The notes under the pieces were generated by a model that made no database searches, was not told where the DNA came from, and saw nothing but the letters and a program-made list of their open reading frames with translations. The translations under genes were made by a program, and so were the position numbers. From Thiobacillus sp. (GTDB lineage: Bacteria > Pseudomonadota > Gammaproteobacteria > Burkholderiales > Thiobacillaceae): 64,000 bases of DNA. Shown here piece by piece: positions 1-64,000 of the stretch; positions within the stretch are counted from its first letter, which is position 1; every line of letters begins with the position of its first letter. The stretch is taken from assembly GCA_044227195.1 (NCBI GenBank), contig JBGAFQ010000002.1, forward strand, positions 7,375 to 71,374, in the 5' to 3' direction.

Positions 1-1
1 C

Positions 2-1315
2 CTTTGCAGCTTCGCCCTCGGCACCGACACCGCCGGCTCAGGCCGCGTGCCTGCGGCGTTCAACAACCTGATCGGGCACAAGCCGACCTGCGGGGCGCTC
101 TCCACGTGCGGCGTCGTGCCTGCCTGCCGTTCGCTCGATACGGTATCCATCTTTGCGCTGACCGCCGGGGACGCCGAACGCGTGCTGGCGGTCGCCGCCG
201 GCTTCGATCCCGCGGATGCGTATTCGCGCCCGCTCGCGCCCTCAGGCTTCGATTTCGGTCGCGCAGGAGAATTCCGCTTCGGCGTGCCGATGGCGAAAGA
301 CCTCGAATTCTTCGGCAACGGCGAAACGGAACGGCTGTTTGCCGAGGCCGTGCAGCGCATGCGCTCGCTGGGCGGCGTGGCCGTCGAAATCGATTTCGCG
401 CCCTTCCTCGAAGCCGCGCGCCTGCTCTACGACGGCCCCTGGGTCGCCGAACGCTACCTCGCGATACGGGAGTTTTTCGATGCGCATCCCGACCGGGTAT
501 TTCCGCCGGTGCGCGACATCATCGCGGGCGGCAAAACCCGCAGTGCCGCCGATGCCTTCGCGCATCTGTACCGGCTGAGGGCGCTGAAGCGCACCTGCGA
601 TGCCGTGTGGCACGACGTCGACGTGATGCTCACGCCGACCGCCGGGACGATTTACCGGATTGCGGAAATGGAGGCCGACCCCATCCGCCTCAATTCCAAT
701 CTCGGTTACTACACCAACTTCATGAATCTGCTGGATCTGGCCGCCACCGCCGTGCCGGCCGGATTCCAGCGCGACGGCCTGTCGTTCGGCGTCACCCTGT
801 TTGCGCCGCCCCACCAGGATGGTCCGCTGCTGCACCTGGCAGACCGCATGCAGCGGGCCCTCGATGGCCGCCTGGGTGCCGGCGGCCATGCGCTGCCGCC
901 GGCGGCAGCGCATGCCGGCTTGCCCAGCGGACAGGTCCGGGTGGCGGTCGTCGGCGCGCACCTGAGCGGCTTGCCACTCAACGGCCAGCTGCTCGAACGG
1001 CGGGCCCGGCTGGTGGCGACGACCTCGACCGCCCCGGCCTACCGTCTCTACGCGCTGCCCGACGGCAAGCGCCCGGGCCTGGCCCGGGTGAGCAACGATG
1101 GCGCCGCCATCGCGTGCGAGGTCTGGGACATGCCGCTCGAACATTTCGGCTCCTTCGTCGCCGGCATCCCCGCGCCGCTCGGCATCGGCAGGCTGGAACT
1201 GGCCGACGGCAGCTGGGTGAGCGGATTCATCTGCGAGCCCATCGGCATCGCGGATGCACGCGACATCACCGCGTACGGCGGCTGGCGTGCCTGGCTGGCC
1301 GCCCGCGACGGGTAG
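2..1315 (+). CDS. atzF: Allophanate hydrolase, 5'-truncated by window edge
   Basis: The frame is open from base 2 and reads GTDTAGSGRVPAAFNN (amidase signature). It ends in the VAVVGAHLSG...GGWRAW C-terminal domain typical of allophanate hydrolase. Confidence 0.92.
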   Translation, partial: LCSFALGTDTAGSGRVPAAFNNLIGHKPTCGALSTCGVVPACRSLDTVSIFALTAGDAERVLAVAAGFDPADAYSRPLAPSGFDFGRAGEFRFGVPMAKDLEFFGNGETERLFAEAVQRMRSLGGVAVEIDFAPFLEAARLLYDGPWVAERYLAIREFFDAHPDRVFPPVRDIIAGGKTRSAADAFAHLYRLRALKRTCDAVWHDVDVMLTPTAGTIYRIAEMEADPIRLNSNLGYYTNFMNLLDLAATAVPAGFQRDGLSFGVTLFAPPHQDGPLLHLADRMQRALDGRLGAGGHALPPAAAHAGLPSGQVRVAVVGAHLSGLPLNGQLLERRARLVATTSTAPAYRLYALPDGKRPGLARVSNDGAAIACEVWDMPLEHFGSFVAGIPAPLGIGRLELADGSWVSGFICEPIGIADARDITAYGGWRAWLAARDG

Positions 1316-1330
1316 AATTGCGCGGGGCCG

Positions 1331-1358
1331 GGAATAAAACGGGGGGCGCCGCTGTTAG
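1331..1358 (+). promoter_or_regulatory. Putative ECF sigma promoter (GGAATAAA ... TGTTAG)
   Basis: GGAATA at 1331-1336, 16-nt spacer, TGTTAG at 1353-1358, about 50 nt upstream of the lipoprotein/ECF operon. This is the GGAA..GTT pattern typical of ECF promoters. Confidence 0.6.
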
Positions 1359-1405
1359 CGTGCATGCAGGCCTGCATACCGTTCATTTTCCACAAGGACC
1401 CCACC

Positions 1406-1780
1406 ATGAAGAATCCGACCGTTTCCCTCCTGGCGAGCCTGGCGCTGCTTGCCGCGTGCGCCACGCCCGGCGCGGCACCCATTGCCGTTCAGGCCGGTGC
1501 GCTGACCAACCCGTCCGGCATGACGCTGTATGTGTTCGACAAGGATGCCGCCGGTTCGGGCAAGAGCATGTGCAACGGCGATTGCGCCATGAAATGGCCG
1601 CCGCTGGCCGCCGCTGCCGGCGACAAGCCCGGCGGCGACTACAGCATCATCAGCCGCGACGACGGCAGCCGGCAATGGGCCTACAAGGGCAAGCCCCTGT
1701 ATCTCTGGTTCAAGGACCAGAAGCCGGGCGACATGACGGGCGACGGCGTCAACAACGTGTGGCATGCGGCTAAGCCCTGA
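1406..1780 (+). CDS. Secreted-repeat lipoprotein (COG4315/Lipoprotein_15-like)
   Basis: AAGGA RBS, lipobox LAAC, repeats GMTLYVFDKD and GKPLYLWFKD, CNGDCAMKWPP motif, GDGVNNVW end. Confidence 0.85.
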   Translation: MKNPTVSLLASLALLAACATPGAAPIAVQAGALTNPSGMTLYVFDKDAAGSGKSMCNGDCAMKWPPLAAAAGDKPGGDYSIISRDDGSRQWAYKGKPLYLWFKDQKPGDMTGDGVNNVWHAAKP

Positions 1781-2267
1781 GCCGGACCTCATCGGGCACT
1801 TGCCCCGTCTGCGCCGCTACGCGCGTGCGCTGACGGGCGACGTCGCACGCGCCGACGACCTGGTGCAGGACACGCTCGAACGCGCACTCGTCAAGCTGGA
1901 CCTGTGGCAGCCGGGCAGCGATCTGCGCGCCTGGCTGTTCACCCTGATGCACAATCTGTTCGTGAACCAGATACGCGCGCCCCGGCCGGCGGAGACCGCG
2001 CTCGACGAGGCGCTGGAGGTGCCGGTCAGCGGCGGCCAGATGGAGGCGCTGGCGGCACGCGACATGCATGCCGCGCTGCTGCGGCTGCCCGAGGAGCAGC
2101 GTGCGGTTGTCCTGCTGGTGGGACTGGAACAGTTCGGCTACGCCGAGGCGGCCCAGGTGCTGGGCGTGCCGGTCGGTACGGTCATGTCGCGGCTGGCGCG
2201 CGCACGCGAGCGGCTGCGGCACATCCTGGCGGGCGAGCCCGCCGCGCACTTGAAGGTGGTGAAATGA
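1764..2267 (+). CDS. ECF RNA polymerase sigma factor
   Basis: LPRLRRYARALT..ADDLVQDTL (region 2) and EAAQVLGVPVGTVMSRLARAR (region 4). Confidence 0.93.
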   Translation: MRLSPEPDLIGHLPRLRRYARALTGDVARADDLVQDTLERALVKLDLWQPGSDLRAWLFTLMHNLFVNQIRAPRPAETALDEALEVPVSGGQMEALAARDMHAALLRLPEEQRAVVLLVGLEQFGYAEAAQVLGVPVGTVMSRLARARERLRHILAGEPAAHLKVVK

Positions 2268-3034
2268 CGGACAGCGTGCACGAAGACGACCTGCATGCCT
2301 ACGTGGACGGCATGCTGCCGGAAGTCCGGCGTCTCGAAGTCGAGGCCTGGCTTGCGGCCCACCCGGCCGACGCCGGGCGCGTGCGGGCCTGGATGCAGCA
2401 GAACCAGGCCTTGCACGCGGCTTTCGACCCCGTGCTCAACGAGCCGCTGCCCGTTGAACTGGTACGCGCGGCACGCCGCCGGCCGCCCCGCCTGCCCTGG
2501 AAGGCGGCCGCGGCGACGCTTGCCATGGTCGCGAGCGGACTGGCCGGCTACGTCGCCGGCGTGCACACGACGCCCGAGGTCGCGCTGCCGCAGCTTGCCC
2601 GCGACGCTGCGATTGCGCATGCGGTGTTCAGCCCGGAAACCCGGCACCCGGTCGAAGTGGATGCGACCCATGCCGCGCATCTGGTCGGCTGGCTGTCGAA
2701 GCGCCTGGGCGCGCCGCTCGCGGCCCCCGATTTCGGCGCACTGGGTTTCGAACTGCTCGGCGGGCGCCTGCTTCCCGGCGAAACCGGACCGGTGGCGCAG
2801 TTCATGTACCAGGATGCGGCGGCGCACCGGGTGACGCTCTATGTCCGCCGCGACGTTTCCGGAAACCGGGAAACGGCATTCCGCCATGTCCGCGAGAACG
2901 GCGTCGAGGTGTTCTACTGGGTGGATCGCACCTTTGGCTACGCCCTGTCCGGCGAGATCGCGCCCGAACGCATGCGGCAACTCGCCGACGCGGCGTATCG
3001 GCAGCTGGAACAGCGGGATTCCGCCGGCGGCTGA
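2264..3034 (+). CDS. Transmembrane anti-sigma factor
   Basis: ATGA overlap with the sigma gene; N-terminal LHAYVDG motif, one TM helix, periplasmic domain HPVEV..HLVGWLSKRLG..APDF. Confidence 0.88.
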   Translation: MTDSVHEDDLHAYVDGMLPEVRRLEVEAWLAAHPADAGRVRAWMQQNQALHAAFDPVLNEPLPVELVRAARRRPPRLPWKAAAATLAMVASGLAGYVAGVHTTPEVALPQLARDAAIAHAVFSPETRHPVEVDATHAAHLVGWLSKRLGAPLAAPDFGALGFELLGGRLLPGETGPVAQFMYQDAAAHRVTLYVRRDVSGNRETAFRHVRENGVEVFYWVDRTFGYALSGEIAPERMRQLADAAYRQLEQRDSAGG

Positions 3035-3059
3035 TGCCGGGCTGCCCGGTTGAAACGCG

Positions 3060-5222
3060 CTAGCGGGTTTCCCGGATGCCGTCGCGCAGCAGCGTTTCCA
3101 TGTTCGCCGCCGGCACCGGCCGGCTGAAGTAGTAGCCCTGCACCTCGTCGCAGCCGTGCTGCCGCAGATAGTCGAGATGCGCGCGGGTTTCCACGCCTTC
3201 GGCGACCACGCGCAGCCCGAGCGCGTGGCCCAGGGTGATGATGGCGCGCACGATGGCGGCGTCGTCGGGATCGCTGTCGATGTCGCGCACGAAACTCTTG
3301 TCGACCTTGAGGCGGTCGACCGGAAAGCGCTTGAGGTAGCTGAGGCTGGAATAGCCGGTGCCGAAGTCGTCCACCGAGATGTCGACGCCGAGCGCCTTCA
3401 GCGACTGCATCGCGACATTGATGCGCTCGGCGTCGTGCATGACGAAGGATTCCGTCACTTCCAGTTCCAGGCAGGCGGGATCGAGCGCGGCTTCGGCGAG
3501 CGCGTCGGCCACCGATTGCACCAGGCCGGTGTGGCGGAACTGGATGGGCGAGAGATTCACCGACACGGCGATCGGCGACAGGCCGGCGCGCAGCCAGGCG
3601 CTGTTCTGGCGACAGGCCTCGCGCAGGATCCACTGGCCGATGGGAATGATGAGCCCGGTTTCCTCGGCGATGGAAATGAAGCTGTCCGGCGGCACGATGC
3701 CCTTGCCGGGGCAGTCCCAGCGGATCAGCGCCTCGGCGCCCACGATGCGGCCGCTGGCGATGTCGATGCGCGGCTGGTAGTAGACGCGGAATTCATTGCG
3801 TTCCAGCGCGTGGCGCAGGCTGTTCTCCAGTTCCAGGCGCTCGCTGATCGCCTGGTTCAGCTCGGGCGTGTAGAAGTGGTAGGTGCTGCGGCCGGAGGCC
3901 TTGGCCTGGTACATGGCGGCGTCGGCGCAGCGCAGCAGGGCGTCCGGGTCTTCCCCGTCGCGCGGGTAGCAGCTGATGCCGATGCTGCAGCTGAGCCCGT
4001 ATTCCTGGCCGCCGTCCACCCAGGGCCGGGAAATCGCGTCGAGCAGGCGGCTGACCACGGCGAGTATCTCGTCCTCGTCGTGCTGCTCGGTGAGCACCAG
4101 CACGAACTCGTCGCCGCCCTGGCGCGCCACGCTGTCGTTGCCGCGCACGCAGCCCGTCAGGCGCGAGGCCACTTCCAGCAACAGGCGGTCGCCGACGTGA
4201 TGGCCGAGGCTGTCGTTGATGAGCTTGAAATGATCGAGATCGACGAACACGACGGCGACCTGGTTGCCGTGCCGCCAGGCGTGGGCGATGGCCTGATCGA
4301 TCCGGTCGCGCAGCAGCGACCGGTTCGGCAGGCCGGTGAGGCTGTCGTGGCTGGCCTGGTATTCCAGCGCGGCTTCGTGCTGCTTGCGCTCGGTGATGTC
4401 CACCACCGTGCCCTCGTAGAACTGCACGCTGCCGTCGGCGTTTTTCACCGCGCGCGCGTTTTCCGAAATCCAGATGATGCTGCCGTCGCGCCGGTAGACC
4501 TGCGACTCGAAATTGCGGACGCTGCCCTGGGCCTGCATCAGGCGTACGAATTCCATGCGCCGTGCGGGCAGGACATAGAGCTGGCGCTGGATGTCGCGCA
4601 GATGCGCAATCAGGTCGTCCGGCGAGGCATGGCCGTAAATGTGCGCCAGTGCCGGATTCGCATTGAGATAGTGGCCGTCCGGCGTGGTCTGGAAGATGCC
4701 CTCTGTCGCGTGCTCGAACAGGCTTTCGTAGCGGCGTACCGCCTCGCGCAGCATTTCGTCCACCGCCATCCGCTCGGAGATGTCCTGGATATAGCCCTCG
4801 ATCCAGGCCACCCGGCCGCTTTCGTCGCGCACGCCAACGGCGCGTTCCAGCACCCAGCATACATAGCCGTCGGCGCGGCGGATGCGGTATTCCACATCGA
4901 ACGGAACATCTGCATCGAGCGCGGCCTGGATGACGCGCGCCACCCGTTCGCGGTCCTCGGGCAGCGTGATCTGATCGTAGGACACGCGTCGGTTGAACAT
5001 CAGCTCGTTCGGCCGGTAGCCGGTCAGCTTGAAGCAGCCGTCGCTGGCGTATTCCATCGTCCAGTCTGCATCGACGCGGCACCGGTAGATCATCCCGACC
5101 AGATTGTCGGTGATCGTGGTGAGCAGGCGCATGACGTCGAGCGGGGCACCCGGGTGGGGCGTCCGGTCGTTCGGCGGGCCAGGGTTCCCGGCAAGCGCCG
5201 TCTGGCAGGTGAAGCGTTTCAT
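3060..5222 (-). CDS. PAS-PAS-GGDEF-EAL diguanylate cyclase/phosphodiesterase
   Basis: Two PAS domains, intact RGND..RQGGDEF, EAL and DDFGTGYSS motifs. The start is uncertain (5222 or 5132); the ORF-track start at 5483 lies upstream of the sigma54 promoter and is unlikely. Confidence 0.92.
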
Positions 5223-5294
5223 CGCGTCGTGGCTGGCATTGGGTTGGATTATGGGCAGGCGCGGTCCGACCTGCCATGGCGGTGATGGCATCGG

Positions 5295-5310
5295 AGCAAT
5301 AGCCATGCCA
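5295..5310 (-). promoter_or_regulatory. Sigma54 -24/-12 promoter for the GGDEF-EAL gene
   Basis: The minus strand reads TGGCATGGCTATTGCT, with exact GG-N10-GC spacing against TGGCAC-N5-TTGCW. Confidence 0.75.
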
Positions 5311-5526
5311 TGTTCAGGCTGCAATCCGCACAATGGCGACCATACAGGTACAGGCGGGCTCGCGCGTGCCCACCGATCCGACGTGGCTGCAGGCTGCACA
5401 TCCGGCGTGTTCGATTGGGTGCGTGTGCACCATTCCTGGGCGCATCGGGGCGACCGGACGGCCCCCGCCCTTTTTAATTGCATGGCTTTTCGGTAGGCTT
5501 CGGGCTAGTCAGAGAAAACCGACCCC

Positions 5527-6378
5527 ATGCATTTCACCCCCGAATCCTTCCGTGCCTGGCCGAACAAGCGCGTCACCCTGCTGGGCATGTCCGGCGTGGG
5601 CAAAACGCACATCTCGTCCATGCTGCGCGGCCACGACTGGTTCCATTTTTCCGGCGACTACCGCATCGGCACGCGCTATCTGGACGAGCCCATCCTCGAC
5701 ATCATCAAGCAGCAGGCGATGCAGGTGCCCTTCCTGCGCGACCTCCTGCGCAACGACTGGATCGACATCAAGAACAACATCAAGATCCACGATCTCGGGC
5801 CGGTGCTCACCTTCGTCGGCAAGCTCGGCGGGCCGGCATGGGGTGGATTGTCGCTCGACGAATTCTCGCGCCGGCAGGCGGCGTACCGGGAGGCGGAAAT
5901 CGCCGCCATGCGCGACGTGCCTGCGTTCATCCGCAAGGGCCAGGAAATCTACGGCTATCCGCATTTCGTCAACGACGTCGGCGGCAGCCTGTGCGAACTC
6001 GACGAACCCGGCTTGATCGAACTGCTCGCCGAGCACACGCTCATTCTCTACATCCAGACCACCACGCGCGAGGAGGAGGACACGCTGATCCGCCGTGCCC
6101 AGTCCGATCCCAAGCCGCTGTACTTCCGCCCGGCCTTCCTCGCCGAACACCTGCCGGTGTATCTGAAGGAAAAGGGCCTGGAATTCGTCGCCCAGATCGA
6201 GCCGGACGATTTCGCCCGCTGGGTGTTCCCGCGCCTGTTCCATTCGCGGCTGCCGCGCTACGAGGCGATCGCCCAGCCGCACGGCTACACCGTCACCTCG
6301 CAGGAAGTCGCGCAGGTGCGCGACGAGCGGGATTTCATGGCGCTGGTCGAATCCGCCGTGGCGCGCAAGGGGCGCTGA
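5527..6378 (+). CDS. Uncharacterised P-loop NTPase/kinase upstream of metA
   Basis: Walker A GMSGVGKT near the N-terminus, shikimate/NMP-kinase-like layout (VNDVGGS), stop codon 1 nt before metA. Confidence 0.8.
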   Translation: MHFTPESFRAWPNKRVTLLGMSGVGKTHISSMLRGHDWFHFSGDYRIGTRYLDEPILDIIKQQAMQVPFLRDLLRNDWIDIKNNIKIHDLGPVLTFVGKLGGPAWGGLSLDEFSRRQAAYREAEIAAMRDVPAFIRKGQEIYGYPHFVNDVGGSLCELDEPGLIELLAEHTLILYIQTTTREEEDTLIRRAQSDPKPLYFRPAFLAEHLPVYLKEKGLEFVAQIEPDDFARWVFPRLFHSRLPRYEAIAQPHGYTVTSQEVAQVRDERDFMALVESAVARKGR

Positions 6379-6379
6379 A

Positions 6380-7432
6380 ATGCCGCTGGTCGCGCACAAT
6401 GCCCTGCCCACCTTCGAGCGCCTGCGCCGCGACGGCATGACCGTGCTCTCCACCGAGCGCGCGGCCAGGCAGGAAATCCGCGAGCTGCACGTCGGCCTGC
6501 TCAACATGATGCCGGACGCCGCGCTGGAGGCGACCGAGCGCCAGTTCTACCGGCTGGTCGGCGAATCCAACCCGATCGCGCAGTTCTACATGCATCCCTT
6601 CACCCTGCCCACGCTGCCGCGCGGCGACAAGGCGCGCGCGCACATCGCGTCGCATTACGAAAGCTTCGATGCCATCCGGGAGGCGGGCCTGGATGCGCTC
6701 ATCATCACCGGCGCCAACGTCAGCCAGCCCAGGCTCGCCGACGAGGCCTTCTGGCAGCCGATGATCGAGGTGATCGACTGGGCCTGGGACCACGTCACGT
6801 CGACCTTGTGCTCCTGCCTCGCCACCCACGCCGTGATGCAGTTTCGCTACGGCCAGACGCGGGTAAAGCAGCCGAACAAGATATGGGGCGTGTTCGAACA
6901 TCGGGTCGTCGACGCGCGCCACCCGCTGGTTGCCGACGTCAACACCCGATTCGATGTCCCGCATTCGCGCTGGAACGACGTCTCGCGTGCGCAGTTCGAG
7001 GCGGCCGGCGTCAAGGTGCTGGCGGAAAGCGCGGCGGCCGGCGTGCATCTGGCGGTGAGCCCGGACGGCCTGCGCACCGTGTTCTTCCAGGGCCATCCCG
7101 AATACGACACGGTGTCGCTCCTGAAGGAATACAAGCGCGACCTGCTGCTCGCGGCGGCGGGTACGCTGCCCGCCTATCCGCCGTTTCCCGCGCGTACCTT
7201 CGACTTGCAGGCACGCGCCCTGCTGGAGGAGTACGCCAGCCGCCTGCATGCCGGCGAGACGCTGGAATTCCCCGAGGCGCTGGTGGCGCCCCGCCTCGAC
7301 AACACCTGGCACGACACCGCCGAAGGCGTGGTCGGCAATTGGATCGGCTGCGTCTACCAGGTCACCCACCGCGAGCGCGGCCTGCCGTTCATGCCGGGGA
7401 TCGATCCCGACAACCCGCTGGGTCTGGCGTGA
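6380..7432 (+). CDS. metA: Homoserine O-acyltransferase (MetA family, probably succinyl)
   Basis: GLLNMMPD, LIITGANVS, catalytic CSCLATH and QGHPEY. A small residue (Ser) rather than Glu at the TGAPxG/E specificity position suggests succinyl-CoA use. Confidence 0.9.
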   Translation: MPLVAHNALPTFERLRRDGMTVLSTERAARQEIRELHVGLLNMMPDAALEATERQFYRLVGESNPIAQFYMHPFTLPTLPRGDKARAHIASHYESFDAIREAGLDALIITGANVSQPRLADEAFWQPMIEVIDWAWDHVTSTLCSCLATHAVMQFRYGQTRVKQPNKIWGVFEHRVVDARHPLVADVNTRFDVPHSRWNDVSRAQFEAAGVKVLAESAAAGVHLAVSPDGLRTVFFQGHPEYDTVSLLKEYKRDLLLAAAGTLPAYPPFPARTFDLQARALLEEYASRLHAGETLEFPEALVAPRLDNTWHDTAEGVVGNWIGCVYQVTHRERGLPFMPGIDPDNPLGLA

Positions 7433-8523
7433 TTCAGGCCAGCGCGCGATTCGACGCCGCCGAGGGGGCGCTCATCGCCAGCGGCGACTGGCACGCCGAA
7501 TCCGCTCGCGCATTGCCCGATCTCGCCGGCCAGGCCGTGCGCGTGCTCGACGGCGCCGGCGTGACCCAGCTCGATACCAACGGCGCCTGGCTGCTGCTGG
7601 CCGCGGCGCGACCGCGCGCGGGCGATCCCATGCCCGAGTTGCGGGCCTTCCAGCCCGGCCACCGGGCCATGCTCGAACTGGTGGCCGGCCATTGCGACGC
7701 CACCCAGGCGCAGCCGGCGCCGCCGCGCGAAGGCGTGCGCGCGCTCACCGGGCGTGGCGCGATGGCAATGTGGGGACATCTTGCCGGATTGCTCGATTTC
7801 ATCGGCCGGCTGTGCGTGGAAATCCTGATCCTGCTCGGCGATCCCGGCCGCTGGCGCTGGCGCGAATTTGCCGCGCAGGTGCGCGACATCTTCGTCGGCG
7901 CGATCCCCATCGTGGTCGGCATGCTGTTCCTGCTCGGCGTGGTGTTCGCCTACCTGCTCGGCTCGCAGGCGCAGCAATACGGGGCCAACATCTTCGTCGT
8001 GGACGGCCTGCTGATGGCGATCCTGCGCGAGATCTCGCCGGTCATCGTCGCCATTCTCATCGCCGGCCGCACCGGCGCGGCCATCACCGCGCAGATCGGC
8101 ACCATGAAGGTCACCGAGGAAATCGATGCCATCACCACGCTCGGACTGTCGCCGCTGGCGGTGCTGGTGATCCCGCGCATGCTTGCGCTGCTGCTCGCCA
8201 TGCCGCTCCTGGTCTACATCGGCGACATTGCCGGCATCGCCGGCGGGATGGTCGTGGCGCAGGAGCAGCTCGACATTTCCTATCACATGTTTCTCGACCG
8301 CACGGCCGACGTGCTGCTGCTGAAGACTCTGCTGGTCGGCCTCGGCAAGGCACCGGTGTTCGCCGTTTTCATCGCGCTCATCGCCTGCCGCATGGGCCTG
8401 TCGGTCACGCGCGACGCGCGCAGCGTGGGTGCACACACCACTTCCACCGTGGTGCAGAGCCTGGTGGCCATCATCATCCTCAACGCGATTTTCGCGGTGA
8501 TGTTCGTCAAGCTGGACATCTGA
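7429..8523 (+). CDS. MlaE-family ABC permease with N-terminal STAS-like domain
   Basis: GTG start overlapping the metA stop; REISPVIVAILIAGRTGAAITAQIGTMKVTEEIDA. Confidence 0.9.
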   Translation: MIQASARFDAAEGALIASGDWHAESARALPDLAGQAVRVLDGAGVTQLDTNGAWLLLAAARPRAGDPMPELRAFQPGHRAMLELVAGHCDATQAQPAPPREGVRALTGRGAMAMWGHLAGLLDFIGRLCVEILILLGDPGRWRWREFAAQVRDIFVGAIPIVVGMLFLLGVVFAYLLGSQAQQYGANIFVVDGLLMAILREISPVIVAILIAGRTGAAITAQIGTMKVTEEIDAITTLGLSPLAVLVIPRMLALLLAMPLLVYIGDIAGIAGGMVVAQEQLDISYHMFLDRTADVLLLKTLLVGLGKAPVFAVFIALIACRMGLSVTRDARSVGAHTTSTVVQSLVAIIILNAIFAVMFVKLDI

Positions 8524-9290
8524 TGGCGGATACGGTGCTCGACGTCCGCGACGTTTCGACCGTGCTGGGCGGGCACAGCATCCACCGCGGCCTGTCGCTG
8601 TCGGTTGCGCGCGGCGAGGTGGTCGCGCTGATCGGCGGCAGCGGCACCGGCAAGTCGGTGCTGCTGCGCGAGATCATCGGCCTGCTGAAACCGCAGGCGG
8701 GCCGGATCGAATTGTTCGGCCAGTCGGTGTGGGACAGCACGCCGGAGCAGATGAATATATTGCGGCGGCGCTTCGGCGTGCTGTTCCAGGACGGCGCGCT
8801 GTTTTCCTCGCTGACCGTGGAGGACAACGTCGCCACGCCGCTGTTCGAGCATACCGACCTGCCGCACGGCACCTGCCGCCAGCTGGCGCGGCTGAAGCTC
8901 GGGCTCGCCGGCCTGCCGGCCGACGCCGCGAAGAAACGCCCGAGCGAATTGTCAGGCGGCATGCGCAAGCGCGTCGCATTGGCGCGCGCGCTTGCGCTCG
9001 ACCCGGAACTGCTGTTTCTCGACGAGCCGACCTCGGGCCTCGATCCGATCTCGGCGCGCGCCTTCGACAAACTCATCCGCCTGCTCGCCGACAGTCTCGG
9101 GCTCACCGTATTCCTCGTCACCCACGACTTGGATACACTGTTTTCCATCATCGACCGCGTCATCGTCCTGTCGAACGGCCGCGTGCTGGGCAGCGGCAGC
9201 GTGGCCGAACTCAAACATATCGACGATCCGTGGCTCAGCGCGTATTTCGCCGCGCGCGCACCGGAGGAGGCAAGCCCGCATGGAAACTGA
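8523..9290 (+). CDS. MlaF-family ABC ATP-binding protein
   Basis: GGSGTGKS, LSGGM, LDEP, VTHD. Confidence 0.92.
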   Translation: MADTVLDVRDVSTVLGGHSIHRGLSLSVARGEVVALIGGSGTGKSVLLREIIGLLKPQAGRIELFGQSVWDSTPEQMNILRRRFGVLFQDGALFSSLTVEDNVATPLFEHTDLPHGTCRQLARLKLGLAGLPADAAKKRPSELSGGMRKRVALARALALDPELLFLDEPTSGLDPISARAFDKLIRLLADSLGLTVFLVTHDLDTLFSIIDRVIVLSNGRVLGSGSVAELKHIDDPWLSAYFAARAPEEASPHGN

Positions 9291-10227
9291 AGGCCGCTAC
9301 ACCCTGGTCGGCACCCTGGTACTGGCCGTGGTCGCGCTGATGACGCTGGCCATCGTCTGGCTCGCCGGCGTGGCCGACACCATCGCCTACCAGACCTACA
9401 CCATCTATTTCAAACAGCAGTCGCTCGACGGTCTGGCGGTCGGCAGCCCGGTGAAAATGCGCGGCATCAAGATCGGCGTGGTCGATGGCTATCGTTTTGC
9501 CCAGGGCGGCGACGAAGCGGTCAGCGTGACCGCGCGCCTCGACGAGGGCGTGCCGGTGCACGCCGGCGCGGTAGCCTACATCAAGCGCAATCTGGTCACC
9601 GGCATCGCGGCGGTCGAGATCGACAACGGCCCGTCGGACAAGCCGCTGCTCGACAAGGCGCCGGCCGGCGAACGCTATCCCGTCATCGCCGAGGGCAGTT
9701 CGGACATCGACAAGGTCGCCACCGCCGTGTCCCGGCTGGCGGTCAACGGCGCGCAGGTGCTGGAGAAGATGAATACCCTGCTGTCGGACGAGAACCAGCG
9801 CGCGCTCAGCCAGACGCTCGCGCACCTGAACGAACTCTCCGGCCATCTCGCCGCCAACAAGACCGGCCTCGATGCGGCGGTGCAGGGCATCCGCGATGCC
9901 TCCGACGAATTCCGCTTTGCCGGCGCCAGCATCAGCCAGGCGGCCACGCGCGCAGAAGGCAGCATCGTCGGCGTGGGCCGGAATGCCGACAACGCCCTGA
10001 AGGAGGCCACGGCCGCCATGGCCAAACTGCAACAGGATGCCAACGACATTTCCAGCCGCATCCAGCAGCTCAGCGAAACCGGCACGCTGGAAATCACCAA
10101 CGTCAGCCGCGACGTACGCACCAGTGCCGACGTGCTCACCACCGCCGGCCAGCGCCTGTCCAATCCGCGCGCCATCCTGTTCGGCCCCGTCAATCAGCAG
10201 CTGGGTCCCGGAGAAAAACTGCCATGA
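9280..10227 (+). CDS. MlaD/MCE-family protein
   Basis: N-terminal TM helix, GLAVGSPVKMRGIKIGVV MCE motif, long helical C-terminus. Confidence 0.88.
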   Translation: METEGRYTLVGTLVLAVVALMTLAIVWLAGVADTIAYQTYTIYFKQQSLDGLAVGSPVKMRGIKIGVVDGYRFAQGGDEAVSVTARLDEGVPVHAGAVAYIKRNLVTGIAAVEIDNGPSDKPLLDKAPAGERYPVIAEGSSDIDKVATAVSRLAVNGAQVLEKMNTLLSDENQRALSQTLAHLNELSGHLAANKTGLDAAVQGIRDASDEFRFAGASISQAATRAEGSIVGVGRNADNALKEATAAMAKLQQDANDISSRIQQLSETGTLEITNVSRDVRTSADVLTTAGQRLSNPRAILFGPVNQQLGPGEKLP

Positions 10228-10847
10228 AAAAAGGTATTGCCCTGGCCGCGCTTGCGCTGCTGCTTGCGGGGTGCGTGAATTTCGGCGATCAGCCAGACAG
10301 TCCGGCTGCAACCTACTATGTGCTCGACGATGCCGCATCCGGAAAACCGGAGGCAGCGAAAGTCGCCGATTCGCCGCGCGCGGCGGCACAGGCCCCGGTC
10401 CTGCTCGTCCTCGACACCACCGCCAGCGGCTTCTACGACTCGGATCAGCTCGTTTTCAGCCGAGCCGCCGGCACGCGCGGCCAGTACCAGTTCGCGCGCT
10501 GGACCGAACGGCCGGGCAAGCGTTTCGCCGACCTGCTGCGCGCCCGTCTCGACCGTCAGGGAAGCTGGAGGATTGCCAGCGCAGGCGGCTACGTGCGCGG
10601 CGACCTGATGCTGGATACCGAACTGGTCGAGTTCTATCACGACGCAACGACCGTGCCCGGCACGCTGCGCCTCGTGCTGCGCGCCGAGTTGATCGACCTC
10701 AGGCAGCGCACGCTGGTCGGACGGCACGTCTTCGAGCAAAGCGTGCCGCTGGCAAGCTTCGACGCTGCAGGCGCCGCGCAGGCGTCCAGCGAGGCCGTCG
10801 CGCGCACGCTCGACGCCTTGACCGCCTGGCTGGCGTCGCCGCAATAA
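10224..10847 (+). CDS. PqiC-like ABC transport auxiliary lipoprotein
   Basis: Lipobox LAGC, YQFARWTERP; last gene of the MCE operon. Confidence 0.82.
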   Translation: MKKGIALAALALLLAGCVNFGDQPDSPAATYYVLDDAASGKPEAAKVADSPRAAAQAPVLLVLDTTASGFYDSDQLVFSRAAGTRGQYQFARWTERPGKRFADLLRARLDRQGSWRIASAGGYVRGDLMLDTELVEFYHDATTVPGTLRLVLRAELIDLRQRTLVGRHVFEQSVPLASFDAAGAAQASSEAVARTLDALTAWLASPQ

Positions 10848-10891
10848 GCGCCTATATTTCAGGACATCCACAACAAGAACGGGAGGGAGAC

Positions 10892-11320
10892 ATGAAAGCC
10901 TTGCTGCTTGCCTTCGCGCTGGGAATCGCCGCCGTGCCTGCGCATGCCGAGATCGCACAGAAATTCGGGGCGATCGAAATCCATTACAACGCGCTGCCGA
11001 CCGACGAACTTCTGCCTGACGTCGCACGCTCGTACAAGATCGAGCGCAGCAAGACGCGCGGTCTTCTGACCATGTCGGTGCTGAAGAAGAACCAGGTCGG
11101 CGCCTTGACCCCGATCCCCGCCAAACTGTCGATCTACGCCACCAACCTCAATCTCCAGCTGGCCAACATCGACATGCGCGAAATCCGGGAGGGTACGGCA
11201 ATCTACTATCTCGGCGAATTCCGGTTCGCGCCGCCCGACACCCTGAAATTCACCGCCACCGTCGAGGTCGCGGGCGAGCCCAAGCGCGAAATCACGTTCG
11301 AGCAGAAGTTCTACAAATAA
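10892..11320 (+). CDS. DUF4426-like exported protein
   Basis: GGGAG RBS, signal peptide, IHYNA..T..L.P.VARSY.IERS, REIREG.AIYY. Confidence 0.75.
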   Translation: MKALLLAFALGIAAVPAHAEIAQKFGAIEIHYNALPTDELLPDVARSYKIERSKTRGLLTMSVLKKNQVGALTPIPAKLSIYATNLNLQLANIDMREIREGTAIYYLGEFRFAPPDTLKFTATVEVAGEPKREITFEQKFYK

Positions 11321-11335
11321 GCCCGTACGTCCAGC

Positions 11336-11358
11336 GCCCCGGCAACGGGGCTTTTTTT
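11336..11358 (+). terminator. Intrinsic terminator
   Basis: GCCCC-GGCAAC-GGGGC followed by T7. Confidence 0.75.
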
Positions 11359-11369
11359 CGCCTGCCGCC

Positions 11370-13163
11370 ATGACAGACTCCACCTCGATACGCTTTCCCA
11401 CTTGGCTCGGCCTCGCGCAGGGCGCCGCGCTGTATGCCCTGTACAAGAGCCACCAGGAAAAACTCTGGCCGCCCGAACTGGGTGCGCTGTTCAATGCGCT
11501 GTTGCTGACGCTTTTGCTGCTGCCCTGCGTCGCGTACTGGGGGCAGGGCGTGCTGGGCCGGCCGGCCGCGCGCCGCCTGCTGATCGCGGCGGGCCTCGTG
11601 CTGGCTGGCATCGGCGCCTATCAGGGCGCGACGACGTTTCCGCTGCCCGGCGCCGTGCGCCCGCAGATCGCGCCTGCGCCGGCCTTTTTGGGGCTGGCGA
11701 TGCTCGCCTTCATGGCGGTGCCGCTGATGGCGGGCCGGGCGCGCGGCACCGCGGGCGCGGTGCTGGGCGCGTGGCATTACCCGCGGCTGTTCGAAGTGGC
11801 CTGGCGCAATGCCGTGATCACCGCGCAGGCCGGCGTGCTCACGGGCCTGCTGTGGATCGTGCTGACGCTGGGCGCGCAGCTGTTCCATCTCATCGGCGTG
11901 GACTGGCCGAAAGAGACGATCGCCAAGGCCTGGTTCGCCATTCCCGTCACCACCCTGTCGATTGCGCTCGGCCTCGCCGCCGGATTGCGCCGCGCGGCGT
12001 TCACGGTCACGCTGCGCAACCACTGGCTGGCGCTCATCGTCTGGCTGCTGCCGCTGGCCAGCCTGATCGGCACCGCGTTCGTGCTCACCAGTCCGGCCGG
12101 CGTCGACAGGCAGTTCGAGCGCGGCCTGTCCGCATTCTTCCTGCTGTGGTTCGCCGCCTTCTGGGTCAAGTTCTACAACGCCGCCTTCCAGGACGGCGAA
12201 GCCGAACCGGCCTTGCATCCCGCGTTGCGCCACGTCCTGCCCTTCGCCAGCCTCGCGCTCGTCGGCGTGGTCGGCCTGGCGGCCTGGGCGCTGGCGCTGC
12301 GCATCCTGCAATACGGCCTGACGCCGGATCGCATCTGGGGCACCCTGGTCGTGGCGGTCGGCCTGATCTACGCCGTCGGCTACGCTTGGTCGCTGCGCTG
12401 GCCGGACGGCCGCTGGATGGCCGGCATCGCGCCGGCCAACGTCGTCGCCGCGCTGACGATGTGCGCGGGCATCGTGCTGCTGCTGTCGCCCGCGCTCGAC
12501 GTCAACCGGCTCGCCACCGCCAGCCAGCTGGCGCGCCTGCAATCCGGCCGCACGCCCGCGGACGGCTTCGACGTGCATGCGCTGGCAAGGCAGGGCCGCG
12601 CCGGCCACGATGCCTTGCTCGAACTGAAGCAGCGGCGCGGCGCGGACGGCAAGCCCGACGCGCTGGCGCTGCGCGCCGAGGATGCCTTCGACCGGGCCGG
12701 GCGCTACGCCCGCGGTTTCGGCGAAGACCGCGACGCGGATGCGAAATCGGTACGTTTCGACGCGGCCCGGGTCGACCGCTATCCATCCGCCAAGCCCCTG
12801 CCGCCGGAATTGTCCGCTTTTCTCGACAAGGAAGTCGCGCGCTGGCAGCCCTGGCAGCGCAGCCAGAGCTGTTTCGCGCCGACCGCCGGCAAGGCGCGCT
12901 GCACGTTGCTGCAGATCGATCTCGACCGCGACGGCCGCGACGAAGTCGTGTTCTGGAAAATGCAGGACGAACTCCAGCCCGAGGTGTACGGCATCGAACG
13001 GGGCAAATGGCGGCGCATCGGCACCCTGCTGGCAGGCAACGGCGCCGCGCCGGACAGCGCGCGCGTCGAACTGGCCACCGGCGACTATGCCGCGAAGCCG
13101 CTGCGCTGGGACGAGCTGCGCGTGGGCGCGACGCGTTTCCTGATATTCGAGGAAGCCGAATAG
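11370..13163 (+). CDS. DUF4153-like polytopic membrane protein
   Basis: About 12 hydrophobic segments, LRILQYGLTPDRIW motif, soluble C-terminal domain. Confidence 0.7.
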   Translation: MTDSTSIRFPTWLGLAQGAALYALYKSHQEKLWPPELGALFNALLLTLLLLPCVAYWGQGVLGRPAARRLLIAAGLVLAGIGAYQGATTFPLPGAVRPQIAPAPAFLGLAMLAFMAVPLMAGRARGTAGAVLGAWHYPRLFEVAWRNAVITAQAGVLTGLLWIVLTLGAQLFHLIGVDWPKETIAKAWFAIPVTTLSIALGLAAGLRRAAFTVTLRNHWLALIVWLLPLASLIGTAFVLTSPAGVDRQFERGLSAFFLLWFAAFWVKFYNAAFQDGEAEPALHPALRHVLPFASLALVGVVGLAAWALALRILQYGLTPDRIWGTLVVAVGLIYAVGYAWSLRWPDGRWMAGIAPANVVAALTMCAGIVLLLSPALDVNRLATASQLARLQSGRTPADGFDVHALARQGRAGHDALLELKQRRGADGKPDALALRAEDAFDRAGRYARGFGEDRDADAKSVRFDAARVDRYPSAKPLPPELSAFLDKEVARWQPWQRSQSCFAPTAGKARCTLLQIDLDRDGRDEVVFWKMQDELQPEVYGIERGKWRRIGTLLAGNGAAPDSARVELATGDYAAKPLRWDELRVGATRFLIFEEAE

Positions 13164-13164
13164 C

Positions 13165-13199
13165 TTGACAGCGCCCGGTATGTACATAGACTGTACATA
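13165..13199 (+). promoter_or_regulatory. Sigma70 promoter with TGTACA palindromic operators
   Basis: TTGACA 13165-13170, 16 nt, TAGACT 13187-13192. A perfect palindrome TATGTACATA (13179-13188) and a second TGTACATA (13192-13199) flank the -10. Confidence 0.75.
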
Positions 13200-13221
13200 T
13201 TCATCTTCATCCGGAGTCGTC

Positions 13222-13521
13222 ATGACCGCAGCCGTCGAACGCATCGTGGTGCAGGCCACCGCGGCGGACAAGCAAGCCATCGCCGACAAGGCGAAAAAAC
13301 TCGATATCCCCGTGTCGGAACTGATGCGGCGCGGCGCCTTCGCCTACCAGGCGGGCGAGCACGAGGCCGAACTGGCCACGCTGGCCGACGCCGCCAAATC
13401 CGCGGCCGACCGCGCAGGTGCTGCCATCGACGATGCCCTGGCCTTCATCGAGGCGAGCAACAAGCGCATCGCCGCGATGGAAGCGAAGGCCGCCAAAGCC
13501 GCCGCCAAAAGGGGCGGTTGA
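13222..13521 (+). CDS. Ribbon-helix-helix-like small protein with alanine-rich helical tail
   Basis: GGAG RBS; ERIVVQAT (strand), AADKQAIADKAKKL (helix), DIPVSELMRRG (RHH-type second helix). Confidence 0.7.
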   Translation: MTAAVERIVVQATAADKQAIADKAKKLDIPVSELMRRGAFAYQAGEHEAELATLADAAKSAADRAGAAIDDALAFIEASNKRIAAMEAKAAKAAAKRGG

Positions 13522-13715
13522 TGGGCGTGACCGAACGCGTCTGGGGCGCGCTCACGGCCATGATCAAGCTGGAAGACAAGGTCGACCGCCAGGCCGAGGC
13601 GATGAAACAGCAGCAGCAGAAGATCGAGGACCTCACCGGCCGCGTCATCCGCCTGGAAGCGCAACTGGAATTGCTGACCGGCGCCGCGCTGGTCAAGAGA
13701 CTCAAGGGAAGCTGA
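13521..13715 (+). CDS. 64-aa coiled-coil hypothetical protein
   Basis: TGATG coupling to the upstream gene; heptad pattern LEDKVDRQAEAMKQQQQKIEDLTGRVIRLEAQLELL. Confidence 0.7.
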   Translation: MGVTERVWGALTAMIKLEDKVDRQAEAMKQQQQKIEDLTGRVIRLEAQLELLTGAALVKRLKGS

Positions 13716-13721
13716 GCGGGT

Positions 13722-14393
13722 TCAGAACCAGCCCAATACCAGGGTAATCAGCCCCCACACCCCGAAGCCCGCCACCGCCAGCCCCGCCGCGCGGCGTACC
13801 CATACCTGCTGCATGAAGGGCTGGATCTGCCGCGCGAACAGGCCCATGCCCAGCAGATTCGGCAGGGTGCCGAGGCCGAAGGCCAGCATCAGCGCCGCGC
13901 CGGAAGTCGCGCTGCCCGCCGCCAGTGCCGACACCAGCACCGAATACACCAGCCCGCACGGCAGCCAGCCCCAGGCCATGCCGGCCAGCACCGCCTGCGG
14001 CACGGATTTCACCGGCAGCAGTTTCTGGAACAGCGGCCGCACCCGGTTCCACAGGGCACCGCCGGCGCGCTCGAACACCAGCACCCATTGATTGAACCCG
14101 GCCAGATACAGGCCGAGCAGGATCATCACGAGCTGCGCCAGCACGAACAGCAGCGTCTGCACCGGCATGAAGTCGGCGAGCTTCAGCGACGCGCCCAGCG
14201 TGCCGGCCAGCGCGCCGAAGACCACGTACGACGTTACCCGCCCCAGGTTGTAGGCGAGATGCAGGCGGAACGGCGGCGCGCTGCCGTCGGCACGGAAGGA
14301 AAACGCCGCGACGATGCCGCCGCACATGCCGACGCAGTGCACGCCGCCCAGCAAGCCCGCGAGCAGGGCGGTGAGGAGGGAGAGTTCGATCAT
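13722..14393 (-). CDS. DsbD_2/TauE-SafE-like membrane protein
   Basis: LLGGVHCVGMCGG and GWLPCGLVY motifs. Confidence 0.85.
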   Translation of the reverse strand: MIELSLLTALLAGLLGGVHCVGMCGGIVAAFSFRADGSAPPFRLHLAYNLGRVTSYVVFGALAGTLGASLKLADFMPVQTLLFVLAQLVMILLGLYLAGFNQWVLVFERAGGALWNRVRPLFQKLLPVKSVPQAVLAGMAWGWLPCGLVYSVLVSALAAGSATSGAALMLAFGLGTLPNLLGMGLFARQIQPFMQQVWVRRAAGLAVAGFGVWGLITLVLGWF

Positions 14394-15703
14394 GTTTTCC
14401 CGGTGCTGCGGGAAACCAGCCACACCAGAACCAGCACCGGCACGCCGATGGCTGCCGTGGTGGTGAAGAAATTCGCCCAGCCGTAGGCATCGACGAATTC
14501 GCCGGAAAAACCGGCGATGAACTTGGGCAGCAGCAGCATCACCGAGGTGAACAGGGCATACTGCGTGGCCGAGTACGCCTGGTTCACCAGACTGGAGAGA
14601 TAGGCGACGAAGGCCGAGGAGGCGATCCCGGCCGAGAGATTGTCGGCCGACACCGTGAATACCAGCGCGCTCACGTCGTGGCCGCGCCCGGCCAGCCAGA
14701 CGAACAATAGATTGGTCGCGGCGGAGAGCAGCGCGCCGAGGAACAGCGTGCGCATCACGCCGAGCCGCAGCGTCAGAATGCCGCCGAGTCCGGCGCCGGC
14801 GATGGTCATGATCACGCCGTACACCTTGGACACCGTGGCGACCTCGTCCTTGGTGAAGCCCATCTCCTGGTAGAAGGGGTTGCTCATCACGCCCATCACC
14901 ACGTCGGAGATGCGGTACACCGCAATCAAGGCCAGCAGCAACACGGCCTGCCACTTGAAGCGCGCGAAGAAATCGACGAAGGGTTGCACGAAACTCGTTG
15001 CCAGCCAGTGGGCGAAGCCCTGTTCGGCGATGTGTGGCAGGGGGGCGGCGTGTGCCGGCTCGCGGATGATCAGCGTGGTGAGGATGCCAACCAGCATGAA
15101 TGCCGTCATCGCCGTGTACGCCACCTGCCACGGGCGGAAATCGTAGGTCGCCTCGGAGGGGTCGATCGCCGCCGCGATCCACAATGCCCCGGCACCGGCG
15201 GTGATCATCGCGATGCGGTAGCCGGCCTGGTAGGTCGCAGCCATCGCGCCCTGTTTCTCGGTTTCCACCGCCTCGATCCGGTAGGCGTCGAGCGCGATGT
15301 CCTGCGTCGCCGAGGCGAAGGCCACCGTCAGCGCGAAGAACACCGTGTGCGCCAGGTTCACCGCCGGGTCGGTATTGGCCATGCCGAGCAGTGCAGCGGC
15401 AATGCAGACCTGCGACAGCAGCAGCCACGCCCGCCGCTTGCCCAGGGTGCGGGTGAGTACCGGCAAGCTCAGCCGGTCCACCAGCGGCGACCAGACGAAC
15501 TTGAAGCCATACGCCAGCCCCACCCACGAAAGATGCCCGATGGTCGCGCGGTCTATGCCCGCTTCCGAGAGCCAGAACGACAGCGTGCCCAGTACCAGCA
15601 GCAGCGGCAGCCCGGCGGAAAAGCCGAGGAACAGCATGCCGACGACGCGGGGGTGGGTGTAGACCTTGAGCGCGGCAAGCCAGGGGTGGGCAGGTAGGGT
15701 CAT
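14390..15703 (-). CDS. ampG: AmpG muropeptide MFS permease
   Basis: [42 protein letters not shown]. Confidence 0.92.
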
Positions 15704-16479
15704 GGGCCGTAATCGTAATCGACGATCAGCGGCGCGTGGTCGGAAAAACGCTGGTCCTTGTAGACGCTGCCGGCGGCGGCGGTCTTTGCAATCCCCGGCG
15801 TGGCGATCTGGTAGTCGATGCGCCAGCCCACGTTGTTGGCCCAGGCCTGGCCGCGGTTGCTCCACCAGGTGTAGGCCTCGCCGGTCTGCTCGGGGTAAAG
15901 GCTGCGGTAGACGTCGACCCAGCCGAGTTCGTCGAAGAGCTTGGTCATCCAGGCGCGTTCCTCGGGCAGGAAGCCGGAGTTCTTCTGGTTGGACTTCCAG
16001 TTCTTGAGGTCGATTTCGCGGTGGGCGATGTTCCAGTCACCGCAGACGACGATCTCGCGCCCGGTGCTGATGAGTGCCTGGAGATGTGGGTAGAAGGCCT
16101 CCATGAAGCGGAACTTGGCTTCCTGGCGTTCCGGGCTGGACGAGCCGGAGGGCTGGTAGAGCGAAATCACCGAGAGCTTGCCGCGCCGCACTTCGACGTA
16201 GCGGCCTTCGGCGTCGAATTCGGCGTTGCCGAGGCCGACGACGACTTCGTCCGGCGCGTGGCGGGTGTAGAGGCCGACGCCGGAATAGCCCTTCTTCTCG
16301 GCGTAGTGGAAGTGGCCGGCCAGCCCGTCGCAGGTGCGGAATTCGGGGCGCATGTCGGCGTCCTGGGCTTTCAGTTCCTGCACGCAGACGAAGTCGGCTT
16401 GTTGCGTGGGCAGCCAGTCGAAGAAGCCCTTGGTCGCGGCAGAACGGATGCCGTTGAGGTTGGCCGATATAATGCGCAT
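15700..16479 (-). CDS. xth: Exodeoxyribonuclease III
   Basis: [33 protein letters not shown]. Confidence 0.95.
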
Positions 16480-16509
16480 CGCAGTTGTTTATTAAAGAAA
16501 AGTGAAGAG

Positions 16510-17148
16510 ATGTCCGATTACAGAGCCGATTTTGTGGAATTCGCCGTGGCGTCGAAGGTGCTGTGCTTTGGCGCGTTCAAGACCAAGGCCGGGCGGCTGA
16601 GTCCATACTTCTTCAACGCGGGCTTGTTCAACGATGGCGAGAAGCTGAAGCGGCTCGGCGAATTCTACGCGAAAGCGATTGTGGACTCGGGCATCGCGTT
16701 CGACGTGCTGTTCGGGCCGGCCTACAAGGGGATTCCGCTGGCGGCGAGCATCGCGATCGCGCTGGCCGGCATGGGCAGAAACGTGCCGTTCGCGTTCAAC
16801 CGCAAGGAAGCCAAGGATCACGGCGAAGGCGGGACGGTGGTAGGTGCGAAGCTGGAGGGCAGGGTGCTGATCGTGGACGACGTGATCTCGGCGGGCACCT
16901 CGGTGCGCGAGTCGGTGGAACTGATTCGCAGTGCAGGCGCCCAACCGGCAGGCGTGGTGATCGCGCTGGATCGCATGGAGCGCGGCACGGGCGCAGAATC
17001 TGCTGTGCAGGAAGTGCGTGGGCAGTACGGGATTCCGGTAGTGGCGGTGGTCACCTTGGACGATTTGTTGGGGTATTTGGAGCGCAATGCGAACCGAAAA
17101 GCTGAACTGCAAGCCGTGGCGGCCTATCGTGCGACGTACGGCGTCTAG
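16510..17148 (+). CDS. pyrE: Orotate phosphoribosyltransferase
   Basis: [34 protein letters not shown]. Confidence 0.96.
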
Positions 17149-17731
17149 TGCGCTGCTGGCGCTGCTGCTGGCGGCGGGCATGGCGCACGCCGCCATGTAC
17201 CGCTGGGTGGACAGCAACGGTCGCGTGCACTACGGCGACACCCTGCCGCCGACCTACCAGAAGAGCGGCGCGTCCGAGATGGACAAGCAGGGCAACGTCA
17301 TCAAGCGCACGCAGTCCGAGGCGGAGCGTCGCGCCGAGGCGGAGCGGCAGGCGGAGGAGCAGCGCCGGCGCGAGGAACAGAACAAGCAGGCGCAGTTCGA
17401 CCGCGCGCTGACCCAGACCTACACCACCGAAGCCGAGATCGATCTGGCCCGCGACCGCGCGCTGGAGCACCACAAGCTGGTGATCAAGAGCACGGAAATC
17501 CGCATGCAGGCGGTGAACGCCACGCTCGCCGACCTGCGCGAACGCATGGCGCGCATCGAGAAGAACGGCCGCAAGCCGGGGCCGAACCTGGTCGAGCAGC
17601 GGCAGCAATCCGAGCGCGAACTGCAGGAGCTGAAGCGCACGATCCAGACCAACCAGGATGCGCTGACGGCGGTGCGCGCGAAATACGAGGCCGACAAGCT
17701 CAGGTTCCGCGAGTTGACCGCCAAACCCTGA
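17129..17731 (+). CDS. DUF4124-domain exported coiled-coil protein
   Basis: Signal peptide then [15 protein letters not shown]. The start is uncertain (GTG 17129 or 17087). Confidence 0.82.
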
Positions 17732-17742
17732 TCGGTGCCGGG

Positions 17743-17784
17743 CGCAATTGAAAACGGGGCCGTCAGGCCCCGTTTTCAATTGCG
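17743..17784. terminator. Bidirectional terminator between convergent genes
   Basis: Perfect 19-bp arms (CGCAATTGAAAACGGGGCC and its complement) around a GTCA loop, with A/T tracts usable in both directions. Confidence 0.88.
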
Positions 17785-17786
17785 GT

Positions 17787-19214
17787 TCACTGCAGCCTGG
17801 TTTTCAGGCGTTCGTTGACCTGCGCGGGGTTGGCCTTGCCGCGCGAAGCCTTCATCACCTGCCCGACCAGCGCATTGAAGGCCTTTTCCTTGCCGGCGCG
17901 GAACTCCTCGACCGATTTCGGGTTCGCAGCGAGCACCTCGTCGATGATCTTTTCCAGTTCGCCGGAATCGGACATCTGCTTGAGGCCGCGCGCCTCGATG
18001 ATGGCATCGACTTCGCCGGCGCCTTCCCACAGGCCTTCGAACACCTGCTTGGCGAGCTTGCCGGAGAGCGTGCCGTCCTGGATTCGATTGATCAGTGCGC
18101 CGAGCTGGACGGCTGAAACGGAGCTTTGCGCGATGTCGCGCTCGGCCTTGTTGAGCGCGGCCGAGAGTTCTCCCATCACCCAGTTGGCAGCGAGCTTGCC
18201 CTGCCCGCAGGCCCTGGCGGCAGTCTCGAAATAATCGGCGAGCGCGCGCGAGCCGGTCAGCACGCCGGCGTCGTAAGCCGACACGCCGTACTGCTCGACG
18301 AAGCGGGCCTGCATCGCGGCGGGCAGTTCGGGCAGCGCGTTCTTGACCGCAGCGATCCAGTCGTCGTCCAGCTTCACCGGCAGGAGGTCGGGGTCGGGGA
18401 AATAACGGTAGTCGTGTGCGTCTTCCTTGCTGCGCATCATGCGCGTCTCGCCGGTGTCGGGATCGAACAGCACGGTGGCCTGCTGGATCCTGTGGCCATC
18501 CTCGATCTGCTCGATCTGCCAGCGGACCTCGTAATCAATGGCCTGCTGCAGGAAACGGAAGGAATTGAGGTTCTTGATCTCGCGGCGGGTGCCGAATTCG
18601 GCCTGGCCGACCGGGCGCACCGAGACGTTGGCGTCCACGCGGAAGCTGCCTTCCTGCATGTTGCCGTCGCAGATGCCGATCCAGGTGACCAGCGTGTGCA
18701 GCGCCTTCGCATACGCCACCGCTTCGGTGGAGGAACGCAAGTCGGGCTCGGAGACGATCTCGAGCAGCGGCGTGCCGGCACGGTTGAGGTCGATGCCGGT
18801 CATGCCGTGGAAATCCTCGTGCAGCGACTTGCCGGCGTCTTCCTCCATGTGCGCGCGGGTGATGCGGATGGTTTTCTCCTCATCTCCCACCGCGATTTTC
18901 AGCGCGCCGAATTCGACGATAGGCTTGGCGAGTTGGCTGATCTGGTAGCCCTTGGGAAGATCAGGATAGAAGTAATTTTTCCGGTCGAACACGTTCACGC
19001 GGTTGAGCGTGGCGCCGATGGCGAGGCCGAACTTGATCGCGCACTCTACCGCCCCGCGGTTCAAGACGGGCAGCACGCCGGGCAGGGCGATGTCGACCGC
19101 AGAGGCCTGTGTGTTGGGCGCGGCGCCGAAGGCGGTGCTGCTGCCCGAGAAGATTTTCGACTGGGTGGCGAGCTGGGTATGGACTTCCAGCCCGATGACG
19201 GTCTCCCACTTCAT
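17787..19214 (-). CDS. gatB: Asp/Glu-tRNA amidotransferase subunit B
   Basis: [39 protein letters not shown]. Confidence 0.97.
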
Positions 19215-20670
19215 TTCAGGTCCTCCGGACGGCGGACGTGCCAGTCGGTGGCGCGCTGGTACTGGTGGGCGACGTTGAGCATCTTCGCTTCGCTGAAATA
19301 ATCGCCGACCAGTTGCAGACCGATGGGCAGGTTCTGGCGGTCGAAGCCGCAGGGCAGGCTCATGCCGGGCAGGCCGGCGAGGTTGGCGGGAATGGTGTAG
19401 AGGTCGTTCAGATACATTTCGACCGGGTCGTCGGATTTCTCGCCGAGCCTGAACGCAGTGCCCGGCGCGGTGGGACCGAGGATCACATCGCAGACCTTGA
19501 AGGCTTCGGCGAAGTCGTGCGCGATGAGGCGGCGGATCTTCTGCGCCTGCAGGTAGTAGGCGTCGTAGTAGCCGTGGCTGAGCACGTAGGCGCCGATCAG
19601 GATGCGGCGCTTGACCTCGGCGCCGAAGCCCTGCGCGCGCGTCTTGGCGTACATGTCGTTGAGGTCGGTGTACTCCGGCGCGCGGTAGCCATAGCGCACG
19701 CCGTCGAAACGCGACAGGTTGGACGAGGCTTCGGCCGGCGCGAGCACGTAGTAGACGGGGATCGCCAGCCCGGCGTTGGCGAGCGAGACCTCGACGGTCG
19801 TCGCGCCGAGCTTCTTCAATTCGGTGACGGCGGCTTCGACGGCGGCGGTGACTTCGGCGTTCAGGCCTTCGGCGAAGAATTCCTTCGGCAGGCCGACGCG
19901 CAGGCCGGCCAGCGGCCGGTCGAGGTCGCGCGCGTAGTCTTCCTTGTCGCGTTCCAGGCTGGTCGAGTCGTTCGGGTCGAAGCCGGTCATCACGTTGAGC
20001 AGCAGCGCGCAGTCTTCCGCCGATTTCGCCATCGGTCCCGCCTGGTCGAGGCTGGAGGCGAAGGCGATCATGCCGTAGCGCGACACCAGGCCGTAGGTGG
20101 GCTTGAGGCCGGTGATGCCGGTAAACGCCGCCGGCTGGCGGATCGAGCCGCCGGTATCGGTGCCGGTGGCGGCGGGCGCCATGCGCGCGGCGATGCAGGC
20201 GGCCGCGCCGCCCGAGGAGCCGCCGGGTACGCGCAAGGGGTCCCAGGGGTTCTTCACCGGGCCGAAGAAGGAGGTCTCGTTCGACGAGCCCATGGCGAAC
20301 TCGTCCATGTTGGTCTTGCCGAGACTCGGCATCCCGGCGGCCTTGAAGCGCTGGATGACGTGGGCGTCGTAGGGCGCGACGAAATTGGACAGCATCTTCG
20401 AGCCGCAGGTGGTGAGCCAGCCTTCGGTGCAGAAGATGTCCTTGTGCGCGATCGGCACGCCGGTCAGCGGGCCGGCCTGGCCGGCGGCGATCAGGGCGTC
20501 GGCGGCAGCGGCTTCGGCCAGGGTTTTTTCGGCGTTCACCGTGACGAAGGCGTTGATTGCCGGGTTCAGCGCGGCGATGCGGTCGAGAAAGTGCTGCGCC
20601 AGTTCGCGGCTGCTCAGCTGTTTTCCGGCCAGTCGCGCGGCCAGCGTCGAGAGGGATGATTCGGCGAGGC

Positions 20671-20674
<4 letters not shown>
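19211..20674 (-). CDS. gatA: Asp/Glu-tRNA amidotransferase subunit A
   Basis: [32 protein letters not shown]. Confidence 0.97.
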
Positions 20675-22102
<1,428 letters not shown>

Positions 22103-22130
22103 ATGCCGCCGCTGCTGACTGGCGTTTCTG

Positions 22131-22979
22131 ATGGCCATGCCCGGTCAGCTCATGTTCGCCCGCCGGCTGGGGCCGACGGGACGGCTCGCGATCTGGATGG
22201 CGGTCGGCATCGCCTGCGTGGTGCTGGACGCGCGTTACCGGGCGATGGACGAACTGCGCGGCGGGCTTGCCGCGCTGCTCCAGCCGGTGCGCGTGGCCTT
22301 GCGTGCGCCGGCCGACGTTGCCGCCGAGCTCGGCGGGTTTTTCACCCGCCATCGACTGCTGCAGAATGAGCGCGACACCCTGCTGGCCGAGCGGGCGCGA
22401 CTGCGGATCGACGCCGGCAAGGCGCAGGATCTGGCGCGCGAAAATGCCGAGCTGCGTGCGCTGCTCGCCGTGCGTGCGCGGCCGGGCCAGCAGACTGTGC
22501 ACGCGGCGCTCCTGTATCAGGGCCACGACTGGTTCGCCCAGCGCATCACGCTCGACCAGGGCGCGACGGCGGGCCTGGCGAGCGGACTGCCGGTGGTCGA
22601 CGCAGCCGGCCTGATGGGGCAGTTGAGCCGCGTCTACGCGGGAACGAGCGAAGTCACGCTGGTGACCAGCCCGGAACAGCTGACGCCGGTGTATATCGAG
22701 CGTACCGGCCAGCGCGGACTTGCCGCCGGCGTCGGCCACGGCCGGCTCGAGTTGCGCTACATGCCGACGCAGACCGACGTGCGCGTCGGCGACCGCCTCC
22801 TCACCTCCGGCATCGACCTTGTCTATCCCGCCGCGCTGCCGGTGGCGCGCGTCAGCCGCATCTCCCGTTCGCAGTCCAGCCCCTATCTGCGCTTGGACTG
22901 CCTGCCGCTCGCCGGCCTGGATCGTGCGCGCGCCGTGCTGGTGTTGAGGACGCAATCGTCGCAGGGAGCGCAGCGGTGA
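22131..22979 (+). CDS. mreC: Rod shape-determining protein MreC
   Basis: TM helix, coiled coil (ENAELRALL), VGDRLLTSG; follows mreB. Confidence 0.9.
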   Translation: MAMPGQLMFARRLGPTGRLAIWMAVGIACVVLDARYRAMDELRGGLAALLQPVRVALRAPADVAAELGGFFTRHRLLQNERDTLLAERARLRIDAGKAQDLARENAELRALLAVRARPGQQTVHAALLYQGHDWFAQRITLDQGATAGLASGLPVVDAAGLMGQLSRVYAGTSEVTLVTSPEQLTPVYIERTGQRGLAAGVGHGRLELRYMPTQTDVRVGDRLLTSGIDLVYPAALPVARVSRISRSQSSPYLRLDCLPLAGLDRARAVLVLRTQSSQGAQR

Positions 22980-23476
22980 GCGTGGACACCCGCGAAACCG
23001 GAAGCTGGCGCCGCATCCTCGGCACGCTGGCGCTCGCGGTGCTGCTCACGCAGTTGCCGTGGGGCGGCTGGGCGCTCATCCTGCGCCCCGATTTCATGCT
23101 GGTTGCCGTCCTGTTCTGGGTCTTGCACCAGCCCGCGCGCATCGGCTTCGGTACCGCATTCGTGCTGGGGCTGCTGGCCGATTTCCAGGACGGCGCGGTG
23201 TTCGGCCAGCATGCCATCGCGTACGTCGTCGGCGTGTACATGGTGCTGTTCCTGCGGCTGCGCCTGCTGCGGTTCGACCCCCTGCGGCAGGCGGCGCAAC
23301 TCTTCCCCATCCTGCTTCTCGTGCAGCTGACGGTGATGCTGATCGGCTGGCTGGCGGTCCATCCGCCGGAGGGGCTGGCGATCCTGCTGCCGGTGCCGGT
23401 CAGCACCGCGTTGTGGTTCGGCATCGCGCTGTTCCAGCGCGCCTGGCACGGCAAGGGGCTGCGGGACAGCGAATGA
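22976..23476 (+). CDS. mreD: Rod shape-determining protein MreD
   Basis: RPDFMLVAVLFW, GLLAD..G...GQHA; synteny. Confidence 0.9.
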   Translation: MSVDTRETGSWRRILGTLALAVLLTQLPWGGWALILRPDFMLVAVLFWVLHQPARIGFGTAFVLGLLADFQDGAVFGQHAIAYVVGVYMVLFLRLRLLRFDPLRQAAQLFPILLLVQLTVMLIGWLAVHPPEGLAILLPVPVSTALWFGIALFQRAWHGKGLRDSE

Positions 23477-25365
23477 GTCGCGCCACCCCGCTCAAGAACC
23501 TCGACCGCGAGCTGGCCCGTTTCCATGGTCGCCTGAAAGCCGGTGCGGTCTTCGTCGCGTTGCTGGCGGCGGCCTTGCTCGGGCGCGGTTTCTATTTGCA
23601 GATCGTGCAGCACGACTATTACATCCAGCGCGCCGAGAGCAACCGCATCTCGCTGGTGCCGGCGGCGCCGAACCGCGGCCTGATCCTGGACCGCAAGGGA
23701 CGCATCCTGGCGGAGAACTATTCCGCCTACACGCTCGAACTGACGCGCGCGCAGACGCACGATATCGAGGAAACGCTGGCCGAGGTGGGCAAGCTGATCG
23801 AGATCACGCCCGGCCAGTTGCGGCGTTTCCGCCGCCTGCTGGCCGAATCGCACGAGTTCGAGACCGTGCCGCTGAAGAGCAAGCTGACCGACCGGGAGGT
23901 GGCGATCCTCGCGGCCAACCGCTATCGCCTGCCCGGCATCGAGGTGAAGGCGCGACTGTTCCGCAATTACCAGGCTGGGCCCGGAATGGCGCACGTGGTG
24001 GGTTTCATCGGCCGCATCAACGACCGAGACCTGAAGACGCTGCGCGCAAGCGGGCGCGAGCAGAACTACAAGGGCAGTGTGCACATCGGCAAGACCGGGC
24101 TGGAGCAGAGCTACGAAACCCTGCTGCACGGCCGCACCGGCTTCGACCAGATGGAAACCGACGCCAGCGGGCGCGCGGTGCGCATGCTGTCGCGCATTCC
24201 GCCGGTACCGGGCAAGGATCTGCGACTGTATCTCGACCTCGACCTGCAGGCGGTGGCGGAACACGCCTTTGGCGATTATCGGGGCGGGCTGGTGGCGCTC
24301 GACCCGAAAACCGGCGGGGTACTGGCGCTGGTGTCCAAGCCGGGCTTCGACCCCAACCTGTTCATCGACGGCATCGATCCGGAGGCCTGGAAGGCGCTCA
24401 ACGATTCGCCCGAGCGGCCGATGGTCAATCGCGCGCTGCGCGGCATCTACCCGCCGGGTTCGACGATCAAGCCGCTGATGGCGCTGGCGGGGCTGGAACT
24501 GGGCGTGCGCAAGCCTTCGGACACGATCGTCGATCCCGGGTTTTACAGCCTGCCCAACAGCCGCCACCAGTACCGCGACTGGAAAAAGGGCGGCCACGGC
24601 GTGGTCGACCTGCGCAAGTCGATCGCGCAGTCCTGCGACACCTACTATTACCGTCTGGCGGTGGACATGGGCATCGACCGCATGCACGACTACCTGGCGA
24701 AGTTCGGCTTCGGGGAAAAATCCGGCATTGACCTCGACGGCGAGTCCCCGGGCCTGCTGCCGTCGCGCGACTGGAAACAGCGGCGCTGGAAGAAACCCTG
24801 GTACATGGGCGAGACGGTGATCGCCGGCATCGGCCAGGGCTACCATCTGACCACGCCGCTGCAACTGGCTACGGCGGTGGCGATGCTCGCCAACGGCGGC
24901 AAGCGCATCGAGCCGAGGCTGGTCGAGGCGGTGCGCGATCCGCTTACCCACGTGTGGCAAGTGCAGGCGCCGGTGATACGCGGGCAGGTTGCGATCAAAC
25001 CCGAGAATCTCGCGGTGGTGCGCGAGGGCATGATGGACGTGATGCGGCCGGGTGGCACCGCGTCCGCGGCTGCGGCAGGCGCGCCCTACGCCATTGCCGG
25101 CAAGACGGGCACCGCCCAGGTGGTCGGGATCAAGCAGGGGGCGCGTTACGAAGAAGGCAAGCTGGCGCAGCATCACCGCGACCACGCCCTGTTCATCGCC
25201 TACGCACCGGCCGACGACCCGAAAATCGCCATCGCGGTGCTGGTCGAAAACGGCGGCCATGGCGGTTCCACCGCCGCACCCATCGCGCGCGCGGTGTTCG
25301 ACTATTACCTCACCGGGAAGCGCCCCGGCTCGATGAAACTGGAGGCTGACGATGCCGCGGACTGA
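23473..25365 (+). CDS. mrdA: Penicillin-binding protein 2
   Basis: PPGSTIKP (SxxK), SCD, KTGTAQ all intact. Confidence 0.95.
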   Translation: MSRATPLKNLDRELARFHGRLKAGAVFVALLAAALLGRGFYLQIVQHDYYIQRAESNRISLVPAAPNRGLILDRKGRILAENYSAYTLELTRAQTHDIEETLAEVGKLIEITPGQLRRFRRLLAESHEFETVPLKSKLTDREVAILAANRYRLPGIEVKARLFRNYQAGPGMAHVVGFIGRINDRDLKTLRASGREQNYKGSVHIGKTGLEQSYETLLHGRTGFDQMETDASGRAVRMLSRIPPVPGKDLRLYLDLDLQAVAEHAFGDYRGGLVALDPKTGGVLALVSKPGFDPNLFIDGIDPEAWKALNDSPERPMVNRALRGIYPPGSTIKPLMALAGLELGVRKPSDTIVDPGFYSLPNSRHQYRDWKKGGHGVVDLRKSIAQSCDTYYYRLAVDMGIDRMHDYLAKFGFGEKSGIDLDGESPGLLPSRDWKQRRWKKPWYMGETVIAGIGQGYHLTTPLQLATAVAMLANGGKRIEPRLVEAVRDPLTHVWQVQAPVIRGQVAIKPENLAVVREGMMDVMRPGGTASAAAAGAPYAIAGKTGTAQVVGIKQGARYEEGKLAQHHRDHALFIAYAPADDPKIAIAVLVENGGHGGSTAAPIARAVFDYYLTGKRPGSMKLEADDAAD

Positions 25366-26452
25366 TCGCGGGATCCTGCGCGGGCTGCGCCACCTGGATC
25401 CCCTCCTGCTGGTGCTGGTGCTGGCGGTGCTGGCCATCAGCGTGGCGGTGGTGGCCAGCGCCTCGGGCCAGAGCCCGGCGCGCATCAGCGGCCACCTCGT
25501 CAACATCGGACTGGCCCTGACGCTCATGGTCGTCATGGCCAACGTGCCGCCGCATCTGCTGTCCAAGGTGGGACCGCCGCTGTATGCGCTCGGCGTGGTG
25601 CTGCTGGTCGGCGTGGCCCTGTTCGGCGAAATCCGCAACGGCTCGCGGCGCTGGCTGGATTTCGGCGTGATGGCCTTCCAGCCTTCGGAACTGCTCAAGC
25701 TGGCGCTGCCGCTGATGCTGGCCTGGTATTTCCAGCGCAACGAGGCCCAGTTGAACGCGAAGCATTTTCTGGCGGCGGGCGCCCTGCTGCTGGTGCCCTT
25801 CCTGCTGATCCTGCGCCAGCCCGATCTGGGCACCGCGCTGCTGATCGGCGCCTCGGGTTTCTATCTGCTGTTTTTCGCCGGCCTGTCGTGGAAGGTGATC
25901 CTCGCCGGCGGCGTCGCTCTGGGCGCCAGTCTGCCAGTGGCGTGGCGGTTCATGCACGATTACCAGCAGCAGCGCGTGCTGACGCTGCTCGACCCGTCCT
26001 CCGATCCGCTGGGCGCGGGCTACCACATCATCCAGTCGACCATCGCCATTGGTTCGGGTGGCCTGTTCGGCAAGGGCTGGATGGAGGGGACGCAGAACCA
26101 GCTAGACTTCATCCCCGAGCGCACAACCGATTTCATCTTCGCCGTGTTCGGCGAGGAATTCGGCTATGTCGGTGCGATCCTGCTGCTGGCGCTGTACCTT
26201 GCCATCGTCGCGCGCGGGCTGGCCATCGCGGCGCGTGCGCCGACGCAGTTCGGCCGCCTGATGGCGGCGACGATTTCGCTCAACCTGTTCACCTACGTGT
26301 TCGTCAACATGGGCATGGTCTCGGGCATCCTGCCCGTGGTGGGCGTGCCGCTGCCGCTGATGAGCTACGGCGGCACCGCGCTCATCACCCTGCTGCTGGG
26401 CGTGGGCATCCTGATGAGCGTGGCGACGCATCGCCAGCTCAACAAAACCTGA
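25352..26452 (+). CDS. rodA: Rod shape-determining protein RodA
   Basis: FQPSELLK, QPDLGT, PERTTDFIF, SYGG. Confidence 0.95.
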   Translation: MPRTDRGILRGLRHLDPLLLVLVLAVLAISVAVVASASGQSPARISGHLVNIGLALTLMVVMANVPPHLLSKVGPPLYALGVVLLVGVALFGEIRNGSRRWLDFGVMAFQPSELLKLALPLMLAWYFQRNEAQLNAKHFLAAGALLLVPFLLILRQPDLGTALLIGASGFYLLFFAGLSWKVILAGGVALGASLPVAWRFMHDYQQQRVLTLLDPSSDPLGAGYHIIQSTIAIGSGGLFGKGWMEGTQNQLDFIPERTTDFIFAVFGEEFGYVGAILLLALYLAIVARGLAIAARAPTQFGRLMAATISLNLFTYVFVNMGMVSGILPVVGVPLPLMSYGGTALITLLLGVGILMSVATHRQLNKT

Positions 26453-26469
26453 CAGGCTAAAATGGCGAC

Positions 26470-27306
26470 ATGAAGCATTTTGTCCTACTGGGTGCGCTGA
26501 TGCTCGCCGCGTGCGGCGTCAATCCCCCCGCACCGTCCAAGCCCGCCACGTCCGCCAGGCAGGCGCCGCCCGCCGCCACGGCGAAAGGCGGCGGCTACTA
26601 TCTCGACGACGGTCCCGAGGCCAATCCGCCGGCCAATCTGGAAGCAGTGCCCGATGCCGTCCCGCGCGACGAACCGCTGCACCGCTTCGCCAACCGGACC
26701 TATGTGGCGCTCGGCACCACCTACACGCCGCAGACCGAACGCGGCACGTATACGGAAGAAGGCCTGGCGTCATGGTACGGCCGCCGTTTCCACGGCAAGA
26801 AAACCGCCTCGGGCGAGCTGTACGACATGTACGCGATGACTGCCGCGCACCCCACCCTGCCGATTCCCAGCTATGCACGCGTCACCTCGCTCGGTACCGG
26901 CAAGTCCGTGGTCGTGCGCATCAACGACCGTGGGCCCTTCCACAGCAGCCGCATCATCGACCTGTCCTACACGGCCGCCTACAAGCTGGGATTTCTGGGA
27001 AGCGGCAGCACGCGCGTGCGCGTGGAAAGCCTCGATCCTGCCGCGTACGACACGCAGGGTACGGCCCTGCGCGAAGGCATCTACCTCCAGGTTGGCGCCT
27101 TCGCGCGCGAGGACAATGCGCGCGCCCTGCTGGAGCGGCTGAATCGTGCGCTCGACCTGGGGGACGAACAGTCGCGCGTGGTGCTGGCAGGCGCGCTGCA
27201 TCGTGTGCAGTTGGGTCCGTATCCCAGCGACGATGCGGCGCGCGCCGATCGTGAACGGGTGCGGGAACGCCTCGACCTGAACGCGGTCCTGGTCAGACGC
27301 GATTGA
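26470..27306 (+). CDS. rlpA: Septal lytic transglycosylase RlpA (DPBB + SPOR)
   Basis: Lipobox LAAC, ASWYG, TAAHPTLP, RINDRGPF, LQVGAF SPOR domain. Confidence 0.93.
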   Translation: MKHFVLLGALMLAACGVNPPAPSKPATSARQAPPAATAKGGGYYLDDGPEANPPANLEAVPDAVPRDEPLHRFANRTYVALGTTYTPQTERGTYTEEGLASWYGRRFHGKKTASGELYDMYAMTAAHPTLPIPSYARVTSLGTGKSVVVRINDRGPFHSSRIIDLSYTAAYKLGFLGSGSTRVRVESLDPAAYDTQGTALREGIYLQVGAFAREDNARALLERLNRALDLGDEQSRVVLAGALHRVQLGPYPSDDAARADRERVRERLDLNAVLVRRD

Positions 27307-27325
27307 TCCGTTACGAAAGGTTTGC

Positions 27326-28441
27326 ATGAAACGATACTGGCTGGCGTTGTTGCTGGCGTTGTCCGCTCCGGCGTGGGGCACGCCGACAGGCGTGAGCGCA
27401 CGCGCCTGGGTGCTGATCGACCAGGCGAGCGGGCGCGAACTGGCCGCGCATCAGGCGGATCTGCCGCTGCCGCCCGCCTCGCTCGCGCAGCTGATGACGG
27501 CCTACGTGCTGCTGGGCGATCTAAAGAACGGCAAGCTCTCGCTCGCCGAGACGGTGAAGGTGCCCGAGACAGCGACCAAGGCCGACGGCGCCCGTGTCTT
27601 TCTCAAGGCCGGCGATCCGGCCAGCGTCGATACCCTCATCCAGGCCATGCTGGTCGAATCGGCGAGCGACGCGGTGCTGACCCTGGTGACGGCGACGGAC
27701 GGCGGCGAGGCGGACTTCGTCGAACGCATGAACCGCGAGGCCCGGCGGCTCGGCATGACGCGCACGCGCTTCGTGAACGCGACCGGGCTGCCCGCACCCG
27801 GACAGCAATCGAGCGCGCGCGATCTGGCCATCCTGGCGCGCGCCCTGATCCGCGATTTTCCCGATCGGCTGGCCTGGTTCGCGCAACGCGAGCTCGCCTA
27901 CAGCGGCCTCACCTACTACAACGGCAACCGCCTGCTGTGGCGCGACGCCACGGTGGACGGCCTGAAGGCGGGGCGTAGCGCGGAAGCCGGCTATTGCCTG
28001 ACCGCGTCGTCGAAGCGCGGCGACCAGCGCCGCATTGCCGTGGTCCTGGGCGTGCGCGGCGACGCGCAGCGCACGCAGGACGCGTTGAAGCTGCTCAACT
28101 ACGGTTTCGAGAATTTCGACAGTGCGCTGCTTTATCGCGCCCAGCAGCCCGTCAAGGTGGTGAAGCTGTATCGTGGCGCGCGTTCCACGGTGAGCCTCGG
28201 TTTCCTGCAGGACTTCCACCTGCTGGCGCCGCGCGGGTCGCTCGGCCGGATCAAGGCCGAGATCGTGACGCGCCAGCCGGTGGTGGCGCCGATCAGCCGC
28301 GGCCAGCAGCTCGGCACGCTGCGGCTGAAACTGGACGACCAGATTCTCGGCGAATACCCGCTGGTGGCCCTGCACGACGTGAGTGTGGCCGGCGTGCTCG
28401 GGCGCGGCTGGGATTCGATCCGGCTGATGTTCGCACGATGA
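27326..28441 (+). CDS. D-alanyl-D-alanine carboxypeptidase homologue (PBP5/6) with degenerate active site
   Basis: S11 family layout and dacA position, but the motifs read S52-L-A-Q55, S112-A-S114 and K214-A-G. Confidence 0.85.
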   Translation: MKRYWLALLLALSAPAWGTPTGVSARAWVLIDQASGRELAAHQADLPLPPASLAQLMTAYVLLGDLKNGKLSLAETVKVPETATKADGARVFLKAGDPASVDTLIQAMLVESASDAVLTLVTATDGGEADFVERMNREARRLGMTRTRFVNATGLPAPGQQSSARDLAILARALIRDFPDRLAWFAQRELAYSGLTYYNGNRLLWRDATVDGLKAGRSAEAGYCLTASSKRGDQRRIAVVLGVRGDAQRTQDALKLLNYGFENFDSALLYRAQQPVKVVKLYRGARSTVSLGFLQDFHLLAPRGSLGRIKAEIVTRQPVVAPISRGQQLGTLRLKLDDQILGEYPLVALHDVSVAGVLGRGWDSIRLMFAR

Positions 28442-29301
28442 TCGCCTGGCTGAACGGCAACTTCATTCCGCTTGCCGAGGCGCGCGTGTCCGTGCTCGAC
28501 CGTGGCTTCGTGTTCGGCGACGGCGTGTACGAGATCGTGCCGGTGTATTCGAAGCGGCCGTTCCGGCTGGACGAGCACCTGCGTCGCTTGCAACACAGCC
28601 TGGATGGCATCCGGCTCGCCAATCCGCATGGCGTCGACGTCTGGCGCGGCTTGATTCTCGATCTGATCGCGCGCCAGGATTTCCCGGACCAGTCGCTCTA
28701 CATCCAGGTCACGCGCGGGACGCCGGATCAAACCCAGCCGCCGCGCGACCATGCGTTTCCCCGGGGGGTCGCGCCCACGGTGTTCCTGTACGCGCAGCCG
28801 TTGGTGACCGCGACGACGGAACAGAAAGCCGCCGGCGTGGGCGCGATCACCGCCCCCGATCCGCGCTGGCAGCATTGCGACATCAAGGCGATCTCGCTGC
28901 TGGCCAACGTGCTGATGCGGCAGCGGGCGGTGGACGCGGGTTGCGCCGAGACGGTGATGCTGCGCGACGGCTTCCTCGCAGAAGGCGCGGCGAGCAACAT
29001 CTTCGTGGTGCAGGACGGGGTCTTGCTAACGCCGCCGCCGTCCCCACATATGCTCGCGGGCATCACCTACGACGTGGTGCTCGAACTGGCCGCCGCGCAC
29101 GGTATTCCCCGTGAAGTGCGCCCCGTGACCGAAGCCGAGCTGCGCGCCGCCGACGAACTGTGGATGACCTCGTCGACCCGGGAAATCATGGCGATCGTGA
29201 CGCTCGACGGCGCCCCCGTCGGGGCCGGCGTCCCGGGGCCGGTGGCACGCCGGATGGATAGGCTGTACCAGCAATTCAAACAGGACGTGATGCGCGCATG
29301 A
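28438..29301 (+). CDS. dat: D-amino acid aminotransferase (PLP fold IV)
   Basis: [31 protein letters not shown]. Confidence 0.9.
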
Positions 29302-29564
29302 GCGAACAGGAAACCCTGCTGACCTTCCCGACCGACTTCCCCATCAAGATCATGGGCGAACGGCGCGACGACTTCGCCCAGACCATGGTCGAGGTCGTGC
29401 GGCGTCACGCGCCGGATTTCCAGCCCGAGACGGTCGAGATGCGCGCTTCGTCGAGCGGAAACTATCTCTCGGTGACCTGCGTGGTGCGCGCCACCTCGAA
29501 AGACCAGCTCGACAACCTGTACCGCGAGATCACTGCGCATCCGTGGGTGAAGATGGCGCTCTAG
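29298..29564 (+). CDS. ybeD: YbeD/DUF493 protein
   Basis: [24 protein letters not shown]; synteny before lipB. Confidence 0.9.
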
Positions 29565-29587
29565 TGGTGAACGGCGAGCAGCAAGCA

Positions 29588-30196
29588 GTGAGCGGTGGGC
29601 TGATCGTGCGGCATCTGGGGCGCGTCGCGTACGAACCGACCTGGCGGGCGATGCAGGACTTCACCGCGCGGCGCGATGCCGACACGCCGGACGAACTCTG
29701 GCTGCTGGAGCATCCGCCGGTCTACACCCAGGGGCAGGCGGGCAAGCCGGAACACCTGATTGCGCCGACCGCCATCCCCGTGCTGCCCATCGACCGCGGC
29801 GGGCAGATCACCTACCACGGGCCGGGACAGGTCGTGGCCTATCTGCTGATCGATCTGCGGCGGCGCGGCTACGGCATCCGCGAGCTGGTGACGCGCATGG
29901 AGCAGGCGGTGATCAACCTGCTGGCACGGCACGGCGTCGCCGCCGAGCGCATGGCCGGCGCGCCCGGCGTCTACGTCGCCGGTGCGAAAATCGCCGCACT
30001 GGGGCTGCGGGTGAAGCGCGGTTGCACGTATCATGGTCTTGCGCTCAACGTGGATATGGACCTGGGCCCGTTCGCGGCGATCAATCCCTGCGGCTATCCC
30101 GGCATGGCGGTCACGCAGTGCCGCACTCTGGGCGTGGCTTTGTCGATGCCGCAGGCGGAGCAGGCGCTTACTGTTGCGCTGCAGGCAGCGTTATAG
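29588..30196 (+). CDS. lipB: Octanoyltransferase
   Basis: [31 protein letters not shown]. Confidence 0.95.
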
Positions 30197-30226
30197 TTGA
30201 CTAATTTACTAGGATATTAGTATCCT
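30193..30226 (+). promoter_or_regulatory. IscR type-1-like operator over a sigma70 promoter
   Basis: ATAGTTGACTAATTTACTAGGATAT (30193-30217) matches 22/25 positions of ATASYYGACTRWWWYAGTCRRSTAT. TTGACT 30197-30202, 18 nt, TATCCT 30221-30226. Confidence 0.72.
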
Positions 30227-30250
30227 TGCGGCTTCCCCTGGAGTGATTTC

Positions 30251-31366
30251 ATGAACACCGACACCCTGCCGTCCGACCCCAAGCTCCTGATGCGATCGAT
30301 CATCCAGCGCATCGCGACCGGTCCCGATCTTTCCAAGGACATCAGTCGCACCGAGGCGCATCTCGGCACCAAGGCGATCATCGAAAACATCATCGATCCG
30401 ATCCAGGTGGGCATCTACTTCATCGCCCTGCGCATGAAGCGCGAGACCATGGATGAGAACCGGGGCGTGCTTGACGCGGTGCTGGAGACCACGCAGCGCG
30501 TGACGGCCGCGGTGGACGAGGTGGTCGACATCGGCGATCCCTATGACGGTTACAACCGCTGCCTGCCGGCCGCGCCTTTCCTCGGCCCGCTGCTCGCCGA
30601 GTTCGGCGTGCACGTGGTGTCGCACGGTCTCGACAAGGTGGGGCCGAAATACGGCGTCACCGCGCGCCACGTGCTGGAAGCCGCCGGCGTGCCGGTGAAT
30701 CTCGCCCCGGCCGAAGCGGCTGCACGGCTGGCCGACCCGGCGATCGGCTGGACCTATCTCGATCAGGCGCAATCCAATCCCGGCCTGCACAACCTCACCC
30801 CGCTGCGCGCGCAGATGATCAAGCGCCAGGTGCTGACCACGGTGGAGGTGCTGTCCAAGCCCATCCAGGGCCGCAAGCAGACCCACTTCGTCACCGGCTA
30901 TGTGCACAAACCGTATCCGCCGGTGTACGCCGACCTCGCGCGCGAGGCCGGGTTCGACACCGCCTGCATCGTGCGCGGCGTCGAGGGCGGCGTGATCCCC
31001 AGCCTGCGCCAGGAGGGCAAGTACTTCCACTACCACGACCGTGGCGAAGAAATCGAGGCCAGGATCGATCCGGTCGCGCTGGGTATCGACCAGCCGGTGC
31101 GCGCCGTGCCGCTGCCCGGTTCGGTCGCGGGCGAAGCGGGCGAGGACGAGATCGTCGCCGCCATCGACATCCAGGCCACCGCGCGTGCCGCTGCCGAAGC
31201 CGGCATCCTCGCGCTCAAGGGCGACCGTGGGCCGACCTACGATTCGCTGGTGCTGGCCGGTTCGGTCATCCTGCACCATGTCGGCAAGGCGGCCAGCGTC
31301 GCCGAGGCCGCCGCGCAGATTCGCGCCGTACTCGACTCGGGCAAGGCCGTCTCGCGGGTGAAGTGA
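30251..31366 (+). CDS. Glycosyltransferase family 3 fold protein (TrpD/YbiB-like), probably not TrpD
   Basis: N-terminal helical domain (FIALRMKRET.DE) and TrpD-like core, but DIGDPYDGYNR in place of GTGGD and SHG in place of KHGN. Confidence 0.8.
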   Translation: MNTDTLPSDPKLLMRSIIQRIATGPDLSKDISRTEAHLGTKAIIENIIDPIQVGIYFIALRMKRETMDENRGVLDAVLETTQRVTAAVDEVVDIGDPYDGYNRCLPAAPFLGPLLAEFGVHVVSHGLDKVGPKYGVTARHVLEAAGVPVNLAPAEAAARLADPAIGWTYLDQAQSNPGLHNLTPLRAQMIKRQVLTTVEVLSKPIQGRKQTHFVTGYVHKPYPPVYADLAREAGFDTACIVRGVEGGVIPSLRQEGKYFHYHDRGEEIEARIDPVALGIDQPVRAVPLPGSVAGEAGEDEIVAAIDIQATARAAAEAGILALKGDRGPTYDSLVLAGSVILHHVGKAASVAEAAAQIRAVLDSGKAVSRVK

Positions 31367-31674
31367 TGGGGGAATACGTCGCCATCGCTGCCGCAGACGA
31401 ACTCAAGCCGGCGCAGATGAAGCGCGTCATCGTCGATGGAAAACGGCTACTGCTGTGCAACTCGAACGGCACCCACTACGTCGTCGACGAAATGTGCAGC
31501 CACGAGGACTATTCGCTGTATCTTGGCTGCATCAAGGACGGCAAGATCAAGTGTTCGCTCCACGGCAGCTATTTCGACCTGACAACCGGCGAACCCACCT
31601 GCGATCCGGCCGATACCCCGATCCGTACCTACCCGGTGAAGGTCGAGGCCGGCCAGGTGTGGGTGAAGGGGTAG
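31366..31674 (+). CDS. Stand-alone Rieske [2Fe-2S] ferredoxin
   Basis: CSH...CSLH ligand set, FDLTTG; TGATG coupling to the upstream gene. Confidence 0.92.
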   Translation: MGEYVAIAAADELKPAQMKRVIVDGKRLLLCNSNGTHYVVDEMCSHEDYSLYLGCIKDGKIKCSLHGSYFDLTTGEPTCDPADTPIRTYPVKVEAGQVWVKG

Positions 31675-31744
31675 GGGCTAGGATTCGGGGGGTTGCGCGG
31701 CGCAGCCGCACAAGGCCCCCTAGTCCCTAAATCCCAGCCCCTAC
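31671..31744. repeat. Imperfect inverted repeat with heptamer-like units between convergent genes
   Basis: Arms GTAGGGGCTAGGATTCGGG (31671-31689) and CCTAAATCCCAGCCCCTAC (31726-31744) each include a stop codon. Confidence 0.65.
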
Positions 31745-32286
31745 TTCCCCAGCACCGCCCGAATCGCCGCAACCAGCTCCGGATGGTCGAATTCGCGGCC
31801 GCCTATGGCGCTGGCAACGATGCGCCCCTGCTTGTTCACCAGATAAGTCGTCGGCAGGCCGGCCACTTTCCAGGCCTGCATGGCGTGACTGCGGGTGTCG
31901 AGCAGGATGGGGGAGGCGAGGCTGGCGTCCAGCTGGCTGGTGAAAGTGTGGATCGTGTCCGAGTCCTCGCCGACATCCACCGCCAGCACTTCGAAAGCCT
32001 CGCCGGCAAGCGCGTCCTTCAGGCGCTGCATCGACGGCATTTCGCGCCGGCAGGGCGGACACCAGGTCGCCCAGAAATTCACCAGCACGACCTTGCCGCG
32101 CAGTGCAGCGAGATCGTGTGTCCGGCCGTCGAGGTCCTTGAGCTTCAGCGCCGGCGTGGGTCTGGGCGCCTGCGCACTGAGGCTGTGCGACAGCGGCGGC
32201 AGATCGGCCGCCGCGACGGGCAAGGCGAGGGTGAGGCCCAGCGCGACCAGGCACGTGGGCAGGGGATTACGACGTTTCAGCGGCAC
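31741..32286 (-). CDS. TlpA/ResA-family thiol-disulfide oxidoreductase
   Basis: LVNFWATWCPPCRREMP, GLPTTYLV, signal peptide; GTG start estimated. Confidence 0.9.
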   Translation of the reverse strand: MPLKRRNPLPTCLVALGLTLALPVAAADLPPLSHSLSAQAPRPTPALKLKDLDGRTHDLAALRGKVVLVNFWATWCPPCRREMPSMQRLKDALAGEAFEVLAVDVGEDSDTIHTFTSQLDASLASPILLDTRSHAMQAWKVAGLPTTYLVNKQGRIVASAIGGREFDHPELVAAIRAVLGK

Positions 32287-32824
32287 ATTGCACCTCTTCG
32301 AGGGTTCCAGAAAATGTCTTGCCGTTGGCACGCCAGACGAAGCGCAGGCTGAACCGTTCGCCGCGCGGCACATGGTAAGTCGTCATGCCCTGGTTCCAGT
32401 CGCCCGGCTCGAAGGTCTGGGTTGCGGGGAACTGAGCCCAGTTGAAGGCGATGCGTGCAGACTCGTTCACCCCGAGTTTTTTCCATAGGCGCTCCCATTC
32501 TGTCTTGCTGCGGATCGGCAGGGATTGGCCGGCACGCGCATAGCGCCAGTCGGCCAGACGATGCCGGATGGGCGCGTCGCCGACGTTGCGGACCACGGTC
32601 ATGAAGACGCACTCGGCGGCATAACGTTCCGCGGCTTCGGCAGAAAAGCCGCGCGCCCGATAGAAGGCGCGCGCCTGGTCGGGGCTGATCTGCGTCAGCC
32701 GTATCTGGATGCCGTCGGTTTCGGTCTGCCAGGTGGAAAGCCCGGTCTCGGAATCGAGGCTGGGCGTGCCGGCGTGAGCGACGAGCGGCCATGCCGCGAA
32801 CAGGGTCAGGACGAATCGGCGCAT
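32267..32824 (-). CDS. Exported hypothetical protein
   Basis: Signal peptide ending AHA, host-like codon usage, overlaps the tlpA start. Confidence 0.75.
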
Positions 32825-32859
32825 GGGCTAGAATCCGGTTTCAATCGCACGAGCAGATT

Positions 32860-33786
32860 ATGGCAGACCCCATCCAGCACAAGGGCGCGGCGAAAACCGC
32901 GCGCATCCCGATCAAGATCGTCCCCCAGGAGAGGCAGCGCCTGCCGCCGTGGATCCGCGCCAAGGCGCCGAGCCTGCCCAACGTCGGCCGGCTCAAGGGC
33001 ATCCTGCGCGAGGCCAAACTGCACACGGTGTGCGAGGAAGCCTCGTGCCCCAATCTCGGCGAATGCTTCGGCCACGGCACCGCCACCTTCATGATCCTCG
33101 GCGACCTCTGCACCCGGCGCTGCCCGTTCTGCGACGTCGGCCACGGCACGCCGCTGCCGCCCGACGCCGACGAGCCGCGCCATCTGGCCGACACCATCGC
33201 GGCGATGGCGCTGAAATACGTGGTCATCACCAGCGTCGACCGCGACGACCTGCGCGACGGCGGCGCGCAGCATTTCGCCGACTGCATCCGCGCCGTGCGT
33301 GAGGCTTCGCCCGCGACCCGGATCGAAATCCTCACCCCGGATTTCCGCGGCCGCCTGGACAGGGCACTGGCGATTCTGGGCGAGGCGCCACCGGACGTGA
33401 TGAATCACAACCTCGAAACCGTGCCGCGCCTGTACAAGGCCGCGCGCCCGGGCGCGGACTACGCGCACTCGCTGAAACTGCTGAAAGACTTCAAGGCCGC
33501 GCATCCCGGCATTCCAACCAAATCCGGCCTCATGCTGGGGCTGGGCGAGGAAGACGACGAAATCCTGCAGGTGATGCGCGACTTGCGCGCGCACGACGTC
33601 GACATGCTCACGCTCGGCCAGTACCTCCAGCCGTCGAAGCACCATTTGCCGGTGCTGCGTTTCGTCACCCCCGAGCGCTTCGCCCAGTTCGAACAGGAAG
33701 CGCTGGCGATGGGTTTTAAACATGCGGCCTGCGGGCCGATGGTGCGGTCGAGCTATCACGCGGATCAGCAAGCGATGGGCGTATAG
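32860..33786 (+). CDS. lipA: Lipoyl synthase
   Basis: [24 protein letters not shown]. Confidence 0.97.
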
Positions 33787-33819
33787 AAAAATGGTAGTTC
33801 GACGGGAGGGGAGCGCAGA

Positions 33820-36717
33820 ATGTCGTTTGGCATGCGTGGGGTGATCGCGGCGTGCGTCGCCGCACTGAATTTGATCTGGACAGGCCCGGTGTTGGGCGGC
33901 GTGAAAGCGGAGAGCAAGCCGCCCGCAAAGCGCGCCGGATCTGCGGTTGCCTTGCAACAGACGGATGAGTCGGTTCGGTCCGAGTCCTTTCAGTACGCCA
34001 TCAGTCAGCTGCCTGATTTCGTCGTTCGCCTCCCCGACCCGGACGCGAGGATCCAGTTCGCGCACGATGTGACGGATGTTCAGGTGATGCTGATGGATCG
34101 CCAGATTTCTCTGCTGGGCGCCGAACCTGTCGAGTACGTGCGCATTGCATTCCGCCCGCTGAACAGTCAGGGCGTGCAAGCAGCTTCGCAATTGCATTTG
34201 GGTTTCATCCCCGCCTATCAACGGCTGACCCTGCATCGCATACGCGTGATGCGCGACGGCAAGACGCTGGACCTGACGCGTGCGGTCAAGTTGGATCTGC
34301 TGCGGCGCGAGAAAAATCTCGAAAGCAATTTGTTCGAAGGTGAAGTGACCGCATTGGCGGTGCTGCCCGACGTACGTGTCGGCGATGTGGTCGATTACGA
34401 GTACAGCGTTGGCGGGAGCAATCCCATTTTCGGGAAACGCTACGCAACGCGGCTGAATATCAGTCGTCCATTTCCGGTTGATGCGCTGCATCTGCGCCTG
34501 CTGGTTCCGGATAAGCGCGCGATCCAGGTACGTACATCGACAGGCGTATCGATCGAGCAGAGTGTGAAGGGCGGCATCCGGCAATACGAAGTGACCCGCA
34601 AGGCGGTCGCACCCGTGATCGAGGAAGCGGAGCAGCCGCTCTGGTACGACCCGGGTTTACGCGTCGAAATTAGCGAATACGCCGACTGGGCCGAGGTTCA
34701 GAAATGGGCCGAGGAATTGTTCAGGCAATCGGACCAACTGTCGCCCCAGATTCAGCAACAGTTGGCGAAATGGCGGGATGCACAATTACCGCCCCAACAA
34801 CTGGTAGGCGAAGTTTTGCGTTGGGTGCAGGGTGAAGTGCGCTATTTCGGCATCGAGCTCGGGATGAATTCCCATCTGCCCGTGCATCCCAATCTGACGA
34901 TGGAACGTCGTTTTGGCGATTGCAAGGACAAGAGCCTTTTATTGGCGACGATGCTGAATCAGCTGGGCGTTCAGGCCCAGCCGGCGCTGGCGTCGATCAA
35001 ATACCAGCGCGCGGTAGGCGCGGCATTGCCGTCCCCCGCCGTATTCGATCATGCCATCGTCAAAGTTATGCTGGATGGCAAGACGTGGTGGCTGGATGCT
35101 ACGCGCCCGCCGCAATTCGGAACGCTCGCCTCGATAGGCGCATACGATTTCGGTAAAGTGCTGGTGCTGGGTGATGGCACGACGGGTTTGCAGGATGCGG
35201 GCTATCCCCCGGGCTACATCGAACGGCAGCCCGGCGTGGATCGCTATATCCTGAAGTCCCTGCGCGACCCGGTGGAACTGGTGTCAGAGGCCACGTATTC
35301 GGGCGGTAGCGCAGAAAGCGTGCGTCAGGCGATCGCCGTCCTGCCCAAGGACGAGCTTGCCAAACGAGTACGTGCCTTTTTGCTGCGCTTGCTCCCGACC
35401 GCCACGGCACAGGGCGATATCGAAATCCAGGACGATCAGGCCGGAAATCGCGTCACGCTCACCGCGCGCTATCGTATCGACGACCTGTTCCGCTACGAGC
35501 CGGGCAAACTGACCGCGGATATTCCGGTGACGGTCTTGCTGTCCAATCTGAACACCCCTCAGATCCCCCAGCGAAACGCACCTTTCAGTCTGCCCTACAC
35601 AATGCGGTTCGCCCAATCGATCATTGTTGAATTGCCGGACAACCCGATCCGAAACGTACCCGAGGATGAAGCGAATCGCGGTACCTACTGGAGTCTGCGT
35701 ACGCACTATCGATCGGACAAGGACCGGTTCGAGGTCGATTATGCCTTGCAGGCAAACAAGGAAACCGTGCCTGCGTCGGCGATGCCTGCCTTTATCGATG
35801 AGACGCTGGGACTCAGGCGCAAAACGACCTTGACGGCCACGCTGAGGGTCGCGGAATTGTCCGAGCAGGATCGGCGCAAACTCAGCCAGTCGCTGTCCCG
35901 GTACGATCATTTTGGGAAAACGCGATCCGACGGCGTGAATGCCGAAATAGGGGCGCATGTGGATAGCCTGCAGATCACTCGAGACATCGCATCAGGCAAA
36001 CTAACCGACAGGCAACTGGCGCAAGCCTACAGTCTGCGCGCCGTGGCTTGGGACAATCTGGGCGAAGTCGAGGCGGCCTTGAAGGATATCCGCGCCGCTG
36101 TCGACCTTATGCCGGGCAATGCAGAGTACCGGTTTACGTACGGCACGATCCTGCTTGGTGCCGGACAGGCGGGCGAAGCGCTACAGGTATTCGAACGGGC
36201 CGCGCAACTGAGCGCAGACAAGATCGATGCCTTTCATCAGCGACTGATGGGCGTGGCTTTGCATTATCTGGGGCGTGAACGGGAAGCCGTCGTGCAACTG
36301 ACGCAAAGCTTCGATGCAAGCGATGGGGAGGCTGCCCTATATTCAGCCTTGTGGCAGCATCTGGCCGCGAAACGTTCGCACGCTGCGTCCTCGGTTCTCG
36401 AATCCCAACTGGACAGGGTTATGGTGCGCACGTGGCCGTACCCTGTCGCAGAAATGCTGCTGGGGCGTGTCAGTCCGGATCAACTGCTGGTGCGTGCCGA
36501 GTCCGACGACAAGGGTATGCAACGCGACCGACTATGCGAGGCCTATTTCTACATCGGGCAGAAGTACTTGCTGGACGGCCAGAAGGAACAAGCGCGGAGT
36601 GCATTCGAGAAAAGCGCCGCGCAGGAAGTTTTTCCATTCGGCGAATACGGCTACGCATTGCACGAACTGGGCAGGGTAAAAGCCCCGAGACGGGAGAAAT
36701 CCTGGTTCGAATTCTGA
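33820..36717 (+). CDS. DUF3857/transglutaminase-like protein with C-terminal TPR/NlpI-like domain
   Basis: Signal peptide, VRVGDVVDYEY, GDC368KDK, FDH411AI, WLD426AT, TPRs, RLCEAYFYIG..FGEY. Confidence 0.82.
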   Translation: MSFGMRGVIAACVAALNLIWTGPVLGGVKAESKPPAKRAGSAVALQQTDESVRSESFQYAISQLPDFVVRLPDPDARIQFAHDVTDVQVMLMDRQISLLGAEPVEYVRIAFRPLNSQGVQAASQLHLGFIPAYQRLTLHRIRVMRDGKTLDLTRAVKLDLLRREKNLESNLFEGEVTALAVLPDVRVGDVVDYEYSVGGSNPIFGKRYATRLNISRPFPVDALHLRLLVPDKRAIQVRTSTGVSIEQSVKGGIRQYEVTRKAVAPVIEEAEQPLWYDPGLRVEISEYADWAEVQKWAEELFRQSDQLSPQIQQQLAKWRDAQLPPQQLVGEVLRWVQGEVRYFGIELGMNSHLPVHPNLTMERRFGDCKDKSLLLATMLNQLGVQAQPALASIKYQRAVGAALPSPAVFDHAIVKVMLDGKTWWLDATRPPQFGTLASIGAYDFGKVLVLGDGTTGLQDAGYPPGYIERQPGVDRYILKSLRDPVELVSEATYSGGSAESVRQAIAVLPKDELAKRVRAFLLRLLPTATAQGDIEIQDDQAGNRVTLTARYRIDDLFRYEPGKLTADIPVTVLLSNLNTPQIPQRNAPFSLPYTMRFAQSIIVELPDNPIRNVPEDEANRGTYWSLRTHYRSDKDRFEVDYALQANKETVPASAMPAFIDETLGLRRKTTLTATLRVAELSEQDRRKLSQSLSRYDHFGKTRSDGVNAEIGAHVDSLQITRDIASGKLTDRQLAQAYSLRAVAWDNLGEVEAALKDIRAAVDLMPGNAEYRFTYGTILLGAGQAGEALQVFERAAQLSADKIDAFHQRLMGVALHYLGREREAVVQLTQSFDASDGEAALYSALWQHLAAKRSHAASSVLESQLDRVMVRTWPYPVAEMLLGRVSPDQLLVRAESDDKGMQRDRLCEAYFYIGQKYLLDGQKEQARSAFEKSAAQEVFPFGEYGYALHELGRVKAPRREKSWFEF

Positions 36718-36772
36718 CAGGGGTTCAGGGCGACTCGACGCCGCAATTTCGATACTGGACGTGCGGCAGAAG

Positions 36773-37541
36773 CTACTTCAATAGGCGCCTGCGCGTCAGT
36801 GCCAGGGCGACGACGTAGCCGATGCCGCCGTAAGCGAGCAGGGCAAACACGTGCAGGGCGATGCCTTGCGGAACTTGGCCGACGACCAGCGGCCGCGCCA
36901 GATCGATGGCATGGGTGAGCGGCAGCCAGGCCGACACCGCCTGCAGCAGCGGCGGCAGTTGCGATACCGGGAAGAACACGCCGCACAGCAGTACCATGGG
37001 CGTGATCGCGAGCGTGAAGTAATAGAGGAAGAAATCGTAGCTCGGCGACACCGCGTTCATCACCAGGCCCATGCCGCCGAAGCAGAAGCCGACCAGCGCA
37101 ACGACGGGAATGATGGCGAGCGTAAGCCAGAAATTGCCGTACAGCCCCAGTCCCCAGATCACTGCGAGGATCGCCAGCCCGGACAGCAGACTCTTCGACA
37201 CCGCCCAGGCGAGTTCGCCGAACAGCACATCATCGAGCGTCATCGGTGCGTTGAGGATGGCGTCCCAGGTGCGTTGCACGTGCATGCGCGAGAAACTCGA
37301 ATACAGCACCTCGAAGGTCGCGGCGTTCATGGTGCTGTAGGCGACGGTACCGGCGGCGAGGAAGCTGAGATAGGACATGCCGCCCACTTCCGGCAGCAGG
37401 CTGCCCAGACCGTAACCCAGGCCAAGCATGTAGAGCATGGGGTCGGCGAGGTTACCGAGGATGGACGGGATGGCGAGCTTCTTCCACACCAGATAGTTGC
37501 GTTGCCACACCGGGACGAAGCGCCAGGACAGACGCGGGAGC

Positions 37542-37549
<8 letters not shown>
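36773..37549 (-). CDS. nodJ: NodJ-like ABC-2 permease
   Basis: [34 protein letters not shown]. Confidence 0.85.
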
Positions 37550-38440
<891 letters not shown>

Positions 38441-38447
<7 letters not shown>

Positions 38448-39043
38448 GGGCAGGCCTCCATGAAGGCCTGTTTCAATTCCTTGAGCTTGCCGTGGAAGAA
38501 GTGGCCGGCTTCGGGGATGGTCTTGATCGTGAGTCCCTGTTGCTCGGCCCACAGGCGGATCGCGGCGGGCGGAATGAGCTCGTCGGCGTCGCCGAAGATG
38601 ACGACCGTATCCTCGGGCACGGGGTCGAATTCGTACATGGTGACGGCGGGGGCGACCAGGATCAGGCGGCGGGCGTCGAGCTGCTGGCGCAGGCGGTGCT
38701 GCACGAAGGCGCCGAAGGAGAAACCGGCCAGCGCCCAGGGCAGGCCGGGGTAGCTGGCTTCGACGAAACGCGCGACGGCGAGCAGATCGTCGGTTTCGCC
38801 GTTGCCGGCATCGAATGCCCCGTCGCTCATGCCGACGCCGCGAAAGTTGGGGCGCACGCTCACCCAGCCGGCCTCGTTGGCGGCTTTGGCGAGCGTGGTA
38901 ACGACCTTGTTGTCGAGGCTGCCGCCGTGCAGGGGATGCGGGTGCGCCACCAGCAGCAGGCCGCGACGCTCGGATTCCGGGTCGTCGATCACGGTTTCCA
39001 GCTTGCCGACCGAAACCGGGATGCGCAGCTTGTAGCGCTTCAC
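38441..39043 (-). CDS. Alpha/beta hydrolase
   Basis: [21 protein letters not shown] nucleophile, D and GHFFHG. Confidence 0.88.
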
Positions 39044-39054
39044 TTAGACCGACT

Positions 39055-39372
39055 TCATTTCAATTGCAGGCGCTCGACGATGCGGCCCTGCTTCAGATGC
39101 TGCTCGAAGATCTCGTCGATGTCGGCCTCGTCCACGTAGGTGTACCAGACACCTTCGGGGTAGACGACCAGCAGCGGGCCTTCGTCGCAGCGGTCCATGC
39201 AGCCGGCGCTGTTGATGCGGCATTTGCCTTCGCCGTTGAGGTTGGCCTGCTTGACCTTCTTCTTCAGGTAGTCGCGCATGCGCTGGCCGCCGGCCTCGCC
39301 GCAACATTTGGCGCCGTCGTCGCGCTGGTTGGTGCAGAAGAATACGTGGTGCTTGAAATAGGCTTCAGTCAT
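39055..39372 (-). CDS. Thioredoxin-like [2Fe-2S] ferredoxin
   Basis: [29 protein letters not shown]. Confidence 0.9.
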
Positions 39373-39748
39373 CTTGGGGCAGTTCCGAATATTTGAGGGC
39401 GTTGCCGTGCGCCTTCTCGACCGGATACTTGCGTGCGTTGATTTCCAGTTTCGAAGCGGCGGCGTCGAGCAGGTCGATGTCCAGCAGATCGGCCAGTCGC
39501 GTCAGGTAGATCAGCACGTCGGCGATTTCCTGCCGCACCGCCTCGCGCTGGTCCGCGTTCAGCGCCTGGCTCTGCTCGGGCGTCAGCCACTGGAAGGGCT
39601 CCAGCAGTTCGGCCGCCTCCACGGCAAGCGCCATCGCCAGGTTCTTGGGCGTATGGTAGCGTTCCCAGGCGCGCGCTTCGGCGAATTCGCGGATGCGAAG
39701 CCTGAGCGTGGCGAGACTGGCGACGGCGGGCGCATTCATGGCCAGCAT
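39365..39748 (-). CDS. MazG-like nucleotide pyrophosphohydrolase
   Basis: HTPKNLAMALAVEAAELLE, EIADVLIYL, NARKYP. The start may be 39739. Confidence 0.88.
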   Translation of the reverse strand: MLAMNAPAVASLATLRLRIREFAEARAWERYHTPKNLAMALAVEAAELLEPFQWLTPEQSQALNADQREAVRQEIADVLIYLTRLADLLDIDLLDAAASKLEINARKYPVEKAHGNALKYSELPQDD

Positions 39749-39762
39749 GATACCCCGGCATG

Positions 39763-39798
39763 CGTCGGCCTTACGACAGCGCTGTCGAATCCCCGACG
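39763..39798. promoter_or_regulatory. Tandem GTCG-N6-CGAC palindromes, putative enhancer (UAS)
   Basis: GTCG-GCCTTA-CGAC (39764-39777) and GTCG-AATCCC-CGAC (39784-39797), centres 20 bp apart, upstream of a sigma54 promoter. Confidence 0.6.
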
Positions 39799-39861
39799 GT
39801 GTCGGCCCGGGAGCGTCGCTTTGTCAGGTGGACTGGTGGGGGTTGGGGCGCCCGGTTGGGC

Positions 39862-39877
39862 TGGCCTGCGGTTTGCT
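39862..39877 (+). promoter_or_regulatory. Sigma54 -24/-12 promoter for the EPS locus
   Basis: TGGCCTGCGGTTTGCT with exact spacing, about 80 nt upstream of the wza-like ATG. Confidence 0.65.
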
Positions 39878-39954
39878 TGCTGTCTTGGGGCTGAAACCGA
39901 ATTTCAGGTCTGCTCTGGCATAATGCCCCGCAGATCAACTGTATATAAGGGAGG

Positions 39955-40584
39955 ATGGACATGTTCACGATCAACAAGCATCTCGCGCGCGCCGGTGTGG
40001 TGTTGGCGGTTGCCATGCTGGCGGGCTGTTCCAGCACGCCGACCTATCCGCCCGCGCCCGCGCAGACCGGCAGCTACGACTGGAACTACCTGATCGGCCC
40101 GGGCGACTCGGTCAACGTCTTCGTCTGGCGCAATCCGGAAGTCTCCGGTTCCTTCCCCGTCCGCCCCGACGGCAAGATGACCATGAACCTGGTCGAGGAC
40201 ATCCAGGCCTCCGGCAAGACTCCCACCCAGCTTGCGCGCGACATCGAGAAGGCGCTGGCTAAATACATCCAGGAGCCCATCGTCACGGTGATCGTCGCCG
40301 GCGGCATCGGGCCCTTCGACCAGCAGATCCGCGTGGTCGGCGAGGCCGCCAAGCCGCAGGCGCTGAACTACCGCGAGCACATGAGCCTGATCGACCTGAT
40401 GATCTCGGTCGGCGGCCTGACCGATTTCGCGGCCGGAAACAAGGCCTACATCCTGCGTACGGTGGACGGCAAACAGGAACGTCTCGGCGTGCGTCTGGAA
40501 GACCTGCTCAAGGGCGGCGACATTTCGGCCAACGTCGACATGCGCCCGGGCGACGTGCTGGTCGTGCCCGAGAGTCTGTTCTGA
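39955..40584 (+). CDS. XrtA/PEP-CTERM polysaccharide export lipoprotein (Wza-like)
   Basis: Lipobox LAGC, YLIGPGD, VRPDGK, SLBB domain, VVPESLF end. Confidence 0.92.
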   Translation: MDMFTINKHLARAGVVLAVAMLAGCSSTPTYPPAPAQTGSYDWNYLIGPGDSVNVFVWRNPEVSGSFPVRPDGKMTMNLVEDIQASGKTPTQLARDIEKALAKYIQEPIVTVIVAGGIGPFDQQIRVVGEAAKPQALNYREHMSLIDLMISVGGLTDFAAGNKAYILRTVDGKQERLGVRLEDLLKGGDISANVDMRPGDVLVVPESLF

Positions 40585-40595
40585 CACAAGTAAAC

Positions 40596-40620
40596 GCGCT
40601 GCCCACGGGCAGCGCTTTTT
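40596..40620 (+). terminator. Intrinsic terminator-like hairpin between wza and wzc
   Basis: GCGCTGCC-CACG-GGCAGCGC followed by TTTTT. Confidence 0.7.
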
Positions 40621-40635
40621 GATGGGTCGTACCGC

Positions 40636-42171
40636 ATGGATCAAGTACTACAACAAATTCTCGGATATGCGAAAGCCGCCTGGCGCCGCCGCTGGTGGGG
40701 CGTCGCGGTGGCCTGGCTGGTGTGTATCGTCGGCTGGACCTGGGTGATGATCATTCCGGATCGCTACGAGGCGTCCGCGCGGGTGTATGTGGATACGCAA
40801 ACGCTGTTGAAGCCGCTGCTGTCCGGTCTCGCCGCCGAACCCAACGTCGAGCAGCAGATCAAGCTGATGACGCGCCAGCTCGTCAGCCGCCCGACGCTCG
40901 AAAAGGTCGCGCGCATGACCGACCTCGACGTGAAGGCGAAGACGCCGGAACAGACCGAGAAGATGCTGAACGATCTGGCGGAGAAGATTTCCATCGCCGA
41001 CGCCGGCCGCGAAAACCTCTACACCATCAGCTACCAGGATGCGAGCGGCGACCTCGCCAAGAAAGTGGTGCAGTCGCTGCTGACCATCTTCGTCGAAAGC
41101 AGCCTGGGCAAGACGCGTCAGGATATCTCCAGCTCGCAGCGCTTCATCGAGGAACAGCTTCAGCAATACCAGCAGAAACTCACCGACGCGGAAAACGCGC
41201 TCAAGGAATTCAAGCAGAAGCACATCGGCATGATGCCGGGGCAGGGCGGCGACTACTACGCGAAGCTGGCCGAAACCAGCGGGCAGCTGCGGCAAGCCCA
41301 GCTCGACCAGCAGGAAGCGGTCAACCGCCGCAACCAGCTCAAGCGCCAGCTGGCGGATGAAGAACCCGAACTGACCGCCGCGGCTGCCGCGGCCGATACG
41401 AACAGCGAAGTCGACAGCCGGATCCAGGCGTTGCAAAAGCAGATGGACCAGTTGCGCCTGCAGTACACCGATCTGCACCCCGATATCCAGGCGACCAAAC
41501 GCCTGATCGACAAGCTGGAAGATCAGAAGAAAGCCGAACTCGCCGCGCGCAAGGCCGACCCTGCGGGGGCGAAAATCCAGAACCCGGTGTACCAGCAGCT
41601 TACCATCGCCATCGCCGAGGCCGACGCCACCGTGGCTTCGCTGAGCGCGCGGGTGGCGGAATACCAGCGCCGCTTCGCCGAACTGCGCAATGCGTCCAAC
41701 ATGATTCCGCAGGTCGAGCAGGAATTCACCCAACTCACGCGCGATTACGATGTGTACAAGCAGAACTACGACGCGCTTCTGAAACGTCGCGAATCGGTGA
41801 CCATGTCCGGCGAAGTGGAAAGCAAGACCGACACCGTCGATTTCCGCGTGATCGATCCGCCTTTCGTGCCGAGCCAGCCCGCGTGGCCGAACCGGCCGCT
41901 GCTGCTCTCGCTGGTGACGCTGGGTGCCTTGGTCGCGGGGGCTGGGGTCGCCTTCCTGCTGAGCCAGCTGCGCCGTACCGTGACGGACCGCCGCGCCCTG
42001 CGCGAACTGACCGGCCTGCCCCTGCTGGGCGCGGTGTCCCGCGTGGAAACCGACGAAACCAAACGCCGCAAGCGCAAGGGCCTGCTGACCTATCTGGCGG
42101 CGCTGGGCAGTCTGATTGCCGCGTACGGCGGCGTGATGATCGTGCAACTGATCATGTCGCGCGCCGGCTAG
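40636..42171 (+). CDS. XrtA-system chain-length determinant (Wzc periplasmic part)
   Basis: Two TM helices flanking a long coiled coil; PDRYEASARVYVDT, FRVIDPP..P..P. Confidence 0.9.
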   Translation: MDQVLQQILGYAKAAWRRRWWGVAVAWLVCIVGWTWVMIIPDRYEASARVYVDTQTLLKPLLSGLAAEPNVEQQIKLMTRQLVSRPTLEKVARMTDLDVKAKTPEQTEKMLNDLAEKISIADAGRENLYTISYQDASGDLAKKVVQSLLTIFVESSLGKTRQDISSSQRFIEEQLQQYQQKLTDAENALKEFKQKHIGMMPGQGGDYYAKLAETSGQLRQAQLDQQEAVNRRNQLKRQLADEEPELTAAAAAADTNSEVDSRIQALQKQMDQLRLQYTDLHPDIQATKRLIDKLEDQKKAELAARKADPAGAKIQNPVYQQLTIAIAEADATVASLSARVAEYQRRFAELRNASNMIPQVEQEFTQLTRDYDVYKQNYDALLKRRESVTMSGEVESKTDTVDFRVIDPPFVPSQPAWPNRPLLLSLVTLGALVAGAGVAFLLSQLRRTVTDRRALRELTGLPLLGAVSRVETDETKRRKRKGLLTYLAALGSLIAAYGGVMIVQLIMSRAG

Positions 42172-42179
42172 GAGACCCC

Positions 42180-43127
42180 ATGAGCATTATCGAAAAAGCT
42201 GCAGGCAAGATTGGCGCGGGTGCCGTGCACCCGGCTGCGCCGTCCGGCGAGCCGGCCAAACCGCAGGACGCCAGCATGATAGAAGGCGCGCTCGCCAAGC
42301 AGCGCGACAACAAGCATGCGGCGCCTTTCGTGGCCACGCCGGTCGAACCGGTGTTCAGCGCACCGGATTTCGATGCGACGGCCGAAGGCTGCAGCCAGGT
42401 TCAGTCGATCAATCTGGCGCGCCTGCATCGCATGGGCGTGGTGGCGCCGGACGCGGAGAAGAGCCAGATCGCGGAAGAATTCCGCATCATCAAACGGCCG
42501 CTCATTGCCAACGCCTTCGGCCAGGGCGCGGCGCGCGTCAAGAACGGCAACCTCATCATGGTGACCAGTTCGCTGCCGGGCGAGGGCAAGAGCTTCTGCG
42601 CGATCAACCTGGCGATTTCCATGGCGATGGAAATGGACCGCACCGTGCTGCTGATCGACGCCGACGTCGCCAAGCCGCGGGTGCCCGAATATCTCGGCAT
42701 CCACGCCGACAAGGGCCTGCTCGACGTGTTGCAGGACAAGGATCTCAAGCTGTCCGACGTGCTGATCAAGACCGACATCGCCAAGCTGACCGTGCTTCCG
42801 GCCGGGCGTACCTACAAACGGGCGACCGAACTGCTGGCCAGCGCGGCGATGACGCGCCTGATCGAGGATATCGGGAATCGCTACCCAGACCGTATAATCC
42901 TGTTCGATTCCCCGCCGCTTCTGGCGACCAGCGAATCGAGCGTGCTGGCGACGCACATGGGCCAGATCGTGATGGTGGTCGAGGCCGAGAAGACATCGCA
43001 GGAAGCCGTGCGCGAAGCGCTGAGCCATATCCAGTCGTGCGAAGTGGTGGGCATGTTGCTGAACAAAACCACGCCAACCCCGGGTGCGGATTATTACTAT
43101 GGTTACTATGGCAGTTACGGCAAGTAA
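42180..43127 (+). CDS. XrtA-associated tyrosine autokinase
   Basis: EEFRIIKR, GEGKS, LLIDAD, FDSPP, C-terminal YYYGYYGSY cluster. Confidence 0.93.
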   Translation: MSIIEKAAGKIGAGAVHPAAPSGEPAKPQDASMIEGALAKQRDNKHAAPFVATPVEPVFSAPDFDATAEGCSQVQSINLARLHRMGVVAPDAEKSQIAEEFRIIKRPLIANAFGQGAARVKNGNLIMVTSSLPGEGKSFCAINLAISMAMEMDRTVLLIDADVAKPRVPEYLGIHADKGLLDVLQDKDLKLSDVLIKTDIAKLTVLPAGRTYKRATELLASAAMTRLIEDIGNRYPDRIILFDSPPLLATSESSVLATHMGQIVMVVEAEKTSQEAVREALSHIQSCEVVGMLLNKTTPTPGADYYYGYYGSYGK

Positions 43128-44715
43128 GCTCCCCGTACGCGGCGCGCAAGCGGCCGTTCGCAGACAAGCTCTCGTTGCGGGAGCTTTTTCTGTTTTCATG
43201 GCGACGACTTTTGCCCTGCCCGCGCAGGCCCTCGACTGGCGCTTCGAGCCGAGCGTGGGCGCGTCGGCAACTTACAGCGACAACGTCAACCAGAGTGCGA
43301 CCAACAAGGAAAACGGCCTGAGCTTGAGCGTCACGCCGGGCTTCACGCTGCGTTCGCAGGGGTCGCGGCGGGTGCAGGCCGCGGTGCAATACAGTCTCTC
43401 GGCGGTCACCCGCTTCGGCGGGAACGAGAACGACGACCTGTATCACAATCTGAGTGCCGCAGGAAAAGCCGAGCTGGTCGAGGATTTTCTGTTCATCGAC
43501 GGCAGTGCGAATGTTTCCCAGCAACTGATTTCGCTGTTCGGGTCGCCTGCCGATGCGGCGAGCAACGACAGCAATCGCGCCACCGTCGGTACGTATTCGA
43601 TCAGTCCGTATGTTCGGAAGCGCTTTGGCACGTTTGCCGAGGCGCAGGCGCGCTATACGGCCAGCGGCGCGATCTTTCAGAACAATGTCGCGGCCGATTC
43701 CAATGTGAACGCCTTCACCGCGAACCTGAACAGCGGGACGCGCTTCAACGATCTCAGCTGGGGGCTGGGGTACTCCCTGCGCAAGGCGGAGAACACCGAC
43801 TCCACCAATCCTGCCTCCAATGGCGACGTCACGTTCGAAAGCGCCAGTGCCCAGGTCGGCTATGCGCTCAGCCGGAAATTCCGGGTGTTCGGCACGGTGG
43901 GGCAGGACTGGAACGATTATCTGAGCACGAGCGGAACGGACGGCTCGTCCTACAGCGTGGGCTTCGGATGGTCGCCTTCGCGACGTACCAGCATTGAAGC
44001 TTCCGCGGGTGAACGCTATTTTGGCCGCACCTTCAGTTTCGCCGGCAGTCATCGTACCCGGCTGACCAACTGGACCCTGCGCTATTCAGAGGATGTGGGC
44101 GATATTACGCAGCAACTTCTGGATCAAAGCGGACAGCTATATTTCGTCTGTGCGACCTTCCCTTACTTCCAGCCGGCAGCTGATCTCGCGCAATTGCCCC
44201 CGCCGAATTGTTCGGGGCCGTACCCGGCAGGCATGCTGGCATGGGCGTACCAGAGTATTTATGGTTATTCCGCCAGTACGCTGGTTGCAGCGGGATTTCC
44301 CGTTTCGGTGGCGAATGGGGTATATGTCATCAAGAGCTTTACTGCAGGCGTGTCGTGGGACGTCGGTCGTCTGGGTTTTGGATTGTCGGCGCAGGACACC
44401 AAGCGGCTGTATCAAATCCTGGCCGGAGCGGAAGACCATGTGCAGGGTGTAACGGGTTCGGTCAGCTATCGAATGTCGCCCCACACTACTGCGAATGGCA
44501 GTCTTTCGCTTACGCGGAACAGCGCGGACGGGGCGGTGACAGGCGGAGCGGCGAGAGACGACGACATTTTTGTCTTGAGCCTGGGCGTGAACCGCCGCTT
44601 CACCGAGAAGCTCAACGGAGCGTTGACATTCCGTCATACCAAGCGGGATTCCAACGATGCGAATTCCGACTTCGACGAAAACAGCCTCACCGCCTCGGCC
44701 AATCTGCGCTTCTAG
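43108..44715 (+). CDS. PEP-CTERM system outer-membrane beta-barrel (TIGR03016-like)
   Basis: Signal peptide ending AQA, YSDNV, GERYFG, C-terminal Phe. The start (43099 or 43108) overlaps the kinase tail. Confidence 0.85.
   Translation: MAVTASKLPVRGAQAAVRRQALVAGAFSVFMATTFALPAQALDWRFEPSVGASATYSDNVNQSATNKENGLSLSVTPGFTLRSQGSRRVQAAVQYSLSAVTRFGGNENDDLYHNLSAAGKAELVEDFLFIDGSANVSQQLISLFGSPADAASNDSNRATVGTYSISPYVRKRFGTFAEAQARYTASGAIFQNNVAADSNVNAFTANLNSGTRFNDLSWGLGYSLRKAENTDSTNPASNGDVTFESASAQVGYALSRKFRVFGTVGQDWNDYLSTSGTDGSSYSVGFGWSPSRRTSIEASAGERYFGRTFSFAGSHRTRLTNWTLRYSEDVGDITQQLLDQSGQLYFVCATFPYFQPAADLAQLPPPNCSGPYPAGMLAWAYQSIYGYSASTLVAAGFPVSVANGVYVIKSFTAGVSWDVGRLGFGLSAQDTKRLYQILAGAEDHVQGVTGSVSYRMSPHTTANGSLSLTRNSADGAVTGGAARDDDIFVLSLGVNRRFTEKLNGALTFRHTKRDSNDANSDFDENSLTASANLRF
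43166..43197 (+). terminator. Terminator-like hairpin inside the beta-barrel signal-peptide coding region
   Basis: AAGCTCTCG-TTG-CGGGAGCTT (9 bp, one G-U pair) followed by TTTCTGTTTTC. Confidence 0.5.
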
Positions 44716-44729
44716 CCGGCTTGCCTGAA

Positions 44730-44745
44730 TGGCATAGCCATTGCT
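44730..44745 (+). promoter_or_regulatory. Internal sigma54 -24/-12 promoter
   Basis: TGGCATAGCCATTGCT with exact spacing, in the 79-nt gap before the ATPase gene. Confidence 0.75.
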
Positions 44746-44794
44746 TCGCATCGTGGGTGCACGCGACGTGCCCCACCCACCCAACGGACCGCCC

Positions 44795-45829
44795 ATGTAC
44801 GAAGACTATTACCGTTTCAGCGCCAAGCCGTTTCAGCTCAATCCCGATCCGCGCTTCTTCTTCGGCTCGAAGGGGCACAAGCGGGCGATGGCCTATCTGG
44901 ACTACGGTCTGTCGCTGGGCGAGGGCTTCATCGTCATTACCGGCGAAGTGGGCGCCGGCAAGACCACCCTGGTGCGCAACCTGTTCCGCCAGCTCGAGGC
45001 GCACAACCTGATTGCGGCGCAGCTGGTTTCCACCCAGCTCGATGCCGAGGACACGCTGCGCAGCGTCGCCGCTTCGTTCGGGCTCGAGCATGAAGGCTTG
45101 AGCAAGTCGGCGCTGCTGAAGAACCTGGAGGATTTTCTCGGCGCTGCAACCCGCCAGGGCAAGCGCGCGCTGCTGGTGGTGGACGAGGCGCAGAATCTAA
45201 CCCCACGTGCGGTGGAAGAACTGCGCATGCTGTCCAATTTCCAGAATAACGAACGTTCGCTGATCCAGACCTTCCTGCTCGGCCAGCCCGAGTTCCGTGG
45301 CATCCTGCAGAGCCCGGACATGCAGCAGCTGCGCCAGCGCGTCGTGGCTTCGTATCACCTGGGGCCGCTCGATCCGGACGAGACGCGCGGCTACATCGAA
45401 CACCGCCTGCGCACCGTCGGCTGGCAGGGTATGCCGAGCTTCGACGAGGCGGCCTTTGCCGTCCTGCATCGCTTCACGGGCGGCATTCCGCGCCGCATCA
45501 ACACTACCTGCGACCGCCTGATGCTGTTTGGTTATCTCGAAGAGAAAAGCCATTTCGGCGAGGCCGAGGTCAACGAGGTGATTGCCGACCTGAAGAGCGA
45601 GGTCGCGCATCAGGATTTTCACGGAGCGACCGGCGTGTCGAACCGGGCATCGGGCGGCAACGGGCCGGGCAGCGAGGAGATCGCGCAGCTTTCGCAGCGC
45701 ATCGAGCAGCTCGAACGTTCGGTCAACCGCATCCTGCCCATCGTGCGCAAGATTCTGTTCACCGTGAGCGAACGCCACGCGGCGGACGAAGCCGGCGAAC
45801 TGCCGGACGCGCACGGCATCACGCACTGA
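44795..45829 (+). CDS. XrtA/PEP-CTERM ExeA-like ATPase
   Basis: PFQLNPDPRF, GEVGAGKTT, VVDEAQ, GGIPRRIN. Confidence 0.92.
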   Translation: MYEDYYRFSAKPFQLNPDPRFFFGSKGHKRAMAYLDYGLSLGEGFIVITGEVGAGKTTLVRNLFRQLEAHNLIAAQLVSTQLDAEDTLRSVAASFGLEHEGLSKSALLKNLEDFLGAATRQGKRALLVVDEAQNLTPRAVEELRMLSNFQNNERSLIQTFLLGQPEFRGILQSPDMQQLRQRVVASYHLGPLDPDETRGYIEHRLRTVGWQGMPSFDEAAFAVLHRFTGGIPRRINTTCDRLMLFGYLEEKSHFGEAEVNEVIADLKSEVAHQDFHGATGVSNRASGGNGPGSEEIAQLSQRIEQLERSVNRILPIVRKILFTVSERHAADEAGELPDAHGITH

Positions 45830-45850
45830 TCGCATGTAAGGCTACCCACC

Positions 45851-46954
45851 ATGCCCCAGGTTTTGTGCGTCGCCGGTGCGCGCCCCAACTTCATGAAAAT
45901 CGCACCGGTGATGGCCGCGCTGGCCGAAACCGGCATCGCCGCGCAACTGCTGCATACCGGCCAGCATTACGACGCGGCGATGAGCGACGGCTTCTTCGCC
46001 GATCTCGGCATACCCCATCCCGATCATCACCTCGAAGTCGGTTCCGGCAGCCATGCCGTGCAGACCGCCGAGGTGATGAAACGCTTCGAGCCGGTACTGG
46101 AAAGCGTGCAGCCGCAGGCCGTGCTGGTGGTCGGCGACGTCAACTCCACCATCGCCTGCGCGCTGGTGGCGGCCAAGCGCGGCGTGCGCGTGATCCACGT
46201 CGAGGCGGGGCTCAGGAGTTACGACCGCGGCATGCCTGAGGAAATCAACCGGGTGCTCACCGACCAGATTTCCGATCTGCTGTTCACCACCGAGAAAAGC
46301 GCGCTTGCCAACCTGGTGCGCGAGGGCATCGACCCCGCGCGGGTCGAGTTCGTCGGCAACGTGATGATCGACACCCTGCACCGCAACCTCGAACGCGCGG
46401 TGCCGGCAAGCCGGACGCTGGGCGCCGTACTCGCCCAGTATGCCGTGCTGACCCTGCATCGCCCGTCCAACGTGGACGATCCCGATACGCTTGCGGCCCT
46501 GCTCGACGTGGTGAACGAAATCAACCGCAGCGTGCCGGTGGCGATGCCGCTGCACCCGCGCACGCGCGGCAACATCGAGAAATTCGGCCTGTCGGCCAGA
46601 CTCGACGGCCTGCGCGTGCTGCCGCCGGTGGGTTATCTGGAAATGCTCGGCCTGATGCGCGACGCCAAGCTGGTGCTTACCGATTCCGGCGGCATCCAGG
46701 AGGAAACCACCGCGCTCGGCGTGCCCTGCCTCACCCTGCGCGAGAACACCGAACGCCCGATCACGATCGAGGAAGGCACCAATACCCTGGTAGGCCCGGA
46801 CCCCGAGGCCATCCGCGCCGCCTTCGCGGACGTGATGGCAAGCGGCGGCAAGACCGGCCGCATCCCCGAATTCTGGGACGGCCGTGCCGCGATGCGCATC
46901 GCGCACACCCTCAAGGACTGGCTGCCGGCGCAGAAAGGGATCAGGGCTGCCTGA
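45851..46954 (+). CDS. wecB: UDP-N-acetylglucosamine 2-epimerase (non-hydrolysing)
   Basis: GARPNFMK, HTGQHYD, HVEAGLRS, DSGGIQEE, RENTERP. Confidence 0.94.
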   Translation: MPQVLCVAGARPNFMKIAPVMAALAETGIAAQLLHTGQHYDAAMSDGFFADLGIPHPDHHLEVGSGSHAVQTAEVMKRFEPVLESVQPQAVLVVGDVNSTIACALVAAKRGVRVIHVEAGLRSYDRGMPEEINRVLTDQISDLLFTTEKSALANLVREGIDPARVEFVGNVMIDTLHRNLERAVPASRTLGAVLAQYAVLTLHRPSNVDDPDTLAALLDVVNEINRSVPVAMPLHPRTRGNIEKFGLSARLDGLRVLPPVGYLEMLGLMRDAKLVLTDSGGIQEETTALGVPCLTLRENTERPITIEEGTNTLVGPDPEAIRAAFADVMASGGKTGRIPEFWDGRAAMRIAHTLKDWLPAQKGIRAA

Positions 46955-47802
46955 TGAAGACGGGGGCGATGAAAAATGCGATGTCGATCGACGTCGAGGA
47001 CTACTTCCAGGTCTCGGCGTTCGCGCCGCACATTCGCCGCGAGGACTGGGACAGCCTGCCCTGCCGCGTCGAGCGCAACGTCGACGTCATCCTCGGCCTG
47101 CTGGACGAGGCGAATGCGAAAGCCACCTTCTTCACCCTGGGCTGGATCGCCGAGCGCTATCCGCAGGTGGTGCGCCGCATTGTCGATGGCGGCCACGAAC
47201 TCGCGAGTCACGGTTACGGCCATCAGCGCGCCAGCGAACTCACCCCCGGGCAGTTCCGCGACGACGTCGTGCGCGCCAAGCGCATACTCGAAGACCTGGG
47301 GGGCGTCGCCGTGCGCGGCTACCGCGCGCCGAGCTTTTCGATCAACCGCAAGAACTGGTGGGCGGTGGACGAGCTGGAGAACGCCGGCTACGTCTACAGT
47401 TCCAGCATCTATCCGGTCAAACACGATCATTACGGCGTGCCCGATGCGCCGCGTTTTCCGCACCGGCCGAACGGCGAGGCCGGCATCCTGGAACTGCCGC
47501 CGACCACGGTGCCGCTGATGGGCCGCAATCTGCCGGCAGCCGGCGGCGGCTGGTTCCGTCTGCTGCCGTATTCGTTGTCGCGCTGGATGCTGCGTCGCGT
47601 CAACGAGGCCGACCACGCACCCTGCATGTTCTATTTCCATCCGTGGGAAGTCGATGCCGGGCAACCCCGCCAGCGCGGCATTTCCGCCAAGACGCGCTTC
47701 CGCCATTACGTCAATCTGCAACGTATGCCAGGCAGACTGCGGCAATTGCTCAAGGACTTCGAATGGGACCGCGTCGACCGCGTGTTTCTTTCAGAACAAT
47801 GA
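46954..47802 (+). CDS. XrtA-system polysaccharide deacetylase
   Basis: SIDVEDY, SHGYGH, YRAPSFS, FYFHPWE. Confidence 0.9.
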   Translation: MKTGAMKNAMSIDVEDYFQVSAFAPHIRREDWDSLPCRVERNVDVILGLLDEANAKATFFTLGWIAERYPQVVRRIVDGGHELASHGYGHQRASELTPGQFRDDVVRAKRILEDLGGVAVRGYRAPSFSINRKNWWAVDELENAGYVYSSSIYPVKHDHYGVPDAPRFPHRPNGEAGILELPPTTVPLMGRNLPAAGGGWFRLLPYSLSRWMLRRVNEADHAPCMFYFHPWEVDAGQPRQRGISAKTRFRHYVNLQRMPGRLRQLLKDFEWDRVDRVFLSEQ

Positions 47803-48872
47803 ACATGCAGGCCGAACCCCTTTTTAGGCCGGATACCGTGCAGGCCGACGTGACGGTGCGTACGCTGACCGATGCCGATCGCGCGCGCTGGGACGCGTTT
47901 GTGGCGACGCATCCGGACGCCACCTTCTTTCACCGTGCCGGCTGGAAGCGCGTGATCGAGGACGCCTTCGGGCATCGCACGCATTTCCTGCTGGCCGAGC
48001 GCATGGGCGACCTGGTTGGTGTGCTGCCGCTGGCCGAAATCAGGAGCCGCCTGTTCGGCCACAGTCTGGGTTCGCTGCCGTTTTGCGCCTACGGCGGCAT
48101 CGTCGCCGACGACACGGTGGCCGGTCGCGCGCTCGACGATGCCGCGCAGGCGCTGGCCCGGCAGTTGCAGGTCGGTGCGCTCGAATACCGCAACCGGACG
48201 GCGCAGCACGCCGACTGGCCGACCAAGGACCTGTACGTCACCTTCAGGAAGGCCATCGAGCCCGAGGTCGAGGCCAACCTGAACGCCATCCCGCGCAAGC
48301 AGCGCGCAATGGTCAGGAAGGGCATCAAGGCGGGTCTGGCCGGCGAGATCGACGCCGACACCGGGCGCTTCTTCCAGGCCTATTCGTCCAGCGTGCATCG
48401 CCTCGGCACGCCGGTGTTCTCGAAAAAATATTTCCGCCTGCTGAAGGCGGAATTCGGCGACGACTGCGAAGTGCTGACCATCGTGCTCGACGGCCAGATC
48501 ATCGCCAGCGTCATGTCGTTCTATTTCCGCGACGAGGTGCTGCCTTACTACGGCGGCGGTACCGACGCCGCGCGTGCGGTGGCCGGCAACGACTTCATGT
48601 ACTGGGAGCTGATGCGGCGCGCCTGCGAACGCGGCCTCAAGGTATTCGACTTCGGCCGCAGCAAGCGCGGCACGGGTTCCTTCGATTTCAAGAAGAACTG
48701 GGGTTTCGAGCCGACCCCGCTGCACTACGAGTACTTCCTGGTGCGCGACGCCGAAGTGCCCGAGATCAATCCGCTCAATCCCAAGTACCGTCTGTTCATC
48801 CAGGCCTGGAAGAAAATGCCGCTGGCGCTGGCCAACGCGATCGGACCGCACATCGTCAGGAATCTGGGGTGA
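47799..48872 (+). CDS. FemAB-like XrtA/PEP-CTERM protein
   Basis: TFFHRAGW, LPYYGGG, FDFGRSKRGTGS..FKKNWG. Confidence 0.9.
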   Translation: MNMQAEPLFRPDTVQADVTVRTLTDADRARWDAFVATHPDATFFHRAGWKRVIEDAFGHRTHFLLAERMGDLVGVLPLAEIRSRLFGHSLGSLPFCAYGGIVADDTVAGRALDDAAQALARQLQVGALEYRNRTAQHADWPTKDLYVTFRKAIEPEVEANLNAIPRKQRAMVRKGIKAGLAGEIDADTGRFFQAYSSSVHRLGTPVFSKKYFRLLKAEFGDDCEVLTIVLDGQIIASVMSFYFRDEVLPYYGGGTDAARAVAGNDFMYWELMRRACERGLKVFDFGRSKRGTGSFDFKKNWGFEPTPLHYEYFLVRDAEVPEINPLNPKYRLFIQAWKKMPLALANAIGPHIVRNLG

Positions 48873-48875
48873 GGC

Positions 48876-50099
48876 GTGAAGGAAGGCCTGCTGTTTCTCG
48901 CGCACCGCATTCCCTTTCCGCCCAACAAGGGCGACAAGATCCGCTCGTTCCATCTGCTGCGCCACCTGAGTGCGCGCTATGCCGTGCACCTCGGCGCCTT
49001 CGTCGATGATCCGGACGACTGGCAGTACGCCGACGCCCTGAAGCCGTATTGTGCGTCGATCAAACTGGTGCCGCTGCATCCGCGCCGTGCCAGGCTCGCG
49101 AGCCTGAGCGGCCTCGTGACCGGAGACGCGCTCAGCCTGCCGTATTACCGCAGTGCGGTATTGCGGGACTGGGCGGCCGGACTGGCGCGCGACGGCGCAG
49201 TGACGCGCGGCTTGGCGTTCTCGTCCGCGATGGCGCAGTTCATGCCGGCAAACCTGGCGCGCCGCGTGCTCGACATGGTCGACGTTGATTCGGACAAATG
49301 GACGCAATACGCGCCGACGCAGCGCTGGCCGCTGTCGTGGGTGTACGCGCGCGAGGGACGCAAGCTGGCCGGGTGGGAGGCGCGCGTCGCGGAGACGTTC
49401 GATGCCACGCTGCTGGTGTCGGCGGACGAGGCGGCGCTTCTGCAAAGCCGCGCGCCGCGCGCGCGCGACCGGATCGGCGCGTTCGAAAACGGTGTCGATG
49501 CGGAGTATTTTTCGCCCTTGCGCGATTATCCCAATCCTTATCCCGTCGACGTGCGCGGCATCGCCTTCACCGGCGCGATGGATTACTGGCCCAACGCCGA
49601 TGCCGTCGCCTGGTTCGCCGAACGCATCTTTCCCGCCGTGCGCGAGGCCGTGCCGAATGCGCAATTCACGATTGTCGGCAGCCGGCCGACCATGGCGGTG
49701 ATGCAGCTTGCGCGCCAGCCGGGCGTCGTGGTGACGGGCGGCGTGCCCGACGTGCGGCCCTACCTTGCCCATGCCGCCTGTGCGGTTGCGCCGCTGCGCA
49801 TCGCGCGCGGCGTGCAGAACAAGGTGCTGGAGGCCATGGCGATGGCCTGCCCCGTGGTGGCAAGCGGCCAGGCCGCCGAGGGCATCCGGGCCGAGGCCGG
49901 CCGCGATTTCTGGCTGGCCGCCGACGAGGCTGGCTTCGCACAGCACGTTATCGCGCGCGTGCGCGCCGGCGAGCGCAATGCACGGGCGCGCGAGTGCATC
50001 CTCGCGCGCTACGACTGGGCGCGCAATCTCGCCGCCATCGATCCGCTGTTCGAGGCCGCGTCCGTCGCGCGCGCCGTTCTGGAGACCTGCCCCGCATGA
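48876..50099 (+). CDS. GT4 glycosyltransferase (TIGR03087-like)
   Basis: HRIPFPPNKGDKIRS, FTGAMDYWPN, RGVQNKVLEAMA. Confidence 0.9.
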   Translation: MKEGLLFLAHRIPFPPNKGDKIRSFHLLRHLSARYAVHLGAFVDDPDDWQYADALKPYCASIKLVPLHPRRARLASLSGLVTGDALSLPYYRSAVLRDWAAGLARDGAVTRGLAFSSAMAQFMPANLARRVLDMVDVDSDKWTQYAPTQRWPLSWVYAREGRKLAGWEARVAETFDATLLVSADEAALLQSRAPRARDRIGAFENGVDAEYFSPLRDYPNPYPVDVRGIAFTGAMDYWPNADAVAWFAERIFPAVREAVPNAQFTIVGSRPTMAVMQLARQPGVVVTGGVPDVRPYLAHAACAVAPLRIARGVQNKVLEAMAMACPVVASGQAAEGIRAEAGRDFWLAADEAGFAQHVIARVRAGERNARARECILARYDWARNLAAIDPLFEAASVARAVLETCPA

Positions 50100-51643
50100 G
50101 TGCCCTGCCCGATTCGCTGCCCGTATCCGCACGCGCCGCCTGGACGACGCCGGCATTGGCCACGATCGCCACGCTGCTAGCCTTGTTCGCCCTGTTCTGG
50201 CCGACCTTCCATTCGATGGCCGCGGTGTGGGAACGTTCCGAGACCTTCGCCCATGGCTATCTCATTTTCCCCATTGCCATCTGGCTGATCTGGCGCATGC
50301 GCGACGAACTCGCGCACGTTACGCCGCGTCCCGAACCCTACGGCCTGCTGCTGCTGGCCGTCGCCTGTATCGGCTGGCTCCTGGCCGATGCCGGCAGCGT
50401 GAACGTGGTCGCGCAGTATGCATTCATCGCGATGCTGATCGCGGTCGTGTGGACCCTGCTGGGCCGCGCGTTCGTGCGGGCCGCATTCTTTCCGCTGATG
50501 TTCCTGTTCTTCGCCGTGCCGGTGGGGGAATTCCTGATTCCGCCCCTGATGAACGTGACCGCCGATTTCACGGTTGCCATGCTGCAGTTCACCGGCATTC
50601 CGGTGTACCGCGAAGGCACCTTCTTCAGCATTCCCAGCGGCGACTGGTCGGTGGTGGAGGGCTGTTCCGGCCTGCGCTACCTGATCGCCTCGATCACGCT
50701 GGGCGTGCTCTATGCCTACCTCACCTACCGTTCGTGGAAGCGGCGCCTGCTGTTTTCCATCGCCGCGGTCATCGTGCCGGTTTTCGCCAACAGCGGCCGC
50801 GCCTTCATGATCGTGATGATCGCCCACCTGTCGGACATGAAGTACGCGCTGGGCGTCGACCATTACATCTACGGCTGGGTGTTCTTCGGTTTCGTCATGC
50901 TGCTGCTGTTCTGGATCGGCAGTTTCTGGCGCGAGGACGATCTGCCGCAGGCCGCTGTCGCCGACAGGCCTGCAGGCGGAATGGCATCGCGACGCCCGCA
51001 TGGCATCGTGCCGATGGCGCTTGCGGTTCTGGCGACGGCGGGATTGTGGCCGGCGTATGCCGTCTGGCTGGAAGCGCGACAGCTGCCGGCGATGCCGGAA
51101 CTGCGTGTCGAGACGGCCGGGAACTGGCAGCCCGGGGAGGCGTTCACGACCTGGCGCCCGCACTGGGTCGGCGCCGACCGGCAGCTGCATGCGACCTACG
51201 CCGACGCGAGCCGGCGCGTGATGCTCGAGCTCAACTACTACGCCACGCAGCGCCAGGACGCCGAACTCGTCAATTCGCAGAATTTCATGATCAAGCAGAA
51301 GGATCCGCACTGGTCGAACGTCGGCGAAACGATCGCGACGGTCGAAATCGGCGGCCAGCCCAGGCAGGTACGCCAGGCCAAGATGCGCGGCAGCAACGGC
51401 CAGCGCGTGCTGGTGTGGCAATGGAACCTCATCAACCAGCAGCCCGTGGTCAACGACCTGTACGCCAAGCTGGTGCTGGCGCTCGACCGCGTGCGCCTGA
51501 AACGCGACGACGGCTTGTCGGTGCTGATCGCCACGCCTTACGACGAGGCGGACATTGCGGGCGCGAAGGCCAGGCTCGCGCGGTTCGCCGCCGACATGGA
51601 ACCGGCGATCGGGCAGACGCTTGATCGGGTCGACGGGCCGTGA
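50096..51643 (+). CDS. xrtA: Exosortase A with C-terminal EpsI domain
   Basis: FAHGYLI, catalytic EGCSGLRY, NSGR and DHYIYGW. Confidence 0.94.
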   Translation: MSALPDSLPVSARAAWTTPALATIATLLALFALFWPTFHSMAAVWERSETFAHGYLIFPIAIWLIWRMRDELAHVTPRPEPYGLLLLAVACIGWLLADAGSVNVVAQYAFIAMLIAVVWTLLGRAFVRAAFFPLMFLFFAVPVGEFLIPPLMNVTADFTVAMLQFTGIPVYREGTFFSIPSGDWSVVEGCSGLRYLIASITLGVLYAYLTYRSWKRRLLFSIAAVIVPVFANSGRAFMIVMIAHLSDMKYALGVDHYIYGWVFFGFVMLLLFWIGSFWREDDLPQAAVADRPAGGMASRRPHGIVPMALAVLATAGLWPAYAVWLEARQLPAMPELRVETAGNWQPGEAFTTWRPHWVGADRQLHATYADASRRVMLELNYYATQRQDAELVNSQNFMIKQKDPHWSNVGETIATVEIGGQPRQVRQAKMRGSNGQRVLVWQWNLINQQPVVNDLYAKLVLALDRVRLKRDDGLSVLIATPYDEADIAGAKARLARFAADMEPAIGQTLDRVDGP

Positions 51644-52785
51644 CCGCGCACATCGTGCATGTCGTACACCGTTTCGATACCGGCGGCATGGAAAACGGCA
51701 TGGTCAACCTGTTCAATACCCTGTCGCCGGCGCGTTTCCGCCATACCGTCGTGGCCCTGACCGATTTCACCGATTTCCGCCAGCGCATCGTCGCGCAGCC
51801 GGTCGATTTCCGCGCCCTGCACCGCCCGCCCGGTCACGGACTGGGGTGGACAAAGCGGCTGTGGACCCTGCTGCGCGACCTCGAGCCCGACCTCGTGCAC
51901 ACCCGCAATCTCGCCGCGCTCGAGGCGCAGTTCGTCGCCGCCGCTGCCGGCGTGCGCGCCACAGTGCACGGCGAACACGGCCGCGACGTGTTCGACCTGT
52001 ACGGGCAGAACCGGAAATACAACCTGCTGCGCCGCGCCGTTCAGCCTTTCGTGTCGAACTACATCGCGGTCAGCCGCGATCTCGAGACCTGGCTGCGCCA
52101 GCAGATCGGCGTGCCGCAGAAGAAGCTGCACCAGATTTACAACGGCGTGGACAGCGAGAAATTCCATCCGCGCATGGGCGCACGGTCGGGCCGCCTGCCG
52201 CCGGGCTTTGCGAGTCCTGATGCCGTGGTGTTCGGTTCGGTGGGGCGCATGGTCGAGGTCAAGGATTACCCCATGCTGGTCCAGGCATTCATCCGCCTGG
52301 TCCGGCAGCAGCCCGAGCGTGCGGCGCGTGCGCGCCTGGTCATCGTCGGCGAGGGCAGCGCGCGCGCCGACTGCCAGCACCTGCTCGACCATGCCGGGAT
52401 GGCACATCTGGCCTGGCTGCCTGGCGAGCGTCACGACATCGCCGAACTGATGCGCACGTTCGACGTTTTCGTGCTCCCGTCGAAAAACGAGGGCATCTCC
52501 AATACCATTCTGGAGGCGCTGGCGAGCGGACTGCCCGTCGTCGCCACGGCGGTCGGCGGCACCGTCGAACTGGTGGCGCACGGGGTCAACGGCGCATTGG
52601 TGAAGGCGGGCGACGCCGCCGATATGGCACAGGCCTTGCTGGAATACCTGGACGCGCCCGCGCGCATTGCCGAACACGGCCGCGAGGCGCGGCGGCAGGC
52701 GGAACAACGCTACAGCATACCGGCCATGGCCGAGGCATACGCCGCGGTGTACGACAAAACGCTGGCGGGCCGTCGAACGGCCTGA
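51640..52785 (+). CDS. GT4 glycosyltransferase (TIGR03088-like)
   Basis: GGMENG, HGEHGRD, EGISNTILEA. Confidence 0.9.
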   Translation: MTAHIVHVVHRFDTGGMENGMVNLFNTLSPARFRHTVVALTDFTDFRQRIVAQPVDFRALHRPPGHGLGWTKRLWTLLRDLEPDLVHTRNLAALEAQFVAAAAGVRATVHGEHGRDVFDLYGQNRKYNLLRRAVQPFVSNYIAVSRDLETWLRQQIGVPQKKLHQIYNGVDSEKFHPRMGARSGRLPPGFASPDAVVFGSVGRMVEVKDYPMLVQAFIRLVRQQPERAARARLVIVGEGSARADCQHLLDHAGMAHLAWLPGERHDIAELMRTFDVFVLPSKNEGISNTILEALASGLPVVATAVGGTVELVAHGVNGALVKAGDAADMAQALLEYLDAPARIAEHGREARRQAEQRYSIPAMAEAYAAVYDKTLAGRRTA

Positions 52786-52816
52786 AAAATCGACAGGGAC
52801 AAGGGAAACACCAAGC

Positions 52817-54736
52817 ATGTGCGGCATTACCGGCATTTTCGATACCCGCGAAGCGAGCGAGATTTCGCGCGCGCTGCTCGATCGCATGAACGAAACCCAG
52901 TTCCATCGCGGCCCCGACGAGGGCGGGCTGCATCTGGAGCCGGGCGTGGGCCTGGGCCACCGTCGCCTGTCCATCATCGATCTCTCGACCGGCCAGCAGC
53001 CGCTGTTCAACGAGGACGGTTCGGTCGTCGTCGTGTTCAACGGCGAGATCTACAACTTCCAGGAACTGGTGCCAGAACTCGAAGCGCTGGGCCACGTCTT
53101 CCGCACGCATTCCGATACGGAGGTCATCGTCCATGCCTGGGAAGCCTGGGGTGAGTCCTGCGTCGCGCGGTTCAGGGGCATGTTCGCGTTCGCGCTGTGG
53201 GACCGCAAGCAGGACACGCTGTTCGTCGTGCGCGACCGCTTCGGCGTCAAGCCGCTGTACTACGCTTTCCTCGAAACCGGCGAATTCATTTTCGGCTCGG
53301 AACTGAAATCGCTGATGGCGCATCCCGCCCTGCCGCGCGACATCGATCCGCTGGCGGTCGAGGAATACTTTGCCTATGGCTACGTGCCCGAGCCGCGCAC
53401 CATCTTCAAGCGCGTGTACAAGTTGCCGCCGGGGTTCACGATGACGCTCGTGCGCGGCGCGGCGCGCGCGCTGCCGAAGCAGTACTGGGACATGCCGTTC
53501 ACGCCGGTCGCCGTGAAGAACGAGGCCGAGGCGGAAGCCGAACTGGTCGCTCGGCTGCAGGAGTCGATCCGCCTGCGCATGATCGCCGACGTGCCGCTGG
53601 GTGCTTTTCTCTCGGGCGGCGTCGATTCGAGCGCGGTGGTGGCGATGATGGCGACCCAGTCGGACACGCCGGTGAACACCTGCTCGATCGGCTTCGACGA
53701 CCCGGCGTTCAACGAAGTCGAGTTCGCGCAGCTGGTCGCCGACCGCTACAAGACCGCGCATCACGTCGAAACCGTCGCCGCCGGCGACTTCAGCCTGGTC
53801 GGCAAGCTCGCCGAGGTGTACGACGAACCCTACGCCGACTCGTCCGCGCTGCCCACTTACCGCGTCTGCGAACTCGCTCGCAAGCACGTGAAGGTCGCGC
53901 TCTCGGGCGACGGCGGCGACGAGCATTTCGCCGGCTACCGGCGCTACCGCTGGTTCCGCTACGAGGAGCGCATGCGCGCGGCGATGCCGCTGCTGTTGCG
54001 CCGCCCGCTGTTCGGCACGCTCGGCAGGCTGTATCCCAAGGCCGACTGGGCGCCCAAGGTGTTGCGCGCGAAGACCACCTTCGAGGCGCTGGCGCGCGAC
54101 ACCGTCGAAGGCTATTTCCACGGCGTGTCCCTGCTGTCGGATGCGCAGCGCAAGCAACTCTTCTCGCCCGCCTTCCGGCGCGAGCTGCAGGGCTACCAGG
54201 CCGTCGAAGTGCTGCGCCGCCACGCCGCCGTCGCGCCCACCGACGATCCGCTCTCGCTGGTGCAGTATCTCGACATGAAGACCTATCTCGTCGGCGACAT
54301 CCTCACCAAGGTCGACCGCGCGAGCATGGCGCACGCGCTCGAAGTCCGCGAGCCGCTGCTCGATCACGAACTGATGGGCTGGGTGTCCGGCCTGCCGGTC
54401 GACCTCAAGCTGCGCGGTACCGAGGGGAAATACCTGTTGAAGAAGGCGATGGAGCCCTATCTGCCGCACGACGTGCTGTACCGCAAGAAGATGGGGTTCG
54501 CGGTGCCGCTCGCCGCCTGGTTCCGCGGCCCGCTTGCCGCGACCATCCGCAGCGTGGTGCTGGGCGAGCGGCTGGCGTCCACCGGCCTGTTCAACCAGGA
54601 TTACCTGCGCGAGGTCGTCGAGGCGCACCAGTCCGGTCGCCGCGACTATTCGGTGATCCTGTGGACGGTGCTGATGTTCGACGCCTTCCTCGAAAGGGTG
54701 CTCGGCCTCGATGCCGACGCACGGCAAGCCGCATGA
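52817..54736 (+). CDS. asnB: Asparagine synthase-like amidotransferase (XrtA system)
   Basis: MCGITG (Ntn Cys), HRGPD, FLSGGVDSS, SGDGGDE, KVDRASM. Confidence 0.93.
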   Translation: MCGITGIFDTREASEISRALLDRMNETQFHRGPDEGGLHLEPGVGLGHRRLSIIDLSTGQQPLFNEDGSVVVVFNGEIYNFQELVPELEALGHVFRTHSDTEVIVHAWEAWGESCVARFRGMFAFALWDRKQDTLFVVRDRFGVKPLYYAFLETGEFIFGSELKSLMAHPALPRDIDPLAVEEYFAYGYVPEPRTIFKRVYKLPPGFTMTLVRGAARALPKQYWDMPFTPVAVKNEAEAEAELVARLQESIRLRMIADVPLGAFLSGGVDSSAVVAMMATQSDTPVNTCSIGFDDPAFNEVEFAQLVADRYKTAHHVETVAAGDFSLVGKLAEVYDEPYADSSALPTYRVCELARKHVKVALSGDGGDEHFAGYRRYRWFRYEERMRAAMPLLLRRPLFGTLGRLYPKADWAPKVLRAKTTFEALARDTVEGYFHGVSLLSDAQRKQLFSPAFRRELQGYQAVEVLRRHAAVAPTDDPLSLVQYLDMKTYLVGDILTKVDRASMAHALEVREPLLDHELMGWVSGLPVDLKLRGTEGKYLLKKAMEPYLPHDVLYRKKMGFAVPLAAWFRGPLAATIRSVVLGERLASTGLFNQDYLREVVEAHQSGRRDYSVILWTVLMFDAFLERVLGLDADARQAA

Positions 54737-55959
54737 AGATCCTCCACGTATTCGACCACACCCTCCCGCTGCATTCCGGCTACACCTTCCGCAGCGCGGC
54801 GATCCTGCGCAACCAGAAGAAACTCGGCTGGGAGACCTTCCACCTGTCCGGCCCCAAGCAACTGAACTGCACCGTGCCCGAGGAAGACGCCGACGGCCTG
54901 CATTTCTATCGCACGCCCAAACCCACGGGGCTGCTCGCCCGGCTGCCGGGCGGCGATCCCTTCGCCGTGATGGCGGCGATCGAGAAGCGCCTGCTGGGGC
55001 TCGCGCGCGAACTGCAGCCCGACGTGATCCATGCGCATTCGCCGGTGCTCGATGCCGTGCCGGCGATCCGCGTCTGCCGCACGCTGGGCATCCCGGTGGT
55101 GTACGAAATCCGGGCCTTCTGGGAAGACGCGGCGGTCGATCATGGCAGCACGAAGGAGGACAGCCTGCGCTACCGGCTGACGCGTGCGCTCGAAACCTGG
55201 GCGGTGAAGCGCGCCGACGCCGTCACCGTCATCTGCGAAGGCCTGCGCGGCGACCTGATCGCGCGGGGGATCCCGGCAAGCAAGATCACCGTCATTCCGA
55301 ACGCGGTCGACATCGACAAATTCGAAATCGGCGGCAGGCCCGATCCCGAACTGAAGCTCAAGCTCGGCCTGGGCAACAGCCGGGTGCTGGGTTTCATCGG
55401 TTCGTTCTACGCCTACGAGGGCCTGGATCTGCTCATCGCCGCGCTGCCCGCCATCCTGAAGCAGATGCCCGACGTGAAGGTGCTGCTGGTCGGGGGCGGG
55501 CCGCAGGATACGGCGCTGAAGCAGCAGGTGATGGCGCTCGATCTGAAGGACCGCGTGGTGTTCACCGGCCGCGTGCCGCATGCCGAGGTGAACCGCTACT
55601 ACGACCTGGTCGACGTGCTGGTGTATCCGCGCCATCCCATGCGACTGACCAACCTCGTCACGCCGCTGAAGCCGCTGGAAGCGATGGCGCAGGGACGGCT
55701 GATGGTGGCGTCCGACGTCGGCGGCCACAAGGAGCTGATCCAGGACGGCAAGACCGGCGTGCTGTTCCGCGCGGGCAGCGCAGGCGATCTCGCCAGCAAG
55801 GTGGTGGCGCTGCTGAAGTACGAACAGGGCTGGGACGCGCTGAAAAAGAACGGCCGCCAGTTCGTCGAAACCGAACGCAACTGGACCGCCAGCGTGGCGC
55901 GTTATCGCGGCGTCTACGGTGGGCTGATGAAGCCGATGCGGGAGGCCGTCGTTGGCTGA
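54733..55959 (+). CDS. GT4 glycosyltransferase (TIGR04063-like)
   Basis: DHTLPLHSGY, YEIRAFWEDA, TPLKPLEAMA. Confidence 0.9.
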   Translation: MKILHVFDHTLPLHSGYTFRSAAILRNQKKLGWETFHLSGPKQLNCTVPEEDADGLHFYRTPKPTGLLARLPGGDPFAVMAAIEKRLLGLARELQPDVIHAHSPVLDAVPAIRVCRTLGIPVVYEIRAFWEDAAVDHGSTKEDSLRYRLTRALETWAVKRADAVTVICEGLRGDLIARGIPASKITVIPNAVDIDKFEIGGRPDPELKLKLGLGNSRVLGFIGSFYAYEGLDLLIAALPAILKQMPDVKVLLVGGGPQDTALKQQVMALDLKDRVVFTGRVPHAEVNRYYDLVDVLVYPRHPMRLTNLVTPLKPLEAMAQGRLMVASDVGGHKELIQDGKTGVLFRAGSAGDLASKVVALLKYEQGWDALKKNGRQFVETERNWTASVARYRGVYGGLMKPMREAVVG

Positions 55960-57172
55960 GCTGGTCGTCTTCAGTTCGCTGTTCCCGAGCGCCGCGCGGC
56001 CCGCTGCCGGCTTGTTCATCCGCGAACGCATGTTTCGCGTCGCGCGTCAGCGCGCGCTCGTCGTGGTCTCGCCGCAGCCCTGGTTTCCCGGCCAGGCGCT
56101 GATCCGCCTGCTGCGTCCCGGCTACCGGCCGATGGCACCCGCGCTGGAAATGCAGCAGGGCATTGCCGTGCATCATCCGCGTTTCCTTTCCCTGCCGGGC
56201 GTACTGCGCCGGCTCGACGGCTGGGCGATGGCCGTGGCGAGCTATTTCCTGCTGCGCCGGCTCAAGGCGGGCGGCGCGCGCCTGATCGACGCGCACTTCG
56301 CCTATCCGGACGGCGAAGCCGCAATCCGTCTGGGGCGCTGGCTGGATCTGCCGGTGACGATCACCCTGCGCGGGACCGAGGTGCCGCACAGCCGCAATCC
56401 GGTCCTGCGCCCGCGTCTCGCGCAGACGCTCAAGGCCGCGACCCGCGTGTTCGCGGTGTCCGATTCGCTGCGTCGTCTGGCGATCGAGCTCGGCGTCGCG
56501 CCGGACAAGACCGAAGTCGTCGGCAACGGCGTCGATACCGGCGTGTTTCACCCGGTCGACCGGGCCGCCGCGCGCCGCCGGTTCGGCCTGCCGCCGGATG
56601 CGCGGGTGCTGGTGTCGGTCGGCGCGCTTGTCGAGCGCAAGGGCATGCACCGCGTCATCGACTGTCTGCCGGGGCTGATCGAACAGCACCCGGCGGTGCA
56701 TTACCTGATCGTCGGCGGCGGCGGCCCCGAAGGCGACAACCGGTCCGAGCTCGACGCGCAGGTCGCGCGGCTGGGCCTAGGGGGGCGCGTGCATTTTGCC
56801 GGTGCCCTGCCGCCGGACGAACTCAAGTGGGCGCTGTCGGCGGCGGACGTGTTCGTGCTGGCCACCCGCAACGAAGGCTGGGCGAACGTCTTTCTCGAGG
56901 CGATGGCCTGCGGCCTGCCGGTGGTGACCACCGATGTCGGCGGCAACGCCGAAGTGGTGTGCCGCGCGGCGCTCGGCATCGTCGTCCCGTTCGGGGACGC
57001 CGCCGCGCTGTTGCAGGCCCTGCGCGAGGCGCTCGACCGGTCGTGGTCGCGCGACGCGATCATCCAGCATGCCCGCGCCAACCAGTGGGACGGTCGCGTT
57101 GCGCAGTTGCTGCGCGCCTACGACGGCATCCTCCGGGATGCGCCGCCCGGGACGGGGTTGGTCGCCGAATGA
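55952..57172 (+). CDS. GT4 glycosyltransferase (TuaC-like)
   Basis: DAHFAYPDG, TLRGT, EGWANVFLEAMACG. Confidence 0.88.
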   Translation: MAELVVFSSLFPSAARPAAGLFIRERMFRVARQRALVVVSPQPWFPGQALIRLLRPGYRPMAPALEMQQGIAVHHPRFLSLPGVLRRLDGWAMAVASYFLLRRLKAGGARLIDAHFAYPDGEAAIRLGRWLDLPVTITLRGTEVPHSRNPVLRPRLAQTLKAATRVFAVSDSLRRLAIELGVAPDKTEVVGNGVDTGVFHPVDRAAARRRFGLPPDARVLVSVGALVERKGMHRVIDCLPGLIEQHPAVHYLIVGGGGPEGDNRSELDAQVARLGLGGRVHFAGALPPDELKWALSAADVFVLATRNEGWANVFLEAMACGLPVVTTDVGGNAEVVCRAALGIVVPFGDAAALLQALREALDRSWSRDAIIQHARANQWDGRVAQLLRAYDGILRDAPPGTGLVAE

Positions 57173-58554
57173 ACGTGCCCGCCTGGTTCGCCCGCAGCGT
57201 GTACCGCGCGCAGGAAGCAGCGGTGCACCGTCCCACCTTCGCGATGCTCGCCGATCTCGAACGCTCGCAATGGCTGTCGTGCGCGGGGATCGAGATCCTG
57301 CAGACGCAGGGCCTGAACCGGCTGCTGGGCGTTGCGCTGGCGCACAGCCCCTGGCACGCCGACCGGTTGCGCGCCGCCGGATTGGCGGATGCGGTCGAGG
57401 CCGGCACGGCGACGCTTGCCGATCTGGCGCGACTGCCGACGATGGACAAGCGCGACGCGCGCGACAACGTCGAGCGGCTGGTGTGGCGCGGCGTGCCGGG
57501 CGGCGCCTTTCCCTACACCACCGGCGGCTCCAGCGGCGAACCGCTGATCTTCCATTTCGGCCGCCTGCGCCAGGCCTCCGACGCGGCCGGCCGCATGCGC
57601 GCCCGGCGCTGGTGGGGCGTGCAGCCGGGCGAACCGGAAGCCTATCTGTGGGGGGCGCCGGTCGAACTCAACAAGACCGACCGCATCAAGACCCTGCGCG
57701 ACCGGCTGGTGAACCAGCTGGTGCTGAATGCCTTCGCCATGTCGCCCGAGCGCATGGATGCCTATCTCGACGCGCTGCAGGCCTGGCAGCCGGTGTGCGT
57801 GTACGGCTATGCGTCGAGTATCGCCCTGCTGGCGGCGCACGCCGAGGCGCGCGGGCGTACGCTGCGCCTGCCGCGCCTGCGCGTGGTGTGTACCACCGGC
57901 GAACCGCTTTATCCGCACCAGCGCGAGTTGATCGCACGCGCGTTCGGCGTGCCGGTGGCGAACGAATTTGGCAGCCGCGACATCGGCTTCACCGCGCACG
58001 AAGCGCCGGGCGGACAGATGCTGCTGCTGAGCGAGAACCATATCGTCGAAGTGCTCGACGAAGCCGGGCAGCCCGTCGCGCCCGGCGAGGCGGGCGAGGC
58101 GGTGATCACCGGCCTGACTTCGGCGGCCCAGCCCTTCATCCGTTACCGCACGGGCGACGTGCTGCGGCTGGCCCGCGAACCGGCCGCCGGCGGGCAGGGC
58201 CTGCACGTCGTCGCCGAGGTGTCGGGACGCCAGACCGATTTCGTCGTCGCCGCGGATGGCCGCATCATGCATGCGCTCGCGGTGATCTACGTGCTGCGCG
58301 CCGTGCCCGGTGTCGCGCAGTTCAAGTGCATCCAGCACGCGCCCGAACGGATGGAAGTGCAGGTGGTGCCCGACGCGCGCTGGGGCGAGACGGCACGCCA
58401 GGCGATCGTCGCCGGCCTGCAGGCCCGCCTGGGCGAGGGCCTGCAGGTGGAACTGCGGCTGCTGGACGAAATTCCGCCCGAGGCCTCGGGCAAGCATCGC
58501 TATGTGGTGAGCCGCGTGCGGCTTGCCGAAACCCTGAACCAGGCCGCCGCATGA
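57169..58554 (+). CDS. CapK/phenylacetate-CoA ligase-like adenylate-forming enzyme
   Basis: TTGGSSGEP, NEFGSRD, FIRYRTGD, SGKHR. Confidence 0.88.
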   Translation: MNVPAWFARSVYRAQEAAVHRPTFAMLADLERSQWLSCAGIEILQTQGLNRLLGVALAHSPWHADRLRAAGLADAVEAGTATLADLARLPTMDKRDARDNVERLVWRGVPGGAFPYTTGGSSGEPLIFHFGRLRQASDAAGRMRARRWWGVQPGEPEAYLWGAPVELNKTDRIKTLRDRLVNQLVLNAFAMSPERMDAYLDALQAWQPVCVYGYASSIALLAAHAEARGRTLRLPRLRVVCTTGEPLYPHQRELIARAFGVPVANEFGSRDIGFTAHEAPGGQMLLLSENHIVEVLDEAGQPVAPGEAGEAVITGLTSAAQPFIRYRTGDVLRLAREPAAGGQGLHVVAEVSGRQTDFVVAADGRIMHALAVIYVLRAVPGVAQFKCIQHAPERMEVQVVPDARWGETARQAIVAGLQARLGEGLQVELRLLDEIPPEASGKHRYVVSRVRLAETLNQAAA

Positions 58555-58573
58555 GGCGCGGCCGAACCGGACC

Positions 58574-59785
58574 ATGAAACCTTCTACCCTGATCGACCTT
58601 CCCCTGAGATACAAGCCCTGGCAGACGCGCCATCTGCGCTTGACCCTGCAGGACATGGCCGGCGCAGCGCGCCAGCCTGAACAGGACCACCGCACCCATC
58701 TGCGCGGTGCGATCGACTGGCTGTGCCGCGCGCAGGATGTGCGCCAGGGCAAGGCCGACGCCGGCGGCGTGGCGGCAGGCTGGAGCTTCGAGGACGGCTG
58801 GCTGCCGAGCTATCCCGAAACCACGGGCTACATCATCGAGACCTTCGTCGCTGCCGCGGACTATCTCGACCGGCCCGAACTGCTCCGGCGTGCGCACCGG
58901 ATGATCGACTGGGAACTCTCGCTGCAGGCCGACGACGGCGCGTTCCCGGGGCATTTCGGCGAAGCCGGCAGCCATCCGGTGATCTTCAACCAGGGGCAGA
59001 TCATGCACGGCCTGGTCGCGGGCTGCACAACGCTGGGCCGCCAGGATTGCCTGGAAGCCGGGCTGCGCGCCGGCCGCTGGCTGGCGGCGCAGCAGGACGC
59101 GGATGGGTGCTATCGCAAGTTCGAGCACAACGGCGTGCCGCACGTCTACAACACGCGTGCGATCTGGGCGCTGGCGGCGATGGGCGTGGTGGCGAACGCG
59201 CCGGATTTCGTGGCGGCGGCGCGGCGCAACCTCGACTGGGCGCTCGGGCAGCAGACGCCGAGCGGCTGGTTCGCCACCAATGCCTTCGTGCCGCAGCGCC
59301 ATCCCTTCACCCACACCATCGCCTACGCCATCCGGGGTTTCATCGAAGTGGCGGTGCTGCTGGGCGAGGAACGCTACCTGCGCGCGGCCGAGAAGGCCGC
59401 GCGCGGCCTGATGGCGCAGCAGCGCGCCGACGGCTGGCTGGCCGGCACCTACGACGACGGCTGGACGCCGACCGCCGGCTACGCCTGTGTCACGGGGGTG
59501 GCGCAGATGGCACTGTGCTGGCTGCGGCTGGCGCAGATCACCGGCGACAAGTCTTACCGCGATGCCGCCTGGCGGGCGATCGCCTACGTCAAGCGCACGC
59601 AGCGGCTGGAAGAGGACGATGTCGTCGTGCGCGGCGCGATCCCCGGTTCGGCGCCGATCTGGGGCGCGTATTCGCGGTTCGAGTTTCCCAACTGGGCGGC
59701 CAAGTTCTTCGCCGATGCGCTGATGATGGACATGGCCAACGTGGCCGTGCCGCCCGTGCCCGCGGCGGCGAAGGGGATGGGATGA
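58574..59785 (+). CDS. (alpha/alpha)6-barrel-like hypothetical protein
   Basis: SYPETTGYII plus repeated W-L-x-x-Q..DG motifs (QADDG, QDADG, QTPSG, QRADG). Confidence 0.7.
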   Translation: MKPSTLIDLPLRYKPWQTRHLRLTLQDMAGAARQPEQDHRTHLRGAIDWLCRAQDVRQGKADAGGVAAGWSFEDGWLPSYPETTGYIIETFVAAADYLDRPELLRRAHRMIDWELSLQADDGAFPGHFGEAGSHPVIFNQGQIMHGLVAGCTTLGRQDCLEAGLRAGRWLAAQQDADGCYRKFEHNGVPHVYNTRAIWALAAMGVVANAPDFVAAARRNLDWALGQQTPSGWFATNAFVPQRHPFTHTIAYAIRGFIEVAVLLGEERYLRAAEKAARGLMAQQRADGWLAGTYDDGWTPTAGYACVTGVAQMALCWLRLAQITGDKSYRDAAWRAIAYVKRTQRLEEDDVVVRGAIPGSAPIWGAYSRFEFPNWAAKFFADALMMDMANVAVPPVPAAAKGMG

Positions 59786-60609
59786 GCCGTCTGCGGCTGT
59801 TGATCCTGTGCGGGCGCAGCGCCCGCCATCTGTATGTCGCCAATGCGCTGTGCCGCGCGGGCGACGCGCTTGCCATCGTGCAGGAAACCGGCGGCGAGTG
59901 GAATCTGAAGAAGACCCTGAAGAAACTGCGCCCGGACAGGCTGTTCCGCAAGGTCTGGCGCTGGCTGCGCGACCGTCGGCGCTACGCGGGCAATCCCGAG
60001 GCGAAGTATTTCTTTCCGGGTGGACAGCCGCGCCTCGACCAGCCCGAGCGCGTGCGCGAAGTGCCGCACATCAACCACCCGGACGTCGTTGCGATGGCGC
60101 GCACCCTGCAGCCCGATCTGATCTGCGTGTTCGGCACCTCCCTGATTCGCGGCGACCTGCTCCGCGAGGGTCGGCTCGGCATGATCAACCTGCATGGCGG
60201 TCTCTCGCCCGAATATCGCGGCGCGGACTGCACGTTCTGGGCGCTCTACAATAACGAGCCCGAGAAGGTGGGCTGCACCCTGCATTACATCGATGCCGGG
60301 ATCGATACCGGCCGCCTGATCGCGCACGTCAGCCCCGAAGTGCGGGCGGACGATACCGAACTGGAATTGTTCTGGCGTGCGGTGCGGGACAGCGCGGACG
60401 TCTACGCCGAGGCTGTCGGGCGTCTGGCGCGCGGCGAGGTACTGGGCGAAGCGCAGGCCGGCAAAGGACGCCTGTATCAGGTCAAGGACCGCGGCCTGCG
60501 CCACGAACGCGCCCTGGCCACGCGGCTGGCCGGCGGCATGCTGGCGGGCAGGGCGCTGCCGCGGCGCGTGCGCTGGTTCGCGGGAACGAAATCGGACCTG
60601 AAAACATGA
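59782..60609 (+). CDS. Formyltransferase-family protein
   Basis: VFGTSLI, INLHGGLSPEYRG, GCTLHYIDAGIDTG. Confidence 0.85.
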   Translation: MSRLRLLILCGRSARHLYVANALCRAGDALAIVQETGGEWNLKKTLKKLRPDRLFRKVWRWLRDRRRYAGNPEAKYFFPGGQPRLDQPERVREVPHINHPDVVAMARTLQPDLICVFGTSLIRGDLLREGRLGMINLHGGLSPEYRGADCTFWALYNNEPEKVGCTLHYIDAGIDTGRLIAHVSPEVRADDTELELFWRAVRDSADVYAEAVGRLARGEVLGEAQAGKGRLYQVKDRGLRHERALATRLAGGMLAGRALPRRVRWFAGTKSDLKT

Positions 60610-61898
60610 GAGACCTGATCGTAACCGGCGTCATCTTCGGCCTGCTGCCCTTCGTCTTCAGACGGCCCTGGCTCGGCATCCTGCTCTGGTCGTGGCTGGG
60701 CTACATGAACCCGCACCGCCTGGCCTGGGGCTTCGCCTACGACTTCCCGTTCTCGATGGTGGTGGGCGTGGTCACGCTGGCGGCCTTCCTGTTCTCGCAG
60801 GAAAAGAAGGAGATGCCCTGGTCGCGCGAGATCGTGGTGCTGCTGATTTTCATCGCCTGGATGCTGCTCACGACCTTCTTCGCCTTCTACCCCGACGCGG
60901 CCTGGTTCCAGTGGAACAAGGTCTGGAAGATCCAGCTGATGGTGATCCTGACGGCGCTCATCATCAACGATCGCCACAAGCTGCACTGGCTGGTCTGGGT
61001 CATCGTCGTGTCGTTCGCCTTCTATGGCGTCAAGGGCGGGATATTCACCATCGTCAACGGCGGTGCGTACCGGGTGCAGGGCCCCGCGGGCACCTTCATC
61101 GGCGGCAACAACGAAATGGCGCTCGCCCTGGTGATGTCGATTCCGCTGATCCGCTATCTGCAGCTGCAGGACACGCGTCGATGGATGAAACTCGCCCTGG
61201 CAGGCGCCATGGTGCTGACCGGCGTGGCCGCCATCGGCAGCCAGTCGCGCGGCGGCCTGCTGGCAATGGTCGCAATGGGCATCTTCCTCTGGCTGAAGAG
61301 CCGCAAGAAGATCGTCACCGGCCTGTACATGGCGGCCGCCGTCGCCATCCTGGCGTCGGTCATGCCGCAGGCATGGTACGACCGCATGAACACGATCAAG
61401 ACGTATCAGGAGGACCAGTCCGCGCAGGGCCGGATCAATGCCTGGTATACCGCGTTCAACCTGGCGAAGGACCGGATCACCGGCGGCGGCTTCGAAACCT
61501 TCCGGCCGCCGACCTTCCGCCAGTACGCGCCCGACCCCTGGAACGTACACGATGTACACAGCATCTACTTCGAGCAGATGGGCGAGCAGGGCTTCATCGG
61601 TTTCGGGCTGTTCATGCTGCTCGGCCTGCTGGCCTGGCTGCGCGCCCGGCAGATCATCAAGCGATGCAAGAACGACCCGGACAGGAAATGGGCATCCGAC
61701 CTGGCGGCCATGATCCAGGTGAGCCTGGTCGGCTACGCGGCCGGCGGCGCCTTCCTCGGCATGAGCTATTTCGACCTGCCTTACCACCTCATGATCATTC
61801 TGGTGCTGACGGCCAGGTTCGCGGGGGTGCTCGAAAAACAGGCCGCACCCGCAGCGCAGTTCGTCGGCAAGCCGCAACCGTTCAGGCAGTTCAACTGA
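60606..61898 (+). CDS. Exosortase A-associated O-antigen-ligase-like membrane protein
   Basis: NPHRLAWG, SQSRGG, SAQGRINAW, HSIYF; polytopic. Confidence 0.88.
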   Translation: MRDLIVTGVIFGLLPFVFRRPWLGILLWSWLGYMNPHRLAWGFAYDFPFSMVVGVVTLAAFLFSQEKKEMPWSREIVVLLIFIAWMLLTTFFAFYPDAAWFQWNKVWKIQLMVILTALIINDRHKLHWLVWVIVVSFAFYGVKGGIFTIVNGGAYRVQGPAGTFIGGNNEMALALVMSIPLIRYLQLQDTRRWMKLALAGAMVLTGVAAIGSQSRGGLLAMVAMGIFLWLKSRKKIVTGLYMAAAVAILASVMPQAWYDRMNTIKTYQEDQSAQGRINAWYTAFNLAKDRITGGGFETFRPPTFRQYAPDPWNVHDVHSIYFEQMGEQGFIGFGLFMLLGLLAWLRARQIIKRCKNDPDRKWASDLAAMIQVSLVGYAAGGAFLGMSYFDLPYHLMIILVLTARFAGVLEKQAAPAAQFVGKPQPFRQFN

Positions 61899-61911
61899 GG
61901 AGTTCGCTCGC

Positions 61912-63285
61912 ATGCAGACGGGATTCGAGACCATAGGCAATGCCATCCTGACGCTGTACGACGAAGGGCGGCCGGTGCTGGCGACCGATCCATGGTTCAC
62001 GCCGCAGGCCTACTTCGGCAGCTGGGGGCAGTCGCACGAGATCCCGCCGGTACAGTTGCAGGGCATCCTTGGCGCGGAATACATCTGGCTGTCGCATGGC
62101 CATCCGGACCACCTCAACGCCGACTCGATGCCGCAGCTGACGGGCAAGAAGATCCTGCTGCCCGATCACGTCGGAAAACGCATCCACGACGACCTGAAAG
62201 GCCAGGGCTACGATGTGCGCGTGATGCAGGACCGGCGCTGGTACCCCCTTTCCAGACGCATCCGGGTGTATTGCATTTCCGATCTCAACCAGGACGCGGT
62301 GCTGCTGGCCGAGGTGAACGGCCGTCTCGTGTTCAACCGCACCGATGCCTCCGACCACGGCTGGGAAAACCACGTGCGGAACATCATCAAGCGCTATCCG
62401 GTGTCGTTCATGATGGGTCTGTCCAGCCGCTACGGCGACGCCGACATGATCAATTTCTTCGACGAGGACGGCGGTCGCATTCCGCCGAGCGAAGTCGTGC
62501 CTGCGATCGGCAAGCGCAACGCTCACCGGACCGAAACCGTCGGCGCGAAATTCTTCATTCCCTTCAGCTCCATGCATACCTACCAGCGCGAGGATTCGGC
62601 CTGGGCCAACGTCTACCACACCGCGCTGGACGACTACCGCAACGGTTTCGTCTCGGACAAGTGCCAGATGCTGCCCGCCTACGTGCGCTACGATTGCATG
62701 GACGACAGCTGGGAAGAAATCCGCCCGCGCGAATTGCCGGTCGCCATCCTTCCCGCGGCGGATTTCGGCGACGACTGGAACGACAAGCTCGACGCGGAGG
62801 AAAGGGCGCTGGCCACGCGCTACTTCCAGGCGATCGGCCATCTGAAGACGCATCTCGATTTCGTCACGCTGCGCGTCGGCGGGGTCGATCACACGATCCG
62901 GCTGTCCGACCGCGCCTGCAACCGCGGCGTGACCTTCGAGGCACCGCGCAATTCGCTGATGACCGCGATCCGCTACGAGGTGTTCGACGACATGCTGATC
63001 GCCAATTTCATGAAAACCACGCTGCACGGCGACTGGGGGTCGTCGCGGCTGTATCCCGATTTCACGCCCTATGTCGCCAAATACGCGGACAACGGCCAGG
63101 CCAAGTCACGCGACGAACTCGACGCCTACTTCAAGGCCTATCGCAGCCGCGCGGTTCTGGATTACCTGAAGTGGACGTTCGAGAAACGGGCCGAAGGCAT
63201 CTACCGGAAATATGTTTCCGACGAGAGCCTGCTGCATCGGGCCGCCAAGGGCCTGTACTGGCACTACAAGAAAAAACTGCGCTGA
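61912..63285 (+). CDS. Metallo-beta-lactamase-fold protein (CMAH/UlaG-like)
   Basis: GGAG RBS; TDPWF...FGSW, WLSHGHPDHL, FIPFSS. Confidence 0.78.
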   Translation: MQTGFETIGNAILTLYDEGRPVLATDPWFTPQAYFGSWGQSHEIPPVQLQGILGAEYIWLSHGHPDHLNADSMPQLTGKKILLPDHVGKRIHDDLKGQGYDVRVMQDRRWYPLSRRIRVYCISDLNQDAVLLAEVNGRLVFNRTDASDHGWENHVRNIIKRYPVSFMMGLSSRYGDADMINFFDEDGGRIPPSEVVPAIGKRNAHRTETVGAKFFIPFSSMHTYQREDSAWANVYHTALDDYRNGFVSDKCQMLPAYVRYDCMDDSWEEIRPRELPVAILPAADFGDDWNDKLDAEERALATRYFQAIGHLKTHLDFVTLRVGGVDHTIRLSDRACNRGVTFEAPRNSLMTAIRYEVFDDMLIANFMKTTLHGDWGSSRLYPDFTPYVAKYADNGQAKSRDELDAYFKAYRSRAVLDYLKWTFEKRAEGIYRKYVSDESLLHRAAKGLYWHYKKKLR

Positions 63286-63301
63286 CGGCCGCCGCGAGTC
63301 C

Positions 63302-64000
63302 ATGCTGCCACGACTGAAACTGCCGCCCGGCCTGGGCAAAGCGTTCTGGCTCGCTGCGCTCGTGCTGCTTTGCGCAGAGGCGGCGCTGCACAGCGAGGGG
63401 GTGCTGCATCGCTACCGCTCGGTCTATGCGATCGGGCGCGCGCTGGACAAGCTGCATTACGTCGAGTCGCATGCGCCGCATCTGCTGTTCATTGGCAACA
63501 GCCGGACCGACAACGGCATCGACCCACGCACGGTTGCCGCCGCTCTCGGCCAGTCCGACGGCTTCGCGTTCAATCTGGGCATGCCCGGCGCCAACCTGCT
63601 CACCTATCATGGCGTGACGACGCGACTGGATGCGCGCGGCCTGCTGGGCGGCGAGGGTATCCATGCCGTGGTGCTGGGGCTGGACGAGAACGGCCTGCTG
63701 GAAGAGAACTCGCTGGGCTACATCGAATTCTTCGCCCAGCGCGCCGCCTTGTGGCAGGACGGACGCTATCGCGACTGGCTGGGCAGTTTTCTCCGCCTGT
63801 GGTCCTACAGCGGCAACCTGCGGCAATTGCGCGAACCGGAAAAGGCCCTGCGCTTCGTCGAAGCGACCGTGCATCCGGTCGAGCCGGTGGGCGGCGGGGC
63901 GGCGCAGCACCTGGGCTATCGCAAGGGCTTCGGCGCCGCGCAGAACGAGACGCAGGTGGCCAGCCAGGAAACTGCCGCGCAACGTCCGCCGGCACCCGGC
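63302..64000 (+). CDS. SGNH/DltD-like membrane-anchored protein, 3'-truncated (absent from ORF track)
   Basis: My translation gives MLPRLKLPPGLGKAFWLAALVLLCAEAAL...LLFIGNSRTDNGIDP...FNLGMPGA; the frame stays open to the window end. Confidence 0.7.
   Translation, partial: MLPRLKLPPGLGKAFWLAALVLLCAEAALHSEGVLHRYRSVYAIGRALDKLHYVESHAPHLLFIGNSRTDNGIDPRTVAAALGQSDGFAFNLGMPGANLLTYHGVTTRLDARGLLGGEGIHAVVLGLDENGLLEENSLGYIEFFAQRAALWQDGRYRDWLGSFLRLWSYSGNLRQLREPEKALRFVEATVHPVEPVGGGAAQHLGYRKGFGAAQNETQVASQETAAQRPPAPG

Follow-up and report, generated by a model that had tools for sequence, protein, structure and literature searches.

A shikimate-kinase-fold protein encoded upstream of metA in Thiobacillus is a candidate non-orthologous homoserine kinase

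Known homoserine kinases and the missing thrB step

The homoserine kinase step of threonine synthesis is assigned to ThrB, a GHMP-type enzyme (TIGR00191), or to ThrB_alt, which has the APH fold (TIGR00938). For two decades, genome papers on methanotrophs, sulfur-oxidising symbionts, ammonia oxidisers and roseobacters have remarked on an apparent lack of thrB, which in some cases could be read as auxotrophy or put down to substitutes proposed ad hoc. The gene was reported missing in Methylococcus capsulatus (PMC517821), in vesicomyid clam symbionts and Ca. Nitrosacidococcus, and in the Rhodobacteraceae Phaeobacter and Dinoroseobacter. Fitness data yielded no homoserine kinase candidate in Phaeobacter inhibens (Price et al., 10.1101/192971). 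GapMind 2026 still recorded thrB as missing in 16 of 208 prototrophs, counted homoserine kinase among the four steps behind most remaining amino-acid pathway gaps, and named no family such as the one described below (PMC13759103).

Two non-orthologous solutions to this step have been described. A shikimate-kinase-like protein of Desulfovibrio (DvMF_0971; NF040667, hom_kin_desulfo) is a proven homoserine kinase that complements E. coli thrB (10.1101/192971). HomK (TIGR02535), a phosphoglycerate-mutase-like protein of Bacteroides and Dehalococcoides, was recently confirmed by complementation (PMC13759103).

Here we analysed a 64,000-nt stretch of contig JBGAFQ010000002.1 from Thiobacillus sp. 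(the window), in which a P-loop protein, P0001, is encoded directly upstream of metA. The role proposed for P0001 is the reaction and pathway position of ThrB and ThrB_alt, whereas its fold is unrelated to either and it has no sequence similarity to them, matching neither TIGR00191 nor TIGR00938. Like DvMF_0971, P0001 would use a shikimate-kinase fold to replace ThrB where ThrB is missing. However, the DvMF_0971 family spans 163 positions compared to about 283 aa in the P0001 family, the two resemble each other only over the first ~40 residues, and the P0001 family occurs in other taxa and is linked to metA. Compared to HomK, P0001 differs in fold and probably in phosphate donor. We found no paper reporting an enzyme assay or thrB complementation for any member of the P0001 family.

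The P0001–metA locus and the fold of P0001

The following features, all on the forward strand, were assigned in the window.

5527–6378 (+): P0001 gene, encoding a shikimate-kinase-fold P-loop protein, candidate homoserine kinase (open reading frame, AlphaFold2 model, structural matches, family conservation)
5584–5607 (+): Walker A motif (P-loop) GMSGVGKT, residues 20–27 (read from the sequence)
5647–5670 (+): FSGDYRIG motif, residues 41–48, after strand 2, including invariant D44 (alignment A1, model)
5971–5988 (+): NDVGGS motif, residues 149–154, after strand 3, including invariant D150, G153 and S154 (alignment A1, model)
6367–6382 (+): coupling junction, with a Shine-Dalgarno-like AAGGGG, the TGA stop, one base and the metA ATG (read from the sequence)
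6380–7432 (+): metA, homoserine O-succinyltransferase of the long (about 350 aa) subfamily (PF04204, NF003776)
7429–8523 (+): MlaE-like ABC permease, a downstream neighbour outside the conserved unit (open reading frame, tblastn)

The open reading frame list and its translation gave a 283-aa P0001, whose TGA stop (6376–6378) is separated by a single base (6379) from the metA start codon (6380–6382), and the AAGGGG motif (6367–6372) lies within the 3' end of the P0001 gene. The preliminary description of this DNA was thus correct on the length of the protein, its Walker A sequence and its end 1 nt before metA. The 350-aa product of the downstream gene was identified as MetA by PF04204 (9.7e-89, 297.7 bits) and by NF003776 (502.8 bits, where the cut-off is 358). 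In an alignment with two structures of E. coli MetA (7cbe and 6mtg), it retained the catalytic cysteine (C146, nt 6815–6817, equivalent to E. coli C142) and the GHPEYD His/Glu motif. This is the sole MetA of the genome, in which MetX was not found.

The GTG start of the MlaE-like permease overlaps the metA stop (GTGA), and the run continues to 10847 with Mla-like genes for ATPase, substrate-binding and lipoprotein components. We rejected this transporter as part of the unit, since tblastn placed it after metA in the Thiobacillus clade only (loci L033–L062 and L070) and not in more distant carriers. No Rfam family, such as a SAM riboswitch, was found upstream (4900–5700), and simple promoter and terminator scans inside the operon returned nothing convincing. 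Metatranscriptome contigs from four runs in three studies (85–95% likeness) spanned both genes and none covered 5200–5427; as these contigs derive from relatives and could contain DNA-derived sequence, they establish neither transcription of the P0001 gene nor a single transcript.

The AlphaFold2 model of P0001 had a pLDDT of 96.5. A structural search against all PDB entries (VIA-align) returned shikimate kinases as the best nine matches (Z 13.1–10.9, rmsd 2.7–4.3 Å, 140–172 aligned residues, each nearly full length), and shikimate kinases were likewise the top Foldseek matches. Thymidylate, dephospho-CoA, gluconate and adenylate kinases scored lower (Z 8–10). These results bear out the small-molecule-kinase layout proposed earlier. 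P0001 has the core fold of AroK/AroL (PF01202; 2iyq, 1zuh, 3vaa, 1e6c, 1kag), with the whole ~165-residue enzyme aligning at Z of about 13 and the same order of strand, P-loop and helix, Asp motif after strand 2, Gly-rich loop after strand 3, and LID. Unlike AroK/AroL, P0001 is ~110 residues longer, has a much enlarged lobe at residues ~53–145 and lacks a significant sequence match to them. Nor is it the shikimate kinase of this genome, which carries a separate, ordinary 186-aa AroK-like gene (G000 C42); hhalign of the family profile against this AroK aligned 30 columns only, around the P-loop.

Conservation was assessed in an alignment (A1) of 36 diverse family members, down to 31% identity. 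S22, G25, K26, D44, E124, D150, G153, S154, K196, P197, R241 and G253 were invariant, G20, G23 and T27 of the Walker A motif were nearly so, and a LID-like PKP motif was conserved, so that the nucleotide-binding and phosphotransfer motifs are intact across the family. By position, and not by residue-by-residue alignment, FSGDYRIG with D44 would correspond to the substrate- and Mg-binding Asp motif of shikimate kinases, and NDVGGS, located after the strand modelled at 146–150, to their GGG substrate loop.

Sequence searches gave little beyond the P-loop. No Pfam or NCBIfam model covers P0001 other than by P-loop-level matches, and PF01202 (SKI) did not match it at E ≤ 1, although 4 of the 36 family members matched this model weakly (best E 0.0056). 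The PDB sequence search returned no match with P0001 alone and weak shikimate and adenylate kinase matches with the family profile, and the ESM Atlas placed a Methylococcus homologue among generic P-loop kinase clusters only. When family members were compared with 18,950 NCBIfam models, NF040667 was the weak match that recurred most often (31 of 36 members, best E 4.2e-6); P0001 itself scored 13.5 bits against a cut-off of 197, over residues 16–52 only, and other members scored 16–17 bits, again in the first ~40 positions. By these Pfam, NCBIfam and PDB sequence searches, P0001 is not a characterised enzyme. The preliminary description had called the protein an orphan, which holds in that no family model exists and fails in the sense of rarity: more than 8000 relatives were scored, with "ATPase" as their public label.

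Distribution of the P0001 family relative to ThrB and MetA

We compared the family with known homoserine kinases in a sample of 300 gammaproteobacterial genomes, of which 235 contained threonine synthase (thrC). Among these 235 genomes, 114 had known ThrB only, 81 the P0001 family only, 9 both and 31 neither, giving an odds ratio of 0.03 for the P0001 family versus ThrB, uncorrected for shared ancestry of lineages. The 31 genomes with neither enzyme imply that further forms of homoserine kinase must exist. Thirteen of the carriers without ThrB were single-contig genomes. At close range, all 13 genomes of the genus itself carried the P0001 family and lacked both ThrB types, while all 8 other families sampled in the same order had APH-type ThrB and lacked the P0001 family; switches between the two also occurred within families f11 and f98. 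The genome that carries the window has thrC. Searches of this genome found no TIGR00191 or TIGR00938 ThrB over cut-off and nothing above noise, no HomK above cut-off and no NF040667-type kinase; its APH-family proteins were SrkA-like and AmgK.

In Alphaproteobacteria, carriers were found in Rhodobacteraceae, Pelagibacterium and Thermopetrobacter, and all five complete carrier genomes lacked ThrB. Regarding the organisms in which thrB had been reported missing, a Methylococcus genome carried the kinase–metA pair; the best 120 matches came from other Rhodobacteraceae and included none from Phaeobacter or Dinoroseobacter.

Linkage to metA, which the preliminary description had left to a gene-neighbourhood check, was evident among the homologues. 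In the 300-genome sample, the gene lay immediately upstream of metA on the same strand in 87 of 92 carrier genomes. The median intergenic gap was 6 nt in the 115 loci containing both genes, and 57 of them had overlaps (21) or gaps of 0–5 nt (36), a spacing too tight to be chance. Linkage extended to the divergent (~30% identical) MetA of Rhodobacteraceae, and hence to two MetA subfamilies in all. The search for related loci, run with a narrow alignment, returned mostly Thiobacillus relatives, and the gene contexts cover the family apart from its most distant members (31–35% identity).

Strong as it is, the linkage is obligatory in neither direction. The gene was unlinked from metA in about eleven Thiobacillaceae and Rhodocyclaceae species. 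Three carriers (G118, G295 and G129) had no MetA genome-wide, and all three lacked ThrB. Conversely, five genomes with MetA had no P0001 family member (G065, G081, G185, G238 and G263), and all five had classical ThrB; the MetA of G238 is of the long type. The exceptions therefore follow ThrB and not MetA. Long open frames in G118 and G295 initially resembled fusions of the P0001 family protein, and we rejected them as high-GC read-through artefacts, the neighbours being separate MFS and P-type ATPase genes.

Proposed reaction and alternative explanations

From the fold, the conserved nucleotide-kinase motifs, the gene linkage and the phyletic complementarity with ThrB, we infer that P0001 is a homoserine kinase non-orthologous to the known ones, expressed together with MetA where the pathway from homoserine divides, and assign this reading a probability of about 0.7. 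What the kinase acts on, which reaction it carries out and why the genes are coupled are proposals drawn from comparative genomics. P0001 would consist of a shikimate-kinase/NMP-kinase core (P-loop and LID) with about 110 added residues enlarging the substrate-binding lobe, and would convert ATP and L-homoserine to O-phospho-L-homoserine, the substrate of threonine synthase. It would thereby replace the GHMP-type and APH-type ThrB, both missing from Thiobacillus, and probably supply the step that also seems absent from methanotrophs, many sulfur oxidisers and Rhodobacteraceae. Its gene is predicted to be co-transcribed and translationally coupled with that of MetA, the other homoserine-consuming enzyme, and we propose that coupling on one message would keep the enzymes of the threonine/isoleucine and methionine branches in a fixed ratio. 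The evidence thus points to a metabolite kinase at the homoserine branch point, as the preliminary description had suggested, although the step is probably not an unassigned one but the ordinary homoserine kinase step.

Several observations count against the homoserine kinase reading. Nine genomes had both the P0001 family and ThrB, 31 had neither, and another kinase could travel with the same lineages. In none of the loci examined did the gene adjoin thrC or hom, and where it was unlinked from metA its neighbours were unrelated. The resemblance to NF040667 is limited to the P-loop region and scores far under the cut-off. The Phaeobacter inhibens fitness data, from which no candidate emerged, would also weigh against this reading if that species carries the gene. 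The tight, ancient linkage to two MetA subfamilies could also indicate a MetA-specific role, in which P0001 would bind, phosphorylate or regulate MetA, or sense homoserine, SAM or ATP, with no O-phosphohomoserine made. The adjacency in nearly all carriers, the very short gaps and many overlaps, and the linkage kept with the ~30% identical MetA all fit such a partner. However, the protein persists without MetA in G118, G295 and G129, long-type MetA occurs without the protein in G238, the gene stands apart from metA in about eleven species, and the ThrB missing from carriers is left unexplained; small-molecule-kinase motifs and an enlarged substrate lobe also suit a metabolite better than a protein substrate. 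We consider a dedicated MetA partner unlikely, and with it the MetA-binding sensor or regulator raised in the preliminary description, which is further disfavoured by the mirror-image distribution of ThrB.

Complementarity with ThrB at close range (13/13 in the genus versus 0/8 in sister families), recurring in within-family switches and in two classes, also argues against a kinase for some other small metabolite, such as a hydroxy-amino acid, a methionine-salvage intermediate or a cofactor precursor, for which the metA link would be regulatory or historical and the ThrB anticorrelation a by-product of lineage. Such a kinase is rather unlikely: we found no second missing step whose distribution follows the P0001 family, and its sole consistent neighbour, MetA, uses homoserine, even if the fold alone leaves the substrate unfixed (other kinases reach Z 8–10) and the 31 thrC-positive genomes without either enzyme mean that other homoserine kinases exist anyway. 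The public annotation "ATPase" and the instability of E. coli MetA would accommodate a non-catalytic or ATPase-only P-loop protein, for instance a chaperone or assembly factor for aggregation-prone MetA. We regard this as highly improbable, because D44, D150/G153/S154 and R241 are invariant where, by position, shikimate kinases bind the phosphoryl acceptor, a LID-like PKP is present, and the protein occurs in genomes without MetA.

If the homoserine kinase reading is true, a single annotation rule would complete threonine synthesis in roughly one third of the sampled gammaproteobacterial families (81 of 235 thrC-positive genomes) and in many Rhodobacteraceae, and predictions of auxotrophy in uncultured autotrophs and symbionts would be corrected. 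It would also represent a second, independent recruitment of the shikimate-kinase fold for homoserine.

More speculatively, the kinase and MetA might be joined physically in a branch-point module, and this would account for the translational coupling kept in alpha-, beta- and gammaproteobacteria alike. In one version the pair would divide homoserine at a controlled ratio into O-phosphohomoserine and O-succinylhomoserine; in the other version the kinase would act on MetA itself and so balance the threonine and methionine pathways post-translationally, in bacteria where transcriptional control is scarce. We judge the module, together with either version, to be quite unlikely. As a further variant, by analogy with plants, O-phosphohomoserine made by P0001 might also feed methionine synthesis.

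The gene pair and its surroundings in the window

ORF calls, stop/start spacing and MetA profile scores bore out the preliminary description of a 283-aa Walker A protein whose gene ends 1 nt before metA. The features of the region were as follows.

2-1315, allophanate-hydrolase/amidase-like gene, running off the window's left end
1764-2267, ECF sigma-factor gene, followed within 1764-3034 by a probable anti-sigma factor gene
3060-5483, minus strand, divergent PAS-GGDEF-EAL gene (c-di-GMP turnover), listed as an 807-aa ORF
5527-6378, plus strand, P-loop protein, 283 aa (ORF call and translation), with Walker A GMSGVGKT read at residues 20-27
6376-6378, plus strand, TGA stop of the P-loop gene, followed by one base and the metA ATG
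6380-7432, plus strand, metA, 350 aa (ORF call)
7429-10847, 3' of metA, Mla-like ABC transporter cluster (permease with N-terminal extension, ATPase, MCE/MlaD-like protein, lipoprotein)

A Shine-Dalgarno-like motif (AAGGGG) lay inside the P-loop gene, 7 nt upstream of the metA ATG. The downstream ORF encodes an ordinary MetA (PF04204, E 9.7e-89; NF003776, 502.8 bits against a cut-off of 358). Its catalytic cysteine corresponds in the alignment to E. coli C142, and GHPEYD is retained. The genome (90.7% complete) yielded no second MetA and no MetX. The permease GTG start overlaps the metA TGA stop (GTGA), and with no terminator-like site between them the Mla-like genes may share the metA transcript in Thiobacillus; this arrangement was kept only within the Thiobacillus clade. 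The true start of the PAS-GGDEF-EAL ORF is probably further in, leaving about 250 nt of intergenic sequence before 5527. Metatranscriptome contigs of relatives covered both genes at 85-95% likeness; these may include DNA and carry little evidential value.

Family and predicted fold of the P-loop protein

Searches of the P-loop protein against Pfam and NCBIfam gave no family match above P-loop-level noise, and sequence comparison with solved structures gave no match. Relatives are plentiful. Over 8000 were scored in a large protein collection, annotated as "ATPase", "hypothetical protein" or, now and then, "shikimate kinase"; at 50% identity, those from an exhaustive HMMER search formed 599 clusters, almost all of about 280 aa. 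Across a 36-member alignment reaching down to 31% identity, S22, G25 and K26 of the P-loop, D44, E124, D150, G153, S154, K196, P197, R241 and G253 were invariant.

The AlphaFold2 model built from this alignment was very confident (pLDDT 96.5, pTM 0.91). Shikimate kinases ranked first in a Foldseek search of the PDB, and the nine best matches in an independent all-against-representatives search were likewise shikimate kinases (Z 13.1-10.9), each aligned over almost the full length, followed by thymidylate, dephospho-CoA, adenylate and gluconate kinases (Z 8-10). On the model, the core thus has the shikimate-kinase/NMP-kinase fold. Compared with shikimate kinase, the protein has about 110 extra residues, mostly between 53 and 145, and the order of secondary-structure elements suggests that they enlarge the lobe equivalent to that binding the phosphoryl acceptor. 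The genome also encodes a separate, normal AroK.

Distribution relative to MetA and ThrB

We drew 300 genomes evenly from Gammaproteobacteria sensu GTDB (including the former Betaproteobacteria), with one or two per family. The P-loop protein occurred in 92, a strong MetA match also in 92, and both in 87, nearly all of which had the P-loop gene directly upstream of metA on the same strand. Among 115 fetched loci with both genes, the median stop-to-start distance was 6 nt, with 21 overlaps and 36 gaps of 0-5 nt. The pairing reached Alphaproteobacteria, where the gene precedes metA in Rhodobacteraceae (Sulfitobacter, Shimia and others) and Pelagibacterium; the partner MetA there is only about 30% identical to that of the window.

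Linkage to metA is not obligatory, since three carriers (G118, G295, G129) lacked MetA altogether, the P-loop gene was unlinked in about eleven Thiobacillaceae/Rhodocyclaceae species, and one genome (G238) had a long MetA next to a Cys/Met PLP enzyme and no P-loop protein. Neighbours of unlinked genes were unrelated (psiE-chrB-chrA, an esterase, an EamA transporter, an FKBP protein, a racemase-like gene). Some Thiobacillaceae kinase genes have lost their metA neighbour and are followed instead by psiE and the chrB-chrA chromate-resistance pair (locus L071, 6001-9688; also L067 and L076). In genome G158, the kinase gene (L127, 6478-7317) and metA (L129, 6829-7902) were on different contigs, each just 3' of an HlyD-family gene, which may reflect rearrangement, upstream-gene duplication or a mixed assembly. 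In the 5.1 Mb MetA-less genome G129 (L126, 7015-9681), the kinase gene was followed by a tyrosine-phosphatase-family gene (PF13350) and a PEP-utilising mobile domain gene, a context of phosphotransfer flavour seen nowhere else.

The window's own genome has threonine synthase, but of the four solutions known for the step before it, homoserine kinase ThrB of GHMP type (TIGR00191) or APH type (TIGR00938), HomK and the Desulfovibrio-type kinase, none was found in it; its APH-fold proteins were an SrkA/YihE-like kinase and AmgK. Incompleteness does not account for the ThrB absence, because all 12 other genomes of the genus had the P-loop gene and lacked both ThrB types, whereas the 8 genomes sampled from the order's other families all showed the reverse, with APH-type ThrB present and the P-loop gene absent. 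Among the 235 sampled genomes with the threonine synthase gene thrC, 114 had known ThrB only, 81 the P-loop protein only (13 of them single-contig assemblies), 9 both and 31 neither, giving an odds ratio of 0.03, uncorrected for shared ancestry, although families contribute just one or two genomes apiece. Families f11 and f98 were both mixed, with each state represented by one genome. All genomes that depart from the metA pairing did so along the ThrB axis: the three MetA-less carriers had no ThrB, and all five MetA genomes without the P-loop protein had classical ThrB. Both ThrB types were also absent from 5/5 complete alphaproteobacterial carrier genomes. Three unpublished genomes, G039 (carrier with MetA), G141 and G296 (both APH-type ThrB), are counted here; dropping them shifted each count by at most 2 and left the conclusions the same. 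The 31 genomes with neither enzyme include G001, G027, G032, G144, G166 and G283, and because several are 98-100% complete, at least one further unrecognised form of homoserine kinase probably exists in the class.

Candidate role at the homoserine branch point

The P-loop protein is best read (probability about 0.7) as a homoserine kinase non-orthologous to the known ones, which would be made together with MetA because both enzymes draw on homoserine where the Thr and Met routes part. What was observed is the fold, the motifs, the gene linkage and the distribution; the substrate, the reaction and the explanation offered for the coupling are inferred. Several observations count against this reading: the gene never adjoined thrC or hom in the loci examined, nine genomes had both the protein and ThrB, and the 31 genomes with neither imply that other kinases for the step exist. 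An RB-TnSeq study of Phaeobacter inhibens also gave no candidate, although this species is not among the shown carriers.

A kinase for another metabolite is unlikely and a dedicated MetA partner or regulator similarly improbable, while a non-catalytic ATPase would be a distinct outsider. All three are weakened by the conserved acceptor-side residues and by exceptions running both ways, with carriers lacking MetA and MetA genomes lacking the protein.

Neither the homoserine kinase function nor the recruitment of a shikimate-kinase fold to serve it is new. DvMF_0971 of Desulfovibrio vulgaris has this fold and complements an E. coli thrB mutant (10.1101/192971). The corresponding model, NF040667, was the NCBIfam model most often weakly matched by the present family (31 of 36 members, best E 4.2e-6), but the match carries little weight because it spans only the first 40 or so residues. 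We found no published description of the P-loop protein; against the literature searched, the family is new, as are its size, its coupling to metA and the proposal that it probably fills a long-recognised gap. In GapMind 2026 (PMC13759103), thrB is still a gap in 16 of 208 prototrophs; it speculates that other kinases took over the step and names no family like this one. The gap was reported for Methylococcus capsulatus Bath (PMC517821), vesicomyid clam symbionts (10.1101/2020.10.19.345819), Ca. Nitrosacidococcus (PMC8115276), and P. inhibens and Dinoroseobacter shibae (GapMind 2020), organisms of the kinds that carry the P-loop family. A complete Methylococcus genome in our class sample (G178) had no ThrB and carried the kinase-metA pair.

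Follow-up and report, generated by a model that had tools for sequence, protein, structure and literature searches.

A PBP5-type DD-carboxypeptidase homologue in the rod-shape operon of Thiobacillus, probably catalytically dead but retained under selection

Cell-wall biology has yet to explain why bacteria carry several redundant DD-carboxypeptidases and which roles these have besides removing D-Ala. A gene of Thiobacillus sp., here called dacA*, puts the question in an unusual form. It lies among the rod-shape genes and encodes a homologue of penicillin-binding protein 5 (PBP5, DacA) in which none of the three catalytic motifs reads as it should, and its reading frame is intact. We analysed dacA* in a stretch of 64,000 nucleotides of assembly GCA_044227195.1 (hereafter the window, whose positions are used below). 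An earlier, sequence-only reading had proposed that the product is a pseudoenzyme with a scaffolding or peptidoglycan-binding role in the elongasome operon.

The gene (27326-28441, + strand) is an uninterrupted open reading frame for a 371-aa protein (P0001) that we classify, on its translation, Pfam matches, alignment and structural model, as a PBP5/DacA-type pseudo-DD-carboxypeptidase. A signal peptide, MKRYWLALLLALSAPAWG, recognized from sequence features only, occupies residues 1-18 (27326-27379, +) and is followed by a Peptidase_S11 domain (PF00768, 199 bits, residues 22-244) and a PBP5_C beta-sandwich domain (PF07943, 68 bits, residues 264-352; 28115-28381, +). The chain closes with a 16-residue amphipathic helix (28391-28438, +) that is a predicted membrane anchor; the 14-residue hydrophobic moment of this tail ranks among the highest 5% in the protein, and residues 358-370 form a helix in the AlphaFold model. 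Thus the signal peptide, C-terminal domain and amphipathic tail described in the sequence-only reading are all present. The model itself (pLDDT 86, pTM 0.80) superimposes on PBP5/6 structures with TM scores of 0.78-0.90, and phmmer aligned the protein end to end with PDB chains of Pseudomonas aeruginosa PBP5 (4k91, E 2e-78) as well as Escherichia coli PBP6, PBP5 and DacD. Identity to the class C type-5 PBPs of MEROPS family S11 (E. coli PBP5 and PBP6, P. aeruginosa PBP5) is 33-40%. Like E. coli PBP5 (DacA) and PBP6 (DacC) and P. aeruginosa PBP5 (4k91, 1nzo, 3it9), the dacA* product has two domains, a signal peptide and an amphipathic C-terminal anchor. Its scores of 226-243 bits against the NCBIfam DacA, DacC and DacD equivalogs fall below the cut-offs of 610-765, but these models are enterobacterial and the shortfall carries little weight alone.

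The surroundings of dacA* are those of a rod-shape operon, with every gene on the + strand: mreB (21059-22102), mreC (22131-22979), mreD (22976-23476), mrdA encoding PBP2 (23473-25365), rodA (25352-26452) and rlpA, with DPBB and SPOR domains (26470-27306), which ends 19 nt upstream of dacA*. Downstream lie dat, a class IV (D-amino-acid type) aminotransferase gene (28438-29301), ybeD (DUF493; 29298-29564) and lipB (29543-30196). The ATG of dat overlaps the dacA* stop codon (ATGA, 28438-28441), and four-base overlaps also join dat to ybeD (29298-29301) and mreD to mrdA (23473-23476). Such tight junctions are consistent with translational coupling along the operon; a consensus scan around dacA* gave no convincing internal promoter or terminator. 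PBP2 carries canonical STIK, SCD and KTGT motifs, as had been claimed from the letters alone. The position beside rlpA, ybeD and lipB is also that of the PBP5 gene in Pseudomonas and E. coli.

The active site is a different matter. At the SxxK motif the protein has S52-L-A-Q55 (tcg ctc gcg cag, 27479-27490, +), which retains the Ser nucleophile and exchanges the general-base Lys for Gln; SxN has become S112-A-S114 (27659-27667, +) and KTGHT has become K214-A-G-R-S (27965-27979, +). In a residue alignment with 4k91 and E. coli PBP6 (3it9), these stand exactly opposite SLTK, SGN and KTGH/KTGT, the aligned pairs from the phmmer comparison with the PDB being pasltK/paslaQ, qSgNda/eSaSda and glKTGht/glKAGrs (canonical/dacA*). 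The three altered motifs first noticed in the DNA are thereby confirmed. Beyond them, further cleft residues that are invariant in canonical enzymes have been replaced. In the omega-like loop, A89-R-V91 (27590-27598, +) has lost the canonical Ser and Met; Y197-Y-N-G200 (27914-27925, +) takes the place of Q-x-N-R, with Q197Y and G200 both departing from the canonical residues; and R217 follows the degenerate KAG.

Counting along the PBP6 chain (Ser40, Lys43, Ser106, Asn108, Arg194, Lys209) gives the equivalences with E. coli PBP5: Q55 corresponds to Lys47, S114 to Asn112, G200 to Arg198, A215 to Thr214, R217 to His216, A89 to Ser86 and V91 to Met89. In catalysis by PBP5 and PBP6, Lys47 is the general base, and Asn112, Thr214 and Arg198 position the carbonyl and carboxylate of the substrate. 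Compared with E. coli PBP5 and PBP6 and P. aeruginosa PBP5, the dacA* protein is thus without the equivalents of Lys47, Asn112, Thr214, His216, Arg198, Ser86 and Met89, and neither DD-carboxypeptidase nor penicillin-binding chemistry is to be expected of it. Our literature search found no usable data on PBP5 active-site mutants.

Altered motifs might simply mean a decaying pseudogene, or an error of sequencing or assembly, and the motif changes themselves are what such an explanation has in its favour, and nothing more. Its predictions fail across the genus. More than 140 Thiobacillus orthologues of dacA* are intact, nearly all reading SxxQ, SA[SGTV] and K[VA]G, and SxxQ is present in 144 of 144 sequences collected from the dead clade. 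Among the 120 best database homologues (71-88% identical), 117 have SLTQ, two SLAQ and one SLVQ, and all 120 conform to S-L-[TAV]-Q, [ST]-A-[SGTV] and K-[VA]-G-[RH]. A genome scan with one genome per species gave 464 related stretches; we read the best 80 of these, and each contains one full-length open reading frame, with SLTQ in 78, SLTH in one and SLTK in one. The cultured strains T. denitrificans RG and T. thioparus DSM 505 are among these best 80 loci. By pairwise Nei-Gojobori (NG86) estimates, which are crude in a high-GC genome, the median dN/dS over 248 genome pairs was 0.186 for the dead copy and 0.218 for a canonical paralogue in the same genomes (see below), and dacA* of the window gave 0.17 against its nearest relative. 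Together with the translational coupling of dacA* into a conserved operon, the intact frames and shared pattern in 80 loci and 120 homologues and a dN/dS of about 0.19, which signifies purifying selection, refute a pseudogene or sequencing error; we regard either as close to impossible. Canonical relatives combined with neutral decay of this copy, an outcome that would have told against the pseudoenzyme proposal, are likewise excluded within the genus. On this comparative evidence the dead-copy pattern is fixed across Thiobacillus, under purifying selection as strong as that on the active paralogue.

Three contigs from metagenome-assembled genomes labelled Rhizobium sp., Hyphomicrobiaceae and Sulfuriferula multivorans (L088, L136 and L109) also bear a dead dacA of the Thiobacillus type, with 68-73% identity, and have probably been mis-binned or mislabelled.

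Where selection acts can be read from the alignment. Ser52, Lys214 and Gly216 do not vary among the 120 homologues, and Ser112 is conserved in 90% or more of them. Codons vary synonymously at Ser52 (TCG, TCC or TCA), Gln55 (CAG 86, CAA 13) and Lys214 (AAG or AAA), so the amino acids themselves are under selection. In 43 canonical sequences, 80 columns are conserved at 95% or more. The 144 dead-clade sequences keep 55 of these at the same level, and 17 have a changed consensus residue; the changed columns include K55Q, S80P, S89A, M91V, G113A, N114S/G, A121V, E122T, Q197Y, R200G/A, D211x and T215V/A. The dead clade has also gained invariants of its own, for example P47, L62, R134, R236 and R283. 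When dead and active copies from the same 23 genomes were compared, mean pairwise identity of the S11 domain was 76% in the dead copy and 79% in the active one, and that of the anchor tail 77% and 84%. In contrast, the PBP5_C domain was more conserved in the dead copy (72%) than in the active paralogue (55%). Within the S11 domain of the dead copy, identity dips around the three motif regions. Judged by these identities, constraint has moved from the active site and its motif regions onto the PBP5_C domain, and the membrane anchor has been kept.

How did a dead gene come to occupy this place? At every Thiobacillus locus that we read, dacA* lies between rlpA and dat-ybeD-lipB, and the order PBP2-RodA-RlpA-DacA-Dat-YbeD-LipB is common to Thiobacillus and its sister genera. 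The same position is held by a 42-52% identical copy with SLTK, SGN and KTG[HYF] in 12 genomes from the family's other genera and in seven further families of the order. Gene order thus marks dacA* as the positional orthologue of the canonical dacA of the sister genera, that is, as the ancestral operon-linked dacA of Thiobacillus. In a maximum-likelihood tree the SxxQ sequences (the Q clade) form one group (SH-aLRT 98) whose sister is a pair of deep-branching genomes, G080 and G141; Q clade and pair together sit on a long stem (0.38) nested in the operon clade of the family.

These two deep branches are intermediates. Their copies (G080, L033 3734-5104; G141, L034 4001-5131) retain SLTK and KTG (KTGR in the G080 type), and already have SAS or SAT at the second motif, Ala for Ser and Val or Ile for Met in the omega loop, and Q197F. 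Another locus, L149, combines SLTK with SAS and KAGRS. The intermediates G080, G141 and L149 show that the motifs were lost stepwise. The three substitutions that the sequence-only reading had taken as independent changes are all present, but they did not arise simultaneously. As reconstructed from the extant sequences, SxN and the omega-loop residues were lost before Lys, Thr and Arg.

Loss of the operon-linked active site raises the question of what else might trim D-Ala in these bacteria. A second PBP5-type gene, 38-44% identical to dacA*, was found in 45 of 46 other genomes of the genus (24 of 24 in a first search and 21 of 22 in a further one). All 24 second copies that we read have SLTK, SGN and KTGHT, and in the maximum-likelihood tree the second copies form a separate clade. 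An active dacA paralogue, for which the sequence-only reading had suggested looking, is accordingly present in the relatives. In the nearest of them, G007, the second copy (L036 5983-7182, - strand) adjoins pgaB- and pgaC-like genes and a gene for a 766-aa protein without a Pfam match; it scores 290 bits against Peptidase_S11, compared with 199 for the dead copy. The 100% complete genome of the intermediate G080 has the intermediate copy only and no second PBP5-type copy, which suggests that loss of SxN alone, as in G080, may leave some activity.

In the window's own assembly, which is 90.7% complete, the second copy was not found. However, the 766-aa gene that neighbours it in G007 matches contig C27 of this assembly (G000) from base 3 (bases 3-926). 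A match that begins at the third base of a contig places the second-copy locus at an assembly break, which lies within the 766-aa gene, so absence cannot be claimed, and we do not conclude that the window's genome is without an active PBP5. The pga-like genes that accompany the second copy elsewhere are missing from this assembly too, which likewise does not show them to be absent. The only other S11 protein found there is a 321-aa PbpG/PBP7-like endopeptidase (L002 1390-2355, - strand, contig C41), which is without PBP5_C and has canonical SITK, SDN and KTG motifs. A PBP4-type (S13) gene lies on contig C65, and no VanY-type carboxypeptidase was found in this genome.

Taken together, these data make dacA* probably a catalytically dead D-Ala-D-Ala carboxypeptidase that is retained for a function, most likely as a non-catalytic partner of the wall synthases. 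Carboxypeptidase work would have passed to the second copy once this was present, freeing the operon copy from catalysis, and the operon copy would have kept a catalysis-independent structural or regulatory job at the inner-membrane face of the elongasome. The likeliest such job would be to bind or position PBP2/RodA, or possibly RlpA or other PBPs, through the PBP5_C domain and the anchor. This choice of partners draws on the position in the operon and on data from E. coli. There, DacA and DacC pull down PBP1a, PBP1b, PBP2 and PBP3, mostly via the C-terminal region, and without that region enzyme activity alone fails to rescue certain phenotypes (PMC10269652). The cleft of the dacA* protein, remodelled and more hydrophobic but with Ser52, Gln55, Ser112 and Lys214 kept, may still bind a ligand that it does not turn over.

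That these four residues are kept also feeds two other interpretations. The protein might still be an enzyme whose Ser52 is activated by way of Ser112 and Lys214, forming an acyl-enzyme slowly, working as a sensor or hydrolysing some substrate that is not D-Ala-D-Ala. The conservation of Ser52, Lys214, Gly216 and Ser112 described above, and the synonymous codons at Ser52 and Lys214, speak for it, as does Gln55, which is strictly fixed and shows no drift; retention of Ser is the more telling since other dead lineages have lost their Ser too. Yet the general base is gone, along with the equivalents of Asn112, Thr214 and Arg198, and the third SxN position varies freely among S, G, T and V, which indicates no constraint there; on balance we think an altered enzyme rather improbable. 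Unlikely as well is a substrate trap or lectin, in which the dead cleft would bind pentapeptide stems uncleaved, for example shielding the donor peptides of PBP2 from the active carboxypeptidase. It would suit both the retained cleft architecture and a gene located within the PBP2/RodA operon, but the equivalents of Thr214, Arg198 and Asn112, which bind the carboxylate of the terminal D-Ala and the acyl carbonyl, have become Val or Ala, Gly or Ala, and Ser or Gly. With the carboxylate-binding residues lost, canonical recognition of D-Ala-D-Ala is unlikely. As regards the original proposal, its core, that the elongasome operon retains a DacA without catalytic function, agrees with every check named there that we ran; peptidoglycan binding of the canonical D-Ala-D-Ala kind is the part that does not hold up well.

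In a wider survey we examined the 150 nearest cluster representatives (50% identity). All three motifs are present in 119 of them; about 25 full-length proteins have at least one degenerate motif, and in 13 all three have degenerated. The degenerate representatives include P0131, P0136, P0157-P0159, P0168, P0170 and P0179. A Uliginosibacterium protein reads AMAQ, GAN and ADADV and has lost the nucleophilic Ser as well, an Acidiferrobacteraceae protein reads ELVR, GAN and AAARV, and a protein from a gammaproteobacterial metagenome-assembled genome is a further degenerate example. The Uliginosibacterium-type clade of Rhodocyclaceae (four clusters, 69-91% identical) sits at metH-dac*-ybeD-lipB-lipA (L153 6001-7134; L154 6001-7134). 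From their sequences and neighbouring genes, dead PBP5s appear to have arisen repeatedly in Proteobacteria, the ancestral dacA locus accounting for at least two such cases.

A bolder and quite tentative idea is that type-5 PBPs in general serve peptidoglycan synthases as subunits or positioners, independently of catalysis, so that the ancestral dacA locus could repeatedly turn dead but selected once another carboxypeptidase was available. Thiobacillus, the Uliginosibacterium-type Rhodocyclaceae, Acidiferrobacteraceae and Neisseria might then be independent instances, and the Thiobacillus protein a non-enzymatic part dedicated to the Rod complex. Such a general role is suggested by the stepwise intermediates and by the apparent recurrence in other Proteobacteria.

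Whatever its partner, dacA* represents a natural separation-of-function allele, its catalytic residues gone and selection on it retained, inside a rod-shape operon. It occurs in a culturable genus, represented by T. denitrificans and T. thioparus, and so offers a direct route to studying a non-enzymatic role. The automated annotation 'D-alanyl-D-alanine carboxypeptidase' is probably wrong for the dead dacA* clade. Our literature search returned no report on Thiobacillus PBPs and no systematic description of dead type-5 PBPs. The present analysis adds the stepwise loss through intermediates, the regular company of a canonical second copy, the move of constraint onto PBP5_C, the apparent recurrence of dead copies at dacA-ybeD-lipB, the contig break that explains the missing second copy, and the cultured strains that bear a dead dacA.

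The notion of a dead but retained PBP5 is itself not new. Neisseria DacC is a published precedent (PMC6365954). As PMC6365954 and PMC7012608 describe it (after 2018, Mol Microbiol 109:135), it is a homologue of type-5 low-molecular-mass PBPs, from a betaproteobacterium, that is retained with its motifs lost: SXXK, SXN and KTG are all gone in N. gonorrhoeae, and SXN alone is kept in N. meningitidis. In the same accounts a dacB dacC double mutant loses piliation, a DacC phenotype appears only in combination with loss of another DD-peptidase, and a scaffold role is proposed (PMC6365954, PMC7012608). As far as these descriptions go, dacA* resembles Neisseria DacC in being a full-length PBP5/6 homologue whose active-site motifs are lost and whose gene is retained; unlike DacC, it keeps the Ser nucleophile, has a fixed exchange of Lys for Gln and coexists with a canonical PBP5 paralogue. 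The cellular settings differ as well. Neisseria are cocci that have lost the elongasome, whereas Thiobacillus keeps mreBCD-mrdA-rodA with the dead gene inside. In the sister genera and in seven other families of the order the motifs are canonical, and the Q clade branches from among these, which argues for an origin independent of Neisseria DacC.

Degenerate homologues of cell-wall enzymes serve as regulators elsewhere, the LytM factors EnvC and NlpD being examples. In Helicobacter pylori, Csd2 is such a homologue, acting with Csd1 (PMC5053510). What we propose for dacA* is alike in kind: a peptidoglycan hydrolase paralogue that no longer works as an enzyme stays on as a partner or regulator. 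EnvC, NlpD and Csd2, however, belong to a different fold and family, the M23 metallopeptidases, and their mechanisms of activation are known.

Follow-up and report, generated by a model that had tools for sequence, protein, structure and literature searches.

A predicted IscR type-1 operator at the promoter of a TrpD-like/Rieske ferredoxin operon in Thiobacillus

Downstream of lipB, the genome of a Thiobacillus sp. (assembly GCA_044227195.1; 2.79 Mb, 65% GC) encodes a TrpD-fold protein together with a Rieske-type ferredoxin, and the promoter of this gene pair carries a 25-bp site that is well supported, by sequence comparison, as a type-1 operator of IscR through which the holo form would repress transcription. 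Taken as a whole, the locus is probably best explained as an IscR-repressed operon that encodes a two-component redox pair. Positions given below are those of the window, the whole 64,000-nucleotide stretch of contig JBGAFQ010000002.1 that was analyzed, unless another contig is named.

Results

The features of the locus are as follows.

29567..30196, plus strand: lipB, octanoyltransferase (NCBIfam NF010922, 300.7 bits versus a cutoff of 235)
30193..30217, plus strand: predicted IscR type-1 operator, ATAGTTGACTAATTTACTAGGATAT (22 of 25 consensus positions)
30197..30202, plus strand: predicted -35 hexamer TTGACT (promoter scan; TTGAC invariant in 51 distinct upstream regions)
30221..30226, plus strand: predicted -10 hexamer TATCCT after an 18-nt spacer (promoter scan; TAGTATyCT conserved in the site-anchored alignment)
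30240..30243, plus strand: Shine-Dalgarno sequence GGAG, 7 nt ahead of the ATG and kept in orthologous upstream regions
30251..31366, plus strand: TrpD-fold protein of 371 aa, uncharacterized "DPYDG" family (Pfam, AF2, Foldseek)
31366..31674, plus strand: Rieske-type [2Fe-2S] ferredoxin of 102 aa, or 103 aa with the GTG at 31363 as start codon (Pfam Rieske)
31668..31747, no strand assigned: long GC-rich hairpin in the gap where the Rieske gene and a minus-strand TlpA-like gene converge

The initial annotation had noticed a 25-mer overlapping the lipB stop codon and the -35 hexamer and had matched 22 of its 25 positions to an IscR type-1 consensus. Indeed, this consensus is the 25-bp palindrome ATASYYGACTRWWWYAGTCRRSTAT as published (PMC6599224), and a scan of the window for it, with up to three mismatches allowed, returned the site at 30193-30217 as the sole match, with no match in 100 shuffles. 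The lipB stop codon TAG (30194-30196) lies inside the box, which covers the predicted -35 hexamer and almost the entire spacer and ends 4 nt ahead of the predicted -10 hexamer. The combination TTGACT-18 nt-TATCCT was the only promoter-like site that the promoter scan found between 29900 and 32000; in most orthologs, the -10 hexamer reads TATTCT. The window does contain the further inverted repeats that had been reported around the -10 hexamer (AGGATA-TTAG-TATCCT and TACTA-N6-TAGTA), but just 2 of 44 distinct upstream regions from Thiobacillus have them in perfect form. They are thus ruled out as a second operator and are a by-product of the right half-site, which adjoins the -10 hexamer. Upstream of the box, lipB is the last gene in the row dacA, D-amino-acid aminotransferase gene, ybeD-like gene, and lipB, and we regard it as context outside the TrpD-like/Rieske module. 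No convincing terminator was found between lipB and the TrpD-like gene, so that read-through from lipB may add IscR-independent transcription.

The site was then scored, along the lines proposed with the initial annotation, with a genome-derived matrix; the matrix was made from 11 other sites of the same genome, with the site at 30193-30217 left out. The site reached 33.1 bits and was the fourth best of 13 genomic sites. In the whole genome, only these 13 sites scored at least 26.7 bits, and the next best sequence scored 13.7 bits, which leaves a gap of 13 bits between the site class and the background. Two of the 13 sites lie in the iscR promoter, and others lie ahead of cysE, grxD, a dsrC/tusE-like gene, dsrA, and folE2; cysE, grxD, and iscR belong to the classical IscR regulon. 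The site at the TrpD-like gene and the cysE site of the same genome are identical at 23 of 25 positions, and the cysE box lies only 15 bp ahead of its start codon. The distance from box to ATG is 33 nt at the TrpD-like gene and 34 nt at iscR (proximal site), and the two predicted layouts are alike.

The genome also encodes the cognate regulator. Its IscR passes TIGR02010 (215.9 versus a cutoff of 207.55) and keeps the cluster ligands C-x5-C-x5-C-x2-H (Cys92, Cys98, Cys104, and His107) with the spacing CGGKENCHDEHRCLTH. Furthermore, the recognition helix ISLSYLEQLFSRLR and the wing VRGPGGGY are identical to those of E. coli IscR in structure 4HF1. Just one other Rrf2 paralog was found in the genome (C41:20313-20744), and it shares 22% identity with IscR. 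The closest known counterparts of the predicted operator are the type-1 operators of iscR promoters (sites A and B of E. coli and site B of P. aeruginosa), which have the same 25-bp consensus and lie over or between the -35 and -10 hexamers; the P. aeruginosa iscR site B, ATAGTTGACCTAATTACTCGGATAA, is located between the two (PMC6599224). The regulator of these operators and the Thiobacillus IscR have the same recognition helix and cluster ligands, and by analogy, repression by holo-IscR would be expected. The iscR promoters, however, carry tandem boxes, whereas a single box is predicted at the TrpD-like/Rieske promoter, and the genes under this box, unlike those behind the iscR-promoter operators, are not Fe-S assembly genes.

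Conservation of the site in orthologs, a further check suggested at the outset, was found within Thiobacillus and in at least eight other lineages, with Gallionellaceae as an exception. In a first scan of 53 Thiobacillus loci, the best match was always at the same distance from the ATG (-56 to -62) and scored at least 21 bits in 50 of the 53, and the box is found at this constant distance in about 50 Thiobacillus genomes. In the Thiobacillus loci, the spacer does not vary at positions 15, 18, and 24-25. Because the left half-site is at the same time the -35 hexamer, part of its conservation is conservation of the promoter. The box is also kept in orthologous loci in which lipB is not directly upstream. 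Outside Thiobacillus, 57 loci (420 kb) gave 11 matches of at least 17 bits, 8 of them no more than 90 bp ahead of the TrpD-like gene, an enrichment of about 190-fold upstream of the pair. At least eight other lineages, in which the neighbors differ, also have the box ahead of the orthologous pair, and the protein tree requires at least eight gains or losses of it. These data support the conclusion that the IscR box has been recruited repeatedly in other lineages. No IscR box was found in the Gallionellaceae orthologs (78 to 82% identical) and several other clades, and the box has been lost in one locus of the Thiobacillus type (L189); IscR control is thus not a fixed property of the family. 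A Fur box in Gallionellaceae was ruled out: in 17 of 18 loci, the match to the 19-mer consensus did not exceed that of shuffled sequence.

The 371-aa product passes both Pfam domains of the fold (Glycos_trans_3N, 35.5 versus 26 bits; Glycos_transf_3, 41.3 versus 27 bits). Its AF2 model (pLDDT 91, pTM 0.90) has TrpD structures as its best Foldseek matches (TM 0.72 to 0.77, E values down to 8e-19), and it shares with TrpD (TIGR01245; 4HKM, 1KHD, and M. tuberculosis structures) the whole-chain fold and the LRxK.ET helix motif. Every NCBIfam equivalog model, however, scored below its cutoff. TrpD identity was ruled out with TIGR01245 (68.8 versus 199.05 bits) and by the motifs GTGGD, KHGN, and SxKSGSAD, which are not kept: DPYDG stands in for GTGGD, SHGL for KHGN, and GPKYGVTA for SSKSGSAD. 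A canonical trpD (GTGGDG) is located elsewhere in the genome, after trpG on contig C59. Public records name the protein of the pair anthranilate phosphoribosyltransferase (TrpD), an annotation that is almost certainly wrong. The family has invariant motifs of its own (DPYDG, GPKxGxT, GYVHKxYP, and RGxEGG) and invariant basic residues (R61, K63, R64, R186, K191, R192, and H219), and no conserved Cys was found in the family motif comparison.

Two further families were considered. YbiB/TrpD2 (E. coli YbiB; 4MUO, 8BFR, and 7Y3P) likewise combines the TrpD fold with loss of the PRPP signature and is encoded outside trp operons beside a canonical TrpD, but YbiB has no Rieske partner, whereas the protein studied here has an obligate one and its own invariant motifs. 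NF006005, the second-best NCBIfam match, gave 82.7 versus 185 bits, so that YbiB/TrpD2 identity was ruled out, and no dinG/helicase neighbor or LexA context was seen in about 140 loci. The best-scoring curated model was NF005635 (PRK07394, "hypothetical protein"; residues 15 to 248), likewise a TrpD-like family with no assigned function; this identity was also ruled out (137.6 versus 287 bits).

The second gene encodes a stand-alone Rieske protein (PF00355, 61.1 versus 20.3 bits) with the ligands CSH-x16-CSLH. Its nearest solved relatives are dioxygenase ferredoxins, e.g., 2QPZ (E = 3e-14) and 3DQY, and it has the length of about 100 aa and the CxH...CxxH pattern of the ferredoxins of ring-hydroxylating oxygenases (naphthalene, toluene, biphenyl, and carbazole systems; HcaC). 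The fixed partner of the Rieske protein is, in contrast to these systems, the TrpD-fold protein, and no oxygenase or reductase component was found adjacent to the Rieske gene in the locus. HcaC, AndAb, MocE, and NirD were ruled out as identities (best, HcaC, 77.5 versus 113 bits). The Rieske protein as a replacement for the ISC ferredoxin was ruled out as well, since the Fdx of the isc operon is present (189 bits, over the cutoff).

That the two genes are coupled, as had been stated initially, is borne out by the overlap of the TGA (31364-31366) with the ATG at 31366 (TGATG); an in-frame GTG is present at 31363. Moreover, the Rieske gene adjoins the TrpD-like gene in every ortholog of at least 57% identity, with the order reversed once, and as judged from this linkage, the two proteins are obligate partners. 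When TrpD-like::Rieske fusions were sought with a concatenated query and hits were scored on its Rieske portion, just an unrelated HrcA-Rieske protein came up, and no Rieske domain was found in the N-terminal extensions of relatives of 407 to 475 aa (10 relatives scanned, up to 1,072 aa).

In Thiobacillus, the pair lies between lipB and lipA, a neighborhood that is not kept beyond Thiobacillus and one related lineage. Its recurrent neighbors in other lineages are heme or O2-related proteins, not Fe-S assembly genes; heme biosynthesis neighbors at three of five loci of distant relatives are anecdotal. For the distant relatives, a wide alignment gave no usable pattern, and genome searches with P0201 and P0175 returned no relatives and only two, respectively. 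The hairpin at 31668..31747 folds with -49.4 kcal/mol (z = -4.0; 0 of 200 shuffles fold as well) and is likely to be the end of the operon. Its arms are a dispersed REP-like repeat, and TAGGGGyyAGGATT-like arms occur about 34 times in the genome.

Discussion

The initial annotation had proposed an IscR-type operator controlling the TrpD-fold and Rieske genes, and the class of 13 sites, the identity of the recognition helix, and the conservation among orthologs all support this proposal in silico. The promoter that begins where lipB ends would be of the sigma-70 type, and the predicted type-1 operator of the Thiobacillus IscR lies over its -35 hexamer and spacer. With clusters in plentiful supply, [2Fe-2S]-IscR would occupy the box and block RNA polymerase, with both the binding and the direction of regulation derived from the comparison with known operators. 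When cluster demand exceeds supply, as in iron shortage or in oxidative or NO damage, apo-IscR, which is weak on type-1 sites, would prevail, and the operon would be derepressed along with iscRSUA, cysE, grxD, and other members of the regulon. Thus, going by the known behavior of type-1 sites, from which the response of the operon to Fe-S status is deduced, the pair is probably switched on when Fe-S clusters run short.

Other readings of the box have to be weighed against repression of this promoter by IscR. Since the box overlaps the lipB stop codon, with no convincing terminator behind it, and since the cysE box, 15 bp before its start codon, suggests that roadblock-type layouts exist in the regulon, IscR might bind the box as a roadblock or modulator of dacA-lipB read-through, or as an activator, and not as a simple repressor of the promoter. 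We consider this quite unlikely: the box holds its distance from the ATG in unrelated settings and in loci that have no lipB ahead of it, and a conserved, predicted -35/-10 pair flanks the box. IscR is known to activate from type-2 sites that lie farther upstream than the -35 hexamer (E. coli suf), which argues against an activator. At iscR promoters, a box placed over the -35 hexamer and the spacer has a repressing effect (PMC6599224). A different regulator, be it the product of the second Rrf2-family gene at C41:20313-20744 or an unrelated palindrome binder, is very improbable, since the paralog is so distant from IscR, the iscR promoter has two copies of the same motif, which also precedes cysE and grxD, and the recognition helix of the Thiobacillus IscR is that of the E. 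coli protein, whose consensus the box matches. The left half-site TTGAC doubles as the -35 hexamer, and the box lies in AT-rich intergenic DNA of a genome with 65% GC, so that an accidental resemblance or a mere AT-rich promoter could be suspected; there is hardly any probability left for it. Shuffles gave no match, and chance is effectively refuted by the genome-wide gap of 13 bits, by invariant spacer positions that a promoter does not need, and by the enrichment of about 190-fold upstream of the pair in other lineages. Repression of the TrpD-like/Rieske promoter by holo-IscR is therefore the reading that we retain.

The TrpD-fold protein, which lacks the PRPP-binding signature, and the Rieske ferredoxin coupled to it would most likely be the two components of a redox system. 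The ligand in the interdomain cleft of the TrpD-fold protein would receive electrons from the ferredoxin or give electrons to it; it is gene linkage by itself that suggests electron transfer between the two. As a tentative extension, the TrpD fold may have been co-opted into a new two-component redox enzyme, as the half that binds the substrate or carries out catalysis, with the Rieske protein as its dedicated electron carrier. The enzyme would act on an anionic cofactor-type molecule and would belong to the response to Fe-S stress in chemolithoautotrophs that oxidize sulfur, iron, and hydrogen. Such a role in Fe-S stress would fit the acquisition or retention of IscR control in several lineages. 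The heme or O2-related neighbors hint, for such an enzyme, at tetrapyrrole or oxidative-damage chemistry.

The initial annotation had instead suggested a possible role for the pair in the maturation of clusters or cofactors, and predicted IscR control, the lipB/lipA setting in Thiobacillus, and the [2Fe-2S] protein encoded could indeed be taken to indicate a maturation factor, e.g., one serving LipA. None of the analyses supports this suggestion, which looks unlikely: the lip neighborhood is lost in most other lineages, many orthologs, including those of Gallionellaceae, are without the box, the TrpD-like protein has no conserved Cys, an Fdx is already present in the isc operon, and the neighbors that recur elsewhere do not belong to Fe-S assembly. 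It is just as doubtful that the TrpD-like protein binds nucleic acid in the manner of YbiB/TrpD2, with the Rieske protein as the redox sensor of a regulatory or repair module. The PRPP signature is lost as in YbiB, many basic residues are invariant, and YbiB is the second-best NCBIfam match, but the score is far below the YbiB cutoff, none of the loci examined has a dinG or LexA context, and the invariant motifs fall at the positions of the substrate loops of TrpD, where a small-molecule site fits better. The two-component redox system is thus kept as the preferred reading of the pair.

IscR regulons have been mapped chiefly in enterobacteria and pseudomonads. A literature search found no description of an IscR-regulated TrpD-like/Rieske pair or of the TrpD-like "DPYDG" family, and the pair is, on the strength of its predicted operator, a new member of the IscR regulon built around an uncharacterized protein family. 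The 13-site IscR regulon predicted for this sulfur oxidizer extends past Fe-S assembly to dsrA, a dsrC/tusE-like gene, folE2, and the TrpD-fold/Rieske pair. Since cultured strains, T. denitrificans RG and T. thioparus DSM 505, carry both the pair and the box, the prediction is directly testable. The strict pairing and the repeated recruitment of the IscR box place the pair among the better-defined unknowns tied to Fe-S stress in chemolithoautotrophs, and redox coupling of the TrpD-fold protein, if true, would add a new activity to a well-studied fold.

The predicted operator and its promoter

An IscR-type operator had been proposed in the initial annotation to control an operon of a TrpD-fold protein and a Rieske ferredoxin. 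The window corresponds to C53:7375-71374 of a 2.79-Mb assembly of 77 contigs (65% GC), whose close relatives all belong to Thiobacillus. The genes concerned are arranged as follows (window positions).

Genes and signals around the TrpD-like/Rieske pair
27326-28441, plus strand: dacA
Between dacA and the ybeD-like gene, plus strand: D-amino-acid aminotransferase gene
29298-29564, plus strand: ybeD-like gene
Ending at 30196, plus strand: lipB, followed by a 54-bp gap before the TrpD-like gene
30197-30202 and 30221-30226, plus strand: TTGACT and TATCCT, 18 nt apart, predicted sigma-70-like promoter
30251-31366, plus strand: TrpD-like gene (371 aa)
31366-31674, plus strand: Rieske gene (102 aa)
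3' of the Rieske gene, minus strand: TlpA-like thiol-disulfide oxidoreductase gene, then a gene for a 185-aa protein without family
Next after these two: lipA

The putative operator (the box, ATAGTTGACTAATTTACTAGGATAT, 30193-30217) overlaps the lipB stop codon. No other stretch of the window matches the IscR type-1 consensus at up to 3 mismatches, and no match is expected by chance. The consensus used in the initial annotation is the published one (PMC6599224). TTGACT-18 nt-TATCCT was the sole sigma-70-like promoter detected by a promoter scan within 29900-32000; by its coordinates, the -35 hexamer and nearly the entire spacer lie inside the box. Further inverted repeats had been reported to cover the -10; they are present in the window but are conserved as perfect repeats in only 2 of 44 distinct Thiobacillus sequences, and they are a product of the right half-site meeting the -10 hexamer. 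The two genes are coupled, as claimed, by a stop/start overlap (TGATG). A hairpin of -49 kcal/mol (31668-31747) lies in the convergent gap 3' of the Rieske gene; its arms (TAGGGGyyAGGATT) occur in about 34 genome copies, sometimes in tandem, and look like a dispersed REP-like repeat family, a strong hairpin of which is predicted to close the operon. From there to lipA, the TlpA/ResA-like oxidoreductase gene and that of the exported-looking 185-aa protein form a small operon (31741-32824, minus strand), and both are absent at this position in several Thiobacillus genomes, e.g., L006, L016, L018, L019 and L024.

The box among the predicted IscR sites of the genome

A whole-genome consensus scan yielded a small set of palindromes. 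Scored with a symmetrised matrix built from 11 sites of the genome, from which the tested box was left out, the box reached 33.1 bits and was one of 13 sites with at least 26.7 bits genome-wide; no site fell between 26.7 and 13.7 bits. It is identical to the cysE box of the same genome in 23 of 25 positions, and its distance to the ATG is 33 nt, compared to 34 nt between the proximal iscR box and iscR.

Other sites of the predicted IscR regulon (contig:position)
C19:43219 and C19:43247: iscR promoter, two in tandem, iscS-iscU-iscA downstream
C19:44054: cysE
C48:169063: grxD
C67:99166: TusE/DsrC-family gene
C45:18485: dsrA
C2:4539: folE2
C67:37363: YyaL-like thioredoxin-domain protein
C18:45684: S24-peptidase-like protein (117 aa)
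C18:46177: unknown protein of 151 aa
C29:22243 and C67:123381: two further sites

The predicted regulon is sharply bounded and extends to dissimilatory sulfur oxidation (dsrA and the DsrC/TusE-family gene); it also takes in the folate enzyme GTP cyclohydrolase IB (folE2). To our knowledge, none of these genes belongs to the classical IscR targets. Downstream of its box, dsrA (C45:17176-18439, minus strand) stays in one frame for about 139 codons, after which the coding sequence moves to another ORF; either the gene is broken or the assembly contains a frameshift. The IscR of the genome scored above the cut-off of the IscR equivalog model, has the C-x5-C-x5-C-x2-H ligands, and does not differ from E. 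coli IscR in the recognition helix and wing. Only one other Rrf2 gene is present, and its product is 22% identical to IscR.

Conservation of the box

In a first scan of 53 Thiobacillus-type loci, the best matrix match was always 56 to 62 nt before the ATG and reached at least 21 bits in 50. Among 51 distinct upstream regions, box positions 1-2, 5-9, 15, 18 and 24-25 are invariant and positions 20-21 are GG in about 90%. Positions 15-25 belong to the promoter spacer, and their conservation would not be explained by the promoter alone. In seven loci lipB is 900 to 3,300 bp away, and the box is still found at the TrpD-like gene. L189, a Thiobacillus-type locus with a TrpD-like protein of 90% identity, presents a natural loss of operator and promoter: in the region 2930-3000 a deletion has removed the left half-site along with the -35 hexamer, and the -10 hexamer is retained.

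Outside the genus, Sulfuriferula and other Thiobacillaceae have matches of 37 to 39 bits. In L080, L120, L170, L173 (= L075), L181, L188, L191 (Sedimenticola) and L198, the orthologous pair is preceded, at a distance of 37 to 88 nt, by a match of 18 to 31 bits. In 57 non-Thiobacillus loci (420 kb), 8 of 11 matches of at least 17 bits fell in the approximately 1.4% of sequence directly upstream of the pair. In the Gallionellaceae orthologues (78 to 82% identity), no IscR box was found within 700 bp, and a Fur box was also sought and not found. On a maximum-likelihood tree built from the TrpD-like proteins, at least eight gains or losses of the box are required. Because boxes recur in other lineages but are absent in Gallionellaceae, IscR control of the pair would be recurrent but not universal. 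By every available computational test the box qualifies as a real IscR operator.

The encoded proteins and their possible function

The TrpD-like protein is publicly annotated as anthranilate phosphoribosyltransferase and contains both TrpD Pfam domains. It fell short of the cut-offs for TrpD (68.8 versus 199), YbiB (82.7 versus 185) and PRK07394 (137.6 versus 287), and the genuine trpD is located 3' of trpG on a different contig. A confident AF2 model (pLDDT 91, pTM 0.90) matched TrpD structures with TM scores of 0.72 to 0.77 at 16 to 21% identity, but in the alignment GTGGD, KHGN and SSKSGSAD of the solved structures are replaced by DPYDG, SHGL and GPKYGVTA. This DPYDG family has invariant motifs of its own (LRMKRET, DPYDG..R, GPKxGxT, GWxYxDQ, VKR, GYVHKxYP and RGxEGG) and lacks a conserved cysteine. 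It is rare (3 of 401 Pseudomonadota genomes sampled) and comprises 162 representative clusters at E < 1e-30. In many relatives of 420 to 475 aa from the representative search (P0221-P0269), the N-terminus is extended by about 100 residues that contain no Pfam domain; a possible explanation is that these extensions serve as targeting peptides in plastid-type homologues.

The Rieske protein (ligands CSH-x16-CSLH) most closely resembles the ferredoxins of ring-hydroxylating dioxygenases. No oxygenase or reductase gene lies near its gene. The Rieske gene lies immediately 3' of the TrpD-like gene in every locus with at least 62% identity; in a relative with 57% identity the order is reversed, and in relatives with at most 41% identity no Rieske gene adjoins the TrpD-like gene.

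A role of the pair in cluster or cofactor maturation, as had been suggested, is not supported: an Fdx is already encoded in the isc operon, lipB adjoins the pair only in Thiobacillus and one lineage with 73% identity, and the neighbours elsewhere are of another kind. Outside Thiobacillus, a PAS/sigma-54 activator gene is directly upstream of the pair in 13 loci, and cydA (6 loci), group-II truncated globin (6 loci), Tll0287-like haem proteins and small NifX-like proteins recur. Loci with the activator, a cydPABX operon, the globin or the Tll0287-like proteins beside the pair are L120, L170, L173, L077, L078, L179, L180, L181, L188, L174, L178, L192 and L194. The globin gene of L181 and L188 is oriented divergently to the pair, and an IscR box occupies the gap that they share. 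Distant family members without Rieske gene (31 to 39% identity) adjoin cysG (L111-L113), hemE (L117), hemB (L118) or a cytochrome c gene (L116); such tetrapyrrole-biosynthesis or cytochrome neighbours occur in 4 of 5 distant-relative loci examined, which are too few for evidence. The neighbours outside Thiobacillus give a loose hint of O2, NO or haem biology rather than of Fe-S assembly. Our best guess for the pair is a two-component redox system whose electron carrier would be the Rieske protein. Most likely, holo-IscR would repress the pair, which would be derepressed when Fe-S clusters are short.

Follow-up and report, generated by a model that had tools for sequence, protein, structure and literature searches.

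Tandem dyads and a sigma-54 promoter ahead of the XrtA exopolysaccharide operon of Thiobacillus, with a candidate activator other than PrsR

At the glnAp2 promoter, NtrC dimers occupy tandem sites at about -108 and about -140 that lie on the same face of the DNA, and the protein oligomerises on phosphorylation. FleQ acts at sigma-70 exopolysaccharide (EPS) promoters in response to c-di-GMP. The Pseudomonas FleQ box is GTCaNTAAAtTGAC (PMC6120874, PMC8125075). For PrsR, Haft et al. predicted in 2006 a 17-nt site, motif 1, which ends in TTTACA and stands before PEP-CTERM genes, at a mean of 62.8 nt upstream of a sigma-54 element, motif 2 (PMC1569441). Mutants of Zoogloea in prsK and prsR still synthesise and secrete exopolysaccharide (PMC9012009). 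An Aquincola rpoN1 mutant also still makes EPS, and the transcription of its EPS genes is independent of RpoN1 (PMC9850573). Here, we describe paired dyads and a sigma-54 promoter at the head of a Thiobacillus EPS operon. We propose, with a probability of about 0.5 and from sequence comparison, that they form an enhancer-dependent promoter whose best candidate activator is encoded in a pilus cluster on another contig (C26) and is most probably not PrsR.

The genome is a Thiobacillus assembly of 2.79 Mb in 77 contigs with 65% G+C. The window, which is the whole 64,000-nucleotide stretch of DNA that was analysed, lies on contig C53. The promoter elements fall within the ~200 bp that separate a MazG-like gene from the opening gene of the XrtA exopolysaccharide operon. 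Positions are those of the window.

39365 to 39739, minus strand: divergent gene for a MazG-like nucleotide pyrophosphohydrolase (Pfam PF12643 MazG-like, E 2.7e-15)
39746 to 39754, minus strand: block CATGATACC (reverse complement GGTATCATG), with hardly any variation across 22 aligned sequences of the genus
39763 to 39778, plus strand: distal dyad A, CGTCGG-CCTT-ACGACA, of the form YGTCR-N6-YGACR, centred at about -117.5 from the predicted sigma-54 transcription start site (TSS)
39774 to 39787, no strand assigned: junction palindrome CGACAGCGCTGTCG, perfect, made of the two inner half-sites
39783 to 39798, plus strand: proximal dyad B, TGTCGA-ATCC-CCGACG, of the form YGTCR-N6-YGACR, centred at about -97.5
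39862 to 39877, plus strand: sigma-54 promoter TGGCCTGCGGTTTGCT, with the -24 GG at 39863-39864, the -12 GC at 39874-39875 and exact GG-N10-GC spacing
39916 to 39924, plus strand: TGGCATAAT, extended -10 element (TGn + CATAAT) of an inferred sigma-70-type proximal promoter, predicted TSS ~39931
39947 to 39954, plus strand: Shine-Dalgarno sequence AAGGGAGG, conserved in the alignment, 6 nt ahead of the start codon
39961 to 40584, plus strand: gene for the XrtA/PEP-CTERM exopolysaccharide export protein, first of the operon (TIGR03027, 237 bits against a cut-off of 180)

The gene downstream of the dyads and the sigma-54 box encodes the export protein of TIGR03027 rather than a PEP-CTERM protein. 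The genus alignment places its start at ATG 39961, not at 39955. It is followed by the genes for ChnLen (chain-length determinant), TyrKin (tyrosine kinase), a TIGR03016 outer-membrane protein and an ATPase, and then, in order, by WecB, FemAB, stp1, XrtA/EpsI, stp2 and an amidotransferase. The MazG-like gene probably starts at ATG 39739; an alternative ATG at 39748 overlaps a putative -10 element.

The original prediction had described two GTCG-N6-CGAC palindromes 20 bp apart with a perfect 14-mer at their junction, about 97 and 117 bp upstream of the TSS of an exactly spaced -24/-12 element. The sequence bears out each of these points. The core 14-mers of the dyads, GTCGGCCTTACGAC at 39764-39777 for dyad A and GTCGAATCCCCGAC at 39784-39797 for dyad B, start 20 bp apart, and 63 nt separate the end of dyad B from the -24 box (TGGC). 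The promoter TGGCCTGCGGTTTGCT matches 9 of the 11 specified positions of a TGGCAC-N5-TTGCW-like consensus and would start transcription near 39888 (predicted TSS ~39887-39889), which gives the dyad centres listed above. For the looser pattern TGGC-N7-TTGCW, 1.3 copies are expected in the window and 6 are present, a count that none of 100 shuffles reached. The sigma factor itself is encoded in the genome (rpoN, C26:5530-6930), together with 14 sigma-54 activator genes.

The EPS element shares features with several described systems and can be set apart from each. Like NtrC at glnAp2, the arrangement proposed here has two dyads on one face of the DNA, ~100-120 nt upstream, with helical phasing and an activator of receiver-AAA+-HTH type; the recognition sequence and the target differ, and the sites are ~32 bp apart at glnAp2 but 20 bp apart here. 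The NifA upstream activating sequence (TGT-N10-ACA) is also built as hexamer-N4-hexamer with a TGTCG half-site, ~100 nt upstream of a -24/-12 element. However, each EPS dyad lacks one outer T/A base of that sequence, and most of the examined genomes without NifA keep the element. The FleQ box has the GTCx-N6-xGAC form of the EPS dyads, and FleQ is a protein of the activator family that controls exopolysaccharide genes. Its EPS promoters are sigma-70 promoters, whereas the element here has a sigma-54 box, and FleQ was rejected as the binder because the genome encodes no FleQ-domain activator. The PEP-CTERM box (PMC1569441) shares with the EPS element a sigma-54 promoter with an upstream site, a spacer of ~63 nt, the TGTCG half-site and its occurrence in an XrtA/PEP-CTERM organism. 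It is, in contrast, a single copy before genes for PEP-CTERM proteins, whereas the EPS element has tandem dyads before an operon for polysaccharide export and biosynthesis.

A lone GTCG-N6-CGAC is not rare, with 4 copies in the window against 3.3 expected and 97 in the 2.79-Mb genome. The pair at 39764-39797 is the only one in the genome in which two copies lie within 60 bp of each other, and the type of palindrome seen at the junction has 5 sites genome-wide. The unit that is conserved is the 16-mer YGTCR-N6-YGACR. It has 80 perfect matches in the genome, which show no enrichment in non-coding DNA; since the pattern is also degenerate, the link to an activator rests on positional conservation. 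A second copy in the window, ACGACATTTTTGTCTT (44561), was considered as an enhancer of an internal sigma-54 promoter and was set aside as a chance match, being unconserved and within coding sequence. A second sigma-54 promoter inside the EPS locus (44730-44745) is well conserved (29/30 genomes), and no dyad was found at it.

Conservation was followed in two sets of sequences. Set 1 comprises 41 distinct upstream regions from the same genus, in which a dyad was scored at up to one mismatch to YGTCR-N6-YGACR, 40-125 nt upstream of the box. Set 2 is independent and named, with one genome per species, and holds 77 distinct Thiobacillus sequences; T. denitrificans DSM 12475, T. thioparus DSM 505 and T. 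denitrificans RG are among them, each with the box and both dyads. The sigma-54 box was found in 41/41 regions of set 1 and in 73/77 of set 2. At least one dyad accompanies it in 37 of the 41 regions of set 1, and two dyads in 35; set 2 has two dyads in 53/77, and 52 of these 53 pairs keep the exact 20-bp separation. In set 2 the spacer between the proximal dyad and the box is 51-54 nt long in 15 cases and 61-65 nt long in 40, two clusters one helical turn apart. In the genus alignment, the stretch that separates the dyads from the box shows no conservation. In 4/41 genus sequences the enhancer is degenerate and the box intact.

Within the pair, dyad B is the better conserved, with a perfect match in 27/41 genus sequences. 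The outer half of dyad A (39763-39768) is the weakest and most variable part, and its inner half, ACGACA, is strongly kept together with the CTT flank. The exact junction CGACA-N4-TGTCG is found in 27/41 genus sequences, and in 30/41 with up to one mismatch. A single central palindrome, ACGACA-N4-TGTCG, was considered in place of tandem sites and was dropped because the counts at up to one mismatch show that both 16-mers are kept 20 bp apart.

Conserved box and dyads, phased spacers and drifting intervening sequence together are the signature of an enhancer-dependent promoter. The geometry expected of an NtrC-family tandem enhancer is found here: two sites on the same face, ~80-150 nt upstream, with the phasing kept. 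Thus, one part of the original prediction stands, namely that a tandem enhancer-type site and a conserved sigma-54 promoter head the XrtA EPS operon; the assignment of the site to PrsR does not.

Outside the genus (g1), the element can be traced through the family Thiobacillaceae, whose other genera are numbered here. The sigma-54 box with an upstream dyad of this type occurs in four genera, g1, g19, g23 and g31. Two dyads are found in g1, a degenerate form in g31, and single dyads in g19 (TGTCAGGAAATCGACG, 95-99 nt from the box) and g23 (TGTCAGGGTTTTGACA, 83-84 nt from the box). Genera g21 and g26 have neither the sigma-54 box nor the dyads upstream of their EPS genes, g22 has no dyads and a weak box that overlaps the MazG-like start, and g29 has the box without a dyad of this type. 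Elsewhere in the order, distant orthologs from other families lack a sigma-54 box.

The proximal promoter has a wider distribution. At 55-60 nt downstream of the sigma-54 box, GCATAAT is found in 40/41 sequences of set 1 and 75/77 of set 2, and of the Thiobacillaceae genera sampled, all but g18 and g20 have TGGCATAAT ahead of the export gene. It is kept in g21, g22 and g26, which have no good sigma-54 box there. The TGGCATAAT promoter is therefore probably ancestral in the family, and the sigma-54 module would have been added upstream of it in some genera. A simple -35/-10 scan did not detect this promoter, and an Rfam search of the export-gene leader gave no match. A role of TGGCATAAT as an RNA hairpin or a palindromic operator was also rejected, as the complementarity exists in some genera only and not within the genus.

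The divergent gene offers another use for the dyads. The MazG-like gene is a conserved neighbour in the genus and in g22, g26 and g29. Blocks related to CATGATACC are present in these three genera, including genera without dyads and without a sigma-54 box. The block would be the -10 element (TATCAT) of the MazG-like gene, giving a near-leaderless mRNA. The dyads could then be the operator of a factor that is not a sigma-54 activator, serving the divergent MazG-like promoter or repressing EPS, with the sigma-54 box there by coincidence. Dyad A overlaps the would-be -35 region of the MazG-like promoter, 17 bp upstream of TATCAT, conservation is highest in the flank CTTACGACA, and at the gene of the candidate activator described below the dyad accompanies a sigma-70 rather than a sigma-54 promoter. 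Against this, the MazG-like neighbour and the -10 block persist in g22 and g26, which have neither a good sigma-54 box nor the dyads, so the dyads travel with the sigma-54 box and not with the divergent gene. Moreover, the distance from the dyads to the -24 box varies in steps of whole helical turns, and in g19 and g23 the dyad is kept 83-99 nt from the box amid otherwise unrelated sequence. An operator of this kind is very unlikely.

The original prediction had named PrsR as the protein that binds the dyads and had taken the element to define the motif of this activator. The PrsR motif has been in print since 2006 (PMC1569441), differs from the dyads and can be seen in this genome. There it reads [CT]GTCG[GA]-N5-TTTACA and stands at 13 promoters, 9 of which precede PEP-CTERM genes (19 in the genome). 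Each of the 10 exact boxes has a -24/-12-like box 61-86 nt downstream, and the three sites with one mismatch also have such a box. No PrsR box with up to one mismatch was found on the contig of the window. In a position weight matrix (PWM) built from the 13 genome sites, these score 25-31 bits and no other position in the genome reaches 25; over 39749-39960 the best score is -7.8 bits. Absence of the motif from PEP-CTERM promoters had been named as an outcome that would refute the prediction, and this is the outcome seen: the tandem GTCG-N6-CGAC pair is found nowhere else in the genome. A systematic second TGTCG palindrome was not found at the PrsR promoters either.

PrsR, phosphorylated by PrsK, might still bind both dyads through a variant of its site and so include the EPS export genes in its regulon. 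PrsK (926 bits), PrsR (770) and PrsT (754) are all encoded in the genome above their cut-offs, on contig C42 and outside the window, and PrsR is one of just three activators common to all four element-bearing genomes that were compared. The TGTCG(G/A) half-site also forms the left half of the PrsR box, and the 63-nt spacer of dyad B fits the spacing of PrsR boxes (61-86 nt here; mean 62.8 in PMC1569441; range 32-92). In g23 the dyad TGTCAG-GGTT-TGACA resembles TGTCGG-N5-TTTACA minus one base. The right half of the EPS dyad differs from that of the PrsR box, however, its hexamers are separated by N4 rather than N5, and the PWM score is -7.8 against 25-31 bits. The PrsR box is unchanged in g19, g21 and g23 while the EPS dyad varies, so the two do not co-vary. 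In g21, PrsR and its boxes are present but a sigma-54 promoter for EPS is not, and dyads of the EPS type occur at no PrsR promoter. The EPS-producing prsK and prsR mutants of Zoogloea and the rpoN1 mutant of Aquincola also speak against this reading (PMC9012009, PMC9850573). Because the EPS region has no PrsR box, the box is well defined elsewhere and the published genetics agree, a PrsR enhancer is unsupported, and PrsR as the binder is unlikely.

Another activator, or several, could take its place. NifA or a GAF-type NifA-like paralogue might bind the dyads as cross-talk in nitrogen-fixing strains, NtrC might do so, or each genus might use a different, non-orthologous protein. The NifA sites of this genome share the hexamer-N4-hexamer layout, TGT(C/A)G(G/C)-N4-(G/C)C(G/T)ACA; such sites, among them TGTCGGGTTTGCAACA and TGTCGCAAAGCCTACA, precede nif-type boxes by 42-118 nt, and one of these boxes is that of nifH at C69:4735. 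The EPS dyads read CGT-N10-ACA and TGT-N10-ACG, with one outer mismatch each to TGT-N10-ACA. In addition, the sigma-54 box of g29, which has no dyad of this type, indicates that other activators can evidently serve the EPS promoter. The phylogenetic profile argues against NifA and its paralogue, and both were rejected as binders though the architecture fits. NifA is present in only 11/38 genus genomes and the GAF-type paralogue in 14/38, and 20/38 have neither. Six genomes of the first alignment lack both proteins. Five of them (G020, G002, G009, G019 and G005) keep the box and both dyads with up to one mismatch; the sixth, G014, keeps the box with degenerate dyads. Sites of the NtrC type (GCAC..GTGC) are unlike the dyads. 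The GlrR-like activator (TGTC-N10-GACA type) has the wrong spacing and no ortholog in g19 and g23, and the remaining activators are likewise missing from at least one element-bearing genome. Binding by any of these proteins appears improbable.

The sigma-54 activator genes were compared between genera. Those of one genome each of g1 (the closed genome G020), g19, g23 and g21 were clustered with the 14 of the present genome (G000). The four genomes that bear the element, G000, G020, G042 (g19) and G084 (g23), have only three activators in common, which are NtrC, PrsR and the following protein.

Contig C26 of G000, 25913 to 27325, minus strand: orphan receiver-AAA+-HTH_8 activator, in an MSHA-type pilus cluster

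No kinase gene adjoins the C26 activator gene, hence the designation orphan. The protein has an HTH_8 domain and GAFTGA. Among curated families it comes nearest to PrsR, below the cut-off of that family (372 against 502.6 bits). It shares with PrsR an unusual receiver loop, DLGLPP, and its HTH is similar to that of PrsR, a resemblance that fits the shared TGTCG half-site. The pilus cluster also encodes an MshL equivalog, an MshE-like ATPase with a c-di-GMP motif and an ExeA-like ATPase with a SPOR domain.

Upstream of the C26 activator gene stands a conserved extended -10 element, CTCTGGCACAAT, directly followed by a dyad of the same type as at the EPS operon. This holds in g1, g19, g23 and g31, with the following dyads at the activator's own promoter.

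G000, this genome (g1): CGTCGAAAACCCGACA
G020 (g1): CGTCGAAAGTCCGACA
G084 (g23): TGTCGAAAAATCGACA
G042 (g19): TGTCGAGAAAATGACA
G055 (g31): TGTCGAAAAATTGACA

The arrangement of -10 element and dyad is found in 7/9 further genomes of the genus, and the dyad is absent from the activator's own promoter in g21, g26 and g29. Among the 14 activator genes of the genome, the C26 gene is the only one with a perfect dyad within 700 nt upstream. The own-promoter site of one species, CGTCGAAAAACCGACA, almost matches dyad B of the EPS region in a different species, TGTCGAAAAACCGACG. Orthologs of the activator show 85-100% identity in the genera that have the dyad and 69-73% in other genera. Two of the six g23 genomes carry the activator, and the same two carry the EPS export gene; the element-bearing genera may form one clade, so that counts of co-occurrence are not independent.

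Because its own promoter bears the same dyad in the same genera, the C26 activator, and not PrsR, is put forward with even confidence as the best candidate for the protein that binds the EPS enhancer. The shared dyad suggests that it recognises YGTCR-N6-YGACR, regulates its own gene and activates the distal EPS promoter. Some observations do not align with this assignment. The HTH of the protein is identical in g21, a genus without the sites, and no dyad was found at the sigma-54 pilin promoter of the pilus cluster. Two genomes of the genus have one partner each: G009 has dyads and no match to the activator, which may be a search artefact, and G119 has the activator and no match to the export gene.

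On the preferred reading, with the C26 protein as activator, the EPS operon would be transcribed from two promoters in tandem: the family-wide proximal sigma-70-type promoter TGGCATAAT, and the distal, enhancer-dependent sigma-54 promoter (39862-39877). The enhancer of the distal promoter would consist of the two 16-bp dyads, two helical turns apart, whose distance to the -24 box shifts by whole turns. Dimers of an NtrC-family activator would occupy the two dyads from the same side of the helix, and phosphorylation of the receiver domain would lead to assembly of the active oligomer. This oligomer would then loop to the closed complex of the sigma-54 holoenzyme and open it, so that the distal promoter would add inducible transcription onto the basal level of the proximal one. 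At the activator gene, the position of the same dyad directly after the extended -10 element implies autoregulation. We tentatively suggest, somewhat short of even odds, the fuller scheme in which a PrsR-like orphan regulator of the MSHA cluster, with YGTCR-N6-YGACR as its operator, represses its own sigma-70 promoter and activates the XrtA EPS operon through the tandem enhancer and the sigma-54 promoter.

Thiobacillus and its relatives are abundant formers of biofilms and flocs in groundwater, sediments and wastewater. For the EPS operon of these bacteria, the analysis yields a regulatory map with two promoters, a 16-bp operator that is present twice and a named candidate activator gene other than PrsR. 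It also corrects a tempting mis-assignment, as the PrsR box was already known and is different from the EPS dyads. The EPS element is an ordinary kind of bacterial enhancer, and the value of the map is therefore local, not conceptual. PrsR appears to control the PEP-CTERM proteins and another regulator the polysaccharide operon, in agreement with the mutants of Zoogloea and Aquincola. If this is true, matrix polysaccharide and PEP-CTERM proteins would be under two sister regulators, perhaps fed by related kinases, and this division would explain why prsR mutants elsewhere still produce polysaccharide.

The complete set of PrsR boxes (GTCGG-N5-TTTACA) in this Thiobacillus genome comprises 10 exact sites and 3 sites with one mismatch. 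These lie on contigs C29, C37, C39, C42, C48 (two sites), C61 (two sites), C67 (two sites), C72, C30, and C43. Each of the 13 is followed by a -24/-12-like box, located 61-86 nt downstream for the ten exact sites, and most have PEP-CTERM genes as their downstream neighbors. The PrsR box is missing from 10 of the 19 PEP-CTERM genes, including a three-gene cluster on contig C27.

The genome also encodes nitrogen fixation (nifH, C69:4735), and its NifA sites on contigs C41, C60, C65, C69, and C48 (C48:673) share the extended consensus TGT(C/A)G(G/C)-N4-(G/C)C(G/T)ACA. These sites often serve divergent promoter pairs. NifA is present in only 11 of 38 genomes of the genus.

The window carries the following elements:

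44730-44745, plus strand: second sigma-54 box, TGGCATAGCCATTGCT, intergenic, with the TIGR03016 outer-membrane gene on one side and the XrtA-associated ATPase gene on the other
52625-52640, plus strand: near-consensus sigma-54 box, TGGCACAGGCCTTGCT, within the stp2 glycosyltransferase coding sequence
39746-39754: conserved block, CATGATACC, adjoining the start of the MazG-like gene
5295-5310, minus strand: sigma-54-like box, TGGCATGGCTATTGCT, upstream of a PAS-GGDEF-EAL gene, in apparently non-coding sequence

The second sigma-54 box occupies the gap from the TIGR03016 stop (44715) to the ATPase ATG (44795) and is kept in 29 of 30 same-genus genomes. No conserved YGTCR-N6-YGACR dyad was found in the ~220 nt upstream of it. 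The box within stp2, which precedes the XrtA amidotransferase start by ~190 nt, could be an internal promoter or a chance match.

The block beside the MazG-like gene, the divergent neighbor of the export gene, looks like the -10 element (TATCAT) of a near-leaderless mRNA. Because the first ATG (39748) overlaps this putative -10 block, the gene probably starts at 39739. The PAS-GGDEF-EAL gene, involved in c-di-GMP turnover, is annotated at 3060-5483 (807 aa), and its true start is probably downstream of the 5295-5310 box.

Contig C26, which encodes the orphan activator (a receiver-AAA+-HTH_8 protein), also carries rpoN and a further promoter:

C26, in minus-strand orientation and ~13 kb away from the orphan activator gene: consensus sigma-54 promoter, TGGCACGCATTTTGCA, preceding a prepilin-type pilin gene

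Divergent from this promoter is a gene whose 584-aa product is a multi-pass membrane protein. The protein has an H-box (THDVKNILQS) as well as a degenerate kinase domain without a match among NCBIfam models, and it is a possible sensor partner of the orphan activator.

In genus g29 of the Thiobacillaceae, the export gene is likewise preceded by a sigma-54 box, TGGCCCGGCGTTTGCT (regions L082 and L083), and a YGTCR-N6-YGACR-type dyad is absent from both upstream regions. One g29 genome has an NtrC-like inverted repeat (GCAC..GTGC) in place of the dyad. This suggests that the same EPS operon has come under different activators in different genera.
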